This document shows, in pieces, positions 1 through 64,000 of a stretch of 64,000 bases of DNA. Source of the DNA: Candidatus Latescibacterota bacterium (GTDB taxonomy: Bacteria > Latescibacterota > CBDEFO01); contig OZ252149.1 of NCBI GenBank assembly GCA_965248755.1, positions 2,208,001 to 2,272,000 of the forward strand, read 5' to 3'. Position numbers and translations under genes: made by a program. The first letter of the stretch is position 1, and each line of letters starts with the position of its first letter. Below the pieces are notes generated by a model. The model was not told the DNA's origin. It saw only the letters and a list, made by a program, of their open reading frames with translations, and did not search any database.

Positions 1-462
1 CACGATCATTGGGTTGACCCCGAGGAGATAGCAGCGAGTTTGGAAAGATCAGGTGTCCGTATTCTGAGGAATGAAGCGGAGGTCTTGGATATTAAGGGGA
101 ATAGGATCAATATAATAGGCGTGGACAACAGGACGAGAAGAGTGGACGATGAGATGGATACAGCTCTTAGGAGGGCTTCTCACGAAGATCCCAAGATCTT
201 GCTCTGCCACAAGCCCTGGTATTTCCCTTATGCGGTCCAAAGGGGGATCGACCTGACCTTATCGGGGCACGTACACGGCGGTCAGGTCGTGCTTGAGTTT
301 CTGGGTCTGAAGTGGTGTCCTGCGATGCTGGTTACAGAATATATAGAAGGGCTATACAGGAAGGGAAAGAGTCATCTTTATCTTTCAAGAGGAGTGGGCG
401 TGACGTGCACTCCGGTCAGGCTGAACTGCCCCCCTGAGATTGCGCTTATAAGGTTAGTGTAG
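1..462 (+). CDS. Metallophosphoesterase (YkuE/calcineurin-like), 5'-truncated by window edge
   Basis: Frame is open from base 1 (HDHWVDPE.., end of GNHD motif). Motifs LLCHKP, DLTLSGHVHGGQ, LYLSRGVG, RLNCPPEI. Confidence 0.9.
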   Translation, partial: HDHWVDPEEIAASLERSGVRILRNEAEVLDIKGNRINIIGVDNRTRRVDDEMDTALRRASHEDPKILLCHKPWYFPYAVQRGIDLTLSGHVHGGQVVLEFLGLKWCPAMLVTEYIEGLYRKGKSHLYLSRGVGVTCTPVRLNCPPEIALIRLV

Positions 463-468
463 TGCTAA

Positions 469-1214
469 ATGAGAAGATTAGCGTTTTTCGTAGCAGCGCA
501 GTTGTGGGTAGCAAATATGACGTGGGGACAAGACTATAACCCTGAGGATTTCCTGCCCTTGGCGGTGGGGAATAGTTGGACCTATAGTCACAGCTACTTC
601 AATGATCTCGATTTGATCAAGCCTGAGATCGATCCCATACCGGACTCACTGAGGGTTGCACTTACTGAGGTAACGATCACAATTACACATACCGAAGAGA
701 TTGACGGGCACACCTATTATGTGTTCAGTGACCTGGGGTATGACTTTCCGCGGGCGCCCTATTTCTTTCTAGCAGGCAAGAAGGTTCGGTTTGCTGAGGA
801 TGGTCGTCCGATGGAGCGCTCGCAGGATACCGAGCTCTCTCTCTATAATTTTAGCCCTGACATCGAGGGGCTCTATGCTATTCCAGAACATAACGGCGAC
901 ACTATGGTAAGAAGATCCATTGAAATTTTCGCTGTTCCTTTTATATCTTTTATTTTTTTAGGCCACGAACAAGCGTACGACCAAAGAGATGCAAATTTTA
1001 TCCAATTCTTTGGCATGAGACGATCTCCCGTAGCATTTATTCTTTCAGACGTCCCTTCTTTAAAGAATGACCTGAGAGCATTGTACGCAATCATTGACCG
1101 TAAGCGTATCGAAGAACAGGATCGATTCGCCCCTCGGCTGTGTCATCTCACACCTGGGGTCATATAAAGCAGCAAATTTTCCTCAATTTAGCAATCCAAG
1201 GGAGAATACCTTAA
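469..1214 (+). CDS. Secreted hypothetical protein, probably frameshifted near 3' end (ORF stops at 1167; alternative-frame tail to 1214)
   Basis: Signal peptide and FLPLAVGNSWTY motif. Shifted frame 1131-1214 reads PSAVSSHTWGHIKQQ. Confidence 0.6.
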
Positions 1215-1256
1215 ACGACACTATATCCCCTTACAGGTAGTATCCCATATCTCTTC

Positions 1257-1292
1257 AGCCGCCTTTTAACCTTCCAAAGGCGGTTTCTTATT
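1257..1292 (+). terminator. Rho-independent terminator
   Basis: AGCCGCCTTT...AAAGGCGGTT stem followed by T-rich tract. Confidence 0.65.
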
Positions 1293-1305
1293 GTCTTTTT
1301 TAGAT

Positions 1306-1337
1306 TTGACATATGTCCTTGATTTCACTAATATAAT
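1306..1337 (+). promoter_or_regulatory. Sigma70-type promoter for the S8 protease
   Basis: TTGACA at 1306-1311, 17 bp, TAATAT (overlapping TATAAT 1332-1337). AGGAG RBS before ATG 1374. Confidence 0.65.
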
Positions 1338-1373
1338 AGAGATTTAACAGGGTGTCTTGAAGATAGGAGCAAT

Positions 1374-4300
1374 ATGAGAGATATAGCGATAAGGATCATA
1401 CTGTTAGCTCTTGCAGCTCAGACGCTCGTCTGTGGATTCATATCGTTAGCACTATCTGATGAAGTCTTGGAGGCTATAGCAGAGGGCTACGCTCCGGGTG
1501 AACTGATTGTGAAGCTCAAGGCGGGAAGTGCCAAGATGTCGTCCCAGGCGGCAGTGGAGTGGGACAGCATGTCTGAGAAATTCAAAGTGTTCTCTCAGGA
1601 GGAACTCTTCCCGCGCTATGGAAGCGGGAAAGGGATCGGCAAACCTGTAGTGGGAGGATTGGACTATATATATAAGCTGAGGATGGATGTGTCATCTGAT
1701 GTTGAAGATGCCATAGAGGAATATGAGAGTCAAAGCTATGTCGAATACGCTCAGCCCAACTATCTGAATCGCTATCACACAGCTCCTAAAGATCCAAAAT
1801 ATAAGGATCAGTGGGGCTTGAGAGCTATCGGCTGGGAGAAAGCGAGGGGGAAATTCTCAAGAGGCGGAGGCGTGATCATAGCAATAGTAGACTCAGGCGT
1901 GGATTACAATCACGAGGACCTGAAAGATAATATATGGATTAACCTCGAAGAGGCATCAGGAAGTGAGGGCGTTGACGACGACGGGAACGGATATGTAGAT
2001 GACATAAGGGGATGGGACTTCACTGACGCCCCTACACTTCCGGGAGTAGGCGACTACTTGGAGCCAGACAACGATCCGATGGACGAGTCGGGCCACGGGA
2101 CGCACGTGGCAGGGATAGCTGGAGCTGTGGCGGACAATAATCTGGGGATAGCGGGGGTCTGCCCAGATTGCAAGATTATGGCGTTGAGAGCGGGACTGAA
2201 CCTGAGCCTGGGAGCCTTCCTTGAGGACGACGATGTAGCCTCAGCCATAGTCTATGCGGCAGATAATGGAGCAGATGTGATAAACATGAGCTGGGGAGAC
2301 CCCAGGCCCTCTCCTCTTATGAGGGACGTTATAGAGTACGCATATCAGTTGGGCGTAGTATTAGTAGCATCTGCCGGGAATGAAGCTGCGGAGGGTCTCT
2401 TCTATCCAGCGGGGTTCGACAAGACTATAGCTGTAGGGGCGATCGATGTGAGGAGCCAAGTGGCTTCCTTTTCCAATTTTGGATGGAACTTAGATGTAGT
2501 CGCCCCGGGGGTTGCGATCATCAGCGCGGGTCTGGGAGGAGGATACGTTCTGCTTTCCGGAACATCAATGGCGGCTCCTTTTGTATCGGGCCTGGCGGGA
2601 CTTTTGCTTAGCCAGGATCCCGGGCTTTCGCCGGAGGAGCTGCGGATGGCCGTAGCTTCGTCTGCGCTCGATATTCAGTCCCCGATAGATTCAATCGGGG
2701 AGGTATGGGACGCCCGCTCAGGATCGGGGGCAATAGATGTCGAAAAGGCACTTTCCCAGAATTCTCCATTTACAGTTCGAATATCCAAGCCAGAGACTGG
2801 AGGAGGAGCAGACTTGGGCGCGGCCATAGTGGGGACAGTACTGGGAGAAGGCGTCGCTTCTTACGAGGTAAGCTGGGGCAGGGGAAGCGATCCGAAAAGC
2901 TGGAATAAATTGTTCGAAGCTCCGGGAACGACATCTCTGGAAGATACCCTGACCTTCTGGGATACGTCGAGGCTTGAAGGTTCACTCTATGTCGTGAGAT
3001 TGAGAGCGTTCCTAATAGATGGATCGGCAGTGGAGGACAGGATAGTCGTCAGGGTGGATCACAGTGCCCCGAAGATAAGGGATGTCTCCATAGCCAAAAG
3101 GTTGGACGGGAACAAATTTGCCTACTTTGTGGAATGGAGGACGGACGATCCGACGACTGGAACGCTGACATTAACTCGTAACGGACAATCGGGAGATCCA
3201 GAAATTGTGGGAGCGCCCAATCAGACCGATTTTCATTCCGTGAGGATACCCGATGAGATAGAACCTGGGGATTATTCCTTTTTTGTGTCTGCTCAGAACC
3301 CAGGAGGGCTTTTGTCCTCAAGTTCGAGGGGAACTGTGACCTTGGAAGGAGAAAATATCAGGCAGGGGGGATATTCACAAGCGTGGTCTCTGCCCGACGG
3401 ATATCTGTCTAACGGGACGTCGGACTTCGACAACGACGGGAATATGGAGATAGCACTGATGCCCTATACGGACAGCACGTACGACATTACAACAATCTAT
3501 GAGGTGCAGCCAGACGGGTCCATCGCCAAAGAATTTTCAAGCAGGAACCTCTTTCTTCCCTGGAACATAGGGGATATAGACAAAGACGGTAAGCTTGAGC
3601 TGATGGGCGTCGACTCTGCAAGGCTCAGGATATTTGAAGGAGATCGTACAAACTCCTTTCCGACGAGGAAGATATGGGAGGCAAAGGATATGTGGGGTGG
3701 AGAATTGGGCGATATAGACGGTGACGGACAGTATGAGATCATAGCTCGTTCCAACATAGAGAGAGCCTTAGTCGTCTTTGAAAGCGATGGGGACAATTCG
3801 TTCAAGACTGTGGGATCACTAACGAACTTTACGAGCGGCGAAAACCAGATCGGGCCGCGCTTTGTGCTGGGAGACTTCGATGGCGACGGAAAGGGAGAGA
3901 TCTTAGCGGGCGATTCGGACGGAGACGTGTACATATACGAAAGCAGAGGGGACGATCTGTTCAGAAAGACGTGGTCTGAGAGTGTCCCTCATTCTGACGC
4001 CAGGATCATCGGGGGAGGAAGCGATATAGATAAAGATGGGAAGATAGAGTTTATAGTCGGCAGGAGGTTCACAGATCCTTTCGATCCAAGAGGGAGCAGG
4101 TGGAGGATCTCCGTCTACCAATCTACCAAAGATGACAGCTACGAGGTCGAATGGCAGCAGGAGATATTGGGGGTTCAGTCTCCGGGAAATGGAATATCTA
4201 CCGGAGATTTTGACGGGGACGGAGAGGACGAGTTTGCAGTATGCGCACTTCCGAACCTCTATCTATTCGATAGTAAGGCCCCTGACAGCTACAGTCCTGT

Positions 4301-5585
4301 ATGGTACATAGATGTGGATCTGACGTTCCTCCCCGTTATCGGCGACCTCGACAGAGACGGTCTTCCAGAGGTGATGTTCAACAGGGACGGGGCTGTAAGG
4401 ATATACGAGATGGACGCTCCAAAAGGCGGAATCTCTCCGCCGGGGGGATTGATTGTCTCTGTGGTGGATTCCACAAGGGTTAGACTATCCTGGGAGGGAG
4501 GAAGCGGATCGTATAGAGTCTACAGAGGTAGAAACAGAGATGATCTGACTCTGATAGCGGACGGAGTCTCGGATTCCTTCTACATAGACGCTGGGCTTGT
4601 GACCGATGTCACATACTTTTACGCTATCTCGTCTTTAGATTCTATTGCGCCTCCCTCTGAGGGGCGATTGTCGGACATCATAGCTGGAGTGGCCAGTGCT
4701 GCGCCGAGGCTGATTTCGGCTAGCGCTATAACCAAAAACCATATCGAGGCGATCTTCAATGAACCTTTGGGACCTTCGGCCAAGTCACCCGGACACTACA
4801 ACGTATCAGATAAGATAGGATCTCCGAGTTCCGCTGTCTTAGATAGAGAGGGGATGAGAGTCGTCCTGGGATTTGAGAATCTAATTCCTCCAGATTCGGG
4901 CTACGTTTTGGAAGTCACGGGTGTAAGGGATCTGTTCGGCTCAGAGATAAAAGATCACAACACAGTCTCCTTCTCCGTCCTGAAAAGAGAGAATTCAACT
5001 GTACAGATTGCCTCTTTACAGACCCTCTCACGCACGAAAATAGAATTATCCTTCAGCGACAAGATAGATCCCCTTTCCAATAAAGTCTCTCTCTATTCGA
5101 TACGGAGTGGTCGCAGCACATCAGATGGGATACTGATAGAGTCAGCGGAGGTGGATTCTTCGGATAGAAGGAAAGTGATACTGACTCTAAGCCAGGATAC
5201 GCCCCTTCTATCTTACGGCCAGACATATGTGCTCTCGGTCGATAATCTAAAGGATGAATCGGGCAGGATCGTATCCGACGCTGAAACTATCAGGATGGCA
5301 GCCGGTGATATTAATAATGTAGTTGTTTTCCCAAATCCCTTCAGATTGCTGAGGGTCGGACGGTCCGAGCTCATATTCGGGAACTTAGCGCAGAGTGCGA
5401 CGGTCACAATATATACCTCGGACGGTTCCCTATTACGGACACTAATCGATCAGGAAGGAGACGGCGGAGCCGAATGGGATGGCAGAAATGAGAACGGAGA
5501 GACCGTCGGATCGGGTATATATCTATATATAGTAGAAGACAATGGGGACATAAGACGAGGTAAATTTGCAGTTGTCGGAGAATAA
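1374..5585 (+). CDS. Secreted subtilisin-like S8 serine peptidase with FG-GAP repeats, FN3/Ig-like domains and FlgD-Ig/T9SS-like C-terminal domain
   Basis: Catalytic triad IVDSG / HGTHVAG / GTSMAAP. Many GDxDGDG repeats. C-terminal VFPNPF...WDGRNENGETVGSGIYLY. Confidence 0.93.
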   Translation: MRDIAIRIILLALAAQTLVCGFISLALSDEVLEAIAEGYAPGELIVKLKAGSAKMSSQAAVEWDSMSEKFKVFSQEELFPRYGSGKGIGKPVVGGLDYIYKLRMDVSSDVEDAIEEYESQSYVEYAQPNYLNRYHTAPKDPKYKDQWGLRAIGWEKARGKFSRGGGVIIAIVDSGVDYNHEDLKDNIWINLEEASGSEGVDDDGNGYVDDIRGWDFTDAPTLPGVGDYLEPDNDPMDESGHGTHVAGIAGAVADNNLGIAGVCPDCKIMALRAGLNLSLGAFLEDDDVASAIVYAADNGADVINMSWGDPRPSPLMRDVIEYAYQLGVVLVASAGNEAAEGLFYPAGFDKTIAVGAIDVRSQVASFSNFGWNLDVVAPGVAIISAGLGGGYVLLSGTSMAAPFVSGLAGLLLSQDPGLSPEELRMAVASSALDIQSPIDSIGEVWDARSGSGAIDVEKALSQNSPFTVRISKPETGGGADLGAAIVGTVLGEGVASYEVSWGRGSDPKSWNKLFEAPGTTSLEDTLTFWDTSRLEGSLYVVRLRAFLIDGSAVEDRIVVRVDHSAPKIRDVSIAKRLDGNKFAYFVEWRTDDPTTGTLTLTRNGQSGDPEIVGAPNQTDFHSVRIPDEIEPGDYSFFVSAQNPGGLLSSSSRGTVTLEGENIRQGGYSQAWSLPDGYLSNGTSDFDNDGNMEIALMPYTDSTYDITTIYEVQPDGSIAKEFSSRNLFLPWNIGDIDKDGKLELMGVDSARLRIFEGDRTNSFPTRKIWEAKDMWGGELGDIDGDGQYEIIARSNIERALVVFESDGDNSFKTVGSLTNFTSGENQIGPRFVLGDFDGDGKGEILAGDSDGDVYIYESRGDDLFRKTWSESVPHSDARIIGGGSDIDKDGKIEFIVGRRFTDPFDPRGSRWRISVYQSTKDDSYEVEWQQEILGVQSPGNGISTGDFDGDGEDEFAVCALPNLYLFDSKAPDSYSPVWYIDVDLTFLPVIGDLDRDGLPEVMFNRDGAVRIYEMDAPKGGISPPGGLIVSVVDSTRVRLSWEGGSGSYRVYRGRNRDDLTLIADGVSDSFYIDAGLVTDVTYFYAISSLDSIAPPSEGRLSDIIAGVASAAPRLISASAITKNHIEAIFNEPLGPSAKSPGHYNVSDKIGSPSSAVLDREGMRVVLGFENLIPPDSGYVLEVTGVRDLFGSEIKDHNTVSFSVLKRENSTVQIASLQTLSRTKIELSFSDKIDPLSNKVSLYSIRSGRSTSDGILIESAEVDSSDRRKVILTLSQDTPLLSYGQTYVLSVDNLKDESGRIVSDAETIRMAAGDINNVVVFPNPFRLLRVGRSELIFGNLAQSATVTIYTSDGSLLRTLIDQEGDGGAEWDGRNENGETVGSGIYLYIVEDNGDIRRGKFAVVGE
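2680..2700. repeat. 21-bp palindromic element CCCCGATAGATTCAATCGGGG inside S8 CDS
   Basis: Exact reverse complement of the copy at 15460-15480. Encodes SPIDSIG in frame. Confidence 0.85.
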
Positions 5586-5610
5586 CAGTCAAAAAGTAGA
5601 ATTAGACAAT

Positions 5611-5643
5611 GAGATAGCCTCGCGGTTTGACACCTCGCAAGGA
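5611..5643. repeat. Degenerate GAGATTGC...CTCGCAATGAC-type palindromic repeat
   Basis: GAGATAGCCTCGCGGTTTGACACCTCGCAAGGA resembles copies at 15371 and 37951. Confidence 0.45.
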
Positions 5644-5834
5644 GTAAAGGTCAAAGCCAAGCAATCTGGTAGACATTAGACAGAGTAGACCTTCTCCTCC
5701 CTGTCTAAAGAGAAAAGGAGAAAGACTGTTCAGACAGAACGAACGATAGTCCACAGAGGCAGTGCGGCTTCTCTGCGCCAATGCTAGAACATCCAAGAGA
5801 TTTTAAGATCGAACGAAGACGAAAGAATAAAAGG

Positions 5835-6437
5835 GTGACAGAGGAAAAAAGATGTTCTTGGACAGGTAGTGATCCGTTAATGATTGAATATCACGATCTG
5901 GAGTGGGGGGTGCCTGTTCACGATGATAGGATGTTGTTTGAGATGATAACTTTAGAAGGGGCCCAAGCAGGCTTGACGTGGTCAACTATTCTTAAGAGAA
6001 GAGAAACTTATCGTAAAGCATTTGATAATTTTGATTCTGCTCTTGTTTCACAGTATACCGAGAGCCATGTTACACGATTACTACATGATAAAGGAATTAT
6101 TCGCAACAGGTTAAAAGTTCGCTCTGCAATTTGTAATGCTCAACTTTTCTTGGATATTCAAAAGCAATTTGGTGCTTTTGACAAATATATTTGGAAATTT
6201 GTCAACTATCAACCCATAAGAAATGAGTTCAAATCACTTTCGGACATACCTGATAAGACCGTGGAATCTGATGCCATGAGCAAAGACCTGAAAATGCGAG
6301 GTTTTAAATTCGTTGGGCCCACAATATGCTATGCGTTTATGCAATCAGTAGGCATGGCAAATGATCATGCTGTTGTTTGCTTCAGGTATGATGAGATAAA
6401 TGAACTGGTAGAGAATTCAAGAAACTGTAAGAAGTAA
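5835..6437 (+). CDS. tag: DNA-3-methyladenine glycosylase I
   Basis: RCSW, YHDLEWGVP, LEGAQAGLTW, IIRNRLK, GFKFVGPTICYAFMQSVG, NDH..C. GTG 5835 preferred over 5781. Confidence 0.95.
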   Translation: MTEEKRCSWTGSDPLMIEYHDLEWGVPVHDDRMLFEMITLEGAQAGLTWSTILKRRETYRKAFDNFDSALVSQYTESHVTRLLHDKGIIRNRLKVRSAICNAQLFLDIQKQFGAFDKYIWKFVNYQPIRNEFKSLSDIPDKTVESDAMSKDLKMRGFKFVGPTICYAFMQSVGMANDHAVVCFRYDEINELVENSRNCKK

Positions 6438-6481
6438 TGATAAAGTAGGAATTTACCTACAAAAGACACAGGAGAAACACC

Positions 6482-6910
6482 GTGGCAATAGAGGGAAAGA
6501 TAGCCAAAATAATCGACAGCAGGACGGTAATATTGAGCGTAGGATCTGAAAACGGGGTCAAAGACGGCATTGTCTTTGCCGTCCTCGACGAGGGAGATGA
6601 AGTAAAAGATCCCGATACTGGAGAGTCCCTGGGAAAGTGGGAGATCATCAAGGGGCAGGTAATGGTTACAAACACGCAGGAGAAGATGTGTACGGCTAAT
6701 CCTCCTCCCAGGGAAGCTACCGAGGAAAGTTCAGGCAGTTCGGGATGGCGTCCCTTGAGTTCTGTGATGATGGAGATCTCTAAGGGACCCCAAGGTGGAG
6801 CAGAGGGCGTAGAAGAACTTAGCGTTAATACTCAGGACATATCAGGAAGGCCCAAACTCAACCCTGTGGCTGTCGGGGACAGAGTCAAGAGCATGGGACA
6901 GGAGACGTAA
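6482..6910 (+). CDS. Hypothetical protein, FlgT C-terminal-like beta domain
   Basis: GKIAKII..VILSVGSENGVKDG..DPDTGESLG pattern. AGGAG RBS. Confidence 0.55.
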   Translation: MAIEGKIAKIIDSRTVILSVGSENGVKDGIVFAVLDEGDEVKDPDTGESLGKWEIIKGQVMVTNTQEKMCTANPPPREATEESSGSSGWRPLSSVMMEISKGPQGGAEGVEELSVNTQDISGRPKLNPVAVGDRVKSMGQET

Positions 6911-6990
6911 ACTCCGTGCGAAAGTTTACCCCAGAACTTTTACTGGGCAGGGATGTCCTGTCTATTGGGCGAGGCAACTTCGCCTCTACA

Positions 6991-7071
6991 TACTATTTAC
7001 TGTCTACTGCTCCTAAAACAGGGATGGGTAGGATTGCCCTGTCTACTGTCTACTGTCTACTGTCTGCTGTC
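6991..7071. repeat. Heptamer (CTACTGT)n tandem repeat
   Basis: CTGTCTACTGTCTACTGTCTACTGTCTGCTGTC. Overlaps the LptE signal-peptide codons. Confidence 0.8.
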
Positions 7072-7548
7072 CTTTGCGTCCTTTCAGGGTGCGGAATCTA
7101 TTCGATGTCCAGTTCTTCCTACGCTCACATCAAGACGGTGGCGGTGCCGCTCTTTGAGATCTCAGATGACCAGAGCGTTGAGTACGGTGTAATAGAACAG
7201 TTGACAGATGTGGTGATTGACGGCCTGGTGGATGATGGGAGTCTTAGGGTCGTAGACGAAGATAGAGCCGATTCGATAATACGGGGGGTAGTGCTGAGGA
7301 TAAAAGATGAGCCGTTTACCTACAGCGCAAGGGAAGAGGCTCAAAGTTTCAGGATTCGCATCTTTGCCCAGATCTCCTATTTTGACGAGAAGAAGGACAA
7401 AGTGCTCTGGGAGGAAGAGGTCCTGGAGGGATGGGGAACGTACAGCGCCGAGTCGGGTGATAGCCAAGATGAAAGGGAAGAGGGGAAATTGGCTGCTATG
7501 GAGATGTTAGCCAAGGATATCATAGACCGCACTGCCTCAGGCTGGTAA
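7024..7548 (+). CDS. lptE: LptE-family lipoprotein (LPS assembly)
   Basis: Lipobox LSGC, then IKTVAVPLF, ADSIIRG and C-terminal LAKDII..W. ATG 7024 gives a normal-length signal peptide. Confidence 0.7.
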   Translation: MGRIALSTVYCLLSAVLCVLSGCGIYSMSSSSYAHIKTVAVPLFEISDDQSVEYGVIEQLTDVVIDGLVDDGSLRVVDEDRADSIIRGVVLRIKDEPFTYSAREEAQSFRIRIFAQISYFDEKKDKVLWEEEVLEGWGTYSAESGDSQDEREEGKLAAMEMLAKDIIDRTASGW

Positions 7549-7577
7549 TTTGAAGAAATGACTTACGGCACAGGATT

Positions 7578-10025
7578 ATGAGGAAAGCTATAGAAAAAGC
7601 TGCTGACTTTATAACCAGAATTCCCTATCTGGAAAGAGAGGTGGTGCGACGTACACTCCGCGTGCCACCTCTCCGTGTGCGACCACTCCGTGACGGAGAT
7701 TTGTTCGAAATAGAGATTTCCCTGGAGGAGATGCTCACCTTCTCTCAGGCCAGAAAGAACGATTACGCCAGGTTCATCGACCTTGTGGTTAAGATTCTGG
7801 ATGAGGATCTCGGAGAACTGAGCTTGAAATGGGGAGAGGAATTTAAGAGAGATCTGTCTCTCCTCCACTTCAGGAATCGCCTGGAGTCTCTGCTGAGGCT
7901 GGATAGGAACTATGCCGAAGGCTCTATTCCTCTATATATGTGCAAGTCCAACGTGCACGATATAGGTGACAATTTAAGGCGCGAGGCGTATATAAAGCTC
8001 AGCAAGATAGAGGAGAGCTACAGGAGACTCGAAGACGACTCTTTCAAGAGAACGCTCGTCAACGAGTCGTTCATTATGCTCAAGAATCTGATTTCAGAGC
8101 GGAACGATTCTGCTTCTGATGAGTTCTTGGAGTTCAAAAGGCTTGTGGAGGACTTCCCGTTTGACAGAGATTATAAGATAATCTCTCGGGGGTCCTGGAG
8201 GAGAACTGCTGAAATATTGCGGGAATACGTAAGCAGGAGTTTCTCAAGATTAAGGGCGGTATATGAACGATTGGATCTGCACTACAAGCAGAAGATAGAT
8301 CAAATACGAGTGCCTGAGGTTGTAGCTTACATAGATTCTCAGACTTTTTCCTTTGATAAGGATTTGAAGGAGGAACTTAAGGAGCTTTCCTGGCTGGACG
8401 ATTCTGTGAACTTGCTCTATCCCGAGGGAGAAGGTGAGGATAAGTTGAAAAGGAAAGTTCAGTTGGTCTATAGCCTCATCCATTTCAACCGGCTGTCGTT
8501 TGAGGAGATAGATTTCTCCTCAGGAGAAATATCGTCCAACACGAAGGATTCGATAAAGTACCAATTTCCTCTACACATAAGGTACTTGGCCGAAGAGGGA
8601 CAGAACAGTTTAGATCACAAGTCGTCTAAAGTAGTCTTCAAGTTTTGCTGCAACGGCTGCTCAATAGAAGACGATGGGTTGGCAATGGAACCGCAGTTTC
8701 TGTTCGGGACATATCCGCTCTTTAACGAGTCGAAAAAACTGAACGAAAAAGGAGTGGTAACCAGCAGAGGACGTATGGGGATAGGCAGCAAAGCCAAGCT
8801 CGTTGAGGTGTTGGAGGGAGGAGGAGAGGTGATAGTCATTTCAAAATCGGAATGTCCACTGCAAGGAGATAAGACATACCGAAACAGATATTCTCTGAAG
8901 GATGGGGAGATGTTTATAGGGTTTTCCAAGGCTTCAAGGAAAAAAAGAGGTGTAACGGTGAAGGTGTTCTACGGCGATAGGAGCGAATACGGAGCTGTGA
9001 AAGGACTTGTATTCAAGGGGAACCGCCTTCCAGAATTAAACAGGAAAAGGGAGAACGTAGTTAAACTCTACCTTGAGAACATATCCAAGTCCGAGATGCA
9101 GGTCTACATCGGAAGGAAAAGGATCAACAAACAGAATCCTTACAGGTTCACAAGAGATACAAAGGTGTATCAAATAGGGACAGAAAGAGGTACAATTCAG
9201 GCGGGGATAGATTACCGGACGCAAAGAGACATGGGAGAATTCAGGGTTCTTTCGGGGGACATATTCTTTCATTCCGAGTCGAGACCCTTCAACCTTGTGG
9301 TAAACTATCCTGTTGTCCTGGACCCTGTGGAGGGAAGGGATCACTTCGTAAAGAGCGAAGCGGTGTCTTACTATAATTACAACCTGGTCAAAGGAGGAGT
9401 GATCCCTTATCTTGAGTATATCAGGGAAGAATTTTCCAAGAAGGAACAGCTCCGAAAGCTCGAATCGGTACTTTATAACTTCCTTCAGGATAGAGGTCTT
9501 TTTGAGGACTTCTACAGACTGGCCTCGAAGGAGGAGATAACAGGACTGTTGCGCCTGCACAAAAGCTACAGCGAACTTGATCAAAGGGGCGACATAGTAT
9601 CCTTCGACGCGGAGTTAGACAAGAACACATCACTCTTTTTGAAGGGGTGTTACCTTGTAGATGTAAGCCGTTTCCCGGGGATTGAGGTAAGCCCTCACCT
9701 TTTAGATATCGGTAGCTTCCTATATCAAAACGGGATAGATAGTGGATCGTCCACAACAGGAGGGTCAAAGAGTTCCCGATGGAACGGTTCGTTCAGCAAA
9801 TTCTTCAAAGAGGTGGAAGCTGGAGGCATTGAGGTCTTTCCAATAAATCATCTAAATGGAGATGCTCCACTGCCCTTTGTGCTGTGGACGATGAAGGGGA
9901 AAAAACAGCTGATAGTAAACTTAAATCACAGGGTCTTCCGGACTACTGATGACGGAATTTCGCTGGCGTATCTAAGAGGGACATACAAGATATTAAACGC
10001 AAGTAAGTCACAATGGATTTTATAG
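7578..10025 (+). CDS. Hsp90/GHKL-like ATPase domain protein of unknown function
   Basis: Bergerat-fold-like motifs AEEGQNSLD, IEDDGLAM, GRMGIGSK. C-terminal LIVNLNHRVF resembles the Hsp90 LNxxHP motif. Confidence 0.6.
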   Translation: MRKAIEKAADFITRIPYLEREVVRRTLRVPPLRVRPLRDGDLFEIEISLEEMLTFSQARKNDYARFIDLVVKILDEDLGELSLKWGEEFKRDLSLLHFRNRLESLLRLDRNYAEGSIPLYMCKSNVHDIGDNLRREAYIKLSKIEESYRRLEDDSFKRTLVNESFIMLKNLISERNDSASDEFLEFKRLVEDFPFDRDYKIISRGSWRRTAEILREYVSRSFSRLRAVYERLDLHYKQKIDQIRVPEVVAYIDSQTFSFDKDLKEELKELSWLDDSVNLLYPEGEGEDKLKRKVQLVYSLIHFNRLSFEEIDFSSGEISSNTKDSIKYQFPLHIRYLAEEGQNSLDHKSSKVVFKFCCNGCSIEDDGLAMEPQFLFGTYPLFNESKKLNEKGVVTSRGRMGIGSKAKLVEVLEGGGEVIVISKSECPLQGDKTYRNRYSLKDGEMFIGFSKASRKKRGVTVKVFYGDRSEYGAVKGLVFKGNRLPELNRKRENVVKLYLENISKSEMQVYIGRKRINKQNPYRFTRDTKVYQIGTERGTIQAGIDYRTQRDMGEFRVLSGDIFFHSESRPFNLVVNYPVVLDPVEGRDHFVKSEAVSYYNYNLVKGGVIPYLEYIREEFSKKEQLRKLESVLYNFLQDRGLFEDFYRLASKEEITGLLRLHKSYSELDQRGDIVSFDAELDKNTSLFLKGCYLVDVSRFPGIEVSPHLLDIGSFLYQNGIDSGSSTTGGSKSSRWNGSFSKFFKEVEAGGIEVFPINHLNGDAPLPFVLWTMKGKKQLIVNLNHRVFRTTDDGISLAYLRGTYKILNASKSQWIL

Positions 10026-13000
10026 AGTTTGAATACGCTCTTTTGGAAGCGGTCAGGTGCGATCCGAAGCTTGTCGAGGCATTTTCCAGGGAGATAGCAG
10101 CGGGAAATTTGGACCTGGACCGGATTGAATGGATATTGAAAAGGGCCGGGCAAAGAGCAAATCTAGAGAACATCAGAAAGAGAATTGACCACGTTGTCAG
10201 GCATCAGCTCTTGGATGGGGAGAGGGTTCTAAGAGAGATAGGATGTCAGAACGTGACGGACGCGTACGACGATCTGACCACTCATCTTTTAGAGAACGGA
10301 GGTCATATAGAGTATCCGTTAAGAATAGAGGTAAGCTGGGAGCAGAATGGCCCCAACCTATTCGACGTGTCCATAAGGGATTGGGCTCTGGGGATGATCC
10401 TCCACGACGTTCTTTTCAAGCTTCTTTCCATAGGCGATACCACAAAGATGGGAAAGGAGAATCAATATGGAGGTCACGGCATCGGCTTCAAGCCCGCCCT
10501 GGAGTACAGCCATGAAGTGACGATAGAATCTCATGGATGTCTGACGCGCGCATGGAAAGATGGTGAATATTCCGATCGACCATCGTCGCCTGAAAGCCCG
10601 AATAGATATACGCTGAGGATCGGCGAAAAGAGCGACATATTTGAGGGAACCAAGATCACACTTAAAGGGCTGGTTTTAAATTCAGCCAACCCTACCGATT
10701 TCTTCTCCAAGGTGGGGCCATATCAGACTGAAGGTAAATATCTTTTGACCGTCAACGGAGAGCCCGTCTCAGGCAATTCTGAGACAAAGGGCGGAAGGAT
10801 TAAGACGTACAGAACCAAAGAGGAATACGACTACGAAGATAGAAAGATCTCCGTCGACATCTCTTTACGGGCTGTGGGCCGCTCCTCTGCCGAAGAGGTA
10901 TTCCTTCAGGGAGGCTGGGTCGGATTTAAAAGACCGAGCCGCGATGGGATGACTCAGAGCACCTTCGAACTCCCTTCAAACGTTTTGCTCCCAAGGACAA
11001 GGGAGAACATCCCCGGGGATCTGGAGGAGTCGATAACGGGAAAGATGGACCGCATAAAGACGGGCTTTTACTATTATTTGAAGGAGAATATCTCCTCTGT
11101 CAACGCTTACGAGTGGAGATTTTTGAAGAGATACAGACCCTCCTTTGGAAGGGTGATAAGGGATATATTACAGAACAGGAACGTCAGGACGTTTAACTCC
11201 TTTTTCATTTTTCCCTTTATATTGATAACTATTTTGTCGCTGGGATTGTATCCGATTGCTCACTCAATCCAGATGAAACTTGGGTCGTCCAGGAGCAAGG
11301 TGGCAGAATCAGAGTTAGACGGAAATGCATCGAGCACCATTCACAAGCCCCGCATTTCTTGGGCTATGGACGGCGCGCCTCCATTTCTTCATTTTAGGCC
11401 GAAAAAAATTCTCTATCTCAAGTCCGGGGTATATGATATTCTGCAGCCGGACGGAACTTGGGCCAAAAGCAGAGAAAGATTCCATCGTATAAGTAGCACA
11501 GACACGGCACTTTTGGAAATGCCACAAAGGCCGAATGTGGAGAATTGGGGGAGGAATTTCGAGTTCGAATGGAAAGTTCAGTCCAGAAAAGGAAAAATCA
11601 TCGTCCTGATGCCCTTTAATTCCACCGCCTTATGGTTTGGTCTTAACGACAGTCAAATAGATGAAATTTACGTAAACAAACTAGGCGAGATGACTGTAGA
11701 GGTGGGGAGAAAATTCGACGGGCAGGTTAGATACAATGTCCTCGCGCAGGAGGGAAACGGAGACAAGATCTATGAGCCCGACGAGTTGACCGAGGCCGAA
11801 TTTCACAAATATACGCAGGTGCCCTTTGACATCGCTTATCCTGTAGAGATATTCAACGCTCTTAATTCCCTTTACGACCTGGATTCTGAAACGCAGGTCG
11901 AGGCGGTGGAAGATTATCTCAAAAATACCATGTTATACAGCACCAGCAGGAGAACATCCAGGGTCTTCAAAAACAGCCAGATGAATATCGTAGATACGGC
12001 ACTGAAGTACATGGTGGGAGACTGCGATGTCGCCAACACTGTTTTAGCAGCGATAGTGCGGGATCAATTCGAGATTCCGACCCGTCTGGTGGTGGGGTAT
12101 AGGACAAAACCCGGCACTGCGTCTCCTCCGGGACACGGATGGATAGAGGCTTACATACCGGGGATGGGATGGAGGATATTTGACGCTTCGGGTATCCGCA
12201 CAAAGGAAGGGCCGTGGATGATCCTGTTTAATCGCATCAGAGCGGTCTACAACGACTTTATCAGAGATAAGCTGAACTATATATTGGCTCATTCCATAGG
12301 GTATACCAGAGAGAATCTATATGTATCTATCTCTGTTTTGCTCTTGCTGTGGATATTGGGGCTTTACGTTCTGAAAAGATGGGACGAAGAGAGCAAGAAA
12401 AAGGGCAAAGATAGCATCCCCATAAGCGAATTCATGCGAAAAATATCCGATTTGCACAGGTCCTTCAAAGAGATATTTTCCCCTCTGGACAATCAGGAGA
12501 TCATAGAGGCGGTCATTATAAATCGCAAAGGTATAAAGGATAAGGCTATCAGTGTGAATACTGCTAAAAAGTATTATAGCAAGGGATGTCTTTTCTTGGG
12601 AGAGCCCAAGAGCAGAGATCCTGAGTACGGCTGCTACATCGTGGATTTCGGGTTTTACTCCATGATCACACGGCATGCTGAGATTAAGGATACTTCTGGT
12701 AGGGACAAGAGAGATGGGAATAGGGACAAGAAAGCGCTCTTAAAGGCGACAATTTTGGGGGATTTTGTCCCCAGTGGAGTCAAGCAAGTGGCGATTTCAG
12801 AGTCGGCTGATAGCACAAGAGGCAGATTCGAAAGGAGGATTACAAGCTTTGTGGATATAAGTGTAAGTGCGAGCGGACTTTCCGGGATCGATCTGGATTT
12901 TGAGCGCGGCTTTACGCCCAAAGAGGAGCTTACAGGCATAAGAAAGAATTTCTGGAGGCTGGGCAGGCGACGCATCCTCATAAATATGTGGAACGAGGTG

Positions 13001-13261
13001 GTCGTAGACTTAATGAAGACCGAGCGTTCACTGCAGAAGGGAGAGGACGGGGAAGATTACGAACCGCTATCGGAGTTGATAGATTCGGTCAACTGGAGAA
13101 TCGCTTCGATACGAAGGGCTCACTTATCAGACACAGCAGAAAGAGAGCTGGATGTCGAGGAGGCGTACAGCATAGTGACAAGAAACTACCTCAACGCCCT
13201 GTTGGATATGTCTATTAAAGAGGAAGCAGGAGAAGGAGAATGGATAGAAAAAAGCTATTAG
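10013..13261 (+). CDS. GHKL-like ATPase + TM + transglutaminase-like domain + TM fusion protein
   Basis: REIGCQNVTDA, IRDWALGM, YGGHGIGFK. TMs near 11200-11260 and 12316-12372. TGase triad GDCD / HGW / IFDA with RLVVGY. Confidence 0.75.
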   Translation: MDFIEFEYALLEAVRCDPKLVEAFSREIAAGNLDLDRIEWILKRAGQRANLENIRKRIDHVVRHQLLDGERVLREIGCQNVTDAYDDLTTHLLENGGHIEYPLRIEVSWEQNGPNLFDVSIRDWALGMILHDVLFKLLSIGDTTKMGKENQYGGHGIGFKPALEYSHEVTIESHGCLTRAWKDGEYSDRPSSPESPNRYTLRIGEKSDIFEGTKITLKGLVLNSANPTDFFSKVGPYQTEGKYLLTVNGEPVSGNSETKGGRIKTYRTKEEYDYEDRKISVDISLRAVGRSSAEEVFLQGGWVGFKRPSRDGMTQSTFELPSNVLLPRTRENIPGDLEESITGKMDRIKTGFYYYLKENISSVNAYEWRFLKRYRPSFGRVIRDILQNRNVRTFNSFFIFPFILITILSLGLYPIAHSIQMKLGSSRSKVAESELDGNASSTIHKPRISWAMDGAPPFLHFRPKKILYLKSGVYDILQPDGTWAKSRERFHRISSTDTALLEMPQRPNVENWGRNFEFEWKVQSRKGKIIVLMPFNSTALWFGLNDSQIDEIYVNKLGEMTVEVGRKFDGQVRYNVLAQEGNGDKIYEPDELTEAEFHKYTQVPFDIAYPVEIFNALNSLYDLDSETQVEAVEDYLKNTMLYSTSRRTSRVFKNSQMNIVDTALKYMVGDCDVANTVLAAIVRDQFEIPTRLVVGYRTKPGTASPPGHGWIEAYIPGMGWRIFDASGIRTKEGPWMILFNRIRAVYNDFIRDKLNYILAHSIGYTRENLYVSISVLLLLWILGLYVLKRWDEESKKKGKDSIPISEFMRKISDLHRSFKEIFSPLDNQEIIEAVIINRKGIKDKAISVNTAKKYYSKGCLFLGEPKSRDPEYGCYIVDFGFYSMITRHAEIKDTSGRDKRDGNRDKKALLKATILGDFVPSGVKQVAISESADSTRGRFERRITSFVDISVSASGLSGIDLDFERGFTPKEELTGIRKNFWRLGRRRILINMWNEVVVDLMKTERSLQKGEDGEDYEPLSELIDSVNWRIASIRRAHLSDTAERELDVEEAYSIVTRNYLNALLDMSIKEEAGEGEWIEKSY

Positions 13262-14328
13262 AGGATCTCCTTCAGACTTCAGGTGCAGAGGGGCTAAGGG
13301 AATATGAAGGACAGCAGGGGGAGCTTCTAAAAGATGCGATGTCGCATTTCATAGAATCCCTCCACTACAGGTATGTGCTGATAGCGGAAAAGTACTTCTC
13401 CACTTTTTTGGAGGTCATAAGGGAGAAGCTGGGCCTGTCTGGAGTTGTCACGGGACGGAATAAGGTAGATGTCGTATTGGACATGGCTCTAAAGTCGGAG
13501 TCGTTTTCGGCTCTGGCGTCCCATATAAACAGCACGTCAGAGTACCAGATAGACGGCCTCCATATAGATTGCCTCGATTGGTCTGAGCGCAGGCATCGGG
13601 AGGACGATGTAAAGCTCTGCTCCTTAGATGCAAAGCTCAGACTCTTTTGGGATCTCTTTAAGCAAGAAGGCGCTTGGGACTTGGAGGAACTTGGGGAGCG
13701 CATAGAGCGAATTGAGGAGATATTCTTCTCCTTAGACGCTTGCTGTCAGGAGTTTCTGTCGGATAGAAAGAGGCTAAGATCAGTTTCAAAGATGAACAGG
13801 GCTTCGCAGTTGGGTTACATCATAAATTTAGTGAGAGGAACGGCCATAGAGGAGATAGAAAAAAGTGGGCTCTTCCTTGATGATTACGTAGAATACTTCA
13901 GGATGAATCACAGGTGTGGTTGGCTGAGAGACTATCTGGAGAGGTTCTACAGGGAAAACCACGGCAAGATACGCAAGATCAAAAGGAGGGTGCGACTTGT
14001 GGGGTGGACGAGCATGGTAGCGGGCATAGCAGGGGTCTTATATTTACAGGATTTCCTGAAGATGGTCGGAAATAGCGGAGATATATCGCTTGGACTCTTA
14101 GATCCACTTGCGGATTTCTATGCTGAATACGGGAATGTCCGTTTTTTGCACTCTTTCCAGGACTTTTTCTTAGGGTTTTTTGCAATTCTCTATCCGATCT
14201 ATCTGGTGGGCATGCTCCCGTATCCTTATATGAAGAGGCAGGAGACAAACATTAACGCCCTGTATAAGGGGGAAAATATTCTTACGGAGGACTATAAGAT
14301 AAAGTTGGACAGGGAGCACGAGGGGTAG
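13240..14328 (+). CDS. Hypothetical helical protein with two C-terminal TM segments
   Basis: 362-aa ORF, GAAGGAG RBS, overlaps upstream gene. Hydrophobic LVGWTSMVAGIAGVLYL and FFLGFFAILYPIYLVGML. Confidence 0.7.
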   Translation: MDRKKLLEDLLQTSGAEGLREYEGQQGELLKDAMSHFIESLHYRYVLIAEKYFSTFLEVIREKLGLSGVVTGRNKVDVVLDMALKSESFSALASHINSTSEYQIDGLHIDCLDWSERRHREDDVKLCSLDAKLRLFWDLFKQEGAWDLEELGERIERIEEIFFSLDACCQEFLSDRKRLRSVSKMNRASQLGYIINLVRGTAIEEIEKSGLFLDDYVEYFRMNHRCGWLRDYLERFYRENHGKIRKIKRRVRLVGWTSMVAGIAGVLYLQDFLKMVGNSGDISLGLLDPLADFYAEYGNVRFLHSFQDFFLGFFAILYPIYLVGMLPYPYMKRQETNINALYKGENILTEDYKIKLDREHEG

Positions 14329-14333
14329 CGGCT

Positions 14334-15350
14334 ATGAATATAACAGATTTGGGAGAGTTTGGCCTTATAGACAGAATAAAAAAATGCGTGACAACACCCC
14401 AAAAATTCGTTATAATTGGAATTGGAGATGATACTGCTGTTTTAGAGGCGGAGGATGGAAATCTCTTGCTATTTGCGTCCGACACTTTAGTAGAAGGAGT
14501 GCACTTCAAAAGGGAGCACATTCCCTTTTGCGATGTCGGATGGAGGGCGATGGCCGCTAACGTGAGCGACATAGCGGCCATGGGAGGTGAGCCGGTCTGC
14601 GCTCTGGTCTCCCTTTGCCTTTCAAAGAAGATGGACGTCGAGGACGTTGAGGCTCTCTACAGTGGGATGGACCGGGTCGGGTCGGAGTTCGGCTGTCCCA
14701 TAATCGGCGGAGATACTACATCTTCTCCAGATTCGGCTGTAATTTCGATTTCAGTTTTGGGGAGGACGAATAAAGAAAGATTGACTCTTCGAAGCGGCGC
14801 TCACATCGGTGACACAATCTGCCTGACGGGTGCATTAGGGGGTTCCAAAGCCGGATTGGAACTTCTATCTCGAACCGCAAATTTTAATCTTGACTCTGCA
14901 GATATCGATTATTTAAAAGAAAGATATCGCCGACCTTATCCCAGAATTTCAGAAGCTTTTGCTATGGGAGATGTCGCTTCCATCCATGCTGCAATAGACA
15001 TAAGCGACGGGCTGTCGTCGGAGATGAATCATATATGCAGAGAGAGCAACAAAGGGGCGCAGATATTCTCCGATAAAGTTCCCATACATAGCGCCACCCG
15101 TCAAGTGGCGGCCCAAGATTCTTCTACTGGTATGGAATACGCCCTGTCGGGAGGGGAGGACTTTGAGCTCCTCTTTACGCTCGGGGAATCGGATGTCCAG
15201 AAAGTAAAATCTTCCCTCCAGGAGAGGACAGGAACTCCCATGTCAGTTATAGGCAATATCACAGATCCAAAAGAGGGGATCCATATTGTCTACGGCGATG
15301 GAAAAAAAGAGAAATTGGAGAGCTCAGGATACCGGCATTTCGCGGATTAG
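14334..15350 (+). CDS. thiL: Thiamine-monophosphate kinase
   Basis: GEFGLI, GIGDDTA, DTLVEGVHF, NVSDIAAMGG, GGDT, DISDGL, GGEDFEL. Confidence 0.97.
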   Translation: MNITDLGEFGLIDRIKKCVTTPQKFVIIGIGDDTAVLEAEDGNLLLFASDTLVEGVHFKREHIPFCDVGWRAMAANVSDIAAMGGEPVCALVSLCLSKKMDVEDVEALYSGMDRVGSEFGCPIIGGDTTSSPDSAVISISVLGRTNKERLTLRSGAHIGDTICLTGALGGSKAGLELLSRTANFNLDSADIDYLKERYRRPYPRISEAFAMGDVASIHAAIDISDGLSSEMNHICRESNKGAQIFSDKVPIHSATRQVAAQDSSTGMEYALSGGEDFELLFTLGESDVQKVKSSLQERTGTPMSVIGNITDPKEGIHIVYGDGKKEKLESSGYRHFAD

Positions 15351-15370
15351 ACGGATCTAAGTAGACAGAT

Positions 15371-15518
15371 GAGATTGGTTCCGCTTCGCGTCTGGTTCGG
15401 GGTCGGGGTTCCACCCCTTGCAATGACTGAGGGTCAAGTCAAAGGATGTCATTGCGAGTCCCCGATTGAATCTATCGGGGAAGCCCAGAGCGAAGCCAAG
15501 GGTCAGCGAAGTAAACTC
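15371..15518. repeat. Composite palindromic repeat (GAGATTG..GCAATGAC / GTCATTGCGAG..) with nested 21-bp element at 15460-15480
   Basis: Inverted GCAATGAC/GTCATTGC arms. CCCCGATTGAATCTATCGGGG inside. Confidence 0.75.
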
Positions 15519-15623
15519 AAGGGATGGGAGATGTCCTGTCGGCTTAACTTAGAATTGGCGGAGCTCTTTTAAGCAGAGCCCTAAGCGCAGCCATCATGCG
15601 TAGCCTTCATGCGCAGCCCTAAT

Positions 15624-16118
15624 ATGGAAGAAAAGGCACTAGGACTTATAGAGACTAAGGGATTTGTGGGTGTTGTGGAGGCTGCCGATGCGGCTGCCAA
15701 GGCCGCGAACGTAGAAGTAGTCTCTTATAAACTGACCACAGGGGGACTGGTTATGATAAGTATCGTAGGTGATGTGGGTTCTGTGCAGGCTGCGGTGAGT
15801 GCAGGCGGAGAGGCCGTCAAAGAAGTGGGCGAGCTTGTAAGCATGCACGTCATACCCAGACCCTATGGGGATCTCATAAATGTGCTTGGTCTGAGGGACA
15901 TTTCAAGGGAAAGGGCTGAGACAGGCGTAGAGGATCCCTCCAAAGTCGGTGACGTCCCTTCTGACGATCTGGATTCTATGACGGTTGTGCAACTCAGAAG
16001 ATTGGCCCGCGGCATCCAAGGATTGAGTATAAAGGGGAGGAAGATTTCATCGGCCAACAAAGAGAAATTAACTGAGGAGATCAGAAAAGCCAGAAAAAAC
16101 AGAAACGAAAATGGATAG
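15624..16118 (+). CDS. BMC-H microcompartment shell protein (EutM/PduA-like) with C-terminal Rho-N-like helical extension
   Basis: ALGLIETKG, AADAAAKAANV, GDVGSVQAAV, HVIPRP. Tail LDSMTVVQLRRLAR..ISSANKEKL. Confidence 0.9.
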   Translation: MEEKALGLIETKGFVGVVEAADAAAKAANVEVVSYKLTTGGLVMISIVGDVGSVQAAVSAGGEAVKEVGELVSMHVIPRPYGDLINVLGLRDISRERAETGVEDPSKVGDVPSDDLDSMTVVQLRRLARGIQGLSIKGRKISSANKEKLTEEIRKARKNRNENG

Positions 16119-16950
16119 CAATGAAGACATCGAATTCTTGAAGGAATTTCGAGAAAAGATAGATAAGTATCTGTTTTTGGGGTATGCTCCATCTGAAGGA
16201 AGTTTATTCGCTGATATTGAGGGATCGGCTAAAATGAAACAAGCACTAAAAAATCCAGAGTTTCAAGAACTTCGCCGAACTATAAACGAAATGAAGCCTC
16301 GAGTAGAGCAATTGTTAGTAGAATGTGATCTCAGCGACGTATTTGTTATGTATCGTCCTCCCGCGGCTGGTGGTCAAGTTGTGCAGTTCAAAATGTTTAA
16401 TTTGATTACAGAAAACCCTACACATAAAAGACTCCCTAAAGAAACTTTCTTTGACGTAATCGATCAAGCCATTGGAATGTTGAAAACAAATCCGCCTGAA
16501 AAGAGAAAATCGAAAGTAGAGAGAATAGCACCAACTATTATAAAAGGACTTATTTTTATTGCTATGCCAATGGGCCTTGATGATTCTGGATTGGAAGATG
16601 TGCATGACACAATAAAGGATGTGGCAAGTGAAGATGGATTTGAGGCGAAACGAGTAGATGACCCAGAATCGAATCAGCGAATAACACCTAGAATCTTAGA
16701 ATGGTTGAAAAAAGCTGAGTTTGTTATTGCTGATTTAACTCACTCAAAGCCAAATGTATATTTTGAGGCAGGTTACGCAGAAGCAATGGGTAATATCCCG
16801 ATATATATTGCAAAAGAAGGTACACAGATAGAATTCGATGTTAAAGATTGTCCAGTAATATTCTTCAAGAACTTAAGAGAGCTTAAAACAGAATTGAGCA
16901 AACGATTAACAGGATTAAAGGAAGGAAGTCAAAAAGAGCAGAAGAGCTGA
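16111..16950 (+). CDS. TIR-like / nucleoside 2-deoxyribosyltransferase-like domain protein
   Basis: IFIAMPM, RVDD, AEFVIADLT..KPNVYFEAGYA. Visibly AT-richer than flanks. Confidence 0.75.
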   Translation: MDSNEDIEFLKEFREKIDKYLFLGYAPSEGSLFADIEGSAKMKQALKNPEFQELRRTINEMKPRVEQLLVECDLSDVFVMYRPPAAGGQVVQFKMFNLITENPTHKRLPKETFFDVIDQAIGMLKTNPPEKRKSKVERIAPTIIKGLIFIAMPMGLDDSGLEDVHDTIKDVASEDGFEAKRVDDPESNQRITPRILEWLKKAEFVIADLTHSKPNVYFEAGYAEAMGNIPIYIAKEGTQIEFDVKDCPVIFFKNLRELKTELSKRLTGLKEGSQKEQKS

Positions 16951-17039
16951 AAACAGTAGCGTTTAACAAATGTGATCAGCCAACAAACAGAAGTTGATTT
17001 TGGAAATCAGAAAAGCCAGAGAAAAGAGGTGAACCAAAA

Positions 17040-17369
17040 ATGGCAGGAGTTTGGGATAAGGTAAAAAAGACCGTCACCGAGGGGGTTTCTACAATCGTGG
17101 AGACCACCGAGGATCTGACGAAAGTGAGCAAGGCCAGACTCAACGTGGCTAACGTCAAAAGCAGGATGAAAGGGACGCGAACCGAGTTAGGGATCATCGT
17201 TTATCGGCTCGTAGAAGAGGGAAAGGTGAACATCGAGAAGGACGAAGAGGTAACGAGGCTCATAGAGACTATCAAGGAGCTCGAGACAGAGTTGAAGGAA
17301 AAGGAGGATCACCTCTCAGCAGTCAGACAGGAAAAGATGGAAAAGGAGATGAAGGAAGAGGGGGAATAG
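17040..17369 (+). CDS. Hypothetical coiled-coil protein
   Basis: GAGGTGA RBS. WDKVKK..G...ELG..VY pattern, charged helical sequence. Confidence 0.75.
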   Translation: MAGVWDKVKKTVTEGVSTIVETTEDLTKVSKARLNVANVKSRMKGTRTELGIIVYRLVEEGKVNIEKDEEVTRLIETIKELETELKEKEDHLSAVRQEKMEKEMKEEGE

Positions 17370-17396
17370 CTGCTGAAGGCAGTAGATAGCATATTT

Positions 17397-17472
17397 GTAG
17401 GGGCGAGAACTGTCCCCGAATGACTCTATCGGGGATCCCTCGCCCCAAGGGCTGGGTAACCCAGCCCCTACA
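17397..17472. repeat. GTAG-headed REP-like doublet with nested 21-bp element (17414-17434)
   Basis: GTAGGGGCGAG..CTCGCCCC followed by inverted AGGGCTGGGTAACCCAGCCCCTAC, between convergent genes. Confidence 0.75.
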
Positions 17473-17512
17473 TTATACGGGATACGGGGAGGAGAGGCGG
17501 TGCCCCTGTTTA

Positions 17513-18199
17513 CTACCTACTGTCTGCTAAATTTGTCTCCTCCAAGATCTTCAACGTCTCCTTGCAGATTATGTCTTTGCCCGCCAAGACCAGCCCTGTT
17601 AAATGTGTCTTTAAGAACTCCAATTCATCAGGCGTGTCCACGTCATACCATGGCGGCAGAAGATGGAGGCTCTTCCCCTCTGTCCGGATTGTTGTCAGCG
17701 TTTCATTTAGAACTTTATCCGTTCCCAACTCTATGTCCGTAAACATCTGCGGGAACTCCTCTTTTAGCCCGACAAGATAGTATCCGCCATCTGTGCAGGG
17801 ACCTAACACAACAGAGTTATCATCAAGCGCTTCAAAGGATAAATTTATATAATCGGCAGGAAGATCTGGGCTGTCCGACCCGATTATGACGGCCTTCGAT
17901 CCTCCCTTTTCAAATACCCATTTGAACGCTTCGATCAGTCTTTCGCCTAAACTATTCCCATATTGAGGCCGAAAGCTGAATGCGCCTTTTATGATAGATT
18001 TTATCGTCGCCTGGGCATGCGCGGGGGAATAAGCTATCACCTTATGGTCACATCTTGTGGACTCAAAAAGATTTGGTAGATCAAGAAGGAAAGCTCTGTA
18101 CAGCTTTGCGGCATTGTGAGGGTCCAAAAGCGGGGTAAGTCGGGTCTTGACCTGCCCGGGAACAGGTTCTTTGACAAAGGCGATAAGAGTTGAACTTAT
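17513..18199 (-). CDS. TIGR04282/DUF2064-family glycosyltransferase-like protein
   Basis: FVKEPVPGQVKTRL, QYGNSLGER, IIGSDSPDLP, VLGPCTDGGYYLVG, WYDVDT. The conserved N-terminus needs a start at ATA 18199. Confidence 0.85.
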   Translation of the reverse strand: MSSTLIAFVKEPVPGQVKTRLTPLLDPHNAAKLYRAFLLDLPNLFESTRCDHKVIAYSPAHAQATIKSIIKGAFSFRPQYGNSLGERLIEAFKWVFEKGGSKAVIIGSDSPDLPADYINLSFEALDDNSVVLGPCTDGGYYLVGLKEEFPQMFTDIELGTDKVLNETLTTIRTEGKSLHLLPPWYDVDTPDELEFLKTHLTGLVLAGKDIICKETLKILEETNLADSR

Positions 18200-19104
18200 A
18201 GCTTTTCACCTCTTTTCGTCTCTACGATCTTTCTTATGCTTATGCTATCCCCTCTTTTGACCCCGATCTTTTGGGCCAAATTCCCCCTGTTGATCGCCAC
18301 CTCAAAGGCACCTGTACTTCCGATCAGACAAAGATATTCTCCTTTAGTGACATCTGCGTAAGCCTTCACGTATTTGGCTCTTATTTCTACATCTTTGATC
18401 TTAAGTATTATAAGGTCACCTCTTCCAATTTCGATCTTTCTTAGCAGTTCCTCCTGCACGTTTGTAATCACGTTTCCGTATTTGTCTATCGTTACTGCGT
18501 TGCCTATGATCATATCCTTCTGCACTACAGGAGAACGATCTTTCAGTCTGACATAATCTTTAAGCACAGGCCCCACACGCTCTATAGGGAATCCCGAAGC
18601 CAGATGAGCGGCGCAGGTCCCGAAGATGTCTTTCCCGTGAAATGTGCTGGATAGTCTGCCTTTGCGCATTACGTGGGGGTTGGAGATTTCGTATATGACA
18701 TCGAGTCCCAAGCTATCCATCACCACACTGAAGAGACCGTTGTCAGGCCCTACAAAGAACTTTCCATCTTTGGTCTTTAAGGCCACAGGCTTCCTTTCGG
18801 TTCCCACACCCGGATCCACTACGGCGACGAAGACTGTTCCCTTTGGGAACTCGGCTGCGGCTTTCTGGAGGGTGTAAGCTCCTTCGGCGATCTCGAAGGA
18901 GGAGACGTTGTGCGAGATATCGTCTATCCTCACCTCGGGGTAGATCGAGTATATGACTCCCTTGACGGCTCCGACGTAGAAATCTTTCGTCCCGAAGTCT
19001 GTTATTAAAATGACGAGTCCGTTTGTCTCTTTGCTATGGAGAATATCGGCGCATAGGATGAACGTCAAGGTTGTTATCACAAATGTCTTGGCCAAATTTT
19101 TCAT
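18196..19104 (-). CDS. SAM hydroxide adenosyltransferase / chlorinase-fluorinase family (DUF62) with N-terminal hydrophobic leader
   Basis: LITDFG, VAVVDPGVGTER, GPDNG, SSTFHGKDIF, IDKYGNVITN, EVAINRG. Confidence 0.92.
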   Translation of the reverse strand: MKNLAKTFVITTLTFILCADILHSKETNGLVILITDFGTKDFYVGAVKGVIYSIYPEVRIDDISHNVSSFEIAEGAYTLQKAAAEFPKGTVFVAVVDPGVGTERKPVALKTKDGKFFVGPDNGLFSVVMDSLGLDVIYEISNPHVMRKGRLSSTFHGKDIFGTCAAHLASGFPIERVGPVLKDYVRLKDRSPVVQKDMIIGNAVTIDKYGNVITNVQEELLRKIEIGRGDLIILKIKDVEIRAKYVKAYADVTKGEYLCLIGSTGAFEVAINRGNLAQKIGVKRGDSISIRKIVETKRGEKL

Positions 19105-19120
19105 CAGTTCAATCTGTAGG

Positions 19121-20446
19121 TTATCTTACTTTTACAGCCTTTTGCACTTTCTTTTCAAAGTGTTTGTAGGAGGAGTAGGTAGAGCGAGCTCCGATCTCCA
19201 CGGTGTATTCTCCCGGAGGTGCGGGATTTCCACCCTCGTCTTTTAGATCCCAGATAAAGGTGCGTCCAAGAATTTCCACTATGCTTTTGGCTGCGAGCCT
19301 TCTTACTTGATCCTCGCCGCTAAATATATTCACATCTACAAATGATCTCTCAGTGGGAACGAGGGATATCTTGACTTCGCCCGGAGCTTCGGTTTCCAAA
19401 AAGCTCACATCAATGCTCTTGAAGTCTGTGCCGATCCAGTAATAGCTGACTCCATCTGGGTCCACGACGAAGACTTGTCCCAACTGGCGAGAGATAGCAA
19501 TTCCCCTGGGCGAGATGAGTTTTCCGTCGTTCGTCCTCCTGCTGAAGGAGGTTATATAGTTCAGGTCTCTATCGAACTTGTGGACGCAACTGCTTGTCTG
19601 GTCTGTTGCATATACGTTGTCGTAATAGTCCAGCGCCAGATAGAGGAGCTTTCCACCACTAAAACCGATATTTTCAAGATCGATCTGGGACAGGATATTC
19701 CCGCTCCAGTCCAATTTCATAATGCCCTTCCCATCTTTGACTATAACGTATATTGCTTTTTGTTTTCTGTAAGACCATTTTTCTTCTGGATCGTTGACTG
19801 CTATTCCCAAGGGGTGAAGGACATTCTCTATTGTTCTTTTGAATTTATAGTCCGAATCGAATACTTGAATTACGCTCTTTTTGTAGTCTGTGACGAACAT
19901 TTCTCCGTCTCCCACCGCAACGTCTTTGGGGCTGTCGAATCCACCCGCAGCGGACGTTCCGCCTGGATCTATGTTCGCTATGAACTTTAATTTTCCCCCT
20001 GAATTTAAAAGGTGGACGACCCTGTGGTTGCCGGTATCGGCCACATATACGTTGCCCTTTCTATCAGCGGCGATTCCGGAGGGATTCAGAAACTGTCCGT
20101 CGTTCCTTCCTTTTTCTCCGAATACGTCTAAAGTCCATATAGATGTGCTGTAGATAATATTTCCTTTGCCAGAGTTCACTCCATAAACCGTAACTTCGTC
20201 GTCGTCCTTCTCTGTAGAAGGATCGTCCAAAGCTTCGAGTTTCACAGCGGCTATACCCTCCGGGTTGTCAATCGCCGCCTCACTTCCCGCCAGAAGGATA
20301 AGCATGGCTTGGTTGACTCTGTTGATGCCCAGGGTATGTTTGAAGGGAGGATTAACCAATGTGGTGGAGATTTCAAGCTTTCCCGATTCGGGGCAGCATA
20401 GCCCCCAGGAGACCAGTACAAGCACCATAGACCCTAACAAGCTCAT
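19121..20446 (-). CDS. Secreted NHL-repeat beta-propeller protein with C-terminal FlgD-Ig-like domain
   Basis: Signal peptide. FLNPSGIA..VYVADTGNHRV repeats. WDLKDEGGNPAPPGEY. Confidence 0.85.
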   Translation of the reverse strand: MSLLGSMVLVLVSWGLCCPESGKLEISTTLVNPPFKHTLGINRVNQAMLILLAGSEAAIDNPEGIAAVKLEALDDPSTEKDDDEVTVYGVNSGKGNIIYSTSIWTLDVFGEKGRNDGQFLNPSGIAADRKGNVYVADTGNHRVVHLLNSGGKLKFIANIDPGGTSAAGGFDSPKDVAVGDGEMFVTDYKKSVIQVFDSDYKFKRTIENVLHPLGIAVNDPEEKWSYRKQKAIYVIVKDGKGIMKLDWSGNILSQIDLENIGFSGGKLLYLALDYYDNVYATDQTSSCVHKFDRDLNYITSFSRRTNDGKLISPRGIAISRQLGQVFVVDPDGVSYYWIGTDFKSIDVSFLETEAPGEVKISLVPTERSFVDVNIFSGEDQVRRLAAKSIVEILGRTFIWDLKDEGGNPAPPGEYTVEIGARSTYSSYKHFEKKVQKAVKVR

Positions 20447-22227
20447 AGATTCTCCCTTATCACCGCCATCTTACGTCTTTCTATTATGCCCTCTGCGTCC
20501 AGTTGATATATGTAGAATCCCGATCCCACAAGTTCCTCGTTCTGGTTTGTTCCGTCCCAACGGAATTTGTCCCGAGAGTCGGAATTTTCCAGCCTTATCG
20601 TTTTGACGAGTTCCCCTGAAAATGTGAATATGGATATCTGCGCACTATGTCTTTGGGATTCGTCGAGGTTGACGGGGATGGTGGATTTCTTCGTCCCGTC
20701 AGAAAAGAAAGGAGAAGGGTAGCTCTGCCCTAAAATGGGGCCGGAGATTTCTACTGCTATAGAGTCCAAAAGAACTTCATATGAGTAAGAAAAAGGTCCG
20801 CCCGTTGTAGCTGTAGCTGTGGATACCAGAGCGACCTGTTCGTAAGATCCCCATCCTGTCACTGTCCCCACTCTCTCGGTGAGGTCTAATACCTGGACTT
20901 CAGTTTGTTCGTTAAGCAGGATTACCTTATGTTTCCATTTTGCGCTCTGATCCCCCTGGAAAGAGATTGATGCAGAACCAGATCCCCTTCTGGGTAGAAT
21001 AATGACGTAATCGGATCCCAGTCTTCGGGAGGATCTGGAATCTGCCGCCACTTTTTTGCTCAATTCTATTACTATATCGTCCGCGGGCACCTCCGGATAG
21101 AATGCTCCTTCGGAATAGAACAGGTCGGGCTTTGCCCTTGAACCGGTGAAGAAGTTCCATACGGCAAATTCTGAGAGGGCGTTTTCCAGACCTCCAGGAA
21201 TTGACCTCTCAAAAGCTGAAAAGGACATCCTACGGGCTTCAGCGAGCTCCTCCCAGGTCCTCCTGACAGAGTCTTCGCCGCCTTCTTCCCTTTCGACCAG
21301 ATAGTGGCAGAATAACGATGCTCCGTTGGGATGTATATCTGCAGGGCCTCTTGCTCTGTCGAGCGGATCGTTTGGAGAATTCAAGAAGGAGTTGAGATAC
21401 TGAAAGTAGTCGTTTATCTCGTCGTAGACAAAGTCCTCCATCCACGTGGCAGTCGCCTCTTGCCACCAGGCAGCGTCCCTGCCGTCGTAGTAAGCAAATT
21501 GAATTGCGTGAAAGAATTCGTGGGCGGCTGTCACTTTGAGTGCATCAATACCCCTTGTCTGTCTGTAGATGCTGTCTGTATAGTTGTTATCTATTTCCAT
21601 ATAGCTGGTAGACGTATTGCCGCGAGAACTCTCGGGATAGGTAAATCCGTAGAAAGCTCCTCTCGAGGTCATCTCGATTATATATACATCGTATTGATCT
21701 CCTCCGCCTTCTCCTCCATCCAAGAGCGGCTCCCTGTAACCCAGATAGTCTATATCTGCCGACCAAGCGCTGTCGAAAGCCGCTGCCGCCTCCTCTACGT
21801 AGTCGGGTACGCGGTTTATGTTCCTGTCTCTTGGGTCTACAGCTCCTGTCCCTGTGGTGTTGTAATGGATGCGAAAATTTCCCGTTGGGCTGTCGTAGGA
21901 TTTTTCAAGAAGGGGCCTTTGAAAATAAGAAGTGACCTCTATTTGGAGGGGTTTGCTCAATCTCCACAGTTCGGAATGGATCTCCAGGATATGAGGAGTT
22001 CCGCAGGTGGGGAGGTCGCCTCCTGGCTGGTAATCGGGAGGGAGTTTCGACCTGTCGAATATAAAGTAGGCTTTATATTCCAGCGCGGCTTCGTAATCTA
22101 TGTCTCCATTTTGAAAGTCCTCTTCTATCCTGAGGTATCCGCTCGTACCAGCCCCGGCTGAGGTTTCTCCCAGGAGAATAAGAAAGGTCAATAGGCTGAA
22201 GATCTGCGTCTTTATTTTGAGATTCAA
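20443..22227 (-). CDS. Secreted zinc metalloprotease (MXAN_6640-like) with FlgD-Ig/T9SS-like tail
   Basis: FRIHY..G, TAAHEFFHAIQ, WWQEATATWME, YPSPF..WDGTNQNEELVGSG. TTG 22227 has a GAGGAG RBS. Confidence 0.85.
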   Translation of the reverse strand: MNLKIKTQIFSLLTFLILLGETSAGAGTSGYLRIEEDFQNGDIDYEAALEYKAYFIFDRSKLPPDYQPGGDLPTCGTPHILEIHSELWRLSKPLQIEVTSYFQRPLLEKSYDSPTGNFRIHYNTTGTGAVDPRDRNINRVPDYVEEAAAAFDSAWSADIDYLGYREPLLDGGEGGGDQYDVYIIEMTSRGAFYGFTYPESSRGNTSTSYMEIDNNYTDSIYRQTRGIDALKVTAAHEFFHAIQFAYYDGRDAAWWQEATATWMEDFVYDEINDYFQYLNSFLNSPNDPLDRARGPADIHPNGASLFCHYLVEREEGGEDSVRRTWEELAEARRMSFSAFERSIPGGLENALSEFAVWNFFTGSRAKPDLFYSEGAFYPEVPADDIVIELSKKVAADSRSSRRLGSDYVIILPRRGSGSASISFQGDQSAKWKHKVILLNEQTEVQVLDLTERVGTVTGWGSYEQVALVSTATATTGGPFSYSYEVLLDSIAVEISGPILGQSYPSPFFSDGTKKSTIPVNLDESQRHSAQISIFTFSGELVKTIRLENSDSRDKFRWDGTNQNEELVGSGFYIYQLDAEGIIERRKMAVIRENL

Positions 22228-22228
22228 G

Positions 22229-23512
22229 CTATTCTCCTCTGCCCGGATCCACTGCCACGTCGACAAGATTGAAAAACTGTCCCCCAAGCGAGCTTAGAAT
22301 TTCTCCGTCGGAAGAGATCTTCCACAGTCTGATTCTGGATATGACCCAGCAACTTCCATCTGTATCGTTTACAGCAAGGGCTAAGGCACTTGAAAAGCCC
22401 TCAACAGCTATATTTAAATCTCCGTCTCCATCAAATTTATAGATTGCCGTCCCTACGATTGCCCAGACTTCTCCTGTGGATGCGACGACATCTATAGCTT
22501 TTACTGCATCCAGAGTGTCTGTGACGGCTAAAACGGAATCTCCTTCTGAACTGAGTCTGTCTATCCGAAAGCCGTTCACAACGACCCAGCAGTCGCCCGA
22601 ACGCTCATCGGAGGCGACATCTGATGGGGAATCGATGTCCGGGAAGATAACTGGATTTGCGCCAGACACCGGGTATTTGATGACGCGACCGGCTGCCCGA
22701 TCTGAGATCCAGCACAGTCCTTCCAGAGGCGAAAGATCAGTTGGATCGTCGAAGTTGGCGTCCACGATGTTAAAGGTTATATTATCCAAAGGGCTACCCT
22801 GTCGGAACTGGTGAAGTTCCACCCAGATCACCTTTCTCTCCCCCGAGCTTATGATCCAGCACAGGTCGCCCTGGGAGTCTATCCGGATGTCTGATGGGAG
22901 TCTCACGCCTTCAAAGCGTGCCCCAAGTTTTCCCTGGGACGTGATTTGACGGATATCACCTGCGAATCTATCCGCCACCCAGCAGCTATGGTCGGTGCGG
23001 TCTACAGAAAGAGACACGGGCTCCCTCAAGTCCGATACCTCAAGGATTATGTCCCTTCCATCGGGGCTTATCTTATAGACCCTCCCGGCGGATCTGTCGG
23101 CTATCCAGCCGACCTCGGGCCCCGGAGTGGCCTCCTCTTCGACAGATATCGAACTTTCTCCAGACCCTTCTACTAAGACGCTTATACTGTATAGATAAGT
23201 TTCACTATTTACGACATCTTCGTCAGTAAAGGAAACAGACTCTCTTGAAAACGGCTTCGGAGTAATCTTTTGCGAGTTGCTTTCGCCTTCTTTTCTGCGG
23301 TATATGTTGTAGCCCGTTATATCAAAAAAAGAGGAAAAGTCCCAGCTTAAATCCACCTTCCTATCCCCGGCTACGACTCTGAGTCCCGTGGGGCGACCCT
23401 CTGTAGCCGGATTTTGGGGATCAAATGGGTTCGACCTATCTCTGTCAGAGCAGTATAAAAGAGGAAGGGCAAGAAAGACATACAAGAGTTTGGGAGTACG
23501 AGCGCGGGTCAC
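22229..23512 (-). CDS. Lipoprotein with FN3 domain and beta-propeller (CW(V/I)xD repeats)
   Basis: LLYC lipobox-like, R.NPFDPQNP, LSW..GYNIYR FN3, repeated CWVAD/CWISD. Confidence 0.75.
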   Translation of the reverse strand: MTRARTPKLLYVFLALPLLYCSDRDRSNPFDPQNPATEGRPTGLRVVAGDRKVDLSWDFSSFFDITGYNIYRRKEGESNSQKITPKPFSRESVSFTDEDVVNSETYLYSISVLVEGSGESSISVEEEATPGPEVGWIADRSAGRVYKISPDGRDIILEVSDLREPVSLSVDRTDHSCWVADRFAGDIRQITSQGKLGARFEGVRLPSDIRIDSQGDLCWIISSGERKVIWVELHQFRQGSPLDNITFNIVDANFDDPTDLSPLEGLCWISDRAAGRVIKYPVSGANPVIFPDIDSPSDVASDERSGDCWVVVNGFRIDRLSSEGDSVLAVTDTLDAVKAIDVVASTGEVWAIVGTAIYKFDGDGDLNIAVEGFSSALALAVNDTDGSCWVISRIRLWKISSDGEILSSLGGQFFNLVDVAVDPGRGE

Positions 23513-23876
23513 TTTGTAGATACGGGGACAGTTTATTCGGATTGTGACATCCGGAGTATCTTCTCATCTGTTTCTTCGTACGGCTTGTAGATAAAAAGGC
23601 GACCCAACCTACCAGGTATCAAGGATTTACTATTGTCGAAGTTCCATAATCGCAATCATGGAAGACTTCAATTACAATTATGGAGAACTTCCATTTTGGA
23701 TACCCTTTGTAGATTCAGGGTCGCCTTCAAGAGCAAATATACTCATATCACTGTTTACAGGCAAGCAATTTCTACGCTTGGATTGCAATTAAACCTGCTT
23801 TTGTGTGGAACACAGCACTTTTGAAGTGGAGTATGCTGTCTCGAAGAGGGAAAGTCTCTACGACTCCAAATTTTAC

Positions 23877-23905
23877 TTGACAAGTCTATGTACATTATAT
23901 ATATT
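23877..23905 (+). promoter_or_regulatory. Sigma70-type promoter upstream of ilv operon leader
   Basis: TTGACA-17 bp-TATATT. Confidence 0.65.
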
Positions 23906-24036
23906 TCAGTTGTGAGAGGATCCCCCAAATAATAGCGACTTCTACAAATTACGGGTAACGGGTAATGTTTACCGACAATACTGCTGCTAATTCTGAATGT
24001 GTCTCTTTCAACATAGCCTCTGCCTGTGGTGCAGGC

Positions 24037-24153
24037 ATGTTATTGGCTATTACAAACGTCGTACCGTCCATAGTCGCTGTACGTATCCTTCCTGTTTCGA
24101 TAGGCCTCGTAATTGTACTTCTACTAATTGGCAAAAAAGAGGCCCTGCCCTAA
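24037..24153 (+). promoter_or_regulatory. Putative Ile/Leu/Val-rich leader peptide (attenuator) of ilvB operon
   Basis: MLLAITNVVPSIVAVRILPVSIGLVIVLLLIGKKEALP, 21 of 38 residues I/L/V, with tandem CTA CTA. Lies between promoter and ilvB. Confidence 0.5.
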
Positions 24154-24310
24154 GTCTTAATTTCCCCTTTGAAAACAAAATACTGACTTAAGGACTTGAG
24201 CCTCTGAAAGGAATTCAAAGGTAAGTGGCATTCTTATATTTATTTCTGGAAAAAAGACTTTTAAGAAACTTGATTAAAGAACCCAATAAACAACAAAGAG
24301 GTGATGAATT

Positions 24311-26029
24311 ATGGAGATGACAGGCTCTCAGATACTCATAGAATCCCTCAAAAGAGAGGGTGTGGAGGTTATATTCGGCATTCCCGGCGGTGTGGTCATT
24401 CCCGTCTTCGACGACCTTTACAAACAGGATGATATCAAGGTCGTACTGACAAGGCACGAACAGGGCGCGGCTCACGCGGCAGATGGATACGGGAGGGCTA
24501 CTGGCAAGCCAGGAGTCTGTTTGGTAACTTCGGGGCCTGCTGCTACAAATACCGTGACGGGACTGGCTACGTCCCAGATGGACTCTTCACCTATGGTGGT
24601 CATTACGGGTCAGGTACCCACCTTTGCGATAGGCAGCGATGCGTTTCAGGAGGCTGACACGACGGGGGTGGCCAGACCTGTTTCAAAACACGTCTTTCTT
24701 ATTAAAGATTTTAAAGATGTAGCAAGAGTAGTGAGGGAGGCTTTCCATATCGCTGCGACAGGCAGACCCGGTCCTGTCCTGATAGATATTCCCAAAGACG
24801 TATTAATGGCAAAGACGGAGTTTGTGTGGCCAGAAAAGATAAACATAAGGGGCTACAAGCCCACCACACAGGGTCATTCCAGACAGATAGAAAAAGCGGC
24901 CCAGATGATAATGGAGGCAAGCGCCTGTTACCTTTACGTGGGCGGCGGGATAATCGCCTCGGATGCGGCAGATGAAGTGCGCCAATTAGCAGAGAAGATA
25001 AACGCTCCTGTAACCACTACTCTGATGGGATTAGGGGCTTTCCCGGGAGATCATTCTCTCTTTGTGGGGATGCCCGGGATGCACGGGACAAGGTGTGCCA
25101 ATATGTCCTTCCAGGAGTGCGAGCTTATCATATCTGTGGGAGTCAGGTTCGACGACAGGGTTACGGGCAAGTTGGACGCCTTCGCCCCGCAGGCTAAGGT
25201 CATACACATAGACATAGACCCTGCCGCGATAAGTAAGAACGTTAAGGTGGATATACCTGTTGTCGGAGACGCCAAGAAGATATTGAGGGAACTTAATAAG
25301 CTATTGAAGCCCAAGGAAAGAAACGGGTGGAACGATAAGATAGATGCCTGGAAGTCGGAGTTCCCGCTGATATATGATCAAAGCGACGAGGTCATAAAGC
25401 CGCAATACGTCATAGACCAGATGGATGACCTCTGCGATAAAGATAAAACCATAGTAATCACCGATGTGGGACAGCATCAAATGTGGACGGCTCAGTATTA
25501 TAAGTTCACAAAGTGCAGGACGCACATAACTTCTGGTGGTCTGGGGACAATGGGCTTCGGACTTCCAGCCTGTATGGGGGCATACTACGCAAAGCCCGAC
25601 CATACTATTATTAATCTTTCGGGCGACGGTAGTTTCGTTATGAACTCGCAGGAACTTGCAACTATATCCGAAAACAGGATGCCGATTAAGGCATTCATCA
25701 TCAATAACCTGTATTTGGGCATGGTCAGACAGTGGCAGGAGTTGTTCTTCGATAACAGGTATTCGGCCACGTATTTAGGAGTGTCTCCCGACTTTGTGAA
25801 GCTGGCAGAAGCCTACGGCATACCGGGTATAAGAGCCACAAAGCCGAGCGAGGTTAGACCCCTAATCCAACAGGCCCTCTCTATGGACGGTCCCGTGGTC
25901 GTTGACTTCATCGTGGATCAGATGGAAAATGTCTATCCCATGGTCCCTGCGGGAGCGGCGATACATGAGATGGTCGGTGGATTGGTCACAAAGGACAAGT
26001 TAGATCACATGGTGGACGGAATGGCGTAA
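24311..26029 (+). CDS. ilvB: Acetolactate synthase large subunit
   Basis: IFGIPGG, RHEQGA, TSGPAATN, GRPGPVLID, DVGQHQMW, GDGSF, LGMVRQWQ. Confidence 0.97.
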   Translation: MEMTGSQILIESLKREGVEVIFGIPGGVVIPVFDDLYKQDDIKVVLTRHEQGAAHAADGYGRATGKPGVCLVTSGPAATNTVTGLATSQMDSSPMVVITGQVPTFAIGSDAFQEADTTGVARPVSKHVFLIKDFKDVARVVREAFHIAATGRPGPVLIDIPKDVLMAKTEFVWPEKINIRGYKPTTQGHSRQIEKAAQMIMEASACYLYVGGGIIASDAADEVRQLAEKINAPVTTTLMGLGAFPGDHSLFVGMPGMHGTRCANMSFQECELIISVGVRFDDRVTGKLDAFAPQAKVIHIDIDPAAISKNVKVDIPVVGDAKKILRELNKLLKPKERNGWNDKIDAWKSEFPLIYDQSDEVIKPQYVIDQMDDLCDKDKTIVITDVGQHQMWTAQYYKFTKCRTHITSGGLGTMGFGLPACMGAYYAKPDHTIINLSGDGSFVMNSQELATISENRMPIKAFIINNLYLGMVRQWQELFFDNRYSATYLGVSPDFVKLAEAYGIPGIRATKPSEVRPLIQQALSMDGPVVVDFIVDQMENVYPMVPAGAAIHEMVGGLVTKDKLDHMVDGMA

Positions 26030-26030
26030 A

Positions 26031-26160
26031 AGCAGTAGACAGCAAACAGTAGACAGGGGACGTAAACCGTCATTGCGAGTCCCGGATTGACTCTATCGGG
26101 GGGCGGGGGGAAGCAATCTCGCTTAGACTGCGTCGCCTACTTGTTGCCATGTACTATTTT
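26031..26160. repeat. Heptamer arm + GTCATTGCGAG..GAAGCAATCTC repeat with nested 21-bp element (26081-26101)
   Basis: GCAGTAGACAGCAAACAGTAGACAG, then GTCATTGCGAGT-CCCGGATTGACTCTATCGGGG-..GAAGCAATCTC. Confidence 0.75.
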
Positions 26161-26175
26161 AAGTGAGAGTTATCC

Positions 26176-27697
<1,522 letters not shown>

Positions 27698-27712
27698 ATA
27701 GTATGGGAGATG

Positions 27713-27740
27713 GGGCGGTGCCTCTTCGCCGCCCTTAATT
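27713..27740 (+). terminator. Possible terminator hairpin after ilvC
   Basis: GGGCGG-loop-CCGCCC then TTAATTT. Weak U-tract. Confidence 0.35.
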
Positions 27741-27817
27741 TCCTAATGGAATTCGTCTTTTAGGACTTGTCTGGAGAATCTGTAGTTAGGAGAAATTGTC
27801 TTAAGGGGGATTAAAGA

Positions 27818-28609
27818 ATGGAAGTCAAAGGCTATTCAGAAAGAGGAGTGCTTAATTCACTGTTCTATGAGATAAAGTATTCCGAGAATAGCTTGGGGTG
27901 TCTTAATGAATTTCTGTCCACAGTTTCTTTTCCATTTACTAACATCGATTTCAGGCTGAAGGATGCCAATATATTAATTGAACAATCATTCTCTGATTTC
28001 GGTGATGCTGATTGTGTATTAGCCATAAACAATAACCAAAGTAAGCAGTCTGTGTTTATTGAAGCAAAGGTAAAGACCTTTCAGCCTCAATGTTGGTCTA
28101 CTGAAGGAGAGTTTGAGCGTTTTAAAGAAGGAATCGAACAAAATAAAGTTGGTTCCTCTAAAAACAAAATAAGGTCTAATCTATTCACTCAACTTTACCG
28201 CAAAGTTCGACTAATTAAGGCATTACAAAAACAAAATGACGGGATAAACTCGCTTAAAAAAGGGATAGAATTCGCCAACTGTATTTCAAAGACGTGCAGT
28301 AAGATTGGGAATAATGAAGTGGTTTTGAAAGCGGTAGAAATCCTAAAGGACCACTGTGAAGATGCGTTTTTTATTGCATTGGTTCCAGATGATGTTTCAA
28401 ATCTCGAACAATTTTACGAGAACACTTTAAAGCATTTTGGTCCGAATGAATTTCAAGAGTGGGATGTCAGGAATTGGGGATACATTTCATGGGCAGAAGT
28501 TGAAGATTTCTGCAAAAAACATGATTTAAGAGAGACACAAAAAGTTTTCGAGTTTAATGGAGAACAGATTTATAGAAAAGATAAGGCGGCATCAAATGAC
28601 ACCTTTTAA
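27818..28609 (+). CDS. Hypothetical protein, PD-(D/E)xK nuclease-like
   Basis: IEQSFSDFGDAD...VFIEAKVK, QLY, ISW pattern. AT-rich. Confidence 0.55.
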   Translation: MEVKGYSERGVLNSLFYEIKYSENSLGCLNEFLSTVSFPFTNIDFRLKDANILIEQSFSDFGDADCVLAINNNQSKQSVFIEAKVKTFQPQCWSTEGEFERFKEGIEQNKVGSSKNKIRSNLFTQLYRKVRLIKALQKQNDGINSLKKGIEFANCISKTCSKIGNNEVVLKAVEILKDHCEDAFFIALVPDDVSNLEQFYENTLKHFGPNEFQEWDVRNWGYISWAEVEDFCKKHDLRETQKVFEFNGEQIYRKDKAASNDTF

Positions 28610-28623
28610 AAGACCGAAAGTTC

Positions 28624-29181
28624 ATGATCATTCACCTGTCGCTACAAACAGAGCGTCTTATACTTCGAGACTTTGAGGAAGCCGATTGGGAATCGGTACA
28701 TAGCTACGCCTCTGACCCTGAGGTCGTTCGCTACATGGAATGGGGACCCGACAGCGAAGAGGATACCAGAGACTTCATCCAGAGGGTGATCGCACATCAA
28801 CGGGCTGAACCCCGGAGGCACTTTGAGTTGGCAGCTGTCCTGAAGGAAGAGGATCGGCTTATAGGTGGATGTGGTATTTCTGTGGAAGGCCATCTGGAAG
28901 GATCGATCGGATACTGCTATAGTCGGCACTTCTGGGGACGGGGATACGCAACTGAGGCTGCAGATGCGATACTTGCTTTTGGTTTCGATAAATTGGACTT
29001 ACATAGGATCTTTGCCACGTGTGACACAGAAAACGTGGCCTCGGTGAAAGTATTAGAGAAAATTGGAATGCGTCGGGAAGGGCATCTCCGAGAGGACAGT
29101 TACGAAAAGGGAAGATGGCGCGACTCCTTTTTATATGCCGTTCTTGAGCATGAATGGAATCGGGTGAAAGAAAGTGGCTGA
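28624..29181 (+). CDS. GNAT acetyltransferase, RimJ/RimL family
   Basis: TERLILR, WGRGYATEA, LHRIFA, NVASVKVLEKIGMRREG. Confidence 0.93.
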   Translation: MIIHLSLQTERLILRDFEEADWESVHSYASDPEVVRYMEWGPDSEEDTRDFIQRVIAHQRAEPRRHFELAAVLKEEDRLIGGCGISVEGHLEGSIGYCYSRHFWGRGYATEAADAILAFGFDKLDLHRIFATCDTENVASVKVLEKIGMRREGHLREDSYEKGRWRDSFLYAVLEHEWNRVKESG

Positions 29182-29240
29182 TCGAAAAATCGAAGTTGAT
29201 ATAGCAGATAGCTGGTTCGCATCCGAAGGAGCTGAAAAAG

Positions 29241-29465
29241 ATGAAAGAACTGGACCGCATAACTGTTGACCCTCAGGTATGCCTTGGCCAACCAACTATA
29301 AGGGGCATGAGGATAACCGTTTCCGTTATCCTCAAAATGCTTGCCAGTGGCGTCACTACAGATGAAATATTAAAGGCGTATCACGAGCTTCAAAAAGAGG
29401 ACATTAGTCAGGCAATAAAATATGCTGCCTGGCTTGCATCTGAGAGGGTTAAGGTTATCGCCTAA
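29241..29465 (+). CDS. DUF433 antitoxin
   Basis: RITVDPQVCLGQPTIRGMRITV..IL..LA.G...EIL..Y..L..EDI..A..YAA. Confidence 0.93.
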   Translation: MKELDRITVDPQVCLGQPTIRGMRITVSVILKMLASGVTTDEILKAYHELQKEDISQAIKYAAWLASERVKVIA

Positions 29466-29477
29466 GAAGGGTTAGAG

Positions 29478-29858
29478 ATGTCTGAACTGGCGTTCCTTGC
29501 TGACATGAATATATCTCATTTAACAGCGGAAGAATTGAGGAGAAAGGGATGGGATATCATAAGGGTATCAGAAGTCATGAATGTCAGCAGCAGTGATTTA
29601 GATGTTCTCGAATATGCACGAACACACGACAGAATTTTGATCACTCAGGATCTTGATTTTTCAACAATTCTTGCAGTTGGTGACTACGACAAGCCAAGTG
29701 TAATCAATCTACGTCTTGAAAATGCCAGCCCAGCTAACATTACAAAGCGAATTATGGAAGTTGTATCGCAGTTGGAAAATGAACTAACAGAAGGGGTCGC
29801 AATAAGTGTTGAAGAGGTAACGGCAAGATACAGAAAATTACCGCTAAAGATTGAATAA
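29478..29858 (+). CDS. DUF5615 PIN-like toxin
   Basis: FLADMNIS, D..VLEYA, RILITQDLDF, VINLR. Follows DUF433. Confidence 0.9.
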   Translation: MSELAFLADMNISHLTAEELRRKGWDIIRVSEVMNVSSSDLDVLEYARTHDRILITQDLDFSTILAVGDYDKPSVINLRLENASPANITKRIMEVVSQLENELTEGVAISVEEVTARYRKLPLKIE

Positions 29859-29877
29859 CCACGGGACGACAGGATCT

Positions 29878-29899
29878 CAACCCCGCTCGTGCGGGGTTG
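29878..29899. terminator. Perfect hairpin after TA pair
   Basis: CAACCCCGC-TCGT-GCGGGGTTG, 9-bp stem. Confidence 0.45.
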
Positions 29900-30036
29900 T
29901 GTTAAGGAGGTATTGCCCCTTCTTGAATCATCTGGATTACTTATTAGGTCCCTTGATACACGGATACACAATCACATTAAGGCTAATGAAATTATTATGA
30001 TGAATATCTTGCCAGCATCCGAAGGAGGTGAAAGAG

Positions 30037-30162
30037 ATGGAATCCAACCTTAGCGGTTTGAAAGACGAAGATGAGCTGTGCCTACTTGCGCAGGTGGAGC
30101 CAGATCGCCGGAGGGTTCCATCTGCTTTAGAAACCTCCACTCCGGCGGATGCAGGGGAGTAA
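30037..30162 (+). CDS. Small ORF (41 aa) / possible leuA leader
   Basis: Perfect AAGGAGGTGA SD 5 nt before ATG. Stops 5 nt before leuA ATG. Confidence 0.4.
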
Positions 30163-30167
30163 AAAGG

Positions 30168-31742
30168 ATGGATAAGGATAAAGTATTAATATTTGACACC
30201 ACCTTGAGAGACGGAGAGCAGTCGCCCGGCGCCAGTCTGGACATACACCAGAAGGTGGAGATCGCTCATCAACTGGCCAGGCTCAACATAGACATCATTG
30301 AGGCAGGCTTCCCCGTATCGTCTCCGGTTCAGTTTGAGGCTGTGGAGATAATAGCAAGAGAGGTGGAAGGTCCTATAATTGCAGGACTGGCAAGGGCCGT
30401 AAAGCTGGATATTGACAGGGCCTGGGAGGCTATAAAGGACACCAAAAAGCCCCGGATACATACCTTTATCGGCACGTCTGACATCCACATCGAGGGTAAG
30501 TTCGGCTCCGACAAGTACGGAGAAACGCTGGAGGAGAAGAGGGATACGATCCTCCAGATGGCTGTGGACTCCGTAAAGCTTGCAAAGAGCTATACACAGG
30601 ACGTGGAGTTTTCCCCTGAAGACGCGGGAAGGACAGATCCTGATTATCTATGTCGCATCGTTGAGGCTACGATAGACGCCGGAGCCACGACAGTAAATAT
30701 ACCGGATACTACGGGCTACTGCATGTGTGATGAATTTGGGGCTTTGATAAAGGTGCTCGTTGATAAGGTGCCCAACATCGACAACGCCATAATAAGCGTG
30801 CACTGCCACAACGATTTAGGGATGGCCGTTGCCAATTCCCTTGTGGCTGTAAATAACGGGGCAAGACAGGTCGAATGCACGGTAAATGGTCTGGGAGAAC
30901 GCGCTGGCAACGCCTCGTTGGAAGAGATCGTAATGGCGATCAAGACGCGCCGGGACATAACGTCCGTGCACACCGGCATCAAGACGGAGGAGATATACAG
31001 GACAAGCAGGCTTGTGTCCAATCTGACCGGGATACACGTTCAACCCAATAAAGCCATCGTAGGAGCGAACGCGTTCGCTCACGAGTCCGGCATACACGTG
31101 GATGGCGTCCTAAAAAAGAGAGAGACCTATGAGATCATGACCCCTGAGTCTATAGGTCTCGAATCCAGCAAGATAGTGCTCGGCCGACATTCGGGCAGAC
31201 ACGGGTTTAAGGTCAGAATAGAGGCCCTGGGATATAAGCTCTCAGATGAGGAGCTTGAACGGGCGTATGAGAGATTCCTAGAGGTGGCTGACAAAAAGAA
31301 GGAGGTCTTCGACGAGGATCTGGAGGCCATAGTCGAAGATGAGATAAGGGACGTCCCTGAGAAGTATCAGCTTGAGTATCTGCATACCTTGAGCGGGACG
31401 GATGCTATTCCGACAGCCACGATCAGGATGAGAATAGATGGGCAGGAGGTCGTTCAAGAGGCGGCCTGCGGAGATGGCCCTGTAGATGCTGCCTACAAGG
31501 CAATCGGGCAGGTTACAGATCTGGACGTGGAGCTTGAGCAATACTCCATTAGAGCCATCACCAGCGGGACAGAGGCTATGGGCGAGGCTATAGTCAGGCT
31601 TAAGGACGACGGCACAATCATTATTGGCAAGGGCGTCTCCACTGACGTGATCCTTGCCAGCGCAAAGGCATACGTTGACGGCCTGAACAAGTTAGTGGCA
31701 AAGAGGGAACAGAAGGAAGATAGGATAGAGCCAACCGTCTGA
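30168..31742 (+). CDS. leuA: 2-isopropylmalate synthase
   Basis: [40 protein letters not shown]. Start ATG 30168. Confidence 0.97.
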
Positions 31743-31744
31743 AA

Positions 31745-31826
31745 ACAAATAGACAGTAGACTGCAAACAGTAGACAGGACACCTAACCCAGCCCTGTGTA
31801 ATGTAGGGGCGAGGTCCACTTGTCCC
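31745..31826. repeat. Heptamer arm plus GTAG REP-like remnant
   Basis: TAGACAGTAGACTGCAAACAGTAGACAG and GTAGGGGCGAGG. Confidence 0.6.
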
Positions 31827-31843
31827 AGTCAGTGAGAAACTCT

Positions 31844-33247
31844 ATGAACGGCAGGACGATGTTTCAGAAGGTATGGGACACTCATGTTGTGCGAGAGCAC
31901 GGTGGAGAGCCGACCATCTTATATATAGATGTCCATCTGGTGCACGAAATCACTTCAGCTCAGGCGTTTGAGGGATTGAGACAGACGGGCAGAATCCTCC
32001 GGCGCCCAGATTTGACCTTTGCCACGATGGATCACAACGTCCCGACCACGGACAGATCGCTGCCTATCCTCGACGAAATTGCAAACAGACAGATGGAAAC
32101 GCTGGCCCAAAACTGTAAGGAGTATGGAGTTACTCTTTACGATCTTAACAGCCCGAACCAGGGGATCGTTCATATTATCGGCCCGGAGTTGGGGATTACA
32201 CAGCCGGGCAAGACTATTGTTTGCGGCGACAGTCATACATCTACTCATGGGGCTTTCGGAGCGCTCGCCTTCGGCATAGGAACCAGCGAGATCGAACACG
32301 TTCTAGCTTCTCAATGTCTCCTGCAGAATCGCCCAAAGACGCTCGAGATAAGAGTTGACGGCCAACTCTCAAAGGGCGTGACGGCCAAAGATGTCATATT
32401 GACGATTATCGGGAAGATGGGTATTAATGGCGGGACAGGAAAGGTGATAGAGTACACGGGCTCTGCGGTTAGATCTATGAGTATGGAGGAACGGATGACC
32501 GTGTGCAATATGTCCATTGAAGCAGGGGCAAAGGCAGGGATGGTCGCTCCAGACGATACTACGTTTGAATATCTTGCAGAACGTGAATTCTGTCCCAAAG
32601 GCGAAGATTTTGACCGCGCTGTAGAGAAATGGAAAAGACTTGTGACAGATGAAGACGCAACCTACGACGCGACGCTCCAGCTCAACGCAAATAGCGTTGT
32701 ACCCCAGGTGACATGGGGGACAAATCCAGGGATGGTGGTAGGTGTTACCGACGTTGTTCCTGATCCGGATAAGATGTCCAGCTCGGACGATCGAAAGGCC
32801 GCCCTGCGAGCACTTGACTATATGAATCTGAAGCCGAACACGAGGATAACCGACATCAAGATTGATAAGGTCTTCATCGGCAGTTGCACCAACTCCCGGA
32901 TCAGTGACCTGAGAGCGGCCACCTCCGTTATCAACGGGCGTAAAGTGGCGGATCACGTCCAAGTACTTGTTGTCCCCGGCTCGCAGTCTGTCAAGAGAGA
33001 GGCCGAAAGCGAGGGACTGGATACGGTATTCAAGGAAGCAGGGTTTGAATGGCGGGAGTCTGGGTGCAGTATGTGTCTCGGGATGAATCCAGATGTCCTT
33101 GGTGCCGGAGAGAGATGTGCCAGCACGTCCAACAGGAATTTTGAAGGCAGACAGGGCAAAGGCGGCAGGACACATTTAGTTAGCCCACAGATGGCCGCAG
33201 CCGCAGCTATTGCAGGTCACTTTGTGGATATTCGAAAGTGGGTATAA
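31844..33247 (+). CDS. leuC: 3-isopropylmalate dehydratase large subunit
   Basis: [48 protein letters not shown]. Confidence 0.97.
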
Positions 33248-33258
33248 AAGGAGTCATA

Positions 33259-33888
33259 ATGGGGAATGTTATCAAATCCCCGAACCCCGATAGACTCAAT
33301 CGGGGCTCAATCGGGGACAGACACGTCGGGCTCTGTGTCCCGTTAGATCGCGTCGATGTAGATACGGATCAGATAATCCCCAAGCAGTTCCTCAAGAGGA
33401 TCGAGCGAACGGGATTTGGAGAATACCTTTTCCACGATTGGCGCTATCTGGAGGATGGGACGCTGAATCCCGATTTCCCGCTCAATCAGGAAAGATACAA
33501 CGGTGCCAGTATCTTAATCGCAAGAAGGAACTTCGGATGCGGCAGTTCCCGCGAGCATGCCCCCTGGGCGCTTGGGGATTTCGGAATCCCGGTGATTATC
33601 GCGCCCTCATTTGCGGATATTTTTCGCGGAAACTGCTATAAGAACGGGATGCTACCTATAGTGCTTCCAGATTCTCTCGTTGACAGGATATTTGCGGACG
33701 TTCTGCGACAGGTCGGCTATAAGATTACTGTCGATCTAGAAAATCAAGAGGTAGTACTTATGGATGGTACAACATATTCATTCGATATTGACGCCTTTGA
33801 GAAATACTGTCTGTTGGAAGGACTCGACGAGATCGGCTGGACACTGCAGTACAGAAAGGAAATAGAGGCTTTTGAAGGAAAAATGTAG
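33259..33888 (+). CDS. leuD: 3-isopropylmalate dehydratase small subunit with N-terminal repeat-derived insertion
   Basis: [38 protein letters not shown] before ATG 33259. Confidence 0.96.
33278..33316. repeat. Self-nested pair of 21-bp palindromic elements in leuD (39 bp)
   Basis: CCCCGA-A-[CCCCGATAGACTCAATCGGGG]-CTCAATCGGGG. Confidence 0.85.
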
Positions 33889-33977
33889 GGGCGCCGTGGC
33901 GCTCTGTTAGGGAGCATGAAGTGGAGGCAGCAAAGCGCCAAGTGATGTACGCGCACGAATTGGACGACCAATTTAAA

Positions 33978-35051
33978 GTGGAGACAAAATTGTACAAAGT
34001 AGCCGTAATACCGGGAGATGGGACAGGTCCTGAGGTAGTGGTGGAAGGGCTTAAAGCGCTAGAAGCCATAGCAGATAAGGCCGACCTTAAATATGAAGTT
34101 ACAACTTTCGATTTCGGAGGGGAAAGGTATAAAAGAACCGGGGAGGTCATTCCCGATTCTGCGGTCGAAGAGTTGAGAAAGTTCGACGCCATATACTTAG
34201 GTGCTATCGGTCATCCCGACGTCGCACCCGGCATCCTGGAAAAGGGCATCCTTTTAAGACTCAGATTCGAACTGGATCAGTACATCAATCTGCGTCCCGT
34301 TAAGCTCTACCCAGGGGTTGAGACTCCCATAAAGGATAAGGGTCCAGAGGATATAGATTTTGTGGTAGTTAGAGAGAATACGGAGGGGATCTACACTGGT
34401 ACAGGTGGCTTTGTAAAGAAGGGCACACCAGATGAGATCGCCGTTCAGGAGTCGATTAATACGCGGAAAGGCGTCGAAAGGTGCATTCGATACGCCTTCC
34501 AACTGTGTGGTAGGCGCGAAAAGGAAAAGACCGTAACTCTCTGCGGCAAGACCAATGTGCTCACGTACGCCTTTGATCTTTGGGAGCGCGTCTTTCACGA
34601 AGTGGGAGCAAAGGACTATCCCGAGATAAAGCGGGAATACGCCCACGTGGACGCCACCTGCATGTGGATGGTCAAGAATCCTGAATGGTTTGACGTGATA
34701 GTCACTGACAATATGTTCGGCGACATCATAACCGATCTTGGAGCCATGATACAGGGCGGCATGGGCATAGCGGCAGGCGGGAATATCAATCCTGAGGGCG
34801 TCTCCATGTTTGAGCCTATAGGGGGCTCGGCCCCCAAGTACACGGGACAGGGCATCATCAATCCTATGGCTGCGATCTCCGCGTGCCAAATGATGCTGAA
34901 CGTTTTAGGGGAATCAAAGGCATCCCGAATACTCGAAAACGCTATAGTGGAGGTGTTGAGCACGAAACTCAAGAGCCTTTCGGCTGGGGAAATGGGCTAT
35001 ACCACTAGTCAAGTCGGCGACCTTGTGGCCGAGGCAGTAGCCAAGGCGTAG
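33978..35051 (+). CDS. leuB: 3-isopropylmalate dehydrogenase
   Basis: IPGDGTGPEV, NLRP, VRENTEG.Y, NMFGDIITD, FEPIGGSAP. Start uncertain (33921-33990). Confidence 0.93.
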   Translation: METKLYKVAVIPGDGTGPEVVVEGLKALEAIADKADLKYEVTTFDFGGERYKRTGEVIPDSAVEELRKFDAIYLGAIGHPDVAPGILEKGILLRLRFELDQYINLRPVKLYPGVETPIKDKGPEDIDFVVVRENTEGIYTGTGGFVKKGTPDEIAVQESINTRKGVERCIRYAFQLCGRREKEKTVTLCGKTNVLTYAFDLWERVFHEVGAKDYPEIKREYAHVDATCMWMVKNPEWFDVIVTDNMFGDIITDLGAMIQGGMGIAAGGNINPEGVSMFEPIGGSAPKYTGQGIINPMAAISACQMMLNVLGESKASRILENAIVEVLSTKLKSLSAGEMGYTTSQVGDLVAEAVAKA

Positions 35052-35108
35052 AAGATCTAAGAAAGTGCCCGAGGGGCAAAATGATCGAAAGGTGCAGGAG
35101 GTATTGCG

Positions 35109-36704
35109 TTGGGAGCAGAAGTGGAAGTTTTCGACTCGACTTTGAGAGATGGGGCTCAGGGCGAGGGCATCAATTTCTCTTTGGAGGATAAGATCTCTAT
35201 CGCCCGAAGGCTGGACTCTTTAGGAGTCCACTATATCGAGGGTGGCTGGCCCAATCCCACCAATCCGAAGGATCTGGCCTTCTTTGAAAGATCAAAGGAT
35301 TACAAGTTCAAAAACGCCAGGATCACTGCATTCGGCTCTACCAGGAGGACGGCAAATAAGCCCGAAGACGATGCGATATTGAACACTCTCTTAAACGCCC
35401 AAACCGAGGCCATAGCCATCTTCGGAAAGAGTTGGGACCTTCACGTGACAGAGGTGTTAAGGACGACTTTGGATGAGAATCTGATATTGATTGAGGACTC
35501 GGTGCGTTATCTTAAAGACAAGGGCAAAGAGGTCATCTATGACGCTGAGCACTATTTCGACGGCTATAGAGCAGATCCTCGTTATGCAATTAAGACTCTG
35601 ATCGCAGCAGAGGAGGGAGGAGCGGATATTCTGGTCTTGTGCGATACCAACGGGGGAATGCTCACTTCAGATATCGAGGAGATAATAAAGGAGACCGTAA
35701 AGTACATTTCGATTTCCTTCGGGATACATACTCACAACGACGCTGGATCTGCAGAATCCAACACGATAGCCGCTGTGCAGTTGGGCGCCCTTCAGGTTCA
35801 GGGAACCATAAACGGCTACGGTGAACGCTGCGGGAACGCGAATCTTTGCACTGTAATTCCAAGTATCGAGCTCAAGCTGAATCTGGCATGTATCGGGAGA
35901 GAGAAACTGTCTGAACTGATGGAGGTATCCCGCTATGTAAGCGAAGTGGCAAACGTCTTTCACGATCACAGACAGCCCTACGTGGGGAAGAGCGCCTTTG
36001 CCCACAAGGGAGGAGCGCACGCGGATGGGGTTATGAAGGTGAGGCGCTCTTTCGAGCATGTCGAGCCGCAATCTGTGGGCAATGAGCGGCGATTCCTAGT
36101 CTCCGATCAGTCGGGCGGATCTACTGTAGTAAGTAAGTTACAAAGGATTAAACCACAGATCAGCAAGCAGGACCGTGACGTCGGGAAGGTCCTGGCTGAT
36201 GTGAAGCAACTTGAAAACCAGGGATACGCCTTTGAAGATGCCGATGCTTCGTTCGAAATCCGTGCAAGAAAGATCATGGGCAGCTATCAGGAGCCTTTCC
36301 GTACGATAAGCTATCGCACTGTGGTAAGACAGGACGAAGACGGACGGCTCTTCTCCGAAGCTATAGTTGAGGTATCTGTGAGTGGAGAAAACGAACATAC
36401 GGTCGGAAAGGGAAATGGGCCTGTAAACGCGCTCGATAACGCTCTGAGAAAGGCTCTCCACAGGTTCTATCCTGAGCTTGAACAGGTTCATCTTGAGGAC
36501 TATAAGGTTCGCGTGCTTTCGAGCGGAGACGGAACCGCAGCAAAGATGAGGGTACTGATCGAATCTTCAGACGGGAAAGACTCATGGGGCACTGTCGGCG
36601 TCTCTACGAATGTGATAGAGGCAAGCTGGATAGCTTTAGTGGACAGTTTGAGCTATAAGATATTAAGACAAGTAGATAGTAGAACAGACATTCTGTCTAC
36701 TTAG
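35109..36704 (+). CDS. cimA: Citramalate synthase
   Basis: DSTLRDGAQGEG, YIEGGWP..NPKD, GKSWDLHV, YDAEHYFDG, AFAHKGG, DYKVRVL, WGTVGVS.NVIEAS. Confidence 0.93.
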   Translation: MGAEVEVFDSTLRDGAQGEGINFSLEDKISIARRLDSLGVHYIEGGWPNPTNPKDLAFFERSKDYKFKNARITAFGSTRRTANKPEDDAILNTLLNAQTEAIAIFGKSWDLHVTEVLRTTLDENLILIEDSVRYLKDKGKEVIYDAEHYFDGYRADPRYAIKTLIAAEEGGADILVLCDTNGGMLTSDIEEIIKETVKYISISFGIHTHNDAGSAESNTIAAVQLGALQVQGTINGYGERCGNANLCTVIPSIELKLNLACIGREKLSELMEVSRYVSEVANVFHDHRQPYVGKSAFAHKGGAHADGVMKVRRSFEHVEPQSVGNERRFLVSDQSGGSTVVSKLQRIKPQISKQDRDVGKVLADVKQLENQGYAFEDADASFEIRARKIMGSYQEPFRTISYRTVVRQDEDGRLFSEAIVEVSVSGENEHTVGKGNGPVNALDNALRKALHRFYPELEQVHLEDYKVRVLSSGDGTAAKMRVLIESSDGKDSWGTVGVSTNVIEASWIALVDSLSYKILRQVDSRTDILST

Positions 36705-36765
36705 ACAGTGGACACGGGCACTTCCCCTCCTCCCCTGTATGCTTTCTACTGTTTGCCGTCTAATA
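36668..36765. repeat. Heptamer/GTAG repeat overlapping cimA 3' end
   Basis: ACAAGTAGATAGTAGAACAGACATTCTGTCTACTTAGACAG, near-identical to 55781-55821. Confidence 0.75.
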
Positions 36766-36782
36766 ATTTAGGGCCTATCTAA

Positions 36783-37952
36783 ATGATTAAAACTCAGCGT
36801 TTGGAAAGACTTCCGCCCTATATGTTTGGTCGCATCAACGACCTCAAGCTCAAACTCCGACAGCAGGGCGTTGACATTATTGACCTGGGGATGGGATGTC
36901 CCGACAGACCTGCTCCCTCGCACATAATAGAGAAACTGTGCGAAGTGGCGCACGATCCCAAGGCGCATCGGTATTCAGCGTCAAAGGGAATACCCGCCAC
37001 CAGGAAGGCCATCTGCCGCCACTATAAACGCCGCTTTGACGTGGATCTGGATTGGGAGGAAGAGGTGATATCAGTGATAGGCTCTAAGGAGGGTTTGGCC
37101 CACATATGCCTGGCGCTGCTCGATCCGGGAGATCTGGCTCTGGTTCCCAATCCCACGTACCCGATCCACATCTACGGTGTGGCTATAGCTGGCGGAAACG
37201 TGGTCAGCATTCCATTGAAGGAAGAAAAGGACTTCGTTCCGGACATAGAGGAGATCACAAGAGAACTGTGGCCAAAGCCCAAGATGATGATCTTCAACTT
37301 TCCCCACAATCCCACAGCGGCCACTGTAGACATTGGGTTTTTAGAGGAGCTCGCTGCCTTCGGACGGAAGCAGGGGATAGTCGTCATACACGATATGGCG
37401 TATTCGGACATCGTGTTCGACGGTTACGAGGCTCCGAGCCTTATGCAAGTTAAGGGTGCAAAGGACGTCGGCGTCGAGTTCTTCACCATGTCCAAATCCT
37501 ACAACATGGCCGGCTGGAGGATCGGCTTCTGCGTGGGCAACAGGGACGTCATAGCGGCACTTGCAAAGATAAAGGGATATTACGACTACGGTATCTTTAC
37601 TCCTGTCCAGGTGGCTGCAATAGCGGCCCTGGACGGACCTCAAGACTGCGTAAGAGAAGCGGCACAGATTTACAAGAACAGGAGAGACGTCCTGGTGGAC
37701 GGTCTGAATCGCATAGGATGGCCTATCCAAAAGCCGAGGGCAACTATGTTCGTCTGGGCCGCCCTGCCCGAGGAATATAAGTCTATGGGATCTATCGAGT
37801 TTTCCATGAAGCTTATGAAGGAAGCGGAGGTCGCGGTGGCCCCGGGTGTGGGCTTCGGGGATAAGGGAGAAGGGTACGTCAGAATCGCCCTTGTTGAAAA
37901 CGAGCATCGCATCAGACAAGCGGTCAGGAATATCAAAAAATGCCTCTTTTGA
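36783..37952 (+). CDS. alaC: Class I/II PLP aminotransferase, AlaC-like
   Basis: [63 protein letters not shown]. Confidence 0.8.
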
Positions 37953-38014
37953 GATTGCTTTGGGGTTGCAACTCACACAATGACCGAAGGCAAAAAACCA
38001 AGTAATGTCATTGC
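37951..38014. repeat. GAGATTGC..CAATGAC / GTCATTGC repeat remnant
   Basis: GAGATTGCTT..ACAATGAC, then GTCATTGC at 38007. Confidence 0.55.
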
Positions 38015-38071
38015 TTCCCATCTAGCGATTTTCATCCATACAAAATGTCACAAAGATAAAAGGACACTAGA

Positions 38072-39277
38072 GTGAACGTCATACGAGGTTCTGTAACAAC
38101 TCCCAAAGGCTTCAAAGCGGCTGGGATACGCTGCGGGATAAAGGACCATCCTGACCTTAGGGACTTGTCTTTGATATTATCAGAGAACCCTGGAAATGCG
38201 GCGGCTGTCTATACACAAAATAAAGTAAAGGCACCGCCGATTTTTCTTAATCAGAAACATTTAGAGGACGGCAGGGCACAGGCCATAATCGCAAATAGCG
38301 GAAACGCCAACGCATGTACAGGCGACAGGGGATTTAAGGACGCAGAGAGGACTGCAAAGCTGACCGCAGAAGTTCTGGGTATAAGAATTGAGGACGTGCT
38401 TGTGACATCTACGGGTGTCATAGGAGTCCCGCTACCTATGGACAAGATTGAGGCTGGGATCAAGAGAATCGCACAAGAACTTTCTGTGGACGGTGGAGAC
38501 GCAGCGGCGCTTGGAATTATGACTACAGATACTTTCCCCAAAAAGATCGCAGTCGAAATCCATCTTTCAGACGGTCTTGTATCTGTAGGAGGAATTGCAA
38601 AGGGATCCGGGATGATCTCTCCCAATATGGCTACTATGCATTGCTTTATTACTACTGACGCTTCCATAGAATCTGATCTTTTAGCAGAACTGCTGTGCAA
38701 ATCTGTTGCTCGTTCGTTCAACTGCATAACGGTTGACGGAGATATGAGCACCAGCGACACTGTGATCGTGCTGGCTAACGGAATGTCGGGGACATCTTCC
38801 CTTTTACGGGAGTCTGATGATACTGCCAAGTTTGCGGAGGCACTGGACTTCGCGACGCTTGAGCTTGCCAAGATGATAGCCAAAGATGGAGAGGGCGCCA
38901 CGAAATTTGTGACTGTCAAAGTGGAGGGAGCAAGGACATTTGAAGATGCGAAAAAGGCAGCAAAATCTGTAGCTGAGTCGAATCTGGTCAAGACGGCTGT
39001 GTTCGGAAGGGACCCGAACTGGGGCAGGATCCTGTGCGCCCTAGGATACTCAGGCGTAGATGTGGATGAGCGAACTATAAAGGTCAAGATCGGAGACATC
39101 TCAGTCTACCAGAACGGTCTCGGAGTCGATTTCGATCACGCAAAGGCAGTAGAGGTCTTGTCTGAGGAGAACGTCTGTATCGACATAGACCTGGGGCAAG
39201 GTTCAGAGAAGATAGAGTTCTACACCTGCGACCTTACCTACGATTATGTGAAGATAAACGCTGAGTACACAACTTGA
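38072..39277 (+). CDS. argJ: Ornithine acetyltransferase / N-acetylglutamate synthase
   Basis: NSGNANA.TG, STGVIG, IMTTDT, KGSGMISPNMATM, DGEGATK, DPNWGR, YVKINAEYTT. Confidence 0.97.
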   Translation: MNVIRGSVTTPKGFKAAGIRCGIKDHPDLRDLSLILSENPGNAAAVYTQNKVKAPPIFLNQKHLEDGRAQAIIANSGNANACTGDRGFKDAERTAKLTAEVLGIRIEDVLVTSTGVIGVPLPMDKIEAGIKRIAQELSVDGGDAAALGIMTTDTFPKKIAVEIHLSDGLVSVGGIAKGSGMISPNMATMHCFITTDASIESDLLAELLCKSVARSFNCITVDGDMSTSDTVIVLANGMSGTSSLLRESDDTAKFAEALDFATLELAKMIAKDGEGATKFVTVKVEGARTFEDAKKAAKSVAESNLVKTAVFGRDPNWGRILCALGYSGVDVDERTIKVKIGDISVYQNGLGVDFDHAKAVEVLSEENVCIDIDLGQGSEKIEFYTCDLTYDYVKINAEYTT

Positions 39278-39297
39278 TGTCCCCTCCAAAAGTATCG

Positions 39298-39350
39298 GTG
39301 GGTCAGACATTCTCCCTCTGACATGGAACAGACAAAAATGTCTGTTCTAC
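39298..39350. repeat. REP-like doublet (reverse copy of GTAGAACAGACATT)
   Basis: GTCAGACATTCTCCCTCTGAC and GAACAGACAAAAATGTCTGTTCTAC. Confidence 0.6.
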
Positions 39351-39379
39351 TAATTTGGGGGAAAAAAGAAGGATCAAGA

Positions 39380-40576
39380 ATGGAAATTTCGAGGAACGTA
39401 CAGAGAATGGAGCCTTCTATAACTATGGCCGTAACAGACAAGGCAAAGGCTATGAAGGCGCAGGGGATCGATGTAATCTCGATGAGCGCGGGAGAGCCGG
39501 ACTTCGACACTCCAGAGAACATAAAGGAGGCGGCATACAGGGCTATAGAGAGCGGATTTACGAAGTACACACCGGCGGTGGGCATCCCTGAGCTGAGAGA
39601 GGCTATCTGCCAGAAATTTAAGAAAGACAATGATTTAGATTACGAGCCTTCGGAAGTTGTGGTAAGCTGTGGGGCCAAGCACTCGATATTCATAGCTGTG
39701 ATGGCCCTCCTGAATCCGGGTGATGAGGTCATAATCCCCGCTCCGTATTGGGTCACCTATACTGAACAGCCCAAGCTTGCAGGTGGGAATCCCGTGGTCG
39801 TGAAGGCTCAGAAGGAAACGGGCCTCAAGATCACCCCCAAACAGTTGAAGGATGCAGTTACCCCCAAGACCAAGCTGTTCATGCTGAATAGCCCATCCAA
39901 TCCGAGCGGTGCTGTCTACACTAAGGAGGAATTAAAGGGGCTTGCGGATGTCCTTTTAGATGCAGGCGTCTGGGTCATCTCCGACGAGATGTACGAGAGC
40001 ATAATCTACAACGGCGAGGTTCACTACAGCATCGCCGCCCTTCGAGATGGGATGAAGGATCAGACCATCACTGTGAACGGTGTGTCCAAGACCTACGCTA
40101 TGACGGGCTGGAGGATAGGATATGCCGCAGGACCTGGTGACGTCATAAAGGATATGGGTAAGATCCAGAGCCAGGAGACGTCAAATCCCTCCTCCATCTC
40201 TCAGATGGCGGCTCTGGAAGCTATAACGGGTCCCAAGGACGCTTTTAATGAGATGCTCAAAGCCTTCGGAGAGCGCCGGAGATATATTCTAGATAGGCTG
40301 AATTCTATTGAGGGAGTATGGTGCATCACTCCCAAAGGTTCCTTCTACGCCTATCCCGATGTATCGTCTTACTATGGCTCTCGCTTCACCGGGAAAGCCA
40401 TAGAAGGCTCGGTCGCCATGTGCACTTATCTCCTTGAAGAGGCGAAGGTCGCCTGCGTGCCCGGCGCAGGCTTCGGGACGGATGAAAACATAAGGCTTTC
40501 ATACGCTACGTCTATGGAGAATATAGAGAAGGCTCTGGACAGAATAGAAGAGGGGCTGAGCAGGCTGGATAGATAG
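39380..40576 (+). CDS. aspC: Aspartate aminotransferase (class I)
   Basis: GEPDFDTP, GAKHS, NSPSNPSG, SDEMY, SKTYAMTGWRIGY, IRLSYA. Confidence 0.9.
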   Translation: MEISRNVQRMEPSITMAVTDKAKAMKAQGIDVISMSAGEPDFDTPENIKEAAYRAIESGFTKYTPAVGIPELREAICQKFKKDNDLDYEPSEVVVSCGAKHSIFIAVMALLNPGDEVIIPAPYWVTYTEQPKLAGGNPVVVKAQKETGLKITPKQLKDAVTPKTKLFMLNSPSNPSGAVYTKEELKGLADVLLDAGVWVISDEMYESIIYNGEVHYSIAALRDGMKDQTITVNGVSKTYAMTGWRIGYAAGPGDVIKDMGKIQSQETSNPSSISQMAALEAITGPKDAFNEMLKAFGERRRYILDRLNSIEGVWCITPKGSFYAYPDVSSYYGSRFTGKAIEGSVAMCTYLLEEAKVACVPGAGFGTDENIRLSYATSMENIEKALDRIEEGLSRLDR

Positions 40577-40665
40577 GCGGAACTTAGAATAAATAGAATT
40601 GTCTACACAATAGCGAAGTTAGGCAAGAATTACAGAAAGACACCTAATCAAAAAGGGATAGCAAG

Positions 40666-40887
40666 ATGCTCGATAGAGGAGTTGTGCGAGAATTTCTGGA
40701 TGAAAAACTCATAGCGATAGGAATACCTGAAGATATTTCCAACGAGGCGCTGGTAGAGACCTTCCGGAAATATACTGAGGATGATTGCTATGAGTGGCTG
40801 AAGGACAATTCCAAATCCTTCTTAACTCATGGAAAACCCGATTGGGACTGGATTAGAGGGAGGATTGAGCACTATTCAAAAGAATAG
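40666..40887 (+). CDS. Small hypothetical protein
   Basis: 73-aa ORF with protein-like composition and purine-rich RBS. No family recognised. Confidence 0.5.
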   Translation: MLDRGVVREFLDEKLIAIGIPEDISNEALVETFRKYTEDDCYEWLKDNSKSFLTHGKPDWDWIRGRIEHYSKE

Positions 40888-40975
40888 CTGGTAACACTTT
40901 CCAACCCATAATTATAGCGATAGCCCCCATCGCAATAATAAGTTTTAGCGGTGTTACGCAGGGTCATCTACTGAT

Positions 40976-41566
40976 TCAAAACGGCACAGCGTATGTAACT
41001 TTAAAAGACATATTCCCAGGCATAAGACTAACGTCGGGAAAGATTCGCCTTTCTTCCTTTTTGGGGTAGAGTCCAAAGCCCGTGGCGCCCACAGCAAAGC
41101 TCGTGGCGATCCAGCCGATGAGCCTGCGCGTTGAAGCCTCATCCTCCAATTTCTCAGCTTGTGCTATAAGTTCTAGCTTCCCCGAGCTCCTGTTATTCTC
41201 TGCGTCTTCGTCCTTGTCGGAGGCGCTGTTGAACGCCCAGAGAGCTACGGCTCCCAATCCGACTGTGGCTCCTAAAAAGCCTATGTTAGGAAACGTGGTG
41301 ACCTCAACTGTCTTGGCCCCCGCGCCCAGGGAATCGAGGGTGACAATTTTGTCTACCTCTTCGGGTTCAAAGGTGAATATCTCTTTTTGGGCCTTCAAAA
41401 TAATCAAATCTTCGGAATGTTCGATCAATTTTCCGGTGACGATGTCTCCGTCTTTAAGATAGAGTCGAACATCGTACTCGAATTTGCCCTGGGCAAAGAC
41501 AGGACATGAGAACATAATGGTCTCAAATACCATAGCGACTGTCAGAAGAATCGAAAGATATTTCAT
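40976..41566 (-). CDS. Hypothetical exported/membrane protein
   Basis: Signal peptide MKYLSILL..VFA, LYLKDGDIVTG beta-domain, two hydrophobic segments. Confidence 0.7.
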   Translation of the reverse strand: MKYLSILLTVAMVFETIMFSCPVFAQGKFEYDVRLYLKDGDIVTGKLIEHSEDLIILKAQKEIFTFEPEEVDKIVTLDSLGAGAKTVEVTTFPNIGFLGATVGLGAVALWAFNSASDKDEDAENNRSSGKLELIAQAEKLEDEASTRRLIGWIATSFAVGATGFGLYPKKEERRIFPDVSLMPGNMSFKVTYAVPF

Positions 41567-41683
41567 CGCTCTATAACTCCTCTCTTTTTTAGCATTATAG
41601 ATAGAACTCCTTGATGACATGAAGGTCAATTACAGAACTTTTTCCGTCAACAGATAGGATAACAAGCGGGATAACAGCGACAG

Positions 41684-42202
41684 ATGAACCTGAGACACAC
41701 CCTTATCGTATCCATTCTATTTCTCGTTGTAGCCTGCGGGGGAGACGAATCTACATCGCCTACAAAGACCGGCAATCTCTCTGCCACAGTTGACAGACGA
41801 TTCCTGTTCCAGGATTCAGGGACGGCTACAGCTACGCTCACAGCGGATCAGAGTGGCCAGATAAGGTTCATACATATCCAGGCTGTGGACAACCAAGGCG
41901 ATCTTATCGGCGACATAATTGACCTCTTTATAGAGACCCACTTTGATACTCAATTCCCCACCGCTTTTGAGGCCCAATACAAGAACTACAGGCTCCTCAA
42001 AACCGGTGTATTCGGAGCGCAGGGCATCTTTTCATCGCAAAGCATCGAGTTTAGGACGGACACCGGAACTTCAGGACAGATCATCGTTGAGCAACTTACT
42101 CAGGATAATATCCAAGGCAACTTTGAATTTATAGGAATCAGCGATACGGGCATCCTCATAGAAGTTTTCGGTCTTTTTGATGTACCCATTATTACAAATT
42201 AG
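41684..42202 (+). CDS. Hypothetical lipoprotein
   Basis: Lipobox LVVAC-GGD. C-terminal I.GNFEF..G.F beta pattern. Confidence 0.75.
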   Translation: MNLRHTLIVSILFLVVACGGDESTSPTKTGNLSATVDRRFLFQDSGTATATLTADQSGQIRFIHIQAVDNQGDLIGDIIDLFIETHFDTQFPTAFEAQYKNYRLLKTGVFGAQGIFSSQSIEFRTDTGTSGQIIVEQLTQDNIQGNFEFIGISDTGILIEVFGLFDVPIITN

Positions 42203-42237
42203 CGTCAGAAAAAGAAGTTGAGGCGACACAGTCAAGA

Positions 42238-43992
42238 CTACTCAAGTATCCTGACGATATCGTTGAAGGTAACATAGATCATCAAGAATAGCAGCAGAGC
42301 CACTCCTACTTGCTGAGTAACCTCTTTCTGTCTTGTGGAAAGCTGTCGCCGGAAAATCCCTTCAAACGTCAGAAACATCAAATGTCCGCCGTCCAGAGCC
42401 GGTATGGGAAGTATATTCAAAATTCCTAAGTTAATACTTATAACGGCCATGAAGGTGAAAAGGTCCACAAGTCCCGACCGGGCGCTGTCTCCCGCCATCC
42501 GGGCTATAGTAATCGGTCCTCCTAACTCCTTCAGCGAGGCCCCGCCTACTATTAGCTTCTTGATATTAGCCCCAATAAACTTTGTTATAAGTAGAGTACG
42601 TCCTATACTCCCATGGGCTGCCTCCAGAAGTCCTATGGGAACATAAACAAAGTCTGGAGCAGGTCCTATCCCTATTATCCCATATTCCTGATATAGAGTC
42701 AGCTCCGCGACCTGCCCTTGGACACTCCTTTCGATCTCCACTATCCCCTCTAACTCTCCATTTTCCCTCACGATCGTGTATCTATCCGTCCGATTCTCCT
42801 CAATTTTCTCCATAGCCTCAGCGTAGACCTTCGACGCTGTGACGTTGAGGATTGCTAATGCCGCTTCTTTCTCATTTTGGGGACTTTCTGTAAACTCTGT
42901 CCGAATTGTCAGTTCTCCACCCTGGGATATGGAGCGCAACGATCTTTCCACCAGACTGGACATTAAGCCCTTTAAGCGATCTTCATCGCCACCTATCATC
43001 GGCATGTGAGCAAGAGATCTTGTAATTATCACCTCCTTATCTTTGATCTTCTCATCGAAAGAGGACAAAGTGCCTTCCACCAGTTTATTTATGTTTATGT
43101 ACCTTTCATCCGGTTCATAGACGACCTTTGTATTGCTCACAGCCGTTCCGGACATCTCCTTCCCGTTCCTTATCCACTCCAGGGTAATCTTTTCCATCGG
43201 CCTTTTTCTGATGCTCCTGCTCACGTCCGACCACTCTTTTATAGCTTCCCCCTCCACCGAAGTTATCACATCTCCACTTTCAAGCCCCATCTTTTGAGCG
43301 GGCCAGTCCTTTGAGACCGAACCAATCTTCGACGACACAAAAGGTTCTATCCCTAAGTCTGCTTCAAGATTAACACTTATGAATAATATCTCATCTCCTC
43401 TTTCTACCTCCACAGATGCCGTTCCTTTTGCGCTCTCTTTTTGGAATGCCTCTGCTATGTCATCCCAGTTTTCTACGCTCTTGCCGCCCACAGATAGTAT
43501 TTGATCTCCTGACTTAAAACCATCGGACTGAGCGGTGGAGTCCCAATCTATCCGGCTTATCACCGTCGTGTTATAGATCGTCTTACCCATAAAGCAGAGT
43601 ATCGTGAAAAATATCAGTATAGCTAAAAGGAAGTTCATAAGCGGTCCTGCAGCGATAACAGACATCCTCATCCAAATCGGCTTGGACATGAATTCCCACG
43701 GATCGCCGTGTACCTCCTCGTACCCTATGTCCGACATTCCTGCCAACTTGACGTATCCACCGAACGGAATCCACGAAATGCAGTACTCAGTTTCGCCTAC
43801 CTTAAAACCGAACATCTTGGGTGGAAATCCCAGGGAAAACCTCTCCACCTTGATCCCCGCTTTCTTAGCCACCAGAAAGTGTCCCAACTCGTGGAAGAAG
43901 ACCAGAACTCCCAATACGAATAGGAAGGGTATAAGGATATAAATAATGAAGGATATAACTGTAGTCATGTAGGATATAAGCATAGCCATCAT
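42238..43992 (-). CDS. rseP: RseP site-2 metalloprotease with 2 PDZ domains and an inserted degenerate HATPase-like domain
   Basis: HELGH, FSLGF, IPFGGYV, AGPLMN, NILPIPALDGGH. Downstream of dxr. Confidence 0.93.
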   Translation of the reverse strand: MMAMLISYMTTVISFIIYILIPFLFVLGVLVFFHELGHFLVAKKAGIKVERFSLGFPPKMFGFKVGETEYCISWIPFGGYVKLAGMSDIGYEEVHGDPWEFMSKPIWMRMSVIAAGPLMNFLLAILIFFTILCFMGKTIYNTTVISRIDWDSTAQSDGFKSGDQILSVGGKSVENWDDIAEAFQKESAKGTASVEVERGDEILFISVNLEADLGIEPFVSSKIGSVSKDWPAQKMGLESGDVITSVEGEAIKEWSDVSRSIRKRPMEKITLEWIRNGKEMSGTAVSNTKVVYEPDERYININKLVEGTLSSFDEKIKDKEVIITRSLAHMPMIGGDEDRLKGLMSSLVERSLRSISQGGELTIRTEFTESPQNEKEAALAILNVTASKVYAEAMEKIEENRTDRYTIVRENGELEGIVEIERSVQGQVAELTLYQEYGIIGIGPAPDFVYVPIGLLEAAHGSIGRTLLITKFIGANIKKLIVGGASLKELGGPITIARMAGDSARSGLVDLFTFMAVISINLGILNILPIPALDGGHLMFLTFEGIFRRQLSTRQKEVTQQVGVALLLFLMIYVTFNDIVRILE

Positions 43993-44092
43993 TTCAAATT
44001 ATGAATGGGAAAATCATGCATAGCCAGAACGTGCATCTGGATACAAATCTGCTCAGATGATAGACACTCTAAAAGCGATTTGGGTTCCCGAT

Positions 44093-45301
44093 TTATGATA
44101 GATTTTCTATTATTTGTTGAGTCAGGTTCCTTGCCCACTTGTCGCTCTCAAGCACGTCCTCCAACAGCTCAGACTCTTTCGCGTCCTCCCCAAAAAGGTG
44201 GCGCGGCCGATTTTCTGTGGTTGGAGCAGGCCACGAAGAGTGTGATTCTAGAATCATTCTGTTTACCTTTGGGATGTCCGTAAACCCTATTCTGTTGCTT
44301 AAGAAAGCGTCCACTGCGACCTCGTTGGCTGCGTTTAAGGCGGCGGGGGCTGTTCCTCCTATCTTTGCCGCTTCATAGCAGAGCTCCAAACACGGGAATT
44401 TCCGAAGATCCGGTTTTTCAAACGTCAACTTTCCAAGACTGGCAAGATCCAAAGAGGGGACTTTAGCGGGGAGTCTGTCTGGATACGTCAAGGCGTACTG
44501 TATCGGGAGGCGCATATCCGCCTGGCTTAATTGAGCCATAAGGGAGCCGTCCACAAACTCCACTAATGAGTGCACAACCGATTGACGGTGGACCAACACC
44601 TCAACAGATGACGGTGACATTCCGAACAAACAGCACGCTTCTATGACCTCAAGGCCCTTGTTCATCAAAGTAGCTGAATCTATGGTTATCTTACTGCCCA
44701 TCTTCCAGGTAGGATGACAGAGAGCCCGCTGTGGAGTAATTTTTTCAAATTCTTCCTGGGGAAGGTCTACGAATGGCCCTCCCGAAGCGGTCAGAATTAT
44801 CTTGTGAACCTGCGTAGCGGGATGATTCTCCAGACACTGCCATATCCCGGCGGGTTCGCTGTCCACCGGAAGTATGTTGACCCCGTGCTCTTTAGCCTCT
44901 TCCATAAGTATGTCCCCCATCATTACGAGGGATTCCTTATTAGCCATCGCTACGTCTTTTCCGCTCTCTATGGCGCGTATAGTAGGGATCAGCCCAATGC
45001 TCCCCGCCAGGCCGTTGATCACAAGGTCGGCTTTATGCTCTGCGAGCTCTATCAACCCTGCCATCCCGAAGACCACTCCTATATTCAGAGGGGACAGATC
45101 ACGGCTGAGATCATCAGCCAGTTCTTCGGTCTCCACCCCGACTATTGCAGGGCGATATTTGCGAGCCTGGTCACAAAGGAGCTTTATGTTCTTTCCTGCG
45201 CCGAGACCTACCACTTGAAATTTGTCCGACAGGCTATCTATTATAGAGAGACTACTCGTTCCGATAGAACCGGTCGATCCTAATAGAACAACTCTTTTCA
45301 T
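44093..45301 (-). CDS. dxr: 1-deoxy-D-xylulose 5-phosphate reductoisomerase
   Basis: LGSTGSIG, ANKESLV, PVDSE, LTASGGPF, HPTWKMG.KITIDSAT.MNKGLE, NAANE. Confidence 0.97.
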   Translation of the reverse strand: MKRVVLLGSTGSIGTSSLSIIDSLSDKFQVVGLGAGKNIKLLCDQARKYRPAIVGVETEELADDLSRDLSPLNIGVVFGMAGLIELAEHKADLVINGLAGSIGLIPTIRAIESGKDVAMANKESLVMMGDILMEEAKEHGVNILPVDSEPAGIWQCLENHPATQVHKIILTASGGPFVDLPQEEFEKITPQRALCHPTWKMGSKITIDSATLMNKGLEVIEACCLFGMSPSSVEVLVHRQSVVHSLVEFVDGSLMAQLSQADMRLPIQYALTYPDRLPAKVPSLDLASLGKLTFEKPDLRKFPCLELCYEAAKIGGTAPAALNAANEVAVDAFLSNRIGFTDIPKVNRMILESHSSWPAPTTENRPRHLFGEDAKESELLEDVLESDKWARNLTQQIIENLS

Positions 45302-46119
45302 CTAACATACCTGATGTATAAATAGACCGAAGGAAAGACAAAGAAGTAGCTGTCGAATCTGTCTAATATTCCACCGTGTCCTGGTATGAGCGTTGAGGAG
45401 TCCTTAACTTGCGCGTCTCTTTTCATCAAAGACTCGACAAGATCGCCTACCTGTCCGACGATTCCAATTATAATTCCAATTGTCAGACCCTGGGCAAGGG
45501 ACAGAAATCCTAGTTTCTGACTCCCTATCCAGCCTATTAAGAGAGATCCCAGTAGTCCGGCTACGGAGCCTTCCACCGTCTTTTGGGGACTCACTTCTGG
45601 AAAGAGCTTGTGCCTTCCCAGAGCGACACCTGCAAGATAAGCAAGCGTATCCGAAGTCCATATTCCCACAAAGACTAACAGGACTAAATATCCCGCCGCC
45701 GAATAGTCCAACGCCCCGTTATCTACCTCCCGAAGGAGGATCGAAAAACTCCCCAGATATCCCACGTAGAATATGCCCATCATTGTCGCGCCGGCATTTG
45801 TTAAAATTTGGGCATTATCTTTTCTCCACAACTCTGCTCCCAAGGGGAGCAGGACGGAAGCTGTCAAGACCAAGACGAGATAACATTCCATAAAGCACGC
45901 CCAACTTATTGACAATGCCAAGACTGTGCCCAAAGTTCGATTCGGAAGGTGTCCTTTCTTCATCTGGAGTCTGAAAAACTCCCATATTCCCAGAGCGATT
46001 ATAACGTCTATAAAGATCAGAAATAAGATACCGCCCCAAATAGAGGATACTATTAAGGCTACTACCAGAACCGCTCCATAGAGGGCCCTTGTGATCAGTT
46101 CCTTGATCGATTCCAGCAT
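45298..46119 (-). CDS. cdsA: Phosphatidate cytidylyltransferase
   Basis: SDTLAY, SPQKTVEG, GDLVESLMKR..VKDS..LIPGHGGILDRFDS. ATG 46119 preferred. Confidence 0.95.
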   Translation of the reverse strand: MLESIKELITRALYGAVLVVALIVSSIWGGILFLIFIDVIIALGIWEFFRLQMKKGHLPNRTLGTVLALSISWACFMECYLVLVLTASVLLPLGAELWRKDNAQILTNAGATMMGIFYVGYLGSFSILLREVDNGALDYSAAGYLVLLVFVGIWTSDTLAYLAGVALGRHKLFPEVSPQKTVEGSVAGLLGSLLIGWIGSQKLGFLSLAQGLTIGIIIGIVGQVGDLVESLMKRDAQVKDSSTLIPGHGGILDRFDSYFFVFPSVYLYIRYVR

Positions 46120-46171
46120 CACGCCTTTCTGCTTTTTACCCAAAAAGTTCTTCGCCCGATTCCTGGCTTGT

Positions 46172-46192
46172 CCCCGATTGACTCTATCGGGG
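46172..46192. repeat. 21-bp palindromic element between uppS and cdsA
   Basis: CCCCGATTGACTCTATCGGGG. Confidence 0.85.
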
Positions 46193-46244
46193 GGGGCTTG
46201 CTGCCGCTCCAGCAAAGCAGCCCCAATCAAGGTGAGGAACAATA

Positions 46245-46994
46245 CTACGTCGACTCCAGTCCACCGAACCGTCTTTCTCTGGATTGATAATTCCTCATTG
46301 CTTCATAGAGGTGTTCCTTCGTGAAATCTGGCCAATATACCGGGGTGACCCATATTTCAGTGTAAGCCATCTGCCATAGGAGGAAGTTGCTCAGCCTCAT
46401 CTCTCCGCTTGTCCTTATGAGCAGATCTGGCTCAGGGAGTTCGGCAGTATAGAGAAATTGTGAAAAGAGCTGTTCATCTATCTGTGAACTTTTAAGCTTC
46501 CCTTTTTCCACTCTACTGGCGATCTCTCTTACCGCTTCAACAATCTCGCTCCGGCCTCCATAGTCCACTGCTAAGTTCAACATTAGTCCCGAGTTTTTGG
46601 AGGTGTTTTTTATAACCCTTAAAAGGGCAAGGCGGCTGGCTCTGGGGAGATGATTCATTCTGCCTATACTTACCAGTTTCACGTTATTTTTGTGAAGTTC
46701 CAGGAACTCTCCCGACACGGTATCCTTTATGAGCCTCATAAGGAACAATACTTCTTCTTTAGGACGAATCCAGTTCTCAGACGAGAAGGCGTACAGAGTT
46801 AGGACCTCTATGTGCAGCTCTCCACAGGTACGCACTATGTCCCGTACGGATTTCACTCCTGCTCTATGGCCATCATTACGCGACAGGCCTCTTTTCTTTG
46901 CCCACCTCCCGTTCCCGTCCATTATAACGGCAATGTGCCTGGGCAGATTGCCTCCCTCTACAAGCTCCTTTTGGATTTGGGCGTCAGAGTCCAA
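46245..46994 (-). CDS. uppS: Undecaprenyl diphosphate synthase
   Basis: HIAVIMDGNGRWA, YAFSSENW.RP, YGGRSE, DLLIRTSGEMRLSNFLLWQ, RERRFG. TTG 46994 has a GGAG RBS. Confidence 0.96.
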   Translation of the reverse strand: MDSDAQIQKELVEGGNLPRHIAVIMDGNGRWAKKRGLSRNDGHRAGVKSVRDIVRTCGELHIEVLTLYAFSSENWIRPKEEVLFLMRLIKDTVSGEFLELHKNNVKLVSIGRMNHLPRASRLALLRVIKNTSKNSGLMLNLAVDYGGRSEIVEAVREIASRVEKGKLKSSQIDEQLFSQFLYTAELPEPDLLIRTSGEMRLSNFLLWQMAYTEIWVTPVYWPDFTKEHLYEAMRNYQSRERRFGGLEST

Positions 46995-47174
46995 ATTATC
47001 TCCATTTTTTCTCAAAAAAGTTCTTTGCTCCCCGAAAAGTTCTTCGATAGTTTCCGGGGGATCATGCGACGGCAAACGTCGCCTGTGCACCACGGAGTCG
47101 GTATCCGACTTTTTGGAGGTCCCGATTAGCTCCAATTCCACTGGAATATCGGGATTTGCTGCACCGATGGGGAA

Positions 47175-47741
47175 CTACTTTTCATATATCCTGTCCTGTG
47201 TGATAACCCTATCCACCGTTTCGTCGTGAGGATCGGCCTCTATTTTGTCTACTATCTGAAATTCGTAAGCCAACCCAACCTTCACGGCGTCGATTTCTGA
47301 AAGGAAGCGATCGTAAAATCCACCTCCAAAACCTATCCTGTTCCCGAAACGGTCGAAAGCCACGCCAGGAAGTATCACAAGGTCCACCTTGTCTAAATCC
47401 AACTCCTTCATATCTACCCTTTCCGGCTGGGGTATCCCCATTGTTCCTGGGCGCAGAGTATCTATATCTGTTATCCGGGAATGTCGCAAGACTTTTGTAT
47501 TCACATCTGTCACTGGCACTATCACACTTATTTTTGATCTGATCATATCGCGGATTATTACACGCGTATCGACCTCGTTCCTGATCGAGACGTAGCAGTG
47601 AACCGTCGCGGCCGTTTTGTACTCCTGGGTCTCGTATAACCTTTCTCTTATAGCCTTGCTCTTGTGCTCAACGTCCTCTTCTGCAAGGGAATCTCTCATT
47701 ATTAATATCGTCTTTCTTATCAGGGATTTGTTGTGGGACAT
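47175..47741 (-). CDS. fau: 5-formyltetrahydrofolate cyclo-ligase
   Basis: K..IRK, EVDT, DLVILPGVAFD..GNRIGFGGGFYDRFL, PHD..VD.VIT. Confidence 0.94.
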   Translation of the reverse strand: MSHNKSLIRKTILIMRDSLAEEDVEHKSKAIRERLYETQEYKTAATVHCYVSIRNEVDTRVIIRDMIRSKISVIVPVTDVNTKVLRHSRITDIDTLRPGTMGIPQPERVDMKELDLDKVDLVILPGVAFDRFGNRIGFGGGFYDRFLSEIDAVKVGLAYEFQIVDKIEADPHDETVDRVITQDRIYEK

Positions 47742-47753
47742 CCTGTTTTACCT

Positions 47754-49025
47754 TCAGTTACTGCTCAGCCAACTCATGGGATTTTGAGGTTCTTTGCCTT
47801 CGAGCAGTTCAAAGTGGAGCTTTGGACCGTCTAAAGACCCCGTCCGTCCTGAATAAGCCAGTATGTCTCCTGTATCTACCATATCCCCTTTGTTCACAAA
47901 CACTTCCGAAAGGTGGGCATAGACTGTAAGATATCTGTCCCCGTGATGGATTATGACAAACTTTCCGTAGCCTCTCATCCAATCTGTCATGACGACCTCG
48001 CCCGGCGCAACTGCTATCACTTCCGTCCCCTCTGCCACCTTAATGTCTATGCCCCTGTTGAAAGTAACGGTCTTTAGATTCTCATCCCTGTGCTTTCCGA
48101 AGCTACTCACAATCTTGCCTGCAACAGGCCAGAGCAGATTGCCTTGCATCTTGGCAAAATCCTCAAATCCGTCCCGTCCTTTTCTACTTTGTGCCTCTCT
48201 TTGAATCTCATCTAACAACTGGTTTATCTTCTGTTGCTGGAGGGCTATGGAGCGATTATGTTCATCTATTAACTGTTGTTTGAGCTCCATATCCTTCTGA
48301 ACGGAGACAAGGAGCCTTGTATGTTCTTCTCTGCTCACCTTGAGTCTTTTGTTCTCCCTTATCTTCTCCCGTTCAATCTCCACCTTTTCTTTATGGTCAG
48401 TCTCCAGTCTGCTCTTGGCCTCCTCTATCCTGGATTTGTGGAGTTTTATCTTTTCGTAATTATGTCTGTCCTGGGACGTTACTAAAGAGAGATACTTAGA
48501 CCTCCTCAAAAGATCGGTAAAAGAACTTGAGGATAGAATAATTTCAAGTCCGCCCAGTTTCCCCTTTTTGTAAATCTCCCGTAGTCTGTCCGACATCGCC
48601 TTTTCATATTGGGAGCGTCTCTCTTCTGTCTTTTTCAACGACGACTTTGTACTTTTTATCTGTGATTTAAGTTCCCACTCCTGCCTCTTTAAGAGGGCTA
48701 TGTATTTCTCAACAGAGTCTATCTCTCTTTCCATAGCGTCTATGTTATCCCCGATCTGACCTTCCACTCCTTTGAGGCTTGCCACCTGTCTTCTGTTCTC
48801 CTCCACTTCCCTCCGGAGATCTTCCTGCTCAGTCTTTCTCTCTTCCACCTTTCTTTTGAGTTCATCTGTGCGCAGTACAGAGCTGACATAAGAAGCAGAG
48901 AGAAGGATCAGACAAAGGCTCAAAAGGAAGGATAAGCTCCTTTGTTTTCCTCTATGACTTCTGGAATCATAAGGGCAAGTGCACAGCTTTTCCTCAACTG
49001 GTTGCTGGTTTCTAACTTTTTCCAT
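47754..49025 (-). CDS. envC: Murein hydrolase activator EnvC-like (coiled coil + M23)
   Basis: Long coiled coil. WPVAG..FG, GIDI, GYGKFVIIHH, YAHL, LHFE. Downstream of ftsEX. Confidence 0.88.
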   Translation of the reverse strand: MEKVRNQQPVEEKLCTCPYDSRSHRGKQRSLSFLLSLCLILLSASYVSSVLRTDELKRKVEERKTEQEDLRREVEENRRQVASLKGVEGQIGDNIDAMEREIDSVEKYIALLKRQEWELKSQIKSTKSSLKKTEERRSQYEKAMSDRLREIYKKGKLGGLEIILSSSSFTDLLRRSKYLSLVTSQDRHNYEKIKLHKSRIEEAKSRLETDHKEKVEIEREKIRENKRLKVSREEHTRLLVSVQKDMELKQQLIDEHNRSIALQQQKINQLLDEIQREAQSRKGRDGFEDFAKMQGNLLWPVAGKIVSSFGKHRDENLKTVTFNRGIDIKVAEGTEVIAVAPGEVVMTDWMRGYGKFVIIHHGDRYLTVYAHLSEVFVNKGDMVDTGDILAYSGRTGSLDGPKLHFELLEGKEPQNPMSWLSSN

Positions 49026-49041
49026 TTGAACTGTCTCTCCT

Positions 49042-49911
49042 CTACGAGAGGACGTTTAGAGCCTTCCTTAGGGAGGTCTGACTTCCGATTCCCCCTAAAA
49101 TCGCTCCGAGGGCGACCATAGAAAAAGAGACGAAAAGGGCCGGATACAATTTTAACGGGAGTTCAGGCAAATTGGAATAAGTCCACCTGTATATTAAAAA
49201 GAGCAAAGTGCCTGCTGCTATTCCTCCTGTTAATCCCTGGATTATCCCTCCCACCAGGAAGTGTCCTCTTATAAACCGATCCGTAGCCCCCACAAGCTTC
49301 ATAATCACTATGGACTCGCGCCGGGACAACACAGTCAATTTTACTGTATTGGATGTCACGAAGACGCACGCAGCTAAGATGATCAATCCTATAGTCGAAC
49401 CTGCTATAAAAAGGATAGTCACGATGCGATCTAACTTTCCGATCCAGTCCACTCCGTAGTGTACATCCTCTACTCCCTCTATCTTCTCTAGTTGAGAGGC
49501 TACCCTGGTGGCATAATCCAATGTCCTGAATTGATCTACGAGCGTTATCCTTATGGAGGCGGGTAGAGGATTGACTCCGACCGCATCGAGCAGGTCATCT
49601 CCGAACTCGGCTCGGAACTCCTCGGAAGCCCTTTGCTTATCTATATATCTGGCTTGCTCCACGCCGTTTATCTTCTCCACGTCGGCCTTTATCTGTATAG
49701 CTCCTTTGATGTCCACTTCATCGCTCAGGTAAGCCTCTATCTCCACGCGCTTTTTTATATCTTCTACCAAATTGTACGCGCTGATAGAGACGAGTCCAAA
49801 GATCCCCAAGACCAAAAGAGAAATAGCCATTATCCCAGAAGAGACCAGGCTCATCATCCAGGACCGCCGAAGATCTGAAAGTGCCTCCTTAAATACGTAA
49901 CCCAGACTCAT
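49042..49911 (-). CDS. ftsX: Cell division permease FtsX
   Basis: NPLPAS, NTVKLTV..RRESI.IMKLVGATD.FIR. Four TMs. Start uncertain. Confidence 0.93.
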   Translation of the reverse strand: MSLGYVFKEALSDLRRSWMMSLVSSGIMAISLLVLGIFGLVSISAYNLVEDIKKRVEIEAYLSDEVDIKGAIQIKADVEKINGVEQARYIDKQRASEEFRAEFGDDLLDAVGVNPLPASIRITLVDQFRTLDYATRVASQLEKIEGVEDVHYGVDWIGKLDRIVTILFIAGSTIGLIILAACVFVTSNTVKLTVLSRRESIVIMKLVGATDRFIRGHFLVGGIIQGLTGGIAAGTLLFLIYRWTYSNLPELPLKLYPALFVSFSMVALGAILGGIGSQTSLRKALNVLS

Positions 49912-49968
49912 TCTTGGAGTGGGGGAGAAGATAAGTTTCTCGTCGAAGAATCTTTGCAACGAACAGGC

Positions 49969-50616
49969 TTAGCAGAGCCTGCCCCCCTTGATCCTTACGA
50001 CTTTGCCGTTGGATTGGTCCAGAAGTCCTTCATCGTGGGTGGCGACAAGAACAGCCGTCCCCTTATGATTGATCTTGCGCAGTATATCCATTATATCGCG
50101 CTTTGCATCGGCATCCAGATTTCCTGTAGGTTCGTCTGCCAAAAGCGCGAACGGTTCCAGAGCCAGAGCCCTTGCTATTGCGACTTTTTGCTGTTCTCCT
50201 CCGGACAGGTGGCCAGGCAGAGAATTCCTTTTGTGTCCCAGGTCCACCAAGGACAGCGACTGAATTGCCCTCCTTTTAGCCTCCTTTGCCTTTGTTCCTG
50301 TCACTCTCAGGGCAAAAACCACGTTCTCAAATACATTCCTGTCCTTTAAGAGCTTGAAATCCTGAAAGATCACTCCCACTTTCCGCCTGACTAAAGGTAT
50401 GTGCCTCTTTTTTAGAGTCGCTGAATCGTAGTCTCCGACTATGACTCTGCCCGATGTGGGACGCTCGTCGAAGTGAACCAATCTTATTATCGTGCTCTTG
50501 CCCGCTCCGACGGGACCGAATAAAAAGACCATCTGGCCTTTTTCCACGCTGAGGCTTATATCCTCTAATATAGCCGATTCCCCTATGTACTTTGAGACGC
50601 CTTCTAATTTGATCAT
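49969..50616 (-). CDS. ftsE: Cell division ATP-binding protein FtsE
   Basis: [44 protein letters not shown]. Confidence 0.93.
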
Positions 50617-50686
50617 CTTTTCGCCTTCACAAATGTGAGTTGTCCTCTTTTCCTATACCAATATTCTTGCGAAACCCATTCATTTT

Positions 50687-52429
50687 TTATATCGGAAAAT
50701 CGTCTTTAGCTCCTCGGTCCTCCTTGATTACACATTGGACTTCCAGATTATGCGTGAATATTTCTGACAGCACAGCTTGCAGAGTCTTTTTATTCCTCTT
50801 GACCTGGGTTGCGCAGAAGGCATTGTCGCTTTGAAAGGATAAGGTCAACACACCATCAGTTATACTCTCAGGCCGTCCGTCAGTAGAAAGAAAAGTCGCC
50901 AGGGATATACTTTTCTTTTTCACTTTGTCTAAAATTTTCTGCCAGTTATTCTGAAGATTTTCTAAGGTTGTCTCTATGAGATTCCTCTCAACTTCTTCGG
51001 GCCTAATAAGAAGATTAGAAATCTGTTGGAAAATGTTTGATATATCTTTTATTTGGATCGTTAGAATATACTTATTTTCAGAAATCTCTTTAACTCCATT
51101 TATGAATGGGAGCTTTAATAGACTAATAATGTACTGAATATCTTCAGGTTCTATTTGAAGTTCTTCTATCTTTTCTCTTCCTGCTAAACTATCAAAGGTA
51201 AAGTAACCCAATTTCCCATCTTGTAAAGATTGCATTTCTTGGATAATTACTTTGAATTGTTCTAATAAATTTCTTTGGGAAAGATTTTGAGTTAGTAAAT
51301 ACTCCAGTTGCGAGCTTATATCACCGCTACCAGTAAATATATCTTTTAATTCAGTTAAGGTGAAAGGGAATTTAGAATGTGTCTCTACAAGATTTATTAA
51401 ATCTTCTGTTTTTAGCAAGGAGACACCTTTCCTATTTGCTCGTTGCTCTAAATTTCCTCCAGAAAACCTTGGTCCTATTACAACTACGAAATCGGCTTTA
51501 TTTTTCTTTTTATGGTCTTCTAACGAATCCCAATCTATCTGTTGATCTGTAATTTTACCTGATTTACTTGTTTTGCCATCAATATTAACTTTGAATGACT
51601 CTTGACCGATATTTGCTGTAAGTAGGACATCAGTATTCCCCTTACCTCCAATAAGTTCACCCTGGAATCCTAAAAGATTGAAAGCGTGTTTTATTGCTTC
51701 TTCAAAATCGGTTGGAGAGTCACTCTTAAATTGTCTTTCCTTTAAGCCTTCAATAATTGAGTTTGCTTCCATTCTTACCATTTCATCCTTTTCTTCAGGG
51801 GGAGCTGCTCCTTGTTCTTTCAATCTGAATAATCCTGTTCCCACTTTCACAAATAAGGATTTTTCTCCTTTTTGCTTTATATCAGTATAAATTGTCGCCC
51901 CCATCGTTGCATCAGGAGTTTTACCATTAGATGCAATCAGTCTTTCCTTTAATGCAATTTGAGTAATTTCCTTTGCTGAGAGCGGTCTTTTCTCTTTTTT
52001 CAGAACATTATACGCAGCTTCTTTGAAATTCCTAACTATGGATCTGCCCTTAGGCTTCGATTTCCTGCCTTCGAATACCTTGGAGACTCTTACTTCTATC
52101 TCATCCGCTAATAAGGGCTTAGTAACATAATCGCAAGCACCATCTTGCATCGCCTCGACGGCGCTGTTTACCGTTCCATATGCTGCCATTATTATCACAT
52201 CTGTGGAGGGCGAAATCTCTTTGGCCGCGTATAATACTTCCATCCCATCTGCATCCGGCATCTTCAAATCTGTCAATATCAGATCGTAGGAATTTGATTT
52301 TATTTTGTTTATAGCTTGCTTTCGATCCTCTGCAAGATCAATCTGGAAACCTTTTCTTTCTAAGACTTCTTTGAGAAAATCTCTCATAAGTGCCTCATCG
52401 TCTACTACAAGTATGTAGCCTTCTGACAT
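50687..52429 (-). CDS. Chimeric protein: receiver + HARE-HTH + Mrr-like restriction endonuclease + DnaX-C-terminal-like domain
   Basis: ILVVDDE..DLKMP..KP. FKEAAY..L..PLSAKEI..GKTPDATM. FEEAI..LGF..GNTDVL..IDGK. WQKIL..LTLSF. Confidence 0.75.
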   Translation of the reverse strand: MSEGYILVVDDEALMRDFLKEVLERKGFQIDLAEDRKQAINKIKSNSYDLILTDLKMPDADGMEVLYAAKEISPSTDVIIMAAYGTVNSAVEAMQDGACDYVTKPLLADEIEVRVSKVFEGRKSKPKGRSIVRNFKEAAYNVLKKEKRPLSAKEITQIALKERLIASNGKTPDATMGATIYTDIKQKGEKSLFVKVGTGLFRLKEQGAAPPEEKDEMVRMEANSIIEGLKERQFKSDSPTDFEEAIKHAFNLLGFQGELIGGKGNTDVLLTANIGQESFKVNIDGKTSKSGKITDQQIDWDSLEDHKKKNKADFVVVIGPRFSGGNLEQRANRKGVSLLKTEDLINLVETHSKFPFTLTELKDIFTGSGDISSQLEYLLTQNLSQRNLLEQFKVIIQEMQSLQDGKLGYFTFDSLAGREKIEELQIEPEDIQYIISLLKLPFINGVKEISENKYILTIQIKDISNIFQQISNLLIRPEEVERNLIETTLENLQNNWQKILDKVKKKSISLATFLSTDGRPESITDGVLTLSFQSDNAFCATQVKRNKKTLQAVLSEIFTHNLEVQCVIKEDRGAKDDFPI

Positions 52430-52463
52430 GTCTGCTCCTTTTCCAGCTTATAACGATAGATAA

Positions 52464-53225
52464 TCACCTCAACACAAAATGTATCCGGTCGGAGTTCTTT
52501 GAGGCGGGTCTGAGGCTGAAATCGTCGAATATACCCAAAATGTCGAATTCCGACTCTCGCACGGCCTTCTCTATTTCGTCTTTGCTGTATATCCTCTGCC
52601 TGTGCGTCTCTACAAACGTTTCATCCGATCTGTCGAAGCCTATCTTGAAGTGATTGTTCTGTATCTTCGTCTCTGGGTCATAGAAGCTGTGTCTGCTGTA
52701 CGAAAAACCATCTCCTTTTGCCTTACTGGTGTAGTCTCTAAAATACAGAAGCGAATTTCTCTCCATGCAGATGTCGAATATGAATATCCCGGCCGGCTCC
52801 AAAATTTGTCTGATGCTCTTCAGGGCCTTTTTGACCTCTTCTATCTCCATCAGATAGTTCAAACTGTCGTACAGGCACAGCACCGCCTCAAAAGAGCGGC
52901 ATTTCTTAAGGTCCCGAATATCACCGCAGGACAGATCGATTTGCACTCCTGCCTTTTGAGATTTTACCCTTGCCACCTCGACCATAGACCAAGATTCATC
53001 TATGCCTGATGTGTTGTAACCCCTGCTGTGGAGCTCCAGAGCCATAGTCCCTGTGCCACACGCAACGTCCAGAATATCTGAAGGATTAAGATCAAAGTGT
53101 GAAAAGACCGATTCTATGTAATCTGTCCATCTTTTGTAATCAAGGTGGCTCATCACAAAGTCGTATATTTCGGCTAATCGGCTGTAAGGTTCGCAATCCA
53201 CCTTTTTTCTGGATTTGATGCTCAC
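52464..53225 (-). CDS. Class I SAM-dependent methyltransferase
   Basis: YSRLAEIYD, ILDVACGTG, GIDES..M, CLYDSLNYL, L.PAGIFIFD, ETHRQR.Y. Confidence 0.92.
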   Translation of the reverse strand: MSIKSRKKVDCEPYSRLAEIYDFVMSHLDYKRWTDYIESVFSHFDLNPSDILDVACGTGTMALELHSRGYNTSGIDESWSMVEVARVKSQKAGVQIDLSCGDIRDLKKCRSFEAVLCLYDSLNYLMEIEEVKKALKSIRQILEPAGIFIFDICMERNSLLYFRDYTSKAKGDGFSYSRHSFYDPETKIQNNHFKIGFDRSDETFVETHRQRIYSKDEIEKAVRESEFDILGIFDDFSLRPASKNSDRIHFVLR

Positions 53226-53231
53226 GCTAAT

Positions 53232-53513
53232 CTATCCTTCCATATCAACACCTTCATTTCTTTTTTCATCCCTTATCACACGGTAGAAATCCCCTGCAGC
53301 CTTTCTGGTGACGTTGGATTTGGGTATATCCAGGATCTCAATCTCCATAAACCTCTTCGGAAGGCAGATCGTCATAAGCTGACCGGGCGTTATCTGGTTT
53401 GCCGGTTTGATACTGTTGCCGTCTATGAGAACCTTGCCTCTTTGGCATATAGCCTTGGCCTGGGATCGCCTTTTTACTATAGAGCATTTCTTCAAAAAGA
53501 GATCTGCCCTCAT
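53232..53513 (-). CDS. S4-domain RNA-binding protein (YabO/RqcP/Hsp15-like)
   Basis: MRADLFL..IVKRRSQAK..C..GKV.IDG..KPA. Confidence 0.88.
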   Translation of the reverse strand: MRADLFLKKCSIVKRRSQAKAICQRGKVLIDGNSIKPANQITPGQLMTICLPKRFMEIEILDIPKSNVTRKAAGDFYRVIRDEKRNEGVDMEG

Positions 53514-53524
53514 ACAATCGACCT

Positions 53525-54808
53525 CTATTGCAGAAGAGAAATATCGTCCTCATTGAGACGTATGTCTATGTAGAGTCGCTCCCGCTCCCGCTCTAACATC
53601 TCCTCGTATGCCTTTTCTATCTTCTTGAGCCTAACTGAGTATGATATAAAATCGTCTTCATCGTTGAGTTTTATGATGTGAAATCCAAGTTCGGTCATCA
53701 CAGGAGGGCTGATCTCTCCTAACCTCATTTTCCTTATCGCCGCCTTGAAGGCAGGTGATGGACTGTCTCCTCTGGTTGGGAAATATCCTAAGAAGCCTCT
53801 TTCATCGGCGTTCTCGTGGTCATCTGAAAACTGCATCGCCAGTTCCCCAAAATCTTCGCCATCGAATGCCCTCTTGCGGATCTCCTTCATATGCTCTAAC
53901 GCTTTCTTGTTGTCCTCTTGTGTCACCTGAGTCAAAAACAGGATATGCCTTGCCCTTATCTTGTCTTTGTCTTTTTCTTCTAACTTTACGATATGATAGC
54001 CTACTTGAGTCTCAACAATATCGCTTATCTCCCCCGGGCTAAGTGCAAACGCGGCGTCCTCGAACTCTTTAATCATCTTTCCTCTCTCGAAGAACCCCAA
54101 ATCTCCGCCTCTTCGGGACGATCCCGGATCTTCAGAGTACTTTTTGGCTAATTCCTCAAAATCCTCGTCCATTCTGGCTCTCTCCAAGATCTCCTCAGCT
54201 CTTTGGCGTATCTTTTTCTTTTTCTCTAATGAACGTCCCGGCCTTATAAGGATGTGACTTATGCTGATGTTATCGGGCAGACTATCTTTGTACGTCTCTT
54301 TGAACTCCTGTATCTCCTTGCGAGACACCGATGCATTTGCAGATAGTCTGTACATCACTTCATCTCTCAGTTTGGCGTCAACTACCAACTTTTCGATCTT
54401 ATCCCTGAAATCCCTTTCTGTCATATTCTCCTGGGCCAAAGCCTCCTTGAACTGTTCGGCGGTCATATTCCTACCTCTGCTTTCAAATTCCGCCTCTACG
54501 GTCTCCGCGACCTCTTCGCTGTCCAGAACTATAGTGTCCCTTTGGGCTTTGGCTACGATTATCTTCTGGTTTATCAAGACCTCCAGCATATCCTTATACA
54601 TCTTTTTAAGCTCTTCTTCGTCTATATACTCTCTTGATTCTGATATAACCAGTTGGAGTTGCACTGCGTCCTCCAAATCTGACAACAAGATGATCTCATC
54701 CTCGACTACAGCCACTATCTTGTCCGATAGAACCTGACCGAATGCGGATGTCCAAGTCAACAGCAGTAAAACTAAAGGGAACGTTTTAGCGGTGTCCTTT
54801 AATGCCAT
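53525..54808 (-). CDS. surA: SurA-like peptidyl-prolyl isomerase (two parvulin domains)
   Basis: DKIVAVV.DEIILLS, SHILI, FEELAKKYSEDPGS..GGDLG, G.HI.K twice. Confidence 0.88.
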   Translation of the reverse strand: MALKDTAKTFPLVLLLLTWTSAFGQVLSDKIVAVVEDEIILLSDLEDAVQLQLVISESREYIDEEELKKMYKDMLEVLINQKIIVAKAQRDTIVLDSEEVAETVEAEFESRGRNMTAEQFKEALAQENMTERDFRDKIEKLVVDAKLRDEVMYRLSANASVSRKEIQEFKETYKDSLPDNISISHILIRPGRSLEKKKKIRQRAEEILERARMDEDFEELAKKYSEDPGSSRRGGDLGFFERGKMIKEFEDAAFALSPGEISDIVETQVGYHIVKLEEKDKDKIRARHILFLTQVTQEDNKKALEHMKEIRKRAFDGEDFGELAMQFSDDHENADERGFLGYFPTRGDSPSPAFKAAIRKMRLGEISPPVMTELGFHIIKLNDEDDFISYSVRLKKIEKAYEEMLERERERLYIDIRLNEDDISLLQ

Positions 54809-54818
54809 TTTCAGTTTT

Positions 54819-54870
54819 TCCGAAAAGTTCTGCCCCGATTGATTCTATCGGGGATACTTTTGGGAACCCC
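54819..54870. repeat. CCGAAAAG..CTTTTGGG hairpin repeat with nested 21-bp element (54833-54853)
   Basis: TTCCGAAAAGTTCTG-CCCCGATTGATTCTATCGGGG-ATACTTTTGGGAACCCC. Confidence 0.8.
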
Positions 54871-54880
54871 TTGAACATTG

Positions 54881-55765
54881 TTACTCTATACTTATTAGGT
54901 CTGGGGTAGAATCGAGATTTCCATCTGTCTTAGTCAAAAGATCTTTTTCTATACTGTATTTTGTCTTTTGCCGCAAATTCTCTATTAGAGCCCTGAGTCT
55001 TGCGCCATGTCTTTGGGAGCGTATTTTATTTGCTATTTGTGATCTGACCTGCTCTATATCCCTTATTGTGCCTTCATCTTTTTTGTCTATCACCTGTATT
55101 ATGTGGTAGCCCATATCGGTTCGAATCGGACGGGAGATCACATTCACCTTAAGTTTCAAACAGGCGTCCCACAGTTGAGGGTCGGCTTCACGCTTTGAAA
55201 AATAGCCCAGATCACCGCCGTCGAGCGCTGATGAATCCAGGGACTCCTCACGGGCGACGGCTGCGAACCTTTCTCCTGTGAGCAATCTTTTGCGCACCCT
55301 TGCCGCTTCGGTTTTATCCTCTACGAGAATGTGCTGCGCCCTTATTTCAAGATTAGTTCTCGTAAAGTCCTCTTTGTTAGCCTCGTAGTAGACTTGCATG
55401 TCCTTATCAGCTACTTCGGAGATTTTCTCGAACTCTCTGTCCAGAAGTTGAGCTACCAATATCCCTTTTTTTGACCTTTCCAAGAGGTCTTTGATCTTTT
55501 CCTCGTTATCTATGCCCCGGCGCAGGGCCTCCTGGTACAACAACTCCTCATCAACCCACCTTACGACCAGATTAATCTTGTCCTCTACGGATAAACTGTC
55601 GTCTAATTGAGGCGGTAGCTTCTCCTTTAGTGCATCCAGAGTCAAAACCGCGTTTCCGGCCCGGGCCACAGCAGTATCGGTCTTCTCTTTTTTGCCGCAT
55701 CCTGCAAATATGAACAAGCCTAAGGCAATAAGAGCAATCCTTGTTAAATGATAGTGATGAATAAC
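54881..55765 (-). CDS. Parvulin-type PPIase lipoprotein (PrsA-like)
   Basis: Lipobox FAGC, ELLYQEA, AQHILV, FAAVAREES.D..GGDLG, GYHII. Start uncertain. Confidence 0.85.
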   Translation of the reverse strand, partial: VIHHYHLTRIALIALGLFIFAGCGKKEKTDTAVARAGNAVLTLDALKEKLPPQLDDSLSVEDKINLVVRWVDEELLYQEALRRGIDNEEKIKDLLERSKKGILVAQLLDREFEKISEVADKDMQVYYEANKEDFTRTNLEIRAQHILVEDKTEAARVRKRLLTGERFAAVAREESLDSSALDGGDLGYFSKREADPQLWDACLKLKVNVISRPIRTDMGYHIIQVIDKKDEGTIRDIEQVRSQIANKIRSQRHGARLRALIENLRQKTKYSIEKDLLTKTDGNLDSTPDLISIE

Positions 55766-55780
55766 CTTACCCCCACAAAA

Positions 55781-55876
55781 ACAAGTAGACAGTAGAACAG
55801 ACATTCTGTCTAGTTAGACAGCATACAGGGATGGGGGGCGGTGCCCCTGCCTACTGTTTGCTGTTTACTATTTTTA
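55781..55876. repeat. Heptamer-armed hairpin repeat downstream of mfd
   Basis: AGTAGACAG.. left arm, GGGGCGGTGCCCCT core, ..CTACTGTTTGCTGTTTACTA right arm. Confidence 0.7.
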
Positions 55877-55900
55877 AAGTAGCCCCTTGAATATAATTAA

Positions 55901-58900
55901 TCAAATGATTTGTTGCAAGATGTTTTTTGAGCATTGGAGCCATTCGCGCTCGTCTTCACCCTCCAGACGGGCATCTATGGCTACCTGCTCAGATAGCGAA
56001 AATTCCAGGGGGACAGGAGAATGCTTCACAAATAGTTCCACATCTTTTGGGGAAAGTTTTCGCTCTTTCGGAAAGACTAACCTGAGCCTTGATGCCGACA
56101 TCATGATCGTCTCCAATCCCAACTGCTTTGCCAGGATCTTAAGATGTATCGTGTCCAAAAGAGACAGCACTGGATCGGGAAGATTTCCGTAGCGATCCTT
56201 CAACTCCTCCTCAATTGCCAGTATCTCGACAGACCTTGTAGTTTCAGCCAAGCGCTTGTATATTATCACCTTCTGATCTACGTCCGGAATATACTCCTGA
56301 GGGATGTATGCCGAGGCCATTATCTCTACATGAGGATCGGGTGTCTCGTCGCCTTCCTCTCCCTTGAGTTCTCTTATCGCCTCGTCTAAAAGACGACAGT
56401 ACAGGTCGAATCCCACAGCCGCTATGAATCCGTGCTGCTGGGGGCCCAGTATATTTCCACCGCCCCTTATCTCAAGGTCTCTCATTGCTATGTTAAATCC
56501 AGAACCCAGATCTTGGAATTCCTGTATAGCTCTTAGCCTCCTCTTTGCGTCGATATTCAAGGTTCTTTTGGGAGGAACTACCAGGTAAGCGTAAGCCTTC
56601 TGGTTCGATCTACCCACCCTCCCTTTCAACTGATAGAGTTGGGCAAGGCCGAAGCGATCTGCCCTGTTGATTATGATAGTGTTTACGTTTGGGATGTCCA
56701 GACCAGATTCGATTATCATTGTAGACACTAAACAGTCATATTTCTTATCCAAGAACTCCACCATGGTCTTTTCAAGCTCCCGCTCCGGCATCTGGCCGTG
56801 CGCCACAGCAAAGCGTACCTGCGGCAGAAGTCCCCTCAAAAACACCACTATAGAATCTATGGACTGAACTCGATTGTGTACGAAATAGACCTGTCCATTT
56901 CTGTGTATCTCTCTCATGATCGCCTCAGCAATTCTTTCCTCATCGAACTGAACGATCTCGCTGTATATCGGCATCCTCCCTTTAGGAGGAGTGTTGATCA
57001 CAGAGAGGTTACGCACTCCCATAAGGGACATGTGCAAGGTCCTCGGTATAGGCGTAGCTGTCAACGATAGCACATCTACCAGCCTTCTGAAACGCTTGAG
57101 TTCCTCCTTGTTCTTTACTCCGAATCTGTGCTCTTCATCTATGATCACCAGTCCTAAATCCTTAAACTGAACGTCCTTAGATAAAAGGCGCTGTGTCCCT
57201 ATGATTATATCCACTTTCCCGTTCCTTACGCCCTCGACTATTCTTTTTTGCTCCTTTCTTGTCTTAAAACGGCTCAAGACCTCCACCTTTAGGGGGAAGT
57301 TTTCGAGTCTTTCAGTAAAGGTCCTGTGGTGCTGTTGAGCCAGAATAGTAGTCGGAACCAGTACTGCCACCTGTTTGTGATCGCAGACGACTTTGAAGGC
57401 CGCTCGCACAGCCACCTCGGTCTTTCCGTAACCCACGTCTCCGCAGACCAGGCGATCGGTCGGCATATTTTTCTCAAGATCAGCCTTCACATGCTCTACA
57501 GCTAAAAGCTGATCCGGAGTCTCCTGGTACATAAACGATGCCTCAAGCTCCTTTTGCCATAGGGAATCTTCGGAAAATGCAAAGCCCGCCTTTTCCCTCC
57601 TTAGCGCCTGTAGTTCGACGAGCTCCTTGGCCATCATATAGATCGCCCTTTTTGTCTTTTGCTTCATCTTTTCCCACGCCGATCCCCCTAATTTGCTTAA
57701 GGATGGAGGAACACTTTCTTCGACCGAATAGTTCTGAACCCGGTCCAACTGATCGATCGGTACATACAGCTTATCTCTGTCCCGATACAGGATCAAGAGG
57801 AAGTCCTTCTGGACATCATCTACACATAATCTTTCCGCTTTCTGGTATTGCCCGATGCCGTAATCCACGTGAACGACAAAGTCGCCCCTTTGGAGCGATG
57901 TGTAGTTTGAAATTGGGGTCCCCTCTTTGAACTTGTGGTATCTGTGCCTCCTTTTGTAGTGCCCGAAGATCTCGTGGTCGTTCAAAAGGGCGATCTTGGC
58001 TTGCGGAGCGACAAATCCCCTGTGCAGATTTCCTATGCTCATAGAGATCAAATGCCCCACATCCTCTAGCACTTCCTCCAGACGCTCGGCCTGACCCTTG
58101 TTGTCGCACAGGATCTCTATCAGATAACCTTCCTGTGACAGCTTTTCTGTATCTTCCCTCAAGGAGCGCAGATCGCCCTCGTAGCGCCTCATATGAGAAG
58201 CCGCAAAATCGATCTTTCCGTCCGCAGCAGGGTCAAACGTCAGGTTCTCCACAACCACCAGATCCGAAAGCTTACGGTGCAAGGATTCCACATCAGGCGC
58301 AAATAGATCTTTTGGTAGAGACCTACCCTCTTTCCTTTTGCGGCTCTCAAGAGCGCGGTCTATGCGAGCCGAGAACCTGTCCGCCTGGTCATCCAATTCA
58401 TCAGGATCTTGCATAAAGACCAGCCAGTCTTCCTCCAGGTAGTCCAAAATACCTGCTCTTTCTTTGTATATGACCGGCATATATCCCTCAATCCCATCAT
58501 CTAAAATCCCAGATCTGATCTGATCTGACAGCTGATCTAAGGATAGACCTTCCTTTTCCTCTAAACTTTCGATGTTCTTAGAATAATCCTCTGTCAGTCC
58601 TTCAAGCAGAATTACCTCGCGCCGCGGAAGGACTCTAACCTCATCTTTCTGGAGAATAGACCTTTGCGAATAGAGATCGAATTCCCTTATCGACTCTATC
58701 TGATCTCCAAAAAACTCTATTCTCGTCGGATTCTCGGCTCCGAACGAATATACGTCTAATATCCCTCCCCGGATGCTCAACTGGCCTATCCCCTCGACAA
58801 TGGGAACACGCTCAAACCCGATTCCCACCAGAACTGTCGCCAGATACTCTAAATCCACTTCAGATCTAACCTTTAAAGACTGCACCGCCAACTCGAATAT

Positions 58901-59305
58901 GTAAGATGGAATTGTCCATCCCAAGAGGGCCTCCATAGTCGTCACTACTGCAACGTCCTCTTTTTCTATAAGCGAATCCAAAGCCTCCAATCTCAGCCCC
59001 GTTACGTCCCAGCTTGGGGATTTTTCCTCGTAAGGCAAGACATCACATGGTGGAAAATATCTGACCCTTTCTTGACCCAGGATGGTCTCCAGGTCATCTC
59101 TCAATTCCTCCGCCTCTTCCTCACCAACCGTCACGGCCACAAGGGGAAATGGGGTGGTAGATTTAATAGAGGAAAGGACAAAGCCTCCCAGAGATCCAGC
59201 CAATCCACAGACCTTGATCCGATTTGTGTCCGATGCTATTCTTTCCCCAAGCACATCAAAACTTAAAGAACCCTCTAACTTTGCCTTTATGGCAGAAACA
59301 GACAT
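55901..59305 (-). CDS. mfd: Transcription-repair coupling factor
   Basis: RGGILD, GDFVVHVDYGIG, CGDVGYGKTEVA, DEEHRFGV, TATPIPRT, QLKGRVGRS, RDLEIRG.GN.LG. Confidence 0.98.
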   Translation of the reverse strand: MSVSAIKAKLEGSLSFDVLGERIASDTNRIKVCGLAGSLGGFVLSSIKSTTPFPLVAVTVGEEEAEELRDDLETILGQERVRYFPPCDVLPYEEKSPSWDVTGLRLEALDSLIEKEDVAVVTTMEALLGWTIPSYIFELAVQSLKVRSEVDLEYLATVLVGIGFERVPIVEGIGQLSIRGGILDVYSFGAENPTRIEFFGDQIESIREFDLYSQRSILQKDEVRVLPRREVILLEGLTEDYSKNIESLEEKEGLSLDQLSDQIRSGILDDGIEGYMPVIYKERAGILDYLEEDWLVFMQDPDELDDQADRFSARIDRALESRKRKEGRSLPKDLFAPDVESLHRKLSDLVVVENLTFDPAADGKIDFAASHMRRYEGDLRSLREDTEKLSQEGYLIEILCDNKGQAERLEEVLEDVGHLISMSIGNLHRGFVAPQAKIALLNDHEIFGHYKRRHRYHKFKEGTPISNYTSLQRGDFVVHVDYGIGQYQKAERLCVDDVQKDFLLILYRDRDKLYVPIDQLDRVQNYSVEESVPPSLSKLGGSAWEKMKQKTKRAIYMMAKELVELQALRREKAGFAFSEDSLWQKELEASFMYQETPDQLLAVEHVKADLEKNMPTDRLVCGDVGYGKTEVAVRAAFKVVCDHKQVAVLVPTTILAQQHHRTFTERLENFPLKVEVLSRFKTRKEQKRIVEGVRNGKVDIIIGTQRLLSKDVQFKDLGLVIIDEEHRFGVKNKEELKRFRRLVDVLSLTATPIPRTLHMSLMGVRNLSVINTPPKGRMPIYSEIVQFDEERIAEAIMREIHRNGQVYFVHNRVQSIDSIVVFLRGLLPQVRFAVAHGQMPERELEKTMVEFLDKKYDCLVSTMIIESGLDIPNVNTIIINRADRFGLAQLYQLKGRVGRSNQKAYAYLVVPPKRTLNIDAKRRLRAIQEFQDLGSGFNIAMRDLEIRGGGNILGPQQHGFIAAVGFDLYCRLLDEAIRELKGEEGDETPDPHVEIMASAYIPQEYIPDVDQKVIIYKRLAETTRSVEILAIEEELKDRYGNLPDPVLSLLDTIHLKILAKQLGLETIMMSASRLRLVFPKERKLSPKDVELFVKHSPVPLEFSLSEQVAIDARLEGEDEREWLQCSKNILQQII

Positions 59306-59755
59306 ATGAGAACCTTCCCAACAAAGTTCATTTCAATGCAATAATAAGAGCGCAAAAGCGGGCAACAGTATGAAAATACTTCTGACGAACCTCCAAGGGG
59401 AGTCGCTTGATTCTGGTCACGAGTAGAACGCCCAGTCATAATTGTTTGTACTTATAAAAGATAAATCTTGGATGTCCAAAGGTCAAGTTAAATTTCTGGA
59501 TGCCCCACTTGCAGTGGTTACGACACCCGATACTTAACGAGACCCTGTTCTGGTGCTACCTGATGCTTGTCCAGGTCAGACGTCAGCTTACCAATGCGCT
59601 TTGCATCTGTTCTAGAACGCATCTTCTTCTGCGCCAAAAGTATCCCGATAATATCTTAAATTGTAAGAAATCAGAGAAATTCCAAAACCAAATAAGCCCG
59701 GTAATGCAAAAACTTGCAGGGCCTTAATCCTTGCCAGTTATCACCTTAATCCTGG

Positions 59756-59860
59756 CGGGCTATGCGCGATTCGCCGGGGCGATGCTTGGTTCCAGAGATT
59801 CACCTGACATTTCTTCTTTTCTTGCGGTTTCTATAACTTTTTGATTTACTTATATTAACA
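59756..59860. repeat. Dispersed direct repeat, copy 1
   Basis: 40/50 ungapped identity of 59756-59805 with 63496-63545, counted by eye. Weaker similarity continues. Confidence 0.6.
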
Positions 59861-60146
59861 CCCCCATAATCTTGTGCAGTGTTTTTTCTTCTTCCAGCAG
59901 AACAACAGCAGAAACTGCTGCAAAAGACCAGGTCAAGATTGACTTGCTTCTTTAGTTTGTGTGGTATTACGCAGCCATCCGCAAGGAGAATATTATTCTT
60001 GATCTATTTTATGAAGATGATTCCAAGACAAGGTCACGGTAAGGGACAGCCCAAAACTTAGCCTTTAACAGTGAACGGGGAGATCCCCATGTGAAGGGTG
60101 AACTTGCCCAAAGTCTTACTAACCCTAAGAAAGAGGGAAAGCTAAG

Positions 60147-60708
60147 ATGACACAGATAATATTCTATACTCTCCTAACACTGTTAGTCGCTTTGAATGCG
60201 CCTGCTTACGCACAGGATCTTTTAGGCCCCAAAACCGACTATGCTGTTGGGGGTATTCCAGTACCAGTCTTGCTTGCAGGTTTGGACAGAGATGGAGATA
60301 ATGACTTAGCTGTGTCGAAAGTAGGCAGAGATAGTGTATCAGCATTCTTCAAAAATGGAGATGGTACATTTGCATCTTAGGTGTACTATCTCAACGGACC
60401 GGTCCCCCTTCACTATTCAGTCCAGATTTAGATGGGGATAATGACCTGGCTGTGGCTAATGAGATCAGCGATAATGTGTCAGTGTTGTTGAATCTCACTG
60501 ATATCCCTGTTAGCGCCCCTGGCCTTGCAGGAGATTTTGACAGGGACAATGAAGTAGGTCTTTCCGATTCTGTCCCTTTCTCTGGATGTGTTCCGGACAA
60601 CAACCGGTTCAAGCAATTGGGATCCTACATTCGATTTGGACGGTAACGTAGCGGTCGGTCTCTCCGATTCTGTAACTTTTCTGGAATAACTTCGGCAGGA
60701 CCAGATAG
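60147..60708 (+). pseudogene. Decayed secreted FG-GAP repeat + dockerin-like protein
   Basis: Signal peptide, DRDGDNDLAV, stop at 60378-60380, frameshifted DLDGDNDLAVAN, GDFDRDNEVGLSD, FDLDGNVAVGLSD. Confidence 0.75.
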
Positions 60709-60876
60709 CTTGAAGAGGTAATTCAATGCACTATTCGGTGGGCTTGCCTGGTTCTTTTTGTCTGAAGAGTTAGTGCGCTTTAGCGTGGAGTTTGGATAAC
60801 TCCATTATGGTAACTAACTTTCTTAAGCCACATTTGGCCCTACTGACCCCTTTTTACACGTTTGTCCTTCTTAAGT

Positions 60877-61188
60877 CTATGCCTTGAGGTCTAGAGTCTG
60901 CCCCTTATTCGATTCGGGGTCTTGTGAGTTCAAAGCAGTTGTATTCTGTTCTTCATCTTCTGAGTCTTGGGACTCCTCTTTGTTCTGACGCTCTTCCGAC
61001 AGAAGGAGCGTATCTTCTTCCTGGTGCTTTTCCCTGTCTGTGGGCTTGTGCATCCGGGTACTCTGAGCCTTTGCTGACGGAGTCCACTTCTTGCGATCTG
61101 CGTCCGGATGTTTTCTTTGCGATTCGACTACCCTTTCCACCATCTGGGTCTTGGAGAAGGTCTTCTCAATTTCTATTGAATCAGCCAT
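60877..61188 (-). CDS. Hypothetical charged protein with C-terminal KGxxLDLKA motif
   Basis: AGGTGGTGA RBS-like sequence. Low-complexity acidic/basic body. Confidence 0.6.
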   Translation of the reverse strand: MADSIEIEKTFSKTQMVERVVESQRKHPDADRKKWTPSAKAQSTRMHKPTDREKHQEEDTLLLSEERQNKEESQDSEDEEQNTTALNSQDPESNKGQTLDLKA

Positions 61189-61549
61189 CGGACGATCACC
61201 ACCTTATAAGTGAAACAGGACAAAGAACAGGAGCCAGGCCCATCTGTACTTACACGTAACATCTGAAGATCTTTAGCAGGATGGAGATAAGACAGTTCAA
61301 GACATCTTGTTCTACCTTTATGATCGGACAAATCGGTCTCATTCTTTAATCTGTGTCTTCCAGGCAAAAGGAGCGGGAACCTTGATGGCTGCCATTTGGC
61401 ACTTGTAGTGACCAAAGGGAAGGTCCGCCATTTCTGAAACGCTATTTAATTGACGTTTCTGCCCGACATCTATTCCGCTGTTATCACATTGTAATTGACA
61501 ACACAACATTCGGAGAAAAATTATGGATGAAAAGAGGAGGAGCTCAGAA

Positions 61550-62049
61550 ATGCTAATTGCAACAATAGTAATAGGGATACTTGCAATTATTCTTCTTGCA
61601 CAGGGTACCACAACGTACGAGGAGAACACATCAGTGGTATGAAATTGGCCCTGAACATGACAGTTGGAATCCTACCATTGTTGTTTTTCTCTTTTAGTGT
61701 GGCCGGTATGATTCAGGTTCTTATCCCCCGCGAATTCTTCCAACTTGGGTGGGTGAAGAATCTGGTATTCGAGGGATATTGATCGGTACAATAGCTGGCG
61801 GTTTGGCCCCTGGCGGTCCTTTATGTCAATTTACGTATCGCTGCTGGACTCTTGCGCTCTGGAGCAAGCGCGGGGACTACGGTTGCGTTTTTGACAGGAT
61901 GGTCATTATGGGCAGCTGGAAGATTACCGATAGAAATAGGGATATTAGGTTGGAGATTTACTTTGATTCGTATTGCAAGTACATTTTTCTTTCCACCTGT
62001 GGCCGGATTGATAGCTCAGAAGTTCTTTGCAGGTGTTAAATGGATATAG
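61550..62049 (+). pseudogene. Frameshifted small permease (DUF318-like)
   Basis: GAGGAGGAG RBS. Pieces MLIATIVIG.., LPLL..AGMIQVLIP, GEESGIRGILIG..GGLAPGGP, GASAGTTVAFLTGW..E..ILGWRF are spread over several frames. Confidence 0.8.
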
Positions 62050-62220
62050 GTGATACCAAAACGCGCAAATTACGGAGACAATGCCTTTTGCCTCCTTTAT
62101 AGGGAGCATTCTGTTTCAGAATCCAGGGCAAAAATAGATCGAGGTCACGGTTCAGATCCTGGGAAACCGACAAGGCAACCCTGTGTAAGTTTGTAGGGCA
62201 AAGGAACTGGGAAAATTTGC

Positions 62221-62249
62221 TTGACAAAGCGGTCAAATAGAAGTATTAT
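62221..62249 (+). promoter_or_regulatory. Sigma70-type promoter for HD-GYP gene
   Basis: TTGACA-17 bp-TATTAT. GGAGG RBS before 62387. Confidence 0.65.
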
Positions 62250-62386
62250 GTATAGTTAGGAGACAAACATAAATATGGGAGGAAAAGAGAGCGGCCAATT
62301 CGACCCCTCGGACGAATTGAAAGACTCCTGAAAGAGTAAAAACTCGATGTAATTGGGATCTCAAGCTCCATTGGAGGTTTTACATA

Positions 62387-63469
62387 ATGAGGATTATGCA
62401 GATAGATAGTGTTCCTCCAGGCTCCATAGTAGAAAGGAATATATACTCCGCTGACGGTGTGGTTCTAGTAGGACACGGAGTGGAACTTACTCCAAGGTAT
62501 ATAGAGCGACTCAAGAGCCTGGGGGTACAGTCAATGTATATATACGACAAAAGGTTTGAGGACGTGGATGTTCACGACGTGGTATCGGAAAGAACCAGAT
62601 CCTCCGTTTCCTCAGCCGTAAAGAAGATATTTTCGAAGGTTGAACAGTCACTCCAGTCCGAGTCAGATACGGCTGTAGACAAAGGTGAAGTGAGGTCAGT
62701 CGCAAGCAAGATCGTAGATGACCTGATAGTAAGCAGTACCGATATAGTTAATCTGGCAGATCTAAAGACCTACGATGACTACACGTATCAGCATTCCGTG
62801 CAGGTGTGCATCTTGAGCATTCTGGTGGCAATGGGAATGGGGTACGACGAAAATCGGCTCAAGACGCTTGCAATGGGCGTGCTCTTGCGCGATATTGGGG
62901 AGGTTATGATTCCACCTGAGATCAAAAACAAGCCCGGAAAACTGACAGACGAAGAATCTGTGGAGATGCAGAAGCATCCATCAAACGGATTCCAGATACT
63001 CCAGGACAGAGCGGATCTGGATCCTGTGGTTACATATGTGGCGCTTCAGCACCACGAGAAACTGAACGGGAGAGGCTACCCACAGGGCCTCAAAGGAGAT
63101 GAGATCCATGAGTTTTCAAAGATCACAATAGTGGCGGACATCCACGATGCCGTGACTTCAAACAGAATCTACAAAGGAAGAGTAGCTCCTCATAAGGTCT
63201 TAAACCTGTTAGCAGCAAAGTCAGGTGAGGAGTTCGACCCCAGGGTAGTGGAAATCTTTCTTTCAAAGGTCGCCAGGTACCCCGAGGGGAGCATAGTAGC
63301 ACTGAAGACTGGAGAAAGGGCAGTGGTGCTGAAGAATGTTCAGGGGGAATTGGACAAACCCCAAATTCGAATCATAGCTGACAGAGACGGCGTTGAAATA
63401 GATGAACCATACACAATAGATCTTTCCAAAAATGATGCTCCAAAGATCGTAAGAATAGTAGAGTGGTAG
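62387..63469 (+). CDS. HD-GYP domain protein (c-di-GMP phosphodiesterase family), HD motif altered
   Basis: DDYTYQHSV.V, LLRDIG, KPGKLT, QHHEKLNGRGYP, VADIHDA. Confidence 0.9.
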   Translation: MRIMQIDSVPPGSIVERNIYSADGVVLVGHGVELTPRYIERLKSLGVQSMYIYDKRFEDVDVHDVVSERTRSSVSSAVKKIFSKVEQSLQSESDTAVDKGEVRSVASKIVDDLIVSSTDIVNLADLKTYDDYTYQHSVQVCILSILVAMGMGYDENRLKTLAMGVLLRDIGEVMIPPEIKNKPGKLTDEESVEMQKHPSNGFQILQDRADLDPVVTYVALQHHEKLNGRGYPQGLKGDEIHEFSKITIVADIHDAVTSNRIYKGRVAPHKVLNLLAAKSGEEFDPRVVEIFLSKVARYPEGSIVALKTGERAVVLKNVQGELDKPQIRIIADRDGVEIDEPYTIDLSKNDAPKIVRIVEW

Positions 63470-63495
63470 AGATTGAAGAAAGTAGATGAAGGTTA

Positions 63496-63602
63496 CGGGT
63501 TATGCGTGATTCGACAGCGCAAGTTTTGGTTTCAGAGATTCACCTATCCAGTTTTTCTTGTTCCATAGTTTTTCATAATCTTTTGTTTTGTTTAGGTTAA
63601 CA
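63496..63602. repeat. Dispersed direct repeat, copy 2
   Basis: Matches 59756-59860. Confidence 0.6.
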
Positions 63603-64000
63603 GGGTTTCACCTCCCAGAATATTTCTTGGTTTTTCACGGCCTTCCGGCCTATTCCAGTAAAAATCGACTACAAATTGGTGGAAAAGTCAAGGTCAGTTA
63701 CGATCCGAAGCGCAACCGAAGTGTAGCAAGTCTTAAATAAGGATAGCTTATTTTGTATATTTGGTTTAATAAGTATTACTGAAGTTGACTAAGCTGTGAC
63801 CGGTCAGACTAAAGGTGTGAAAATAGAGGTGTCACTAACGTAGGAAAATCAATAGAAAACAAGAAGCATAAACGTTCTGGACGAAGCATAATAGTTCTGG
63901 GAAGATTCCCCGGAGCGCAGATGTTAAGCAAAAACTCTTCATTCTGCAATGTCTTGGAGCATTCGATTCCCCCAAGGAAGCCGTAGACTAACACTGGCAC

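Follow-up and report, generated by a model that had tools for sequence, protein, structure and literature searches.

To our knowledge, the characterised GHL clamps, namely Hsp90, MutL, the topoisomerases, MORC and Tiamat, work on substrates in their own compartment. FtsH, a hexameric AAA+ unfoldase, joins a membrane hairpin to a cytoplasmic ATPase and an HExxH site, and genes of the TgpA type often lie in operons with MoxR/DUF58 genes. TgpA (PA2873) from Pseudomonas aeruginosa spans the membrane with six helices and lacks an ATPase (PMC3507681). MutL-alpha (MLH1-PMS2) pairs two different GHKL subunits that use ATP asymmetrically (PMC12733681), and in Tiamat-like GHL proteins a metalloprotease-like fold can lack the HExxH motif (10.64898/2026.09.30.754977). 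Here, we analysed a cassette in a 64,000-nucleotide window, the whole stretch of Candidatus Latescibacterota DNA under study, in which Hsp90-like and TgpA-like domains are combined. An earlier note had recognised the architecture from no named system, and the literature that we searched likewise held no description of it.

As that note had reported, three overlapping plus-strand ORFs lie between lptE and thiL, with overlaps of 13 nt (ORF1/ORF2) and 22 nt (ORF2/ORF3). ORF1 starts 29 nt past lptE and ORF3 ends 5 nt ahead of thiL. The features of the cassette are as follows.

7578-10025, plus strand: ORF1, 815 aa, a soluble Hsp90-like GHKL paralogue and putative clamp partner of ORF2
7578..8507, plus strand: ORF1 residues 1-310, an N-terminal extension with no family match
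8520..9437, plus strand: ORF1 GHKL ATPase and transducer, with E339-x3-N343, D365-x-G367, G398-xx-G401-x-G403 and Arg587 (PVEGR)
10013-13261, plus strand: ORF2, 1082 aa, a GHKL-transducer-TM-transglutaminase-TM-cytoplasmic tail fusion
10142..11140, plus strand: ORF2 GHKL domain (44-257) and transducer (to about 376, Arg328), with atypical E75-x4-N80 and D123-x-A125-x-G127
11201..11257, plus strand: ORF2 TM helix 1 (397-415), running in to out, with seven K+R before and three after
11312..12202, plus strand: ORF2 extracytoplasmic TgpA-like domain (434-730), with the triad Cys671 (12023), His708 (12134) and Asp724 (12182)
12317..12373, plus strand: ORF2 TM helix 2 (769-787), running out to in, with three K+R before and eight after
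12374..13258, plus strand: ORF2 cytoplasmic tail, a 'KISL..G.L' subdomain followed by a region without HExxH
13240-14328, plus strand: ORF3, 362 aa, helical, with a C-terminal membrane helix pair
13990-14046, plus strand: ORF3 membrane helix (251-269), the weaker one by hydrophobicity (1.52)
14164-14220, plus strand: ORF3 membrane helix (309-327), by hydrophobicity

The two membrane helices expected in each of ORF2 and ORF3 were thus found, one of the latter being weaker, while ORF1 showed none by hydrophobicity. Promoter and terminator scans of the locus gave matches at chance level only, and no paralogues of the cassette proteins were detected in their own genome by tblastn or phmmer. MoxR/DUF58 genes are absent beside the cassette, and the two MoxR genes of this genome lie more than 600 kb away. 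The suggestion in the earlier note that the clamp takes over from the MoxR module is an analogy.

The GHKL folds proposed for ORF1 and ORF2 were both confirmed. A model of ORF2 residues 44-374 aligned with TRAP1 at Z 16.4 and with GRP94 at Z 15.6, and the ORF1 profile matched the N-terminus of the family at an hhalign probability of 98% (E 9e-14). On its own, ORF1 gave a weak Pfam GHKL match (E 0.072), while homologues passed HATPase_c_3; a single-sequence fold of ORF1 was discarded at pLDDT 33. All GHKL motifs quoted in the earlier note were found in the translations, those of ORF2 being atypical. The combination of E-x4-N with DxAxG occurs in seven of the eight window-type fusions (ORF2 and six relatives), which fail the canonical ExxxN/DxGxG pattern. 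GxxGxG, T213 and R328 are retained in ORF2, and both R328 and E75 are invariant in the alignment. With E75 unchanged, the inserted residue in the N-box might merely bulge out and leave Glu75 in place, which would speak against an impaired ORF2 site. For ORF1, the ExxxN, DxG, GxxGxG and EGR motifs are present in all five ORF1-type proteins; the window copy departs in having DxGxA, where Ala replaces the last Gly of the DxGxG motif, and V for T. Arg587 is a putative catalytic Arg by analogy with Hsp90 and Tiamat. No match to PF00183, the middle and C-terminal part of Hsp90, was obtained in ORF1, ORF2 or the whole genome.

The transglutaminase-like domain of ORF2 was also borne out, and it is TgpA-like. 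Transglut_core (PF01841) matched at E 3.6e-11, with 43.7 bits against a cut-off of 23. The model of residues 434-730 aligned with 6g4h over 248 residues (Z 18.9, rmsd 3.7), and Foldseek matched the outside domain to 6g49 at E 3e-9. The Cys-His-Asp triad (C671, H708, D724) is invariant in 61 of 61 alignment rows. ORF2 thus shares with TgpA a membrane-bound, outward-facing, two-part periplasmic domain with this triad, but differs in having a GHKL domain at its N-terminus and a membrane part of two helices. The model of the ORF2 tail had low confidence, and the fold searches barely sampled this part.

We then asked how the two ATPases relate to each other. The earlier note had suggested a heterodimeric GHKL clamp, and this is favoured by a closed-clamp model of the ORF1-ORF2 complex, which scored 0.61 against 0.00 for the best control. 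The three runs gave 0.61, 0.74 and 0.00, with contact agreement of at least 75% and partner pLDDT of at least 72. Of 157 solved pairs, 116 attained this score, as did 2 of 215 mismatched ones, figures that apply only roughly here; a passing score may, however, stem from likeness to solved Hsp90/GHKL dimers. The modelled interface is two-fold-like, each pre-N-box segment resting on the lid and Arg loop of the other subunit. The GHKL fold, the transducer with its conserved Arg and the modelled closed dimer recall Hsp90 (HtpG, TRAP1, GRP94), from which the cassette differs by the membrane hairpin with an outside enzyme inserted after the ORF2 transducer and, in the model, by the pairing of paralogues with unequal sites. 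It also differs from MutL-alpha, which is soluble and DNA-directed and has a nuclease output.

Relatives were sought more widely. A word-index search with ORF2 returned a same-genus protein alone, while a full HMMER scan found wider relatives. The closest are archaeal, those with names being Woesearchaeota, and ORF1 matched its archaeal homologues by blastp at E 5e-30 and 5e-27. Two archaeal loci keep the three-gene order. A distant clade in Myxococcota and Acidobacteriota carries a GHKL-TM-transglutaminase-TM fusion with a motif-dead partner downstream, in two genes and not three. In each of the two archaeal loci that offer context, the fusion has another GHKL gene as its neighbour. The same holds for 68 of 80 bacterial loci, the median spacing is 1 nt, and the 12 bacterial loci without a partner are contig ends. 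A candidate joining of the main gene and its partner into one at locus L045 was rejected as a frameshift. ORF1 lies upstream of its fusion and has ATP motifs, unlike the Myxococcota-type partner, and its 1-310 extension is present in the archaeal homologues and missing from that partner. The two partner types matched at an hhalign probability of 9.5%, and an independent origin for them was not upheld (p-AU 0.28). A tree built to ask whether the transglutaminase insert arose once or twice, with a biased choice of rows, favoured neither.

In the Myxococcota-type loci, the fusion has canonical motifs in 105 of 105 cases, while the partner has neither the Asn nor GxxGxG in 36 of 36. The asymmetry of the ATP sites therefore looks reversed between the branches, judging from the motifs, with ORF1 canonical and ORF2 atypical in the window type. 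This pattern bears on whether ORF2 might be a self-contained membrane clamp and ORF1 a stand-in chaperone, each a homodimer and linked by ancestry alone. GHL proteins are usually homodimeric (10.64898/2026.09.30.754977), this genome lacks a PF00183 HtpG match and the complex model was compared without homodimer controls. However, tight linkage of the two genes recurs in two distant clades, in one of which the partner is motif-dead and could hardly cycle alone. We regard separate homodimers as very unlikely. The two Hsp90-like ATPases probably pair inside the cell, as the complex model suggests.

As for the three-gene set, the co-occurrence of ORF1 and ORF2 homologues stood, while ORF3 was assigned to it from its position, its size and the helices at its C-terminus, by which it is the positional counterpart of gene 3 in the two archaeal loci. 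No sequence homology to archaeal gene 3 was detected by hhalign (0.5%) or HMM search (rank 614 of 874), and global alignment placed one of the two archaeal proteins at z 2.9, third in rank among 654 decoys, and the other at z 0.7, in rank 80. ORF3 matched no family, and the family search returned solely the input's own relatives.

Archaeal relatives that lack the transglutaminase and carry a membrane hairpin have a cytoplasmic HExxH motif in all five full-length proteins and in two more, with a downstream His yet no Pfam peptidase match. This motif occurs in none of the 113 fusion proteins (0 of 8 in the window clade, 0 of 105 bacterial tails), which suggests a peptidase swap. The 'KISL..G.L' subdomain is common to ORF2 and the HExxH-bearing relatives (hhalign 87%). 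The last part of the ORF2 tail resembled the HExxH region weakly (hhalign 1.35%, E 0.038) and is possibly a degenerate metallopeptidase-like fold. The HExxH-bearing relatives would share the logic of FtsH but are GHKL clamps, and in ORF2 the catalytic domain lies outside.

These relatives indicate a peptidase slot, which argues against the outside domain being a constitutive, TgpA-like transamidase for surface or wall polymers that the GHKL pair merely assembles, positions or resets, a view to which the MoxR analogy of the earlier note leads. The match of the whole ORF2 outside region to the TgpA periplasmic domain speaks for such an envelope cross-linker, as does its core-like retention in Nannocystaceae. 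Purified TgpA was transglutaminase-active in vitro, and TgpA is tied to viability (PMC3507681); this activity favours cross-linking over cutting. Nevertheless, the fusion occurs in archaea and diderm bacteria, whose walls are unlike, and no wall or surface genes recur beside it. We consider this explanation unlikely.

The earlier note had also raised anti-phage defence, which our results support poorly. Here the GHKL clamp would be the sensor of a phage protein, with the membrane enzyme as effector, in the manner of Tiamat, which likewise has a GHL ATPase with a transducer Arg and exchanges its effectors, including peptidases (10.64898/2026.09.30.754977). PADLOC matched TmtA to ORF2 137-175 (E 1.7e-5), but this match of 39 residues is limited to the ATP lid. 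ORF2 differs from Tiamat in spanning the membrane; the TPR-like core was not found, nor was a DUF3684 or PD-(D/E)xK nuclease domain among Pfam matches at E 0.1. The word 'transglutaminase' occurs 0 times in the main text of the Tiamat preprint (10.64898/2026.09.30.754977). The spread is patchy, with the cassette in 2 of 168 genomes of the host phylum and its nearest relatives in archaea, and the window copy has a TIR-like gene 1.8 kb downstream. However, close strains have the cassette without the TIR-like gene, PADLOC matches appeared in only 4 of 144 neighbour ORFs and were to a generic helicase or kinase or weak, and the fusion is present in 42 of 44 Nannocystaceae genomes; for the phylum Myxococcota, a stricter first look gave at least 2 of 201. 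Phage RIIA is membrane-associated with a similar GHKL domain, but matches over about 200 residues, in the ATPase alone, and has no transglutaminase. In viral contigs, queries A4 and A8 matched the ATPase alone and A11 gave no match, and neither tblastn with ORF2 1-396 in 50,697 phage records nor query P0017 in plasmids found a match. A defence role thus appears distinctly improbable.

It could also be argued that the host genus acquired the cassette horizontally long ago and that the genes are now decaying and doing little. Frameshifts occur in related strains, with +2 nt at 12962-12963 in genome G009, in run X5 and in one minor X1 contig, and with +1 nt at 11592, ahead of the catalytic core, in a single X4 contig. 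They may mean that ORF2 is dispensable in the genus, and its pN/pS of 0.51 falls at the 87th percentile of 87 genes. Yet frame-breaking indels affect 17 of 91 genes in a comparison of two genomes, which marks them as either frequent or artefactual. Furthermore, neutrality was rejected for all three genes (p 2e-4, 3e-3 and 1.5e-3), codon usage is typical of the host, and the window copy is intact with all catalytic residues present. Among the explanations weighed here, we find decay the least credible. An empty insertion site was sought as well: lptE was within 1.5 kb of thiL in none of 28 loci, which thus gave no example of the locus before insertion, and candidate joints near 7055-15460 were rejected, their sides being about 20 nt in repeats.

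Given the observed folds, topology, intact triad, gene pairing and motif asymmetry, we propose, at a probability of about 45%, that an asymmetric ORF1-ORF2 clamp gates an outside Cys-His-Asp enzyme acting on envelope proteins, with ORF3 as an anchor or client. ORF1 and ORF2 would form an Hsp90-type heterodimer at the inner face of the cytoplasmic membrane, and ATP binding would close both GHKL-transducer halves. Hydrolysis would take place chiefly at the canonical ORF1 site, while the ORF2 site may bind ATP with slow or no turnover. Because the TM-transglutaminase-TM segment is inserted directly behind the ORF2 transducer, the clamp cycle could grip a client or shift the helices; holding a membrane or secreted client, or moving the helices, may then license the outside domain. 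This domain would cut the client, which we think more likely, or cross-link it, in envelope protein processing or quality control; no client candidates were visible in the gene neighbourhoods. ORF3 may be a lineage-specific membrane anchor or client.

A broader and more doubtful possibility is that these loci represent an undescribed class, archaeal and bacterial, of membrane-spanning heterodimeric Hsp90-type machines, in which closure of a cytoplasmic clamp would switch a cysteine peptidase or transamidase across the membrane. Such machines would descend from an FtsH-like GHKL-metallopeptidase in which the outside enzyme took the place of the HExxH site, and would pair a functional with an impaired ATP site, the impaired one falling on a different subunit in each of the two branches. 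The constituent domains are known, which tempers the surprise. If true, this would be a new route for cytoplasmic ATP to power chemistry beyond the membrane. The clamp system would offer a handle on the function of TgpA-type domains, and its two branches resemble a natural experiment on the asymmetric use of ATP, which is a long-standing question for Hsp90 and MutL. The two-gene form is present in cultured Nannocystaceae, so the idea is open to testing.

Three overlapping genes lie between lptE and thiL:

7578-10025, + strand: ORF1, 815 aa, soluble GHKL paralogue
10013-13261, + strand: ORF2, 1082 aa, GHKL-transducer-membrane helix-transglutaminase-membrane helix-cytoplasmic tail (the fusion)
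13240-14328, + strand: ORF3, 362 aa, helical, with two C-terminal membrane helices

The three frames, their lengths, their 13- and 22-nt overlaps and their flanks, as described in the earlier note, were all borne out in the sequence, and every motif it quoted for ORF1 and ORF2 was found. Pfam recognized Transglut_core alone in ORF2 (E 3.6e-11) and HATPase_c_3, below threshold, in ORF1 (E 0.072); ORF3 had no match in Pfam or NCBIfam. From the presence of lptE we judged the host to be a diderm bacterium. No paralogues of the three genes were found in their own genome, and their codon usage is typical of it (70th-82nd percentile), so any transfer of the cassette would be old. HtpG (PF00183) gave no match in this 98% complete genome. 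Bacterial TgpA-type transglutaminases often occur with MoxR/DUF58 genes; here the two MoxR genes are distant from the cassette. Four other transglutaminase-core genes are present in the genome. A short tandem repeat at 7020-7075, within the start of lptE, has about 105 blast matches in the genome; the true lptE start is likely ATG 7024, and G009, a genome of the same genus, has an additional 396-aa ORF inserted near the repeat. REP-like intergenic repeats lie at 15381-15520 (226 blast matches in the genome) and 17400-17500 (50).

In an AlphaFold2 model of ORF2 (118-row alignment, mean pLDDT 68), residues 434-730 matched the periplasmic domain of TgpA, the membrane transglutaminase of Pseudomonas aeruginosa (Z 18.9, rmsd 3.7, 248 aligned), while residues 44-257 matched TRAP1 (Z 16.4) and 44-374 matched GRP94 (Z 15.6). 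Foldseek returned the same two families, TgpA-like and Hsp90-like, on top. Together with the Pfam match, these results uphold the GHKL fold and transglutaminase-like domain that had been proposed for ORF2. Helices 397-415 and 769-787 bracket the TgpA-like part, and the charge bias around them predicts that both termini are cytoplasmic and the enzyme is outside. The triad Cys671, His708 and Asp724 is invariant in all 61 aligned rows. The tail beyond the second helix was poorly modelled and scarcely covered by the fold searches.

Among 168 genomes of the host phylum, ORF1 and ORF3 are present in only two, that of the window and another from its genus; ORF2 matched in 13, of which 11 matched over the transglutaminase core only. 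A full HMMER scan yielded 192 proteins at E 0.001, and among the 150 of these listed the best full-length matches were P0002-P0006 and P0008, three of them named as Woesearchaeota. Five large proteins in which no GHKL domain was detected (P0009, P0011, P0013, P0016, P0019) have transglutaminase cores that a tree places close to the core of ORF2. A metagenome scan gave two archaeal loci out of 154 pattern matches, both in the order ORF1 homologue, fusion, third gene, with flanks unrelated to those of the window. The ORF1 homologues matched ORF1 by blastp (E 5e-30 and 5e-27); the third genes (371 and 522 aa, hydrophobic in the C-terminal part) show homology to one another (E 2e-12) but none to ORF3 that sequence comparison could detect at either locus. 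The expected co-occurrence therefore held for homologues of ORF1 and ORF2, which adjoin in both loci, and what corresponds to ORF3 does so by position alone. An unrooted tree was built from 45 ATPase-transducer regions; it has long branches, and in it the archaeal fusions form a group with ORF2, and the archaeal ORF1-like proteins one with ORF1 (both 100/100). Transfer from archaea is likely.

A second, two-gene clade was found. The ESM Atlas holds a 108-member, mainly Myxococcota cluster bearing both domains, and a GTDB scan gave at least 481 confirmed stretches of at least 599 matches, some of which may be other GHKL proteins. We analysed the best 80 of these stretches; those with a name come from Myxococcota and Acidobacteriota. 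In 68 of the 80 the fusion is followed by a gene about 510 aa long (median spacing 1 nt; at most 100 nt in 62), and in the other 12 the sequence stops within the fusion gene. The protein encoded by this partner gene is itself of the GHKL type and paralogous to the N-terminal part of the fusion (hhalign 95%). The fusion is carried by 42 of 44 genomes of the Nannocystis exedens family; four Nannocystaceae genomes (G401, G403, G383, G412) have extra 550-785-aa open frames matching only the ATPase-transducer part. At two loci, L045 and L098, a frameshift splits the fusion gene past the transglutaminase domain, and at L045 the shifted frame continues into the partner gene.

We scored the ATP sites against the canonical GHKL consensus ExxxN, DxGxG and GxxGxG. 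The Myxococcota/Acidobacteriota fusions are canonical (105/105, 104/105 and 105/105, respectively), and their partners lack both the Asn and GxxGxG in all 36 aligned (36 of 68). In the window's clade, the Glu and Asn of the first motif are one residue further apart in ORF2 and six of its seven relatives, and DxGxG has Ala in place of its first Gly in the same proteins; the remaining relative, P0008, departs from the consensus in other respects. The motifs ExxxN, DxG and GxxGxG and the EGR loop are all kept in ORF1 and four homologues, one near-identical. From these motifs we infer that each dimer would have one working and one impaired ATP site, the two clades differing in which subunit carries which. 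The invariant Glu75 of ORF2 could stay in place through a helix bulge despite the inserted residue.

When ORF2 1-380 and ORF1 310-815 were modelled with ATP and Mg, the complex scored 0.61 (runs 0.61, 0.74, 0.00) against 0.00 for the best control, with contact agreement of at least 75% and partner pLDDT of at least 72. Of 157 solved pairs 116 reached the mark that it passed, as did 2 of 215 mismatched ones; for this job these counts are only a rough guide. ORF2 53-68 is placed against ORF1 381-402 and 580-595, and ORF1 319-332 against ORF2 140-157 and 325-338, an interface that may be read as a closed GHKL dimer. Such a pass can also stem from likeness to solved Hsp90 dimers. We consider an ORF1-ORF2 heterodimer likely.

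Relatives of 690-780 aa without a transglutaminase share the N-terminus of the ORF2 clade (hhalign 99.95%) and its 'KISL..G.L' subdomain (87%), and carry a short hydrophobic helix hairpin. This HExxH membrane GHKL family comprises P0010, P0032, P0048, P0101, P0132 and P0156; P0050 is a fragment of the group, and one member is from Woesearchaeota. Near the C-terminus, HExxH and a further His after it occur in 5/5 full-length relatives plus two cluster mates; HExxH itself is present in 0/113 fusion tails. Because the relatives keep HExxH and the fusion tails are without it, the sequences suggest that the ancestor was a membrane GHKL-metallopeptidase and that its inside site was lost in those proteins that gained the outside cysteine enzyme. 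Peptidase profiles gave no match on the relatives' HExxH motif, and the last part of the two kinds of tail aligns at 1.35% only. The layout resembles that of FtsH, but the ATPase is different. Comparable active and inactive metallopeptidase-like folds are described on GHL proteins in the preprint on the anti-phage system Tiamat (10.64898/2026.09.30.754977).

The G009 cassette is 97% identical to the window's. An insertion of 2 nt at ORF2 codon 984 occurs in G009 and, among sequencing runs of related strains, in X5 and one minor X1 contig; one X4 contig has 1 nt inserted at codon 527. These may be errors or relaxed selection, since frame-breaking indels hit 17 of 91 compared genes. The pN/pS of ORF1, ORF2 and ORF3 is 0.37, 0.51 and 0.29 (median of 87 genes, 0.26), and neutrality was rejected for all three. 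Against G009, a methyladenine glycosylase gene (5781-6437) and a 302-aa gene (18196-19104) have pN/pS of 1.22 and 1.02, with just 4 and 5 synonymous changes. A TIR-like/nucleoside deoxyribosyltransferase-like gene (16111-16950, +; PADLOC effector match E 6.5e-10, GC3 0.30), lies between the two copies of a 15-bp direct repeat (16080 and 17006); its absence from G009, X4 and X5 marks it as a recent insertion or deletion.

The earlier note had also raised anti-phage defence, and PADLOC does match ORF2 to TmtA of Tiamat, but over 39 residues only. PADLOC matches in neighbour ORFs (heuristic gene calls, cut at 450 aa) were confined to 4 of 144 across 36 loci, being generic helicase, kinase or weak, and no full-length relatives appeared in phage, plasmid or viral-contig searches. 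We therefore do not favour this role. The view that the cassette matches no named system agrees with the literature searched, chiefly outside subscription papers, where we found no description of fusion or cassette; the papers covered include PMC3710099, PMC3507681, PMC10318531, PMC12733681 and the Tiamat preprint, whose supplements could include such architectures.

The architecture is secure. The cassette is a real and hitherto undescribed membrane system of Hsp90-like ATPase and transglutaminase; the window copy is its rare archaeal-type three-gene form, in which the ATP-site asymmetry seems to be reversed. By analogy, envelope work would be the natural reading of its function, because TgpA faces outward and has transglutaminase activity in vitro (PMC3507681); cutting and cross-linking by the outside domain cannot be told apart from sequence. 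We tentatively propose, with a probability of roughly 0.45, that an ORF1-ORF2 heterodimeric ATP clamp in the cytoplasm would control the outside Cys-His-Asp enzyme of ORF2, acting on envelope proteins.
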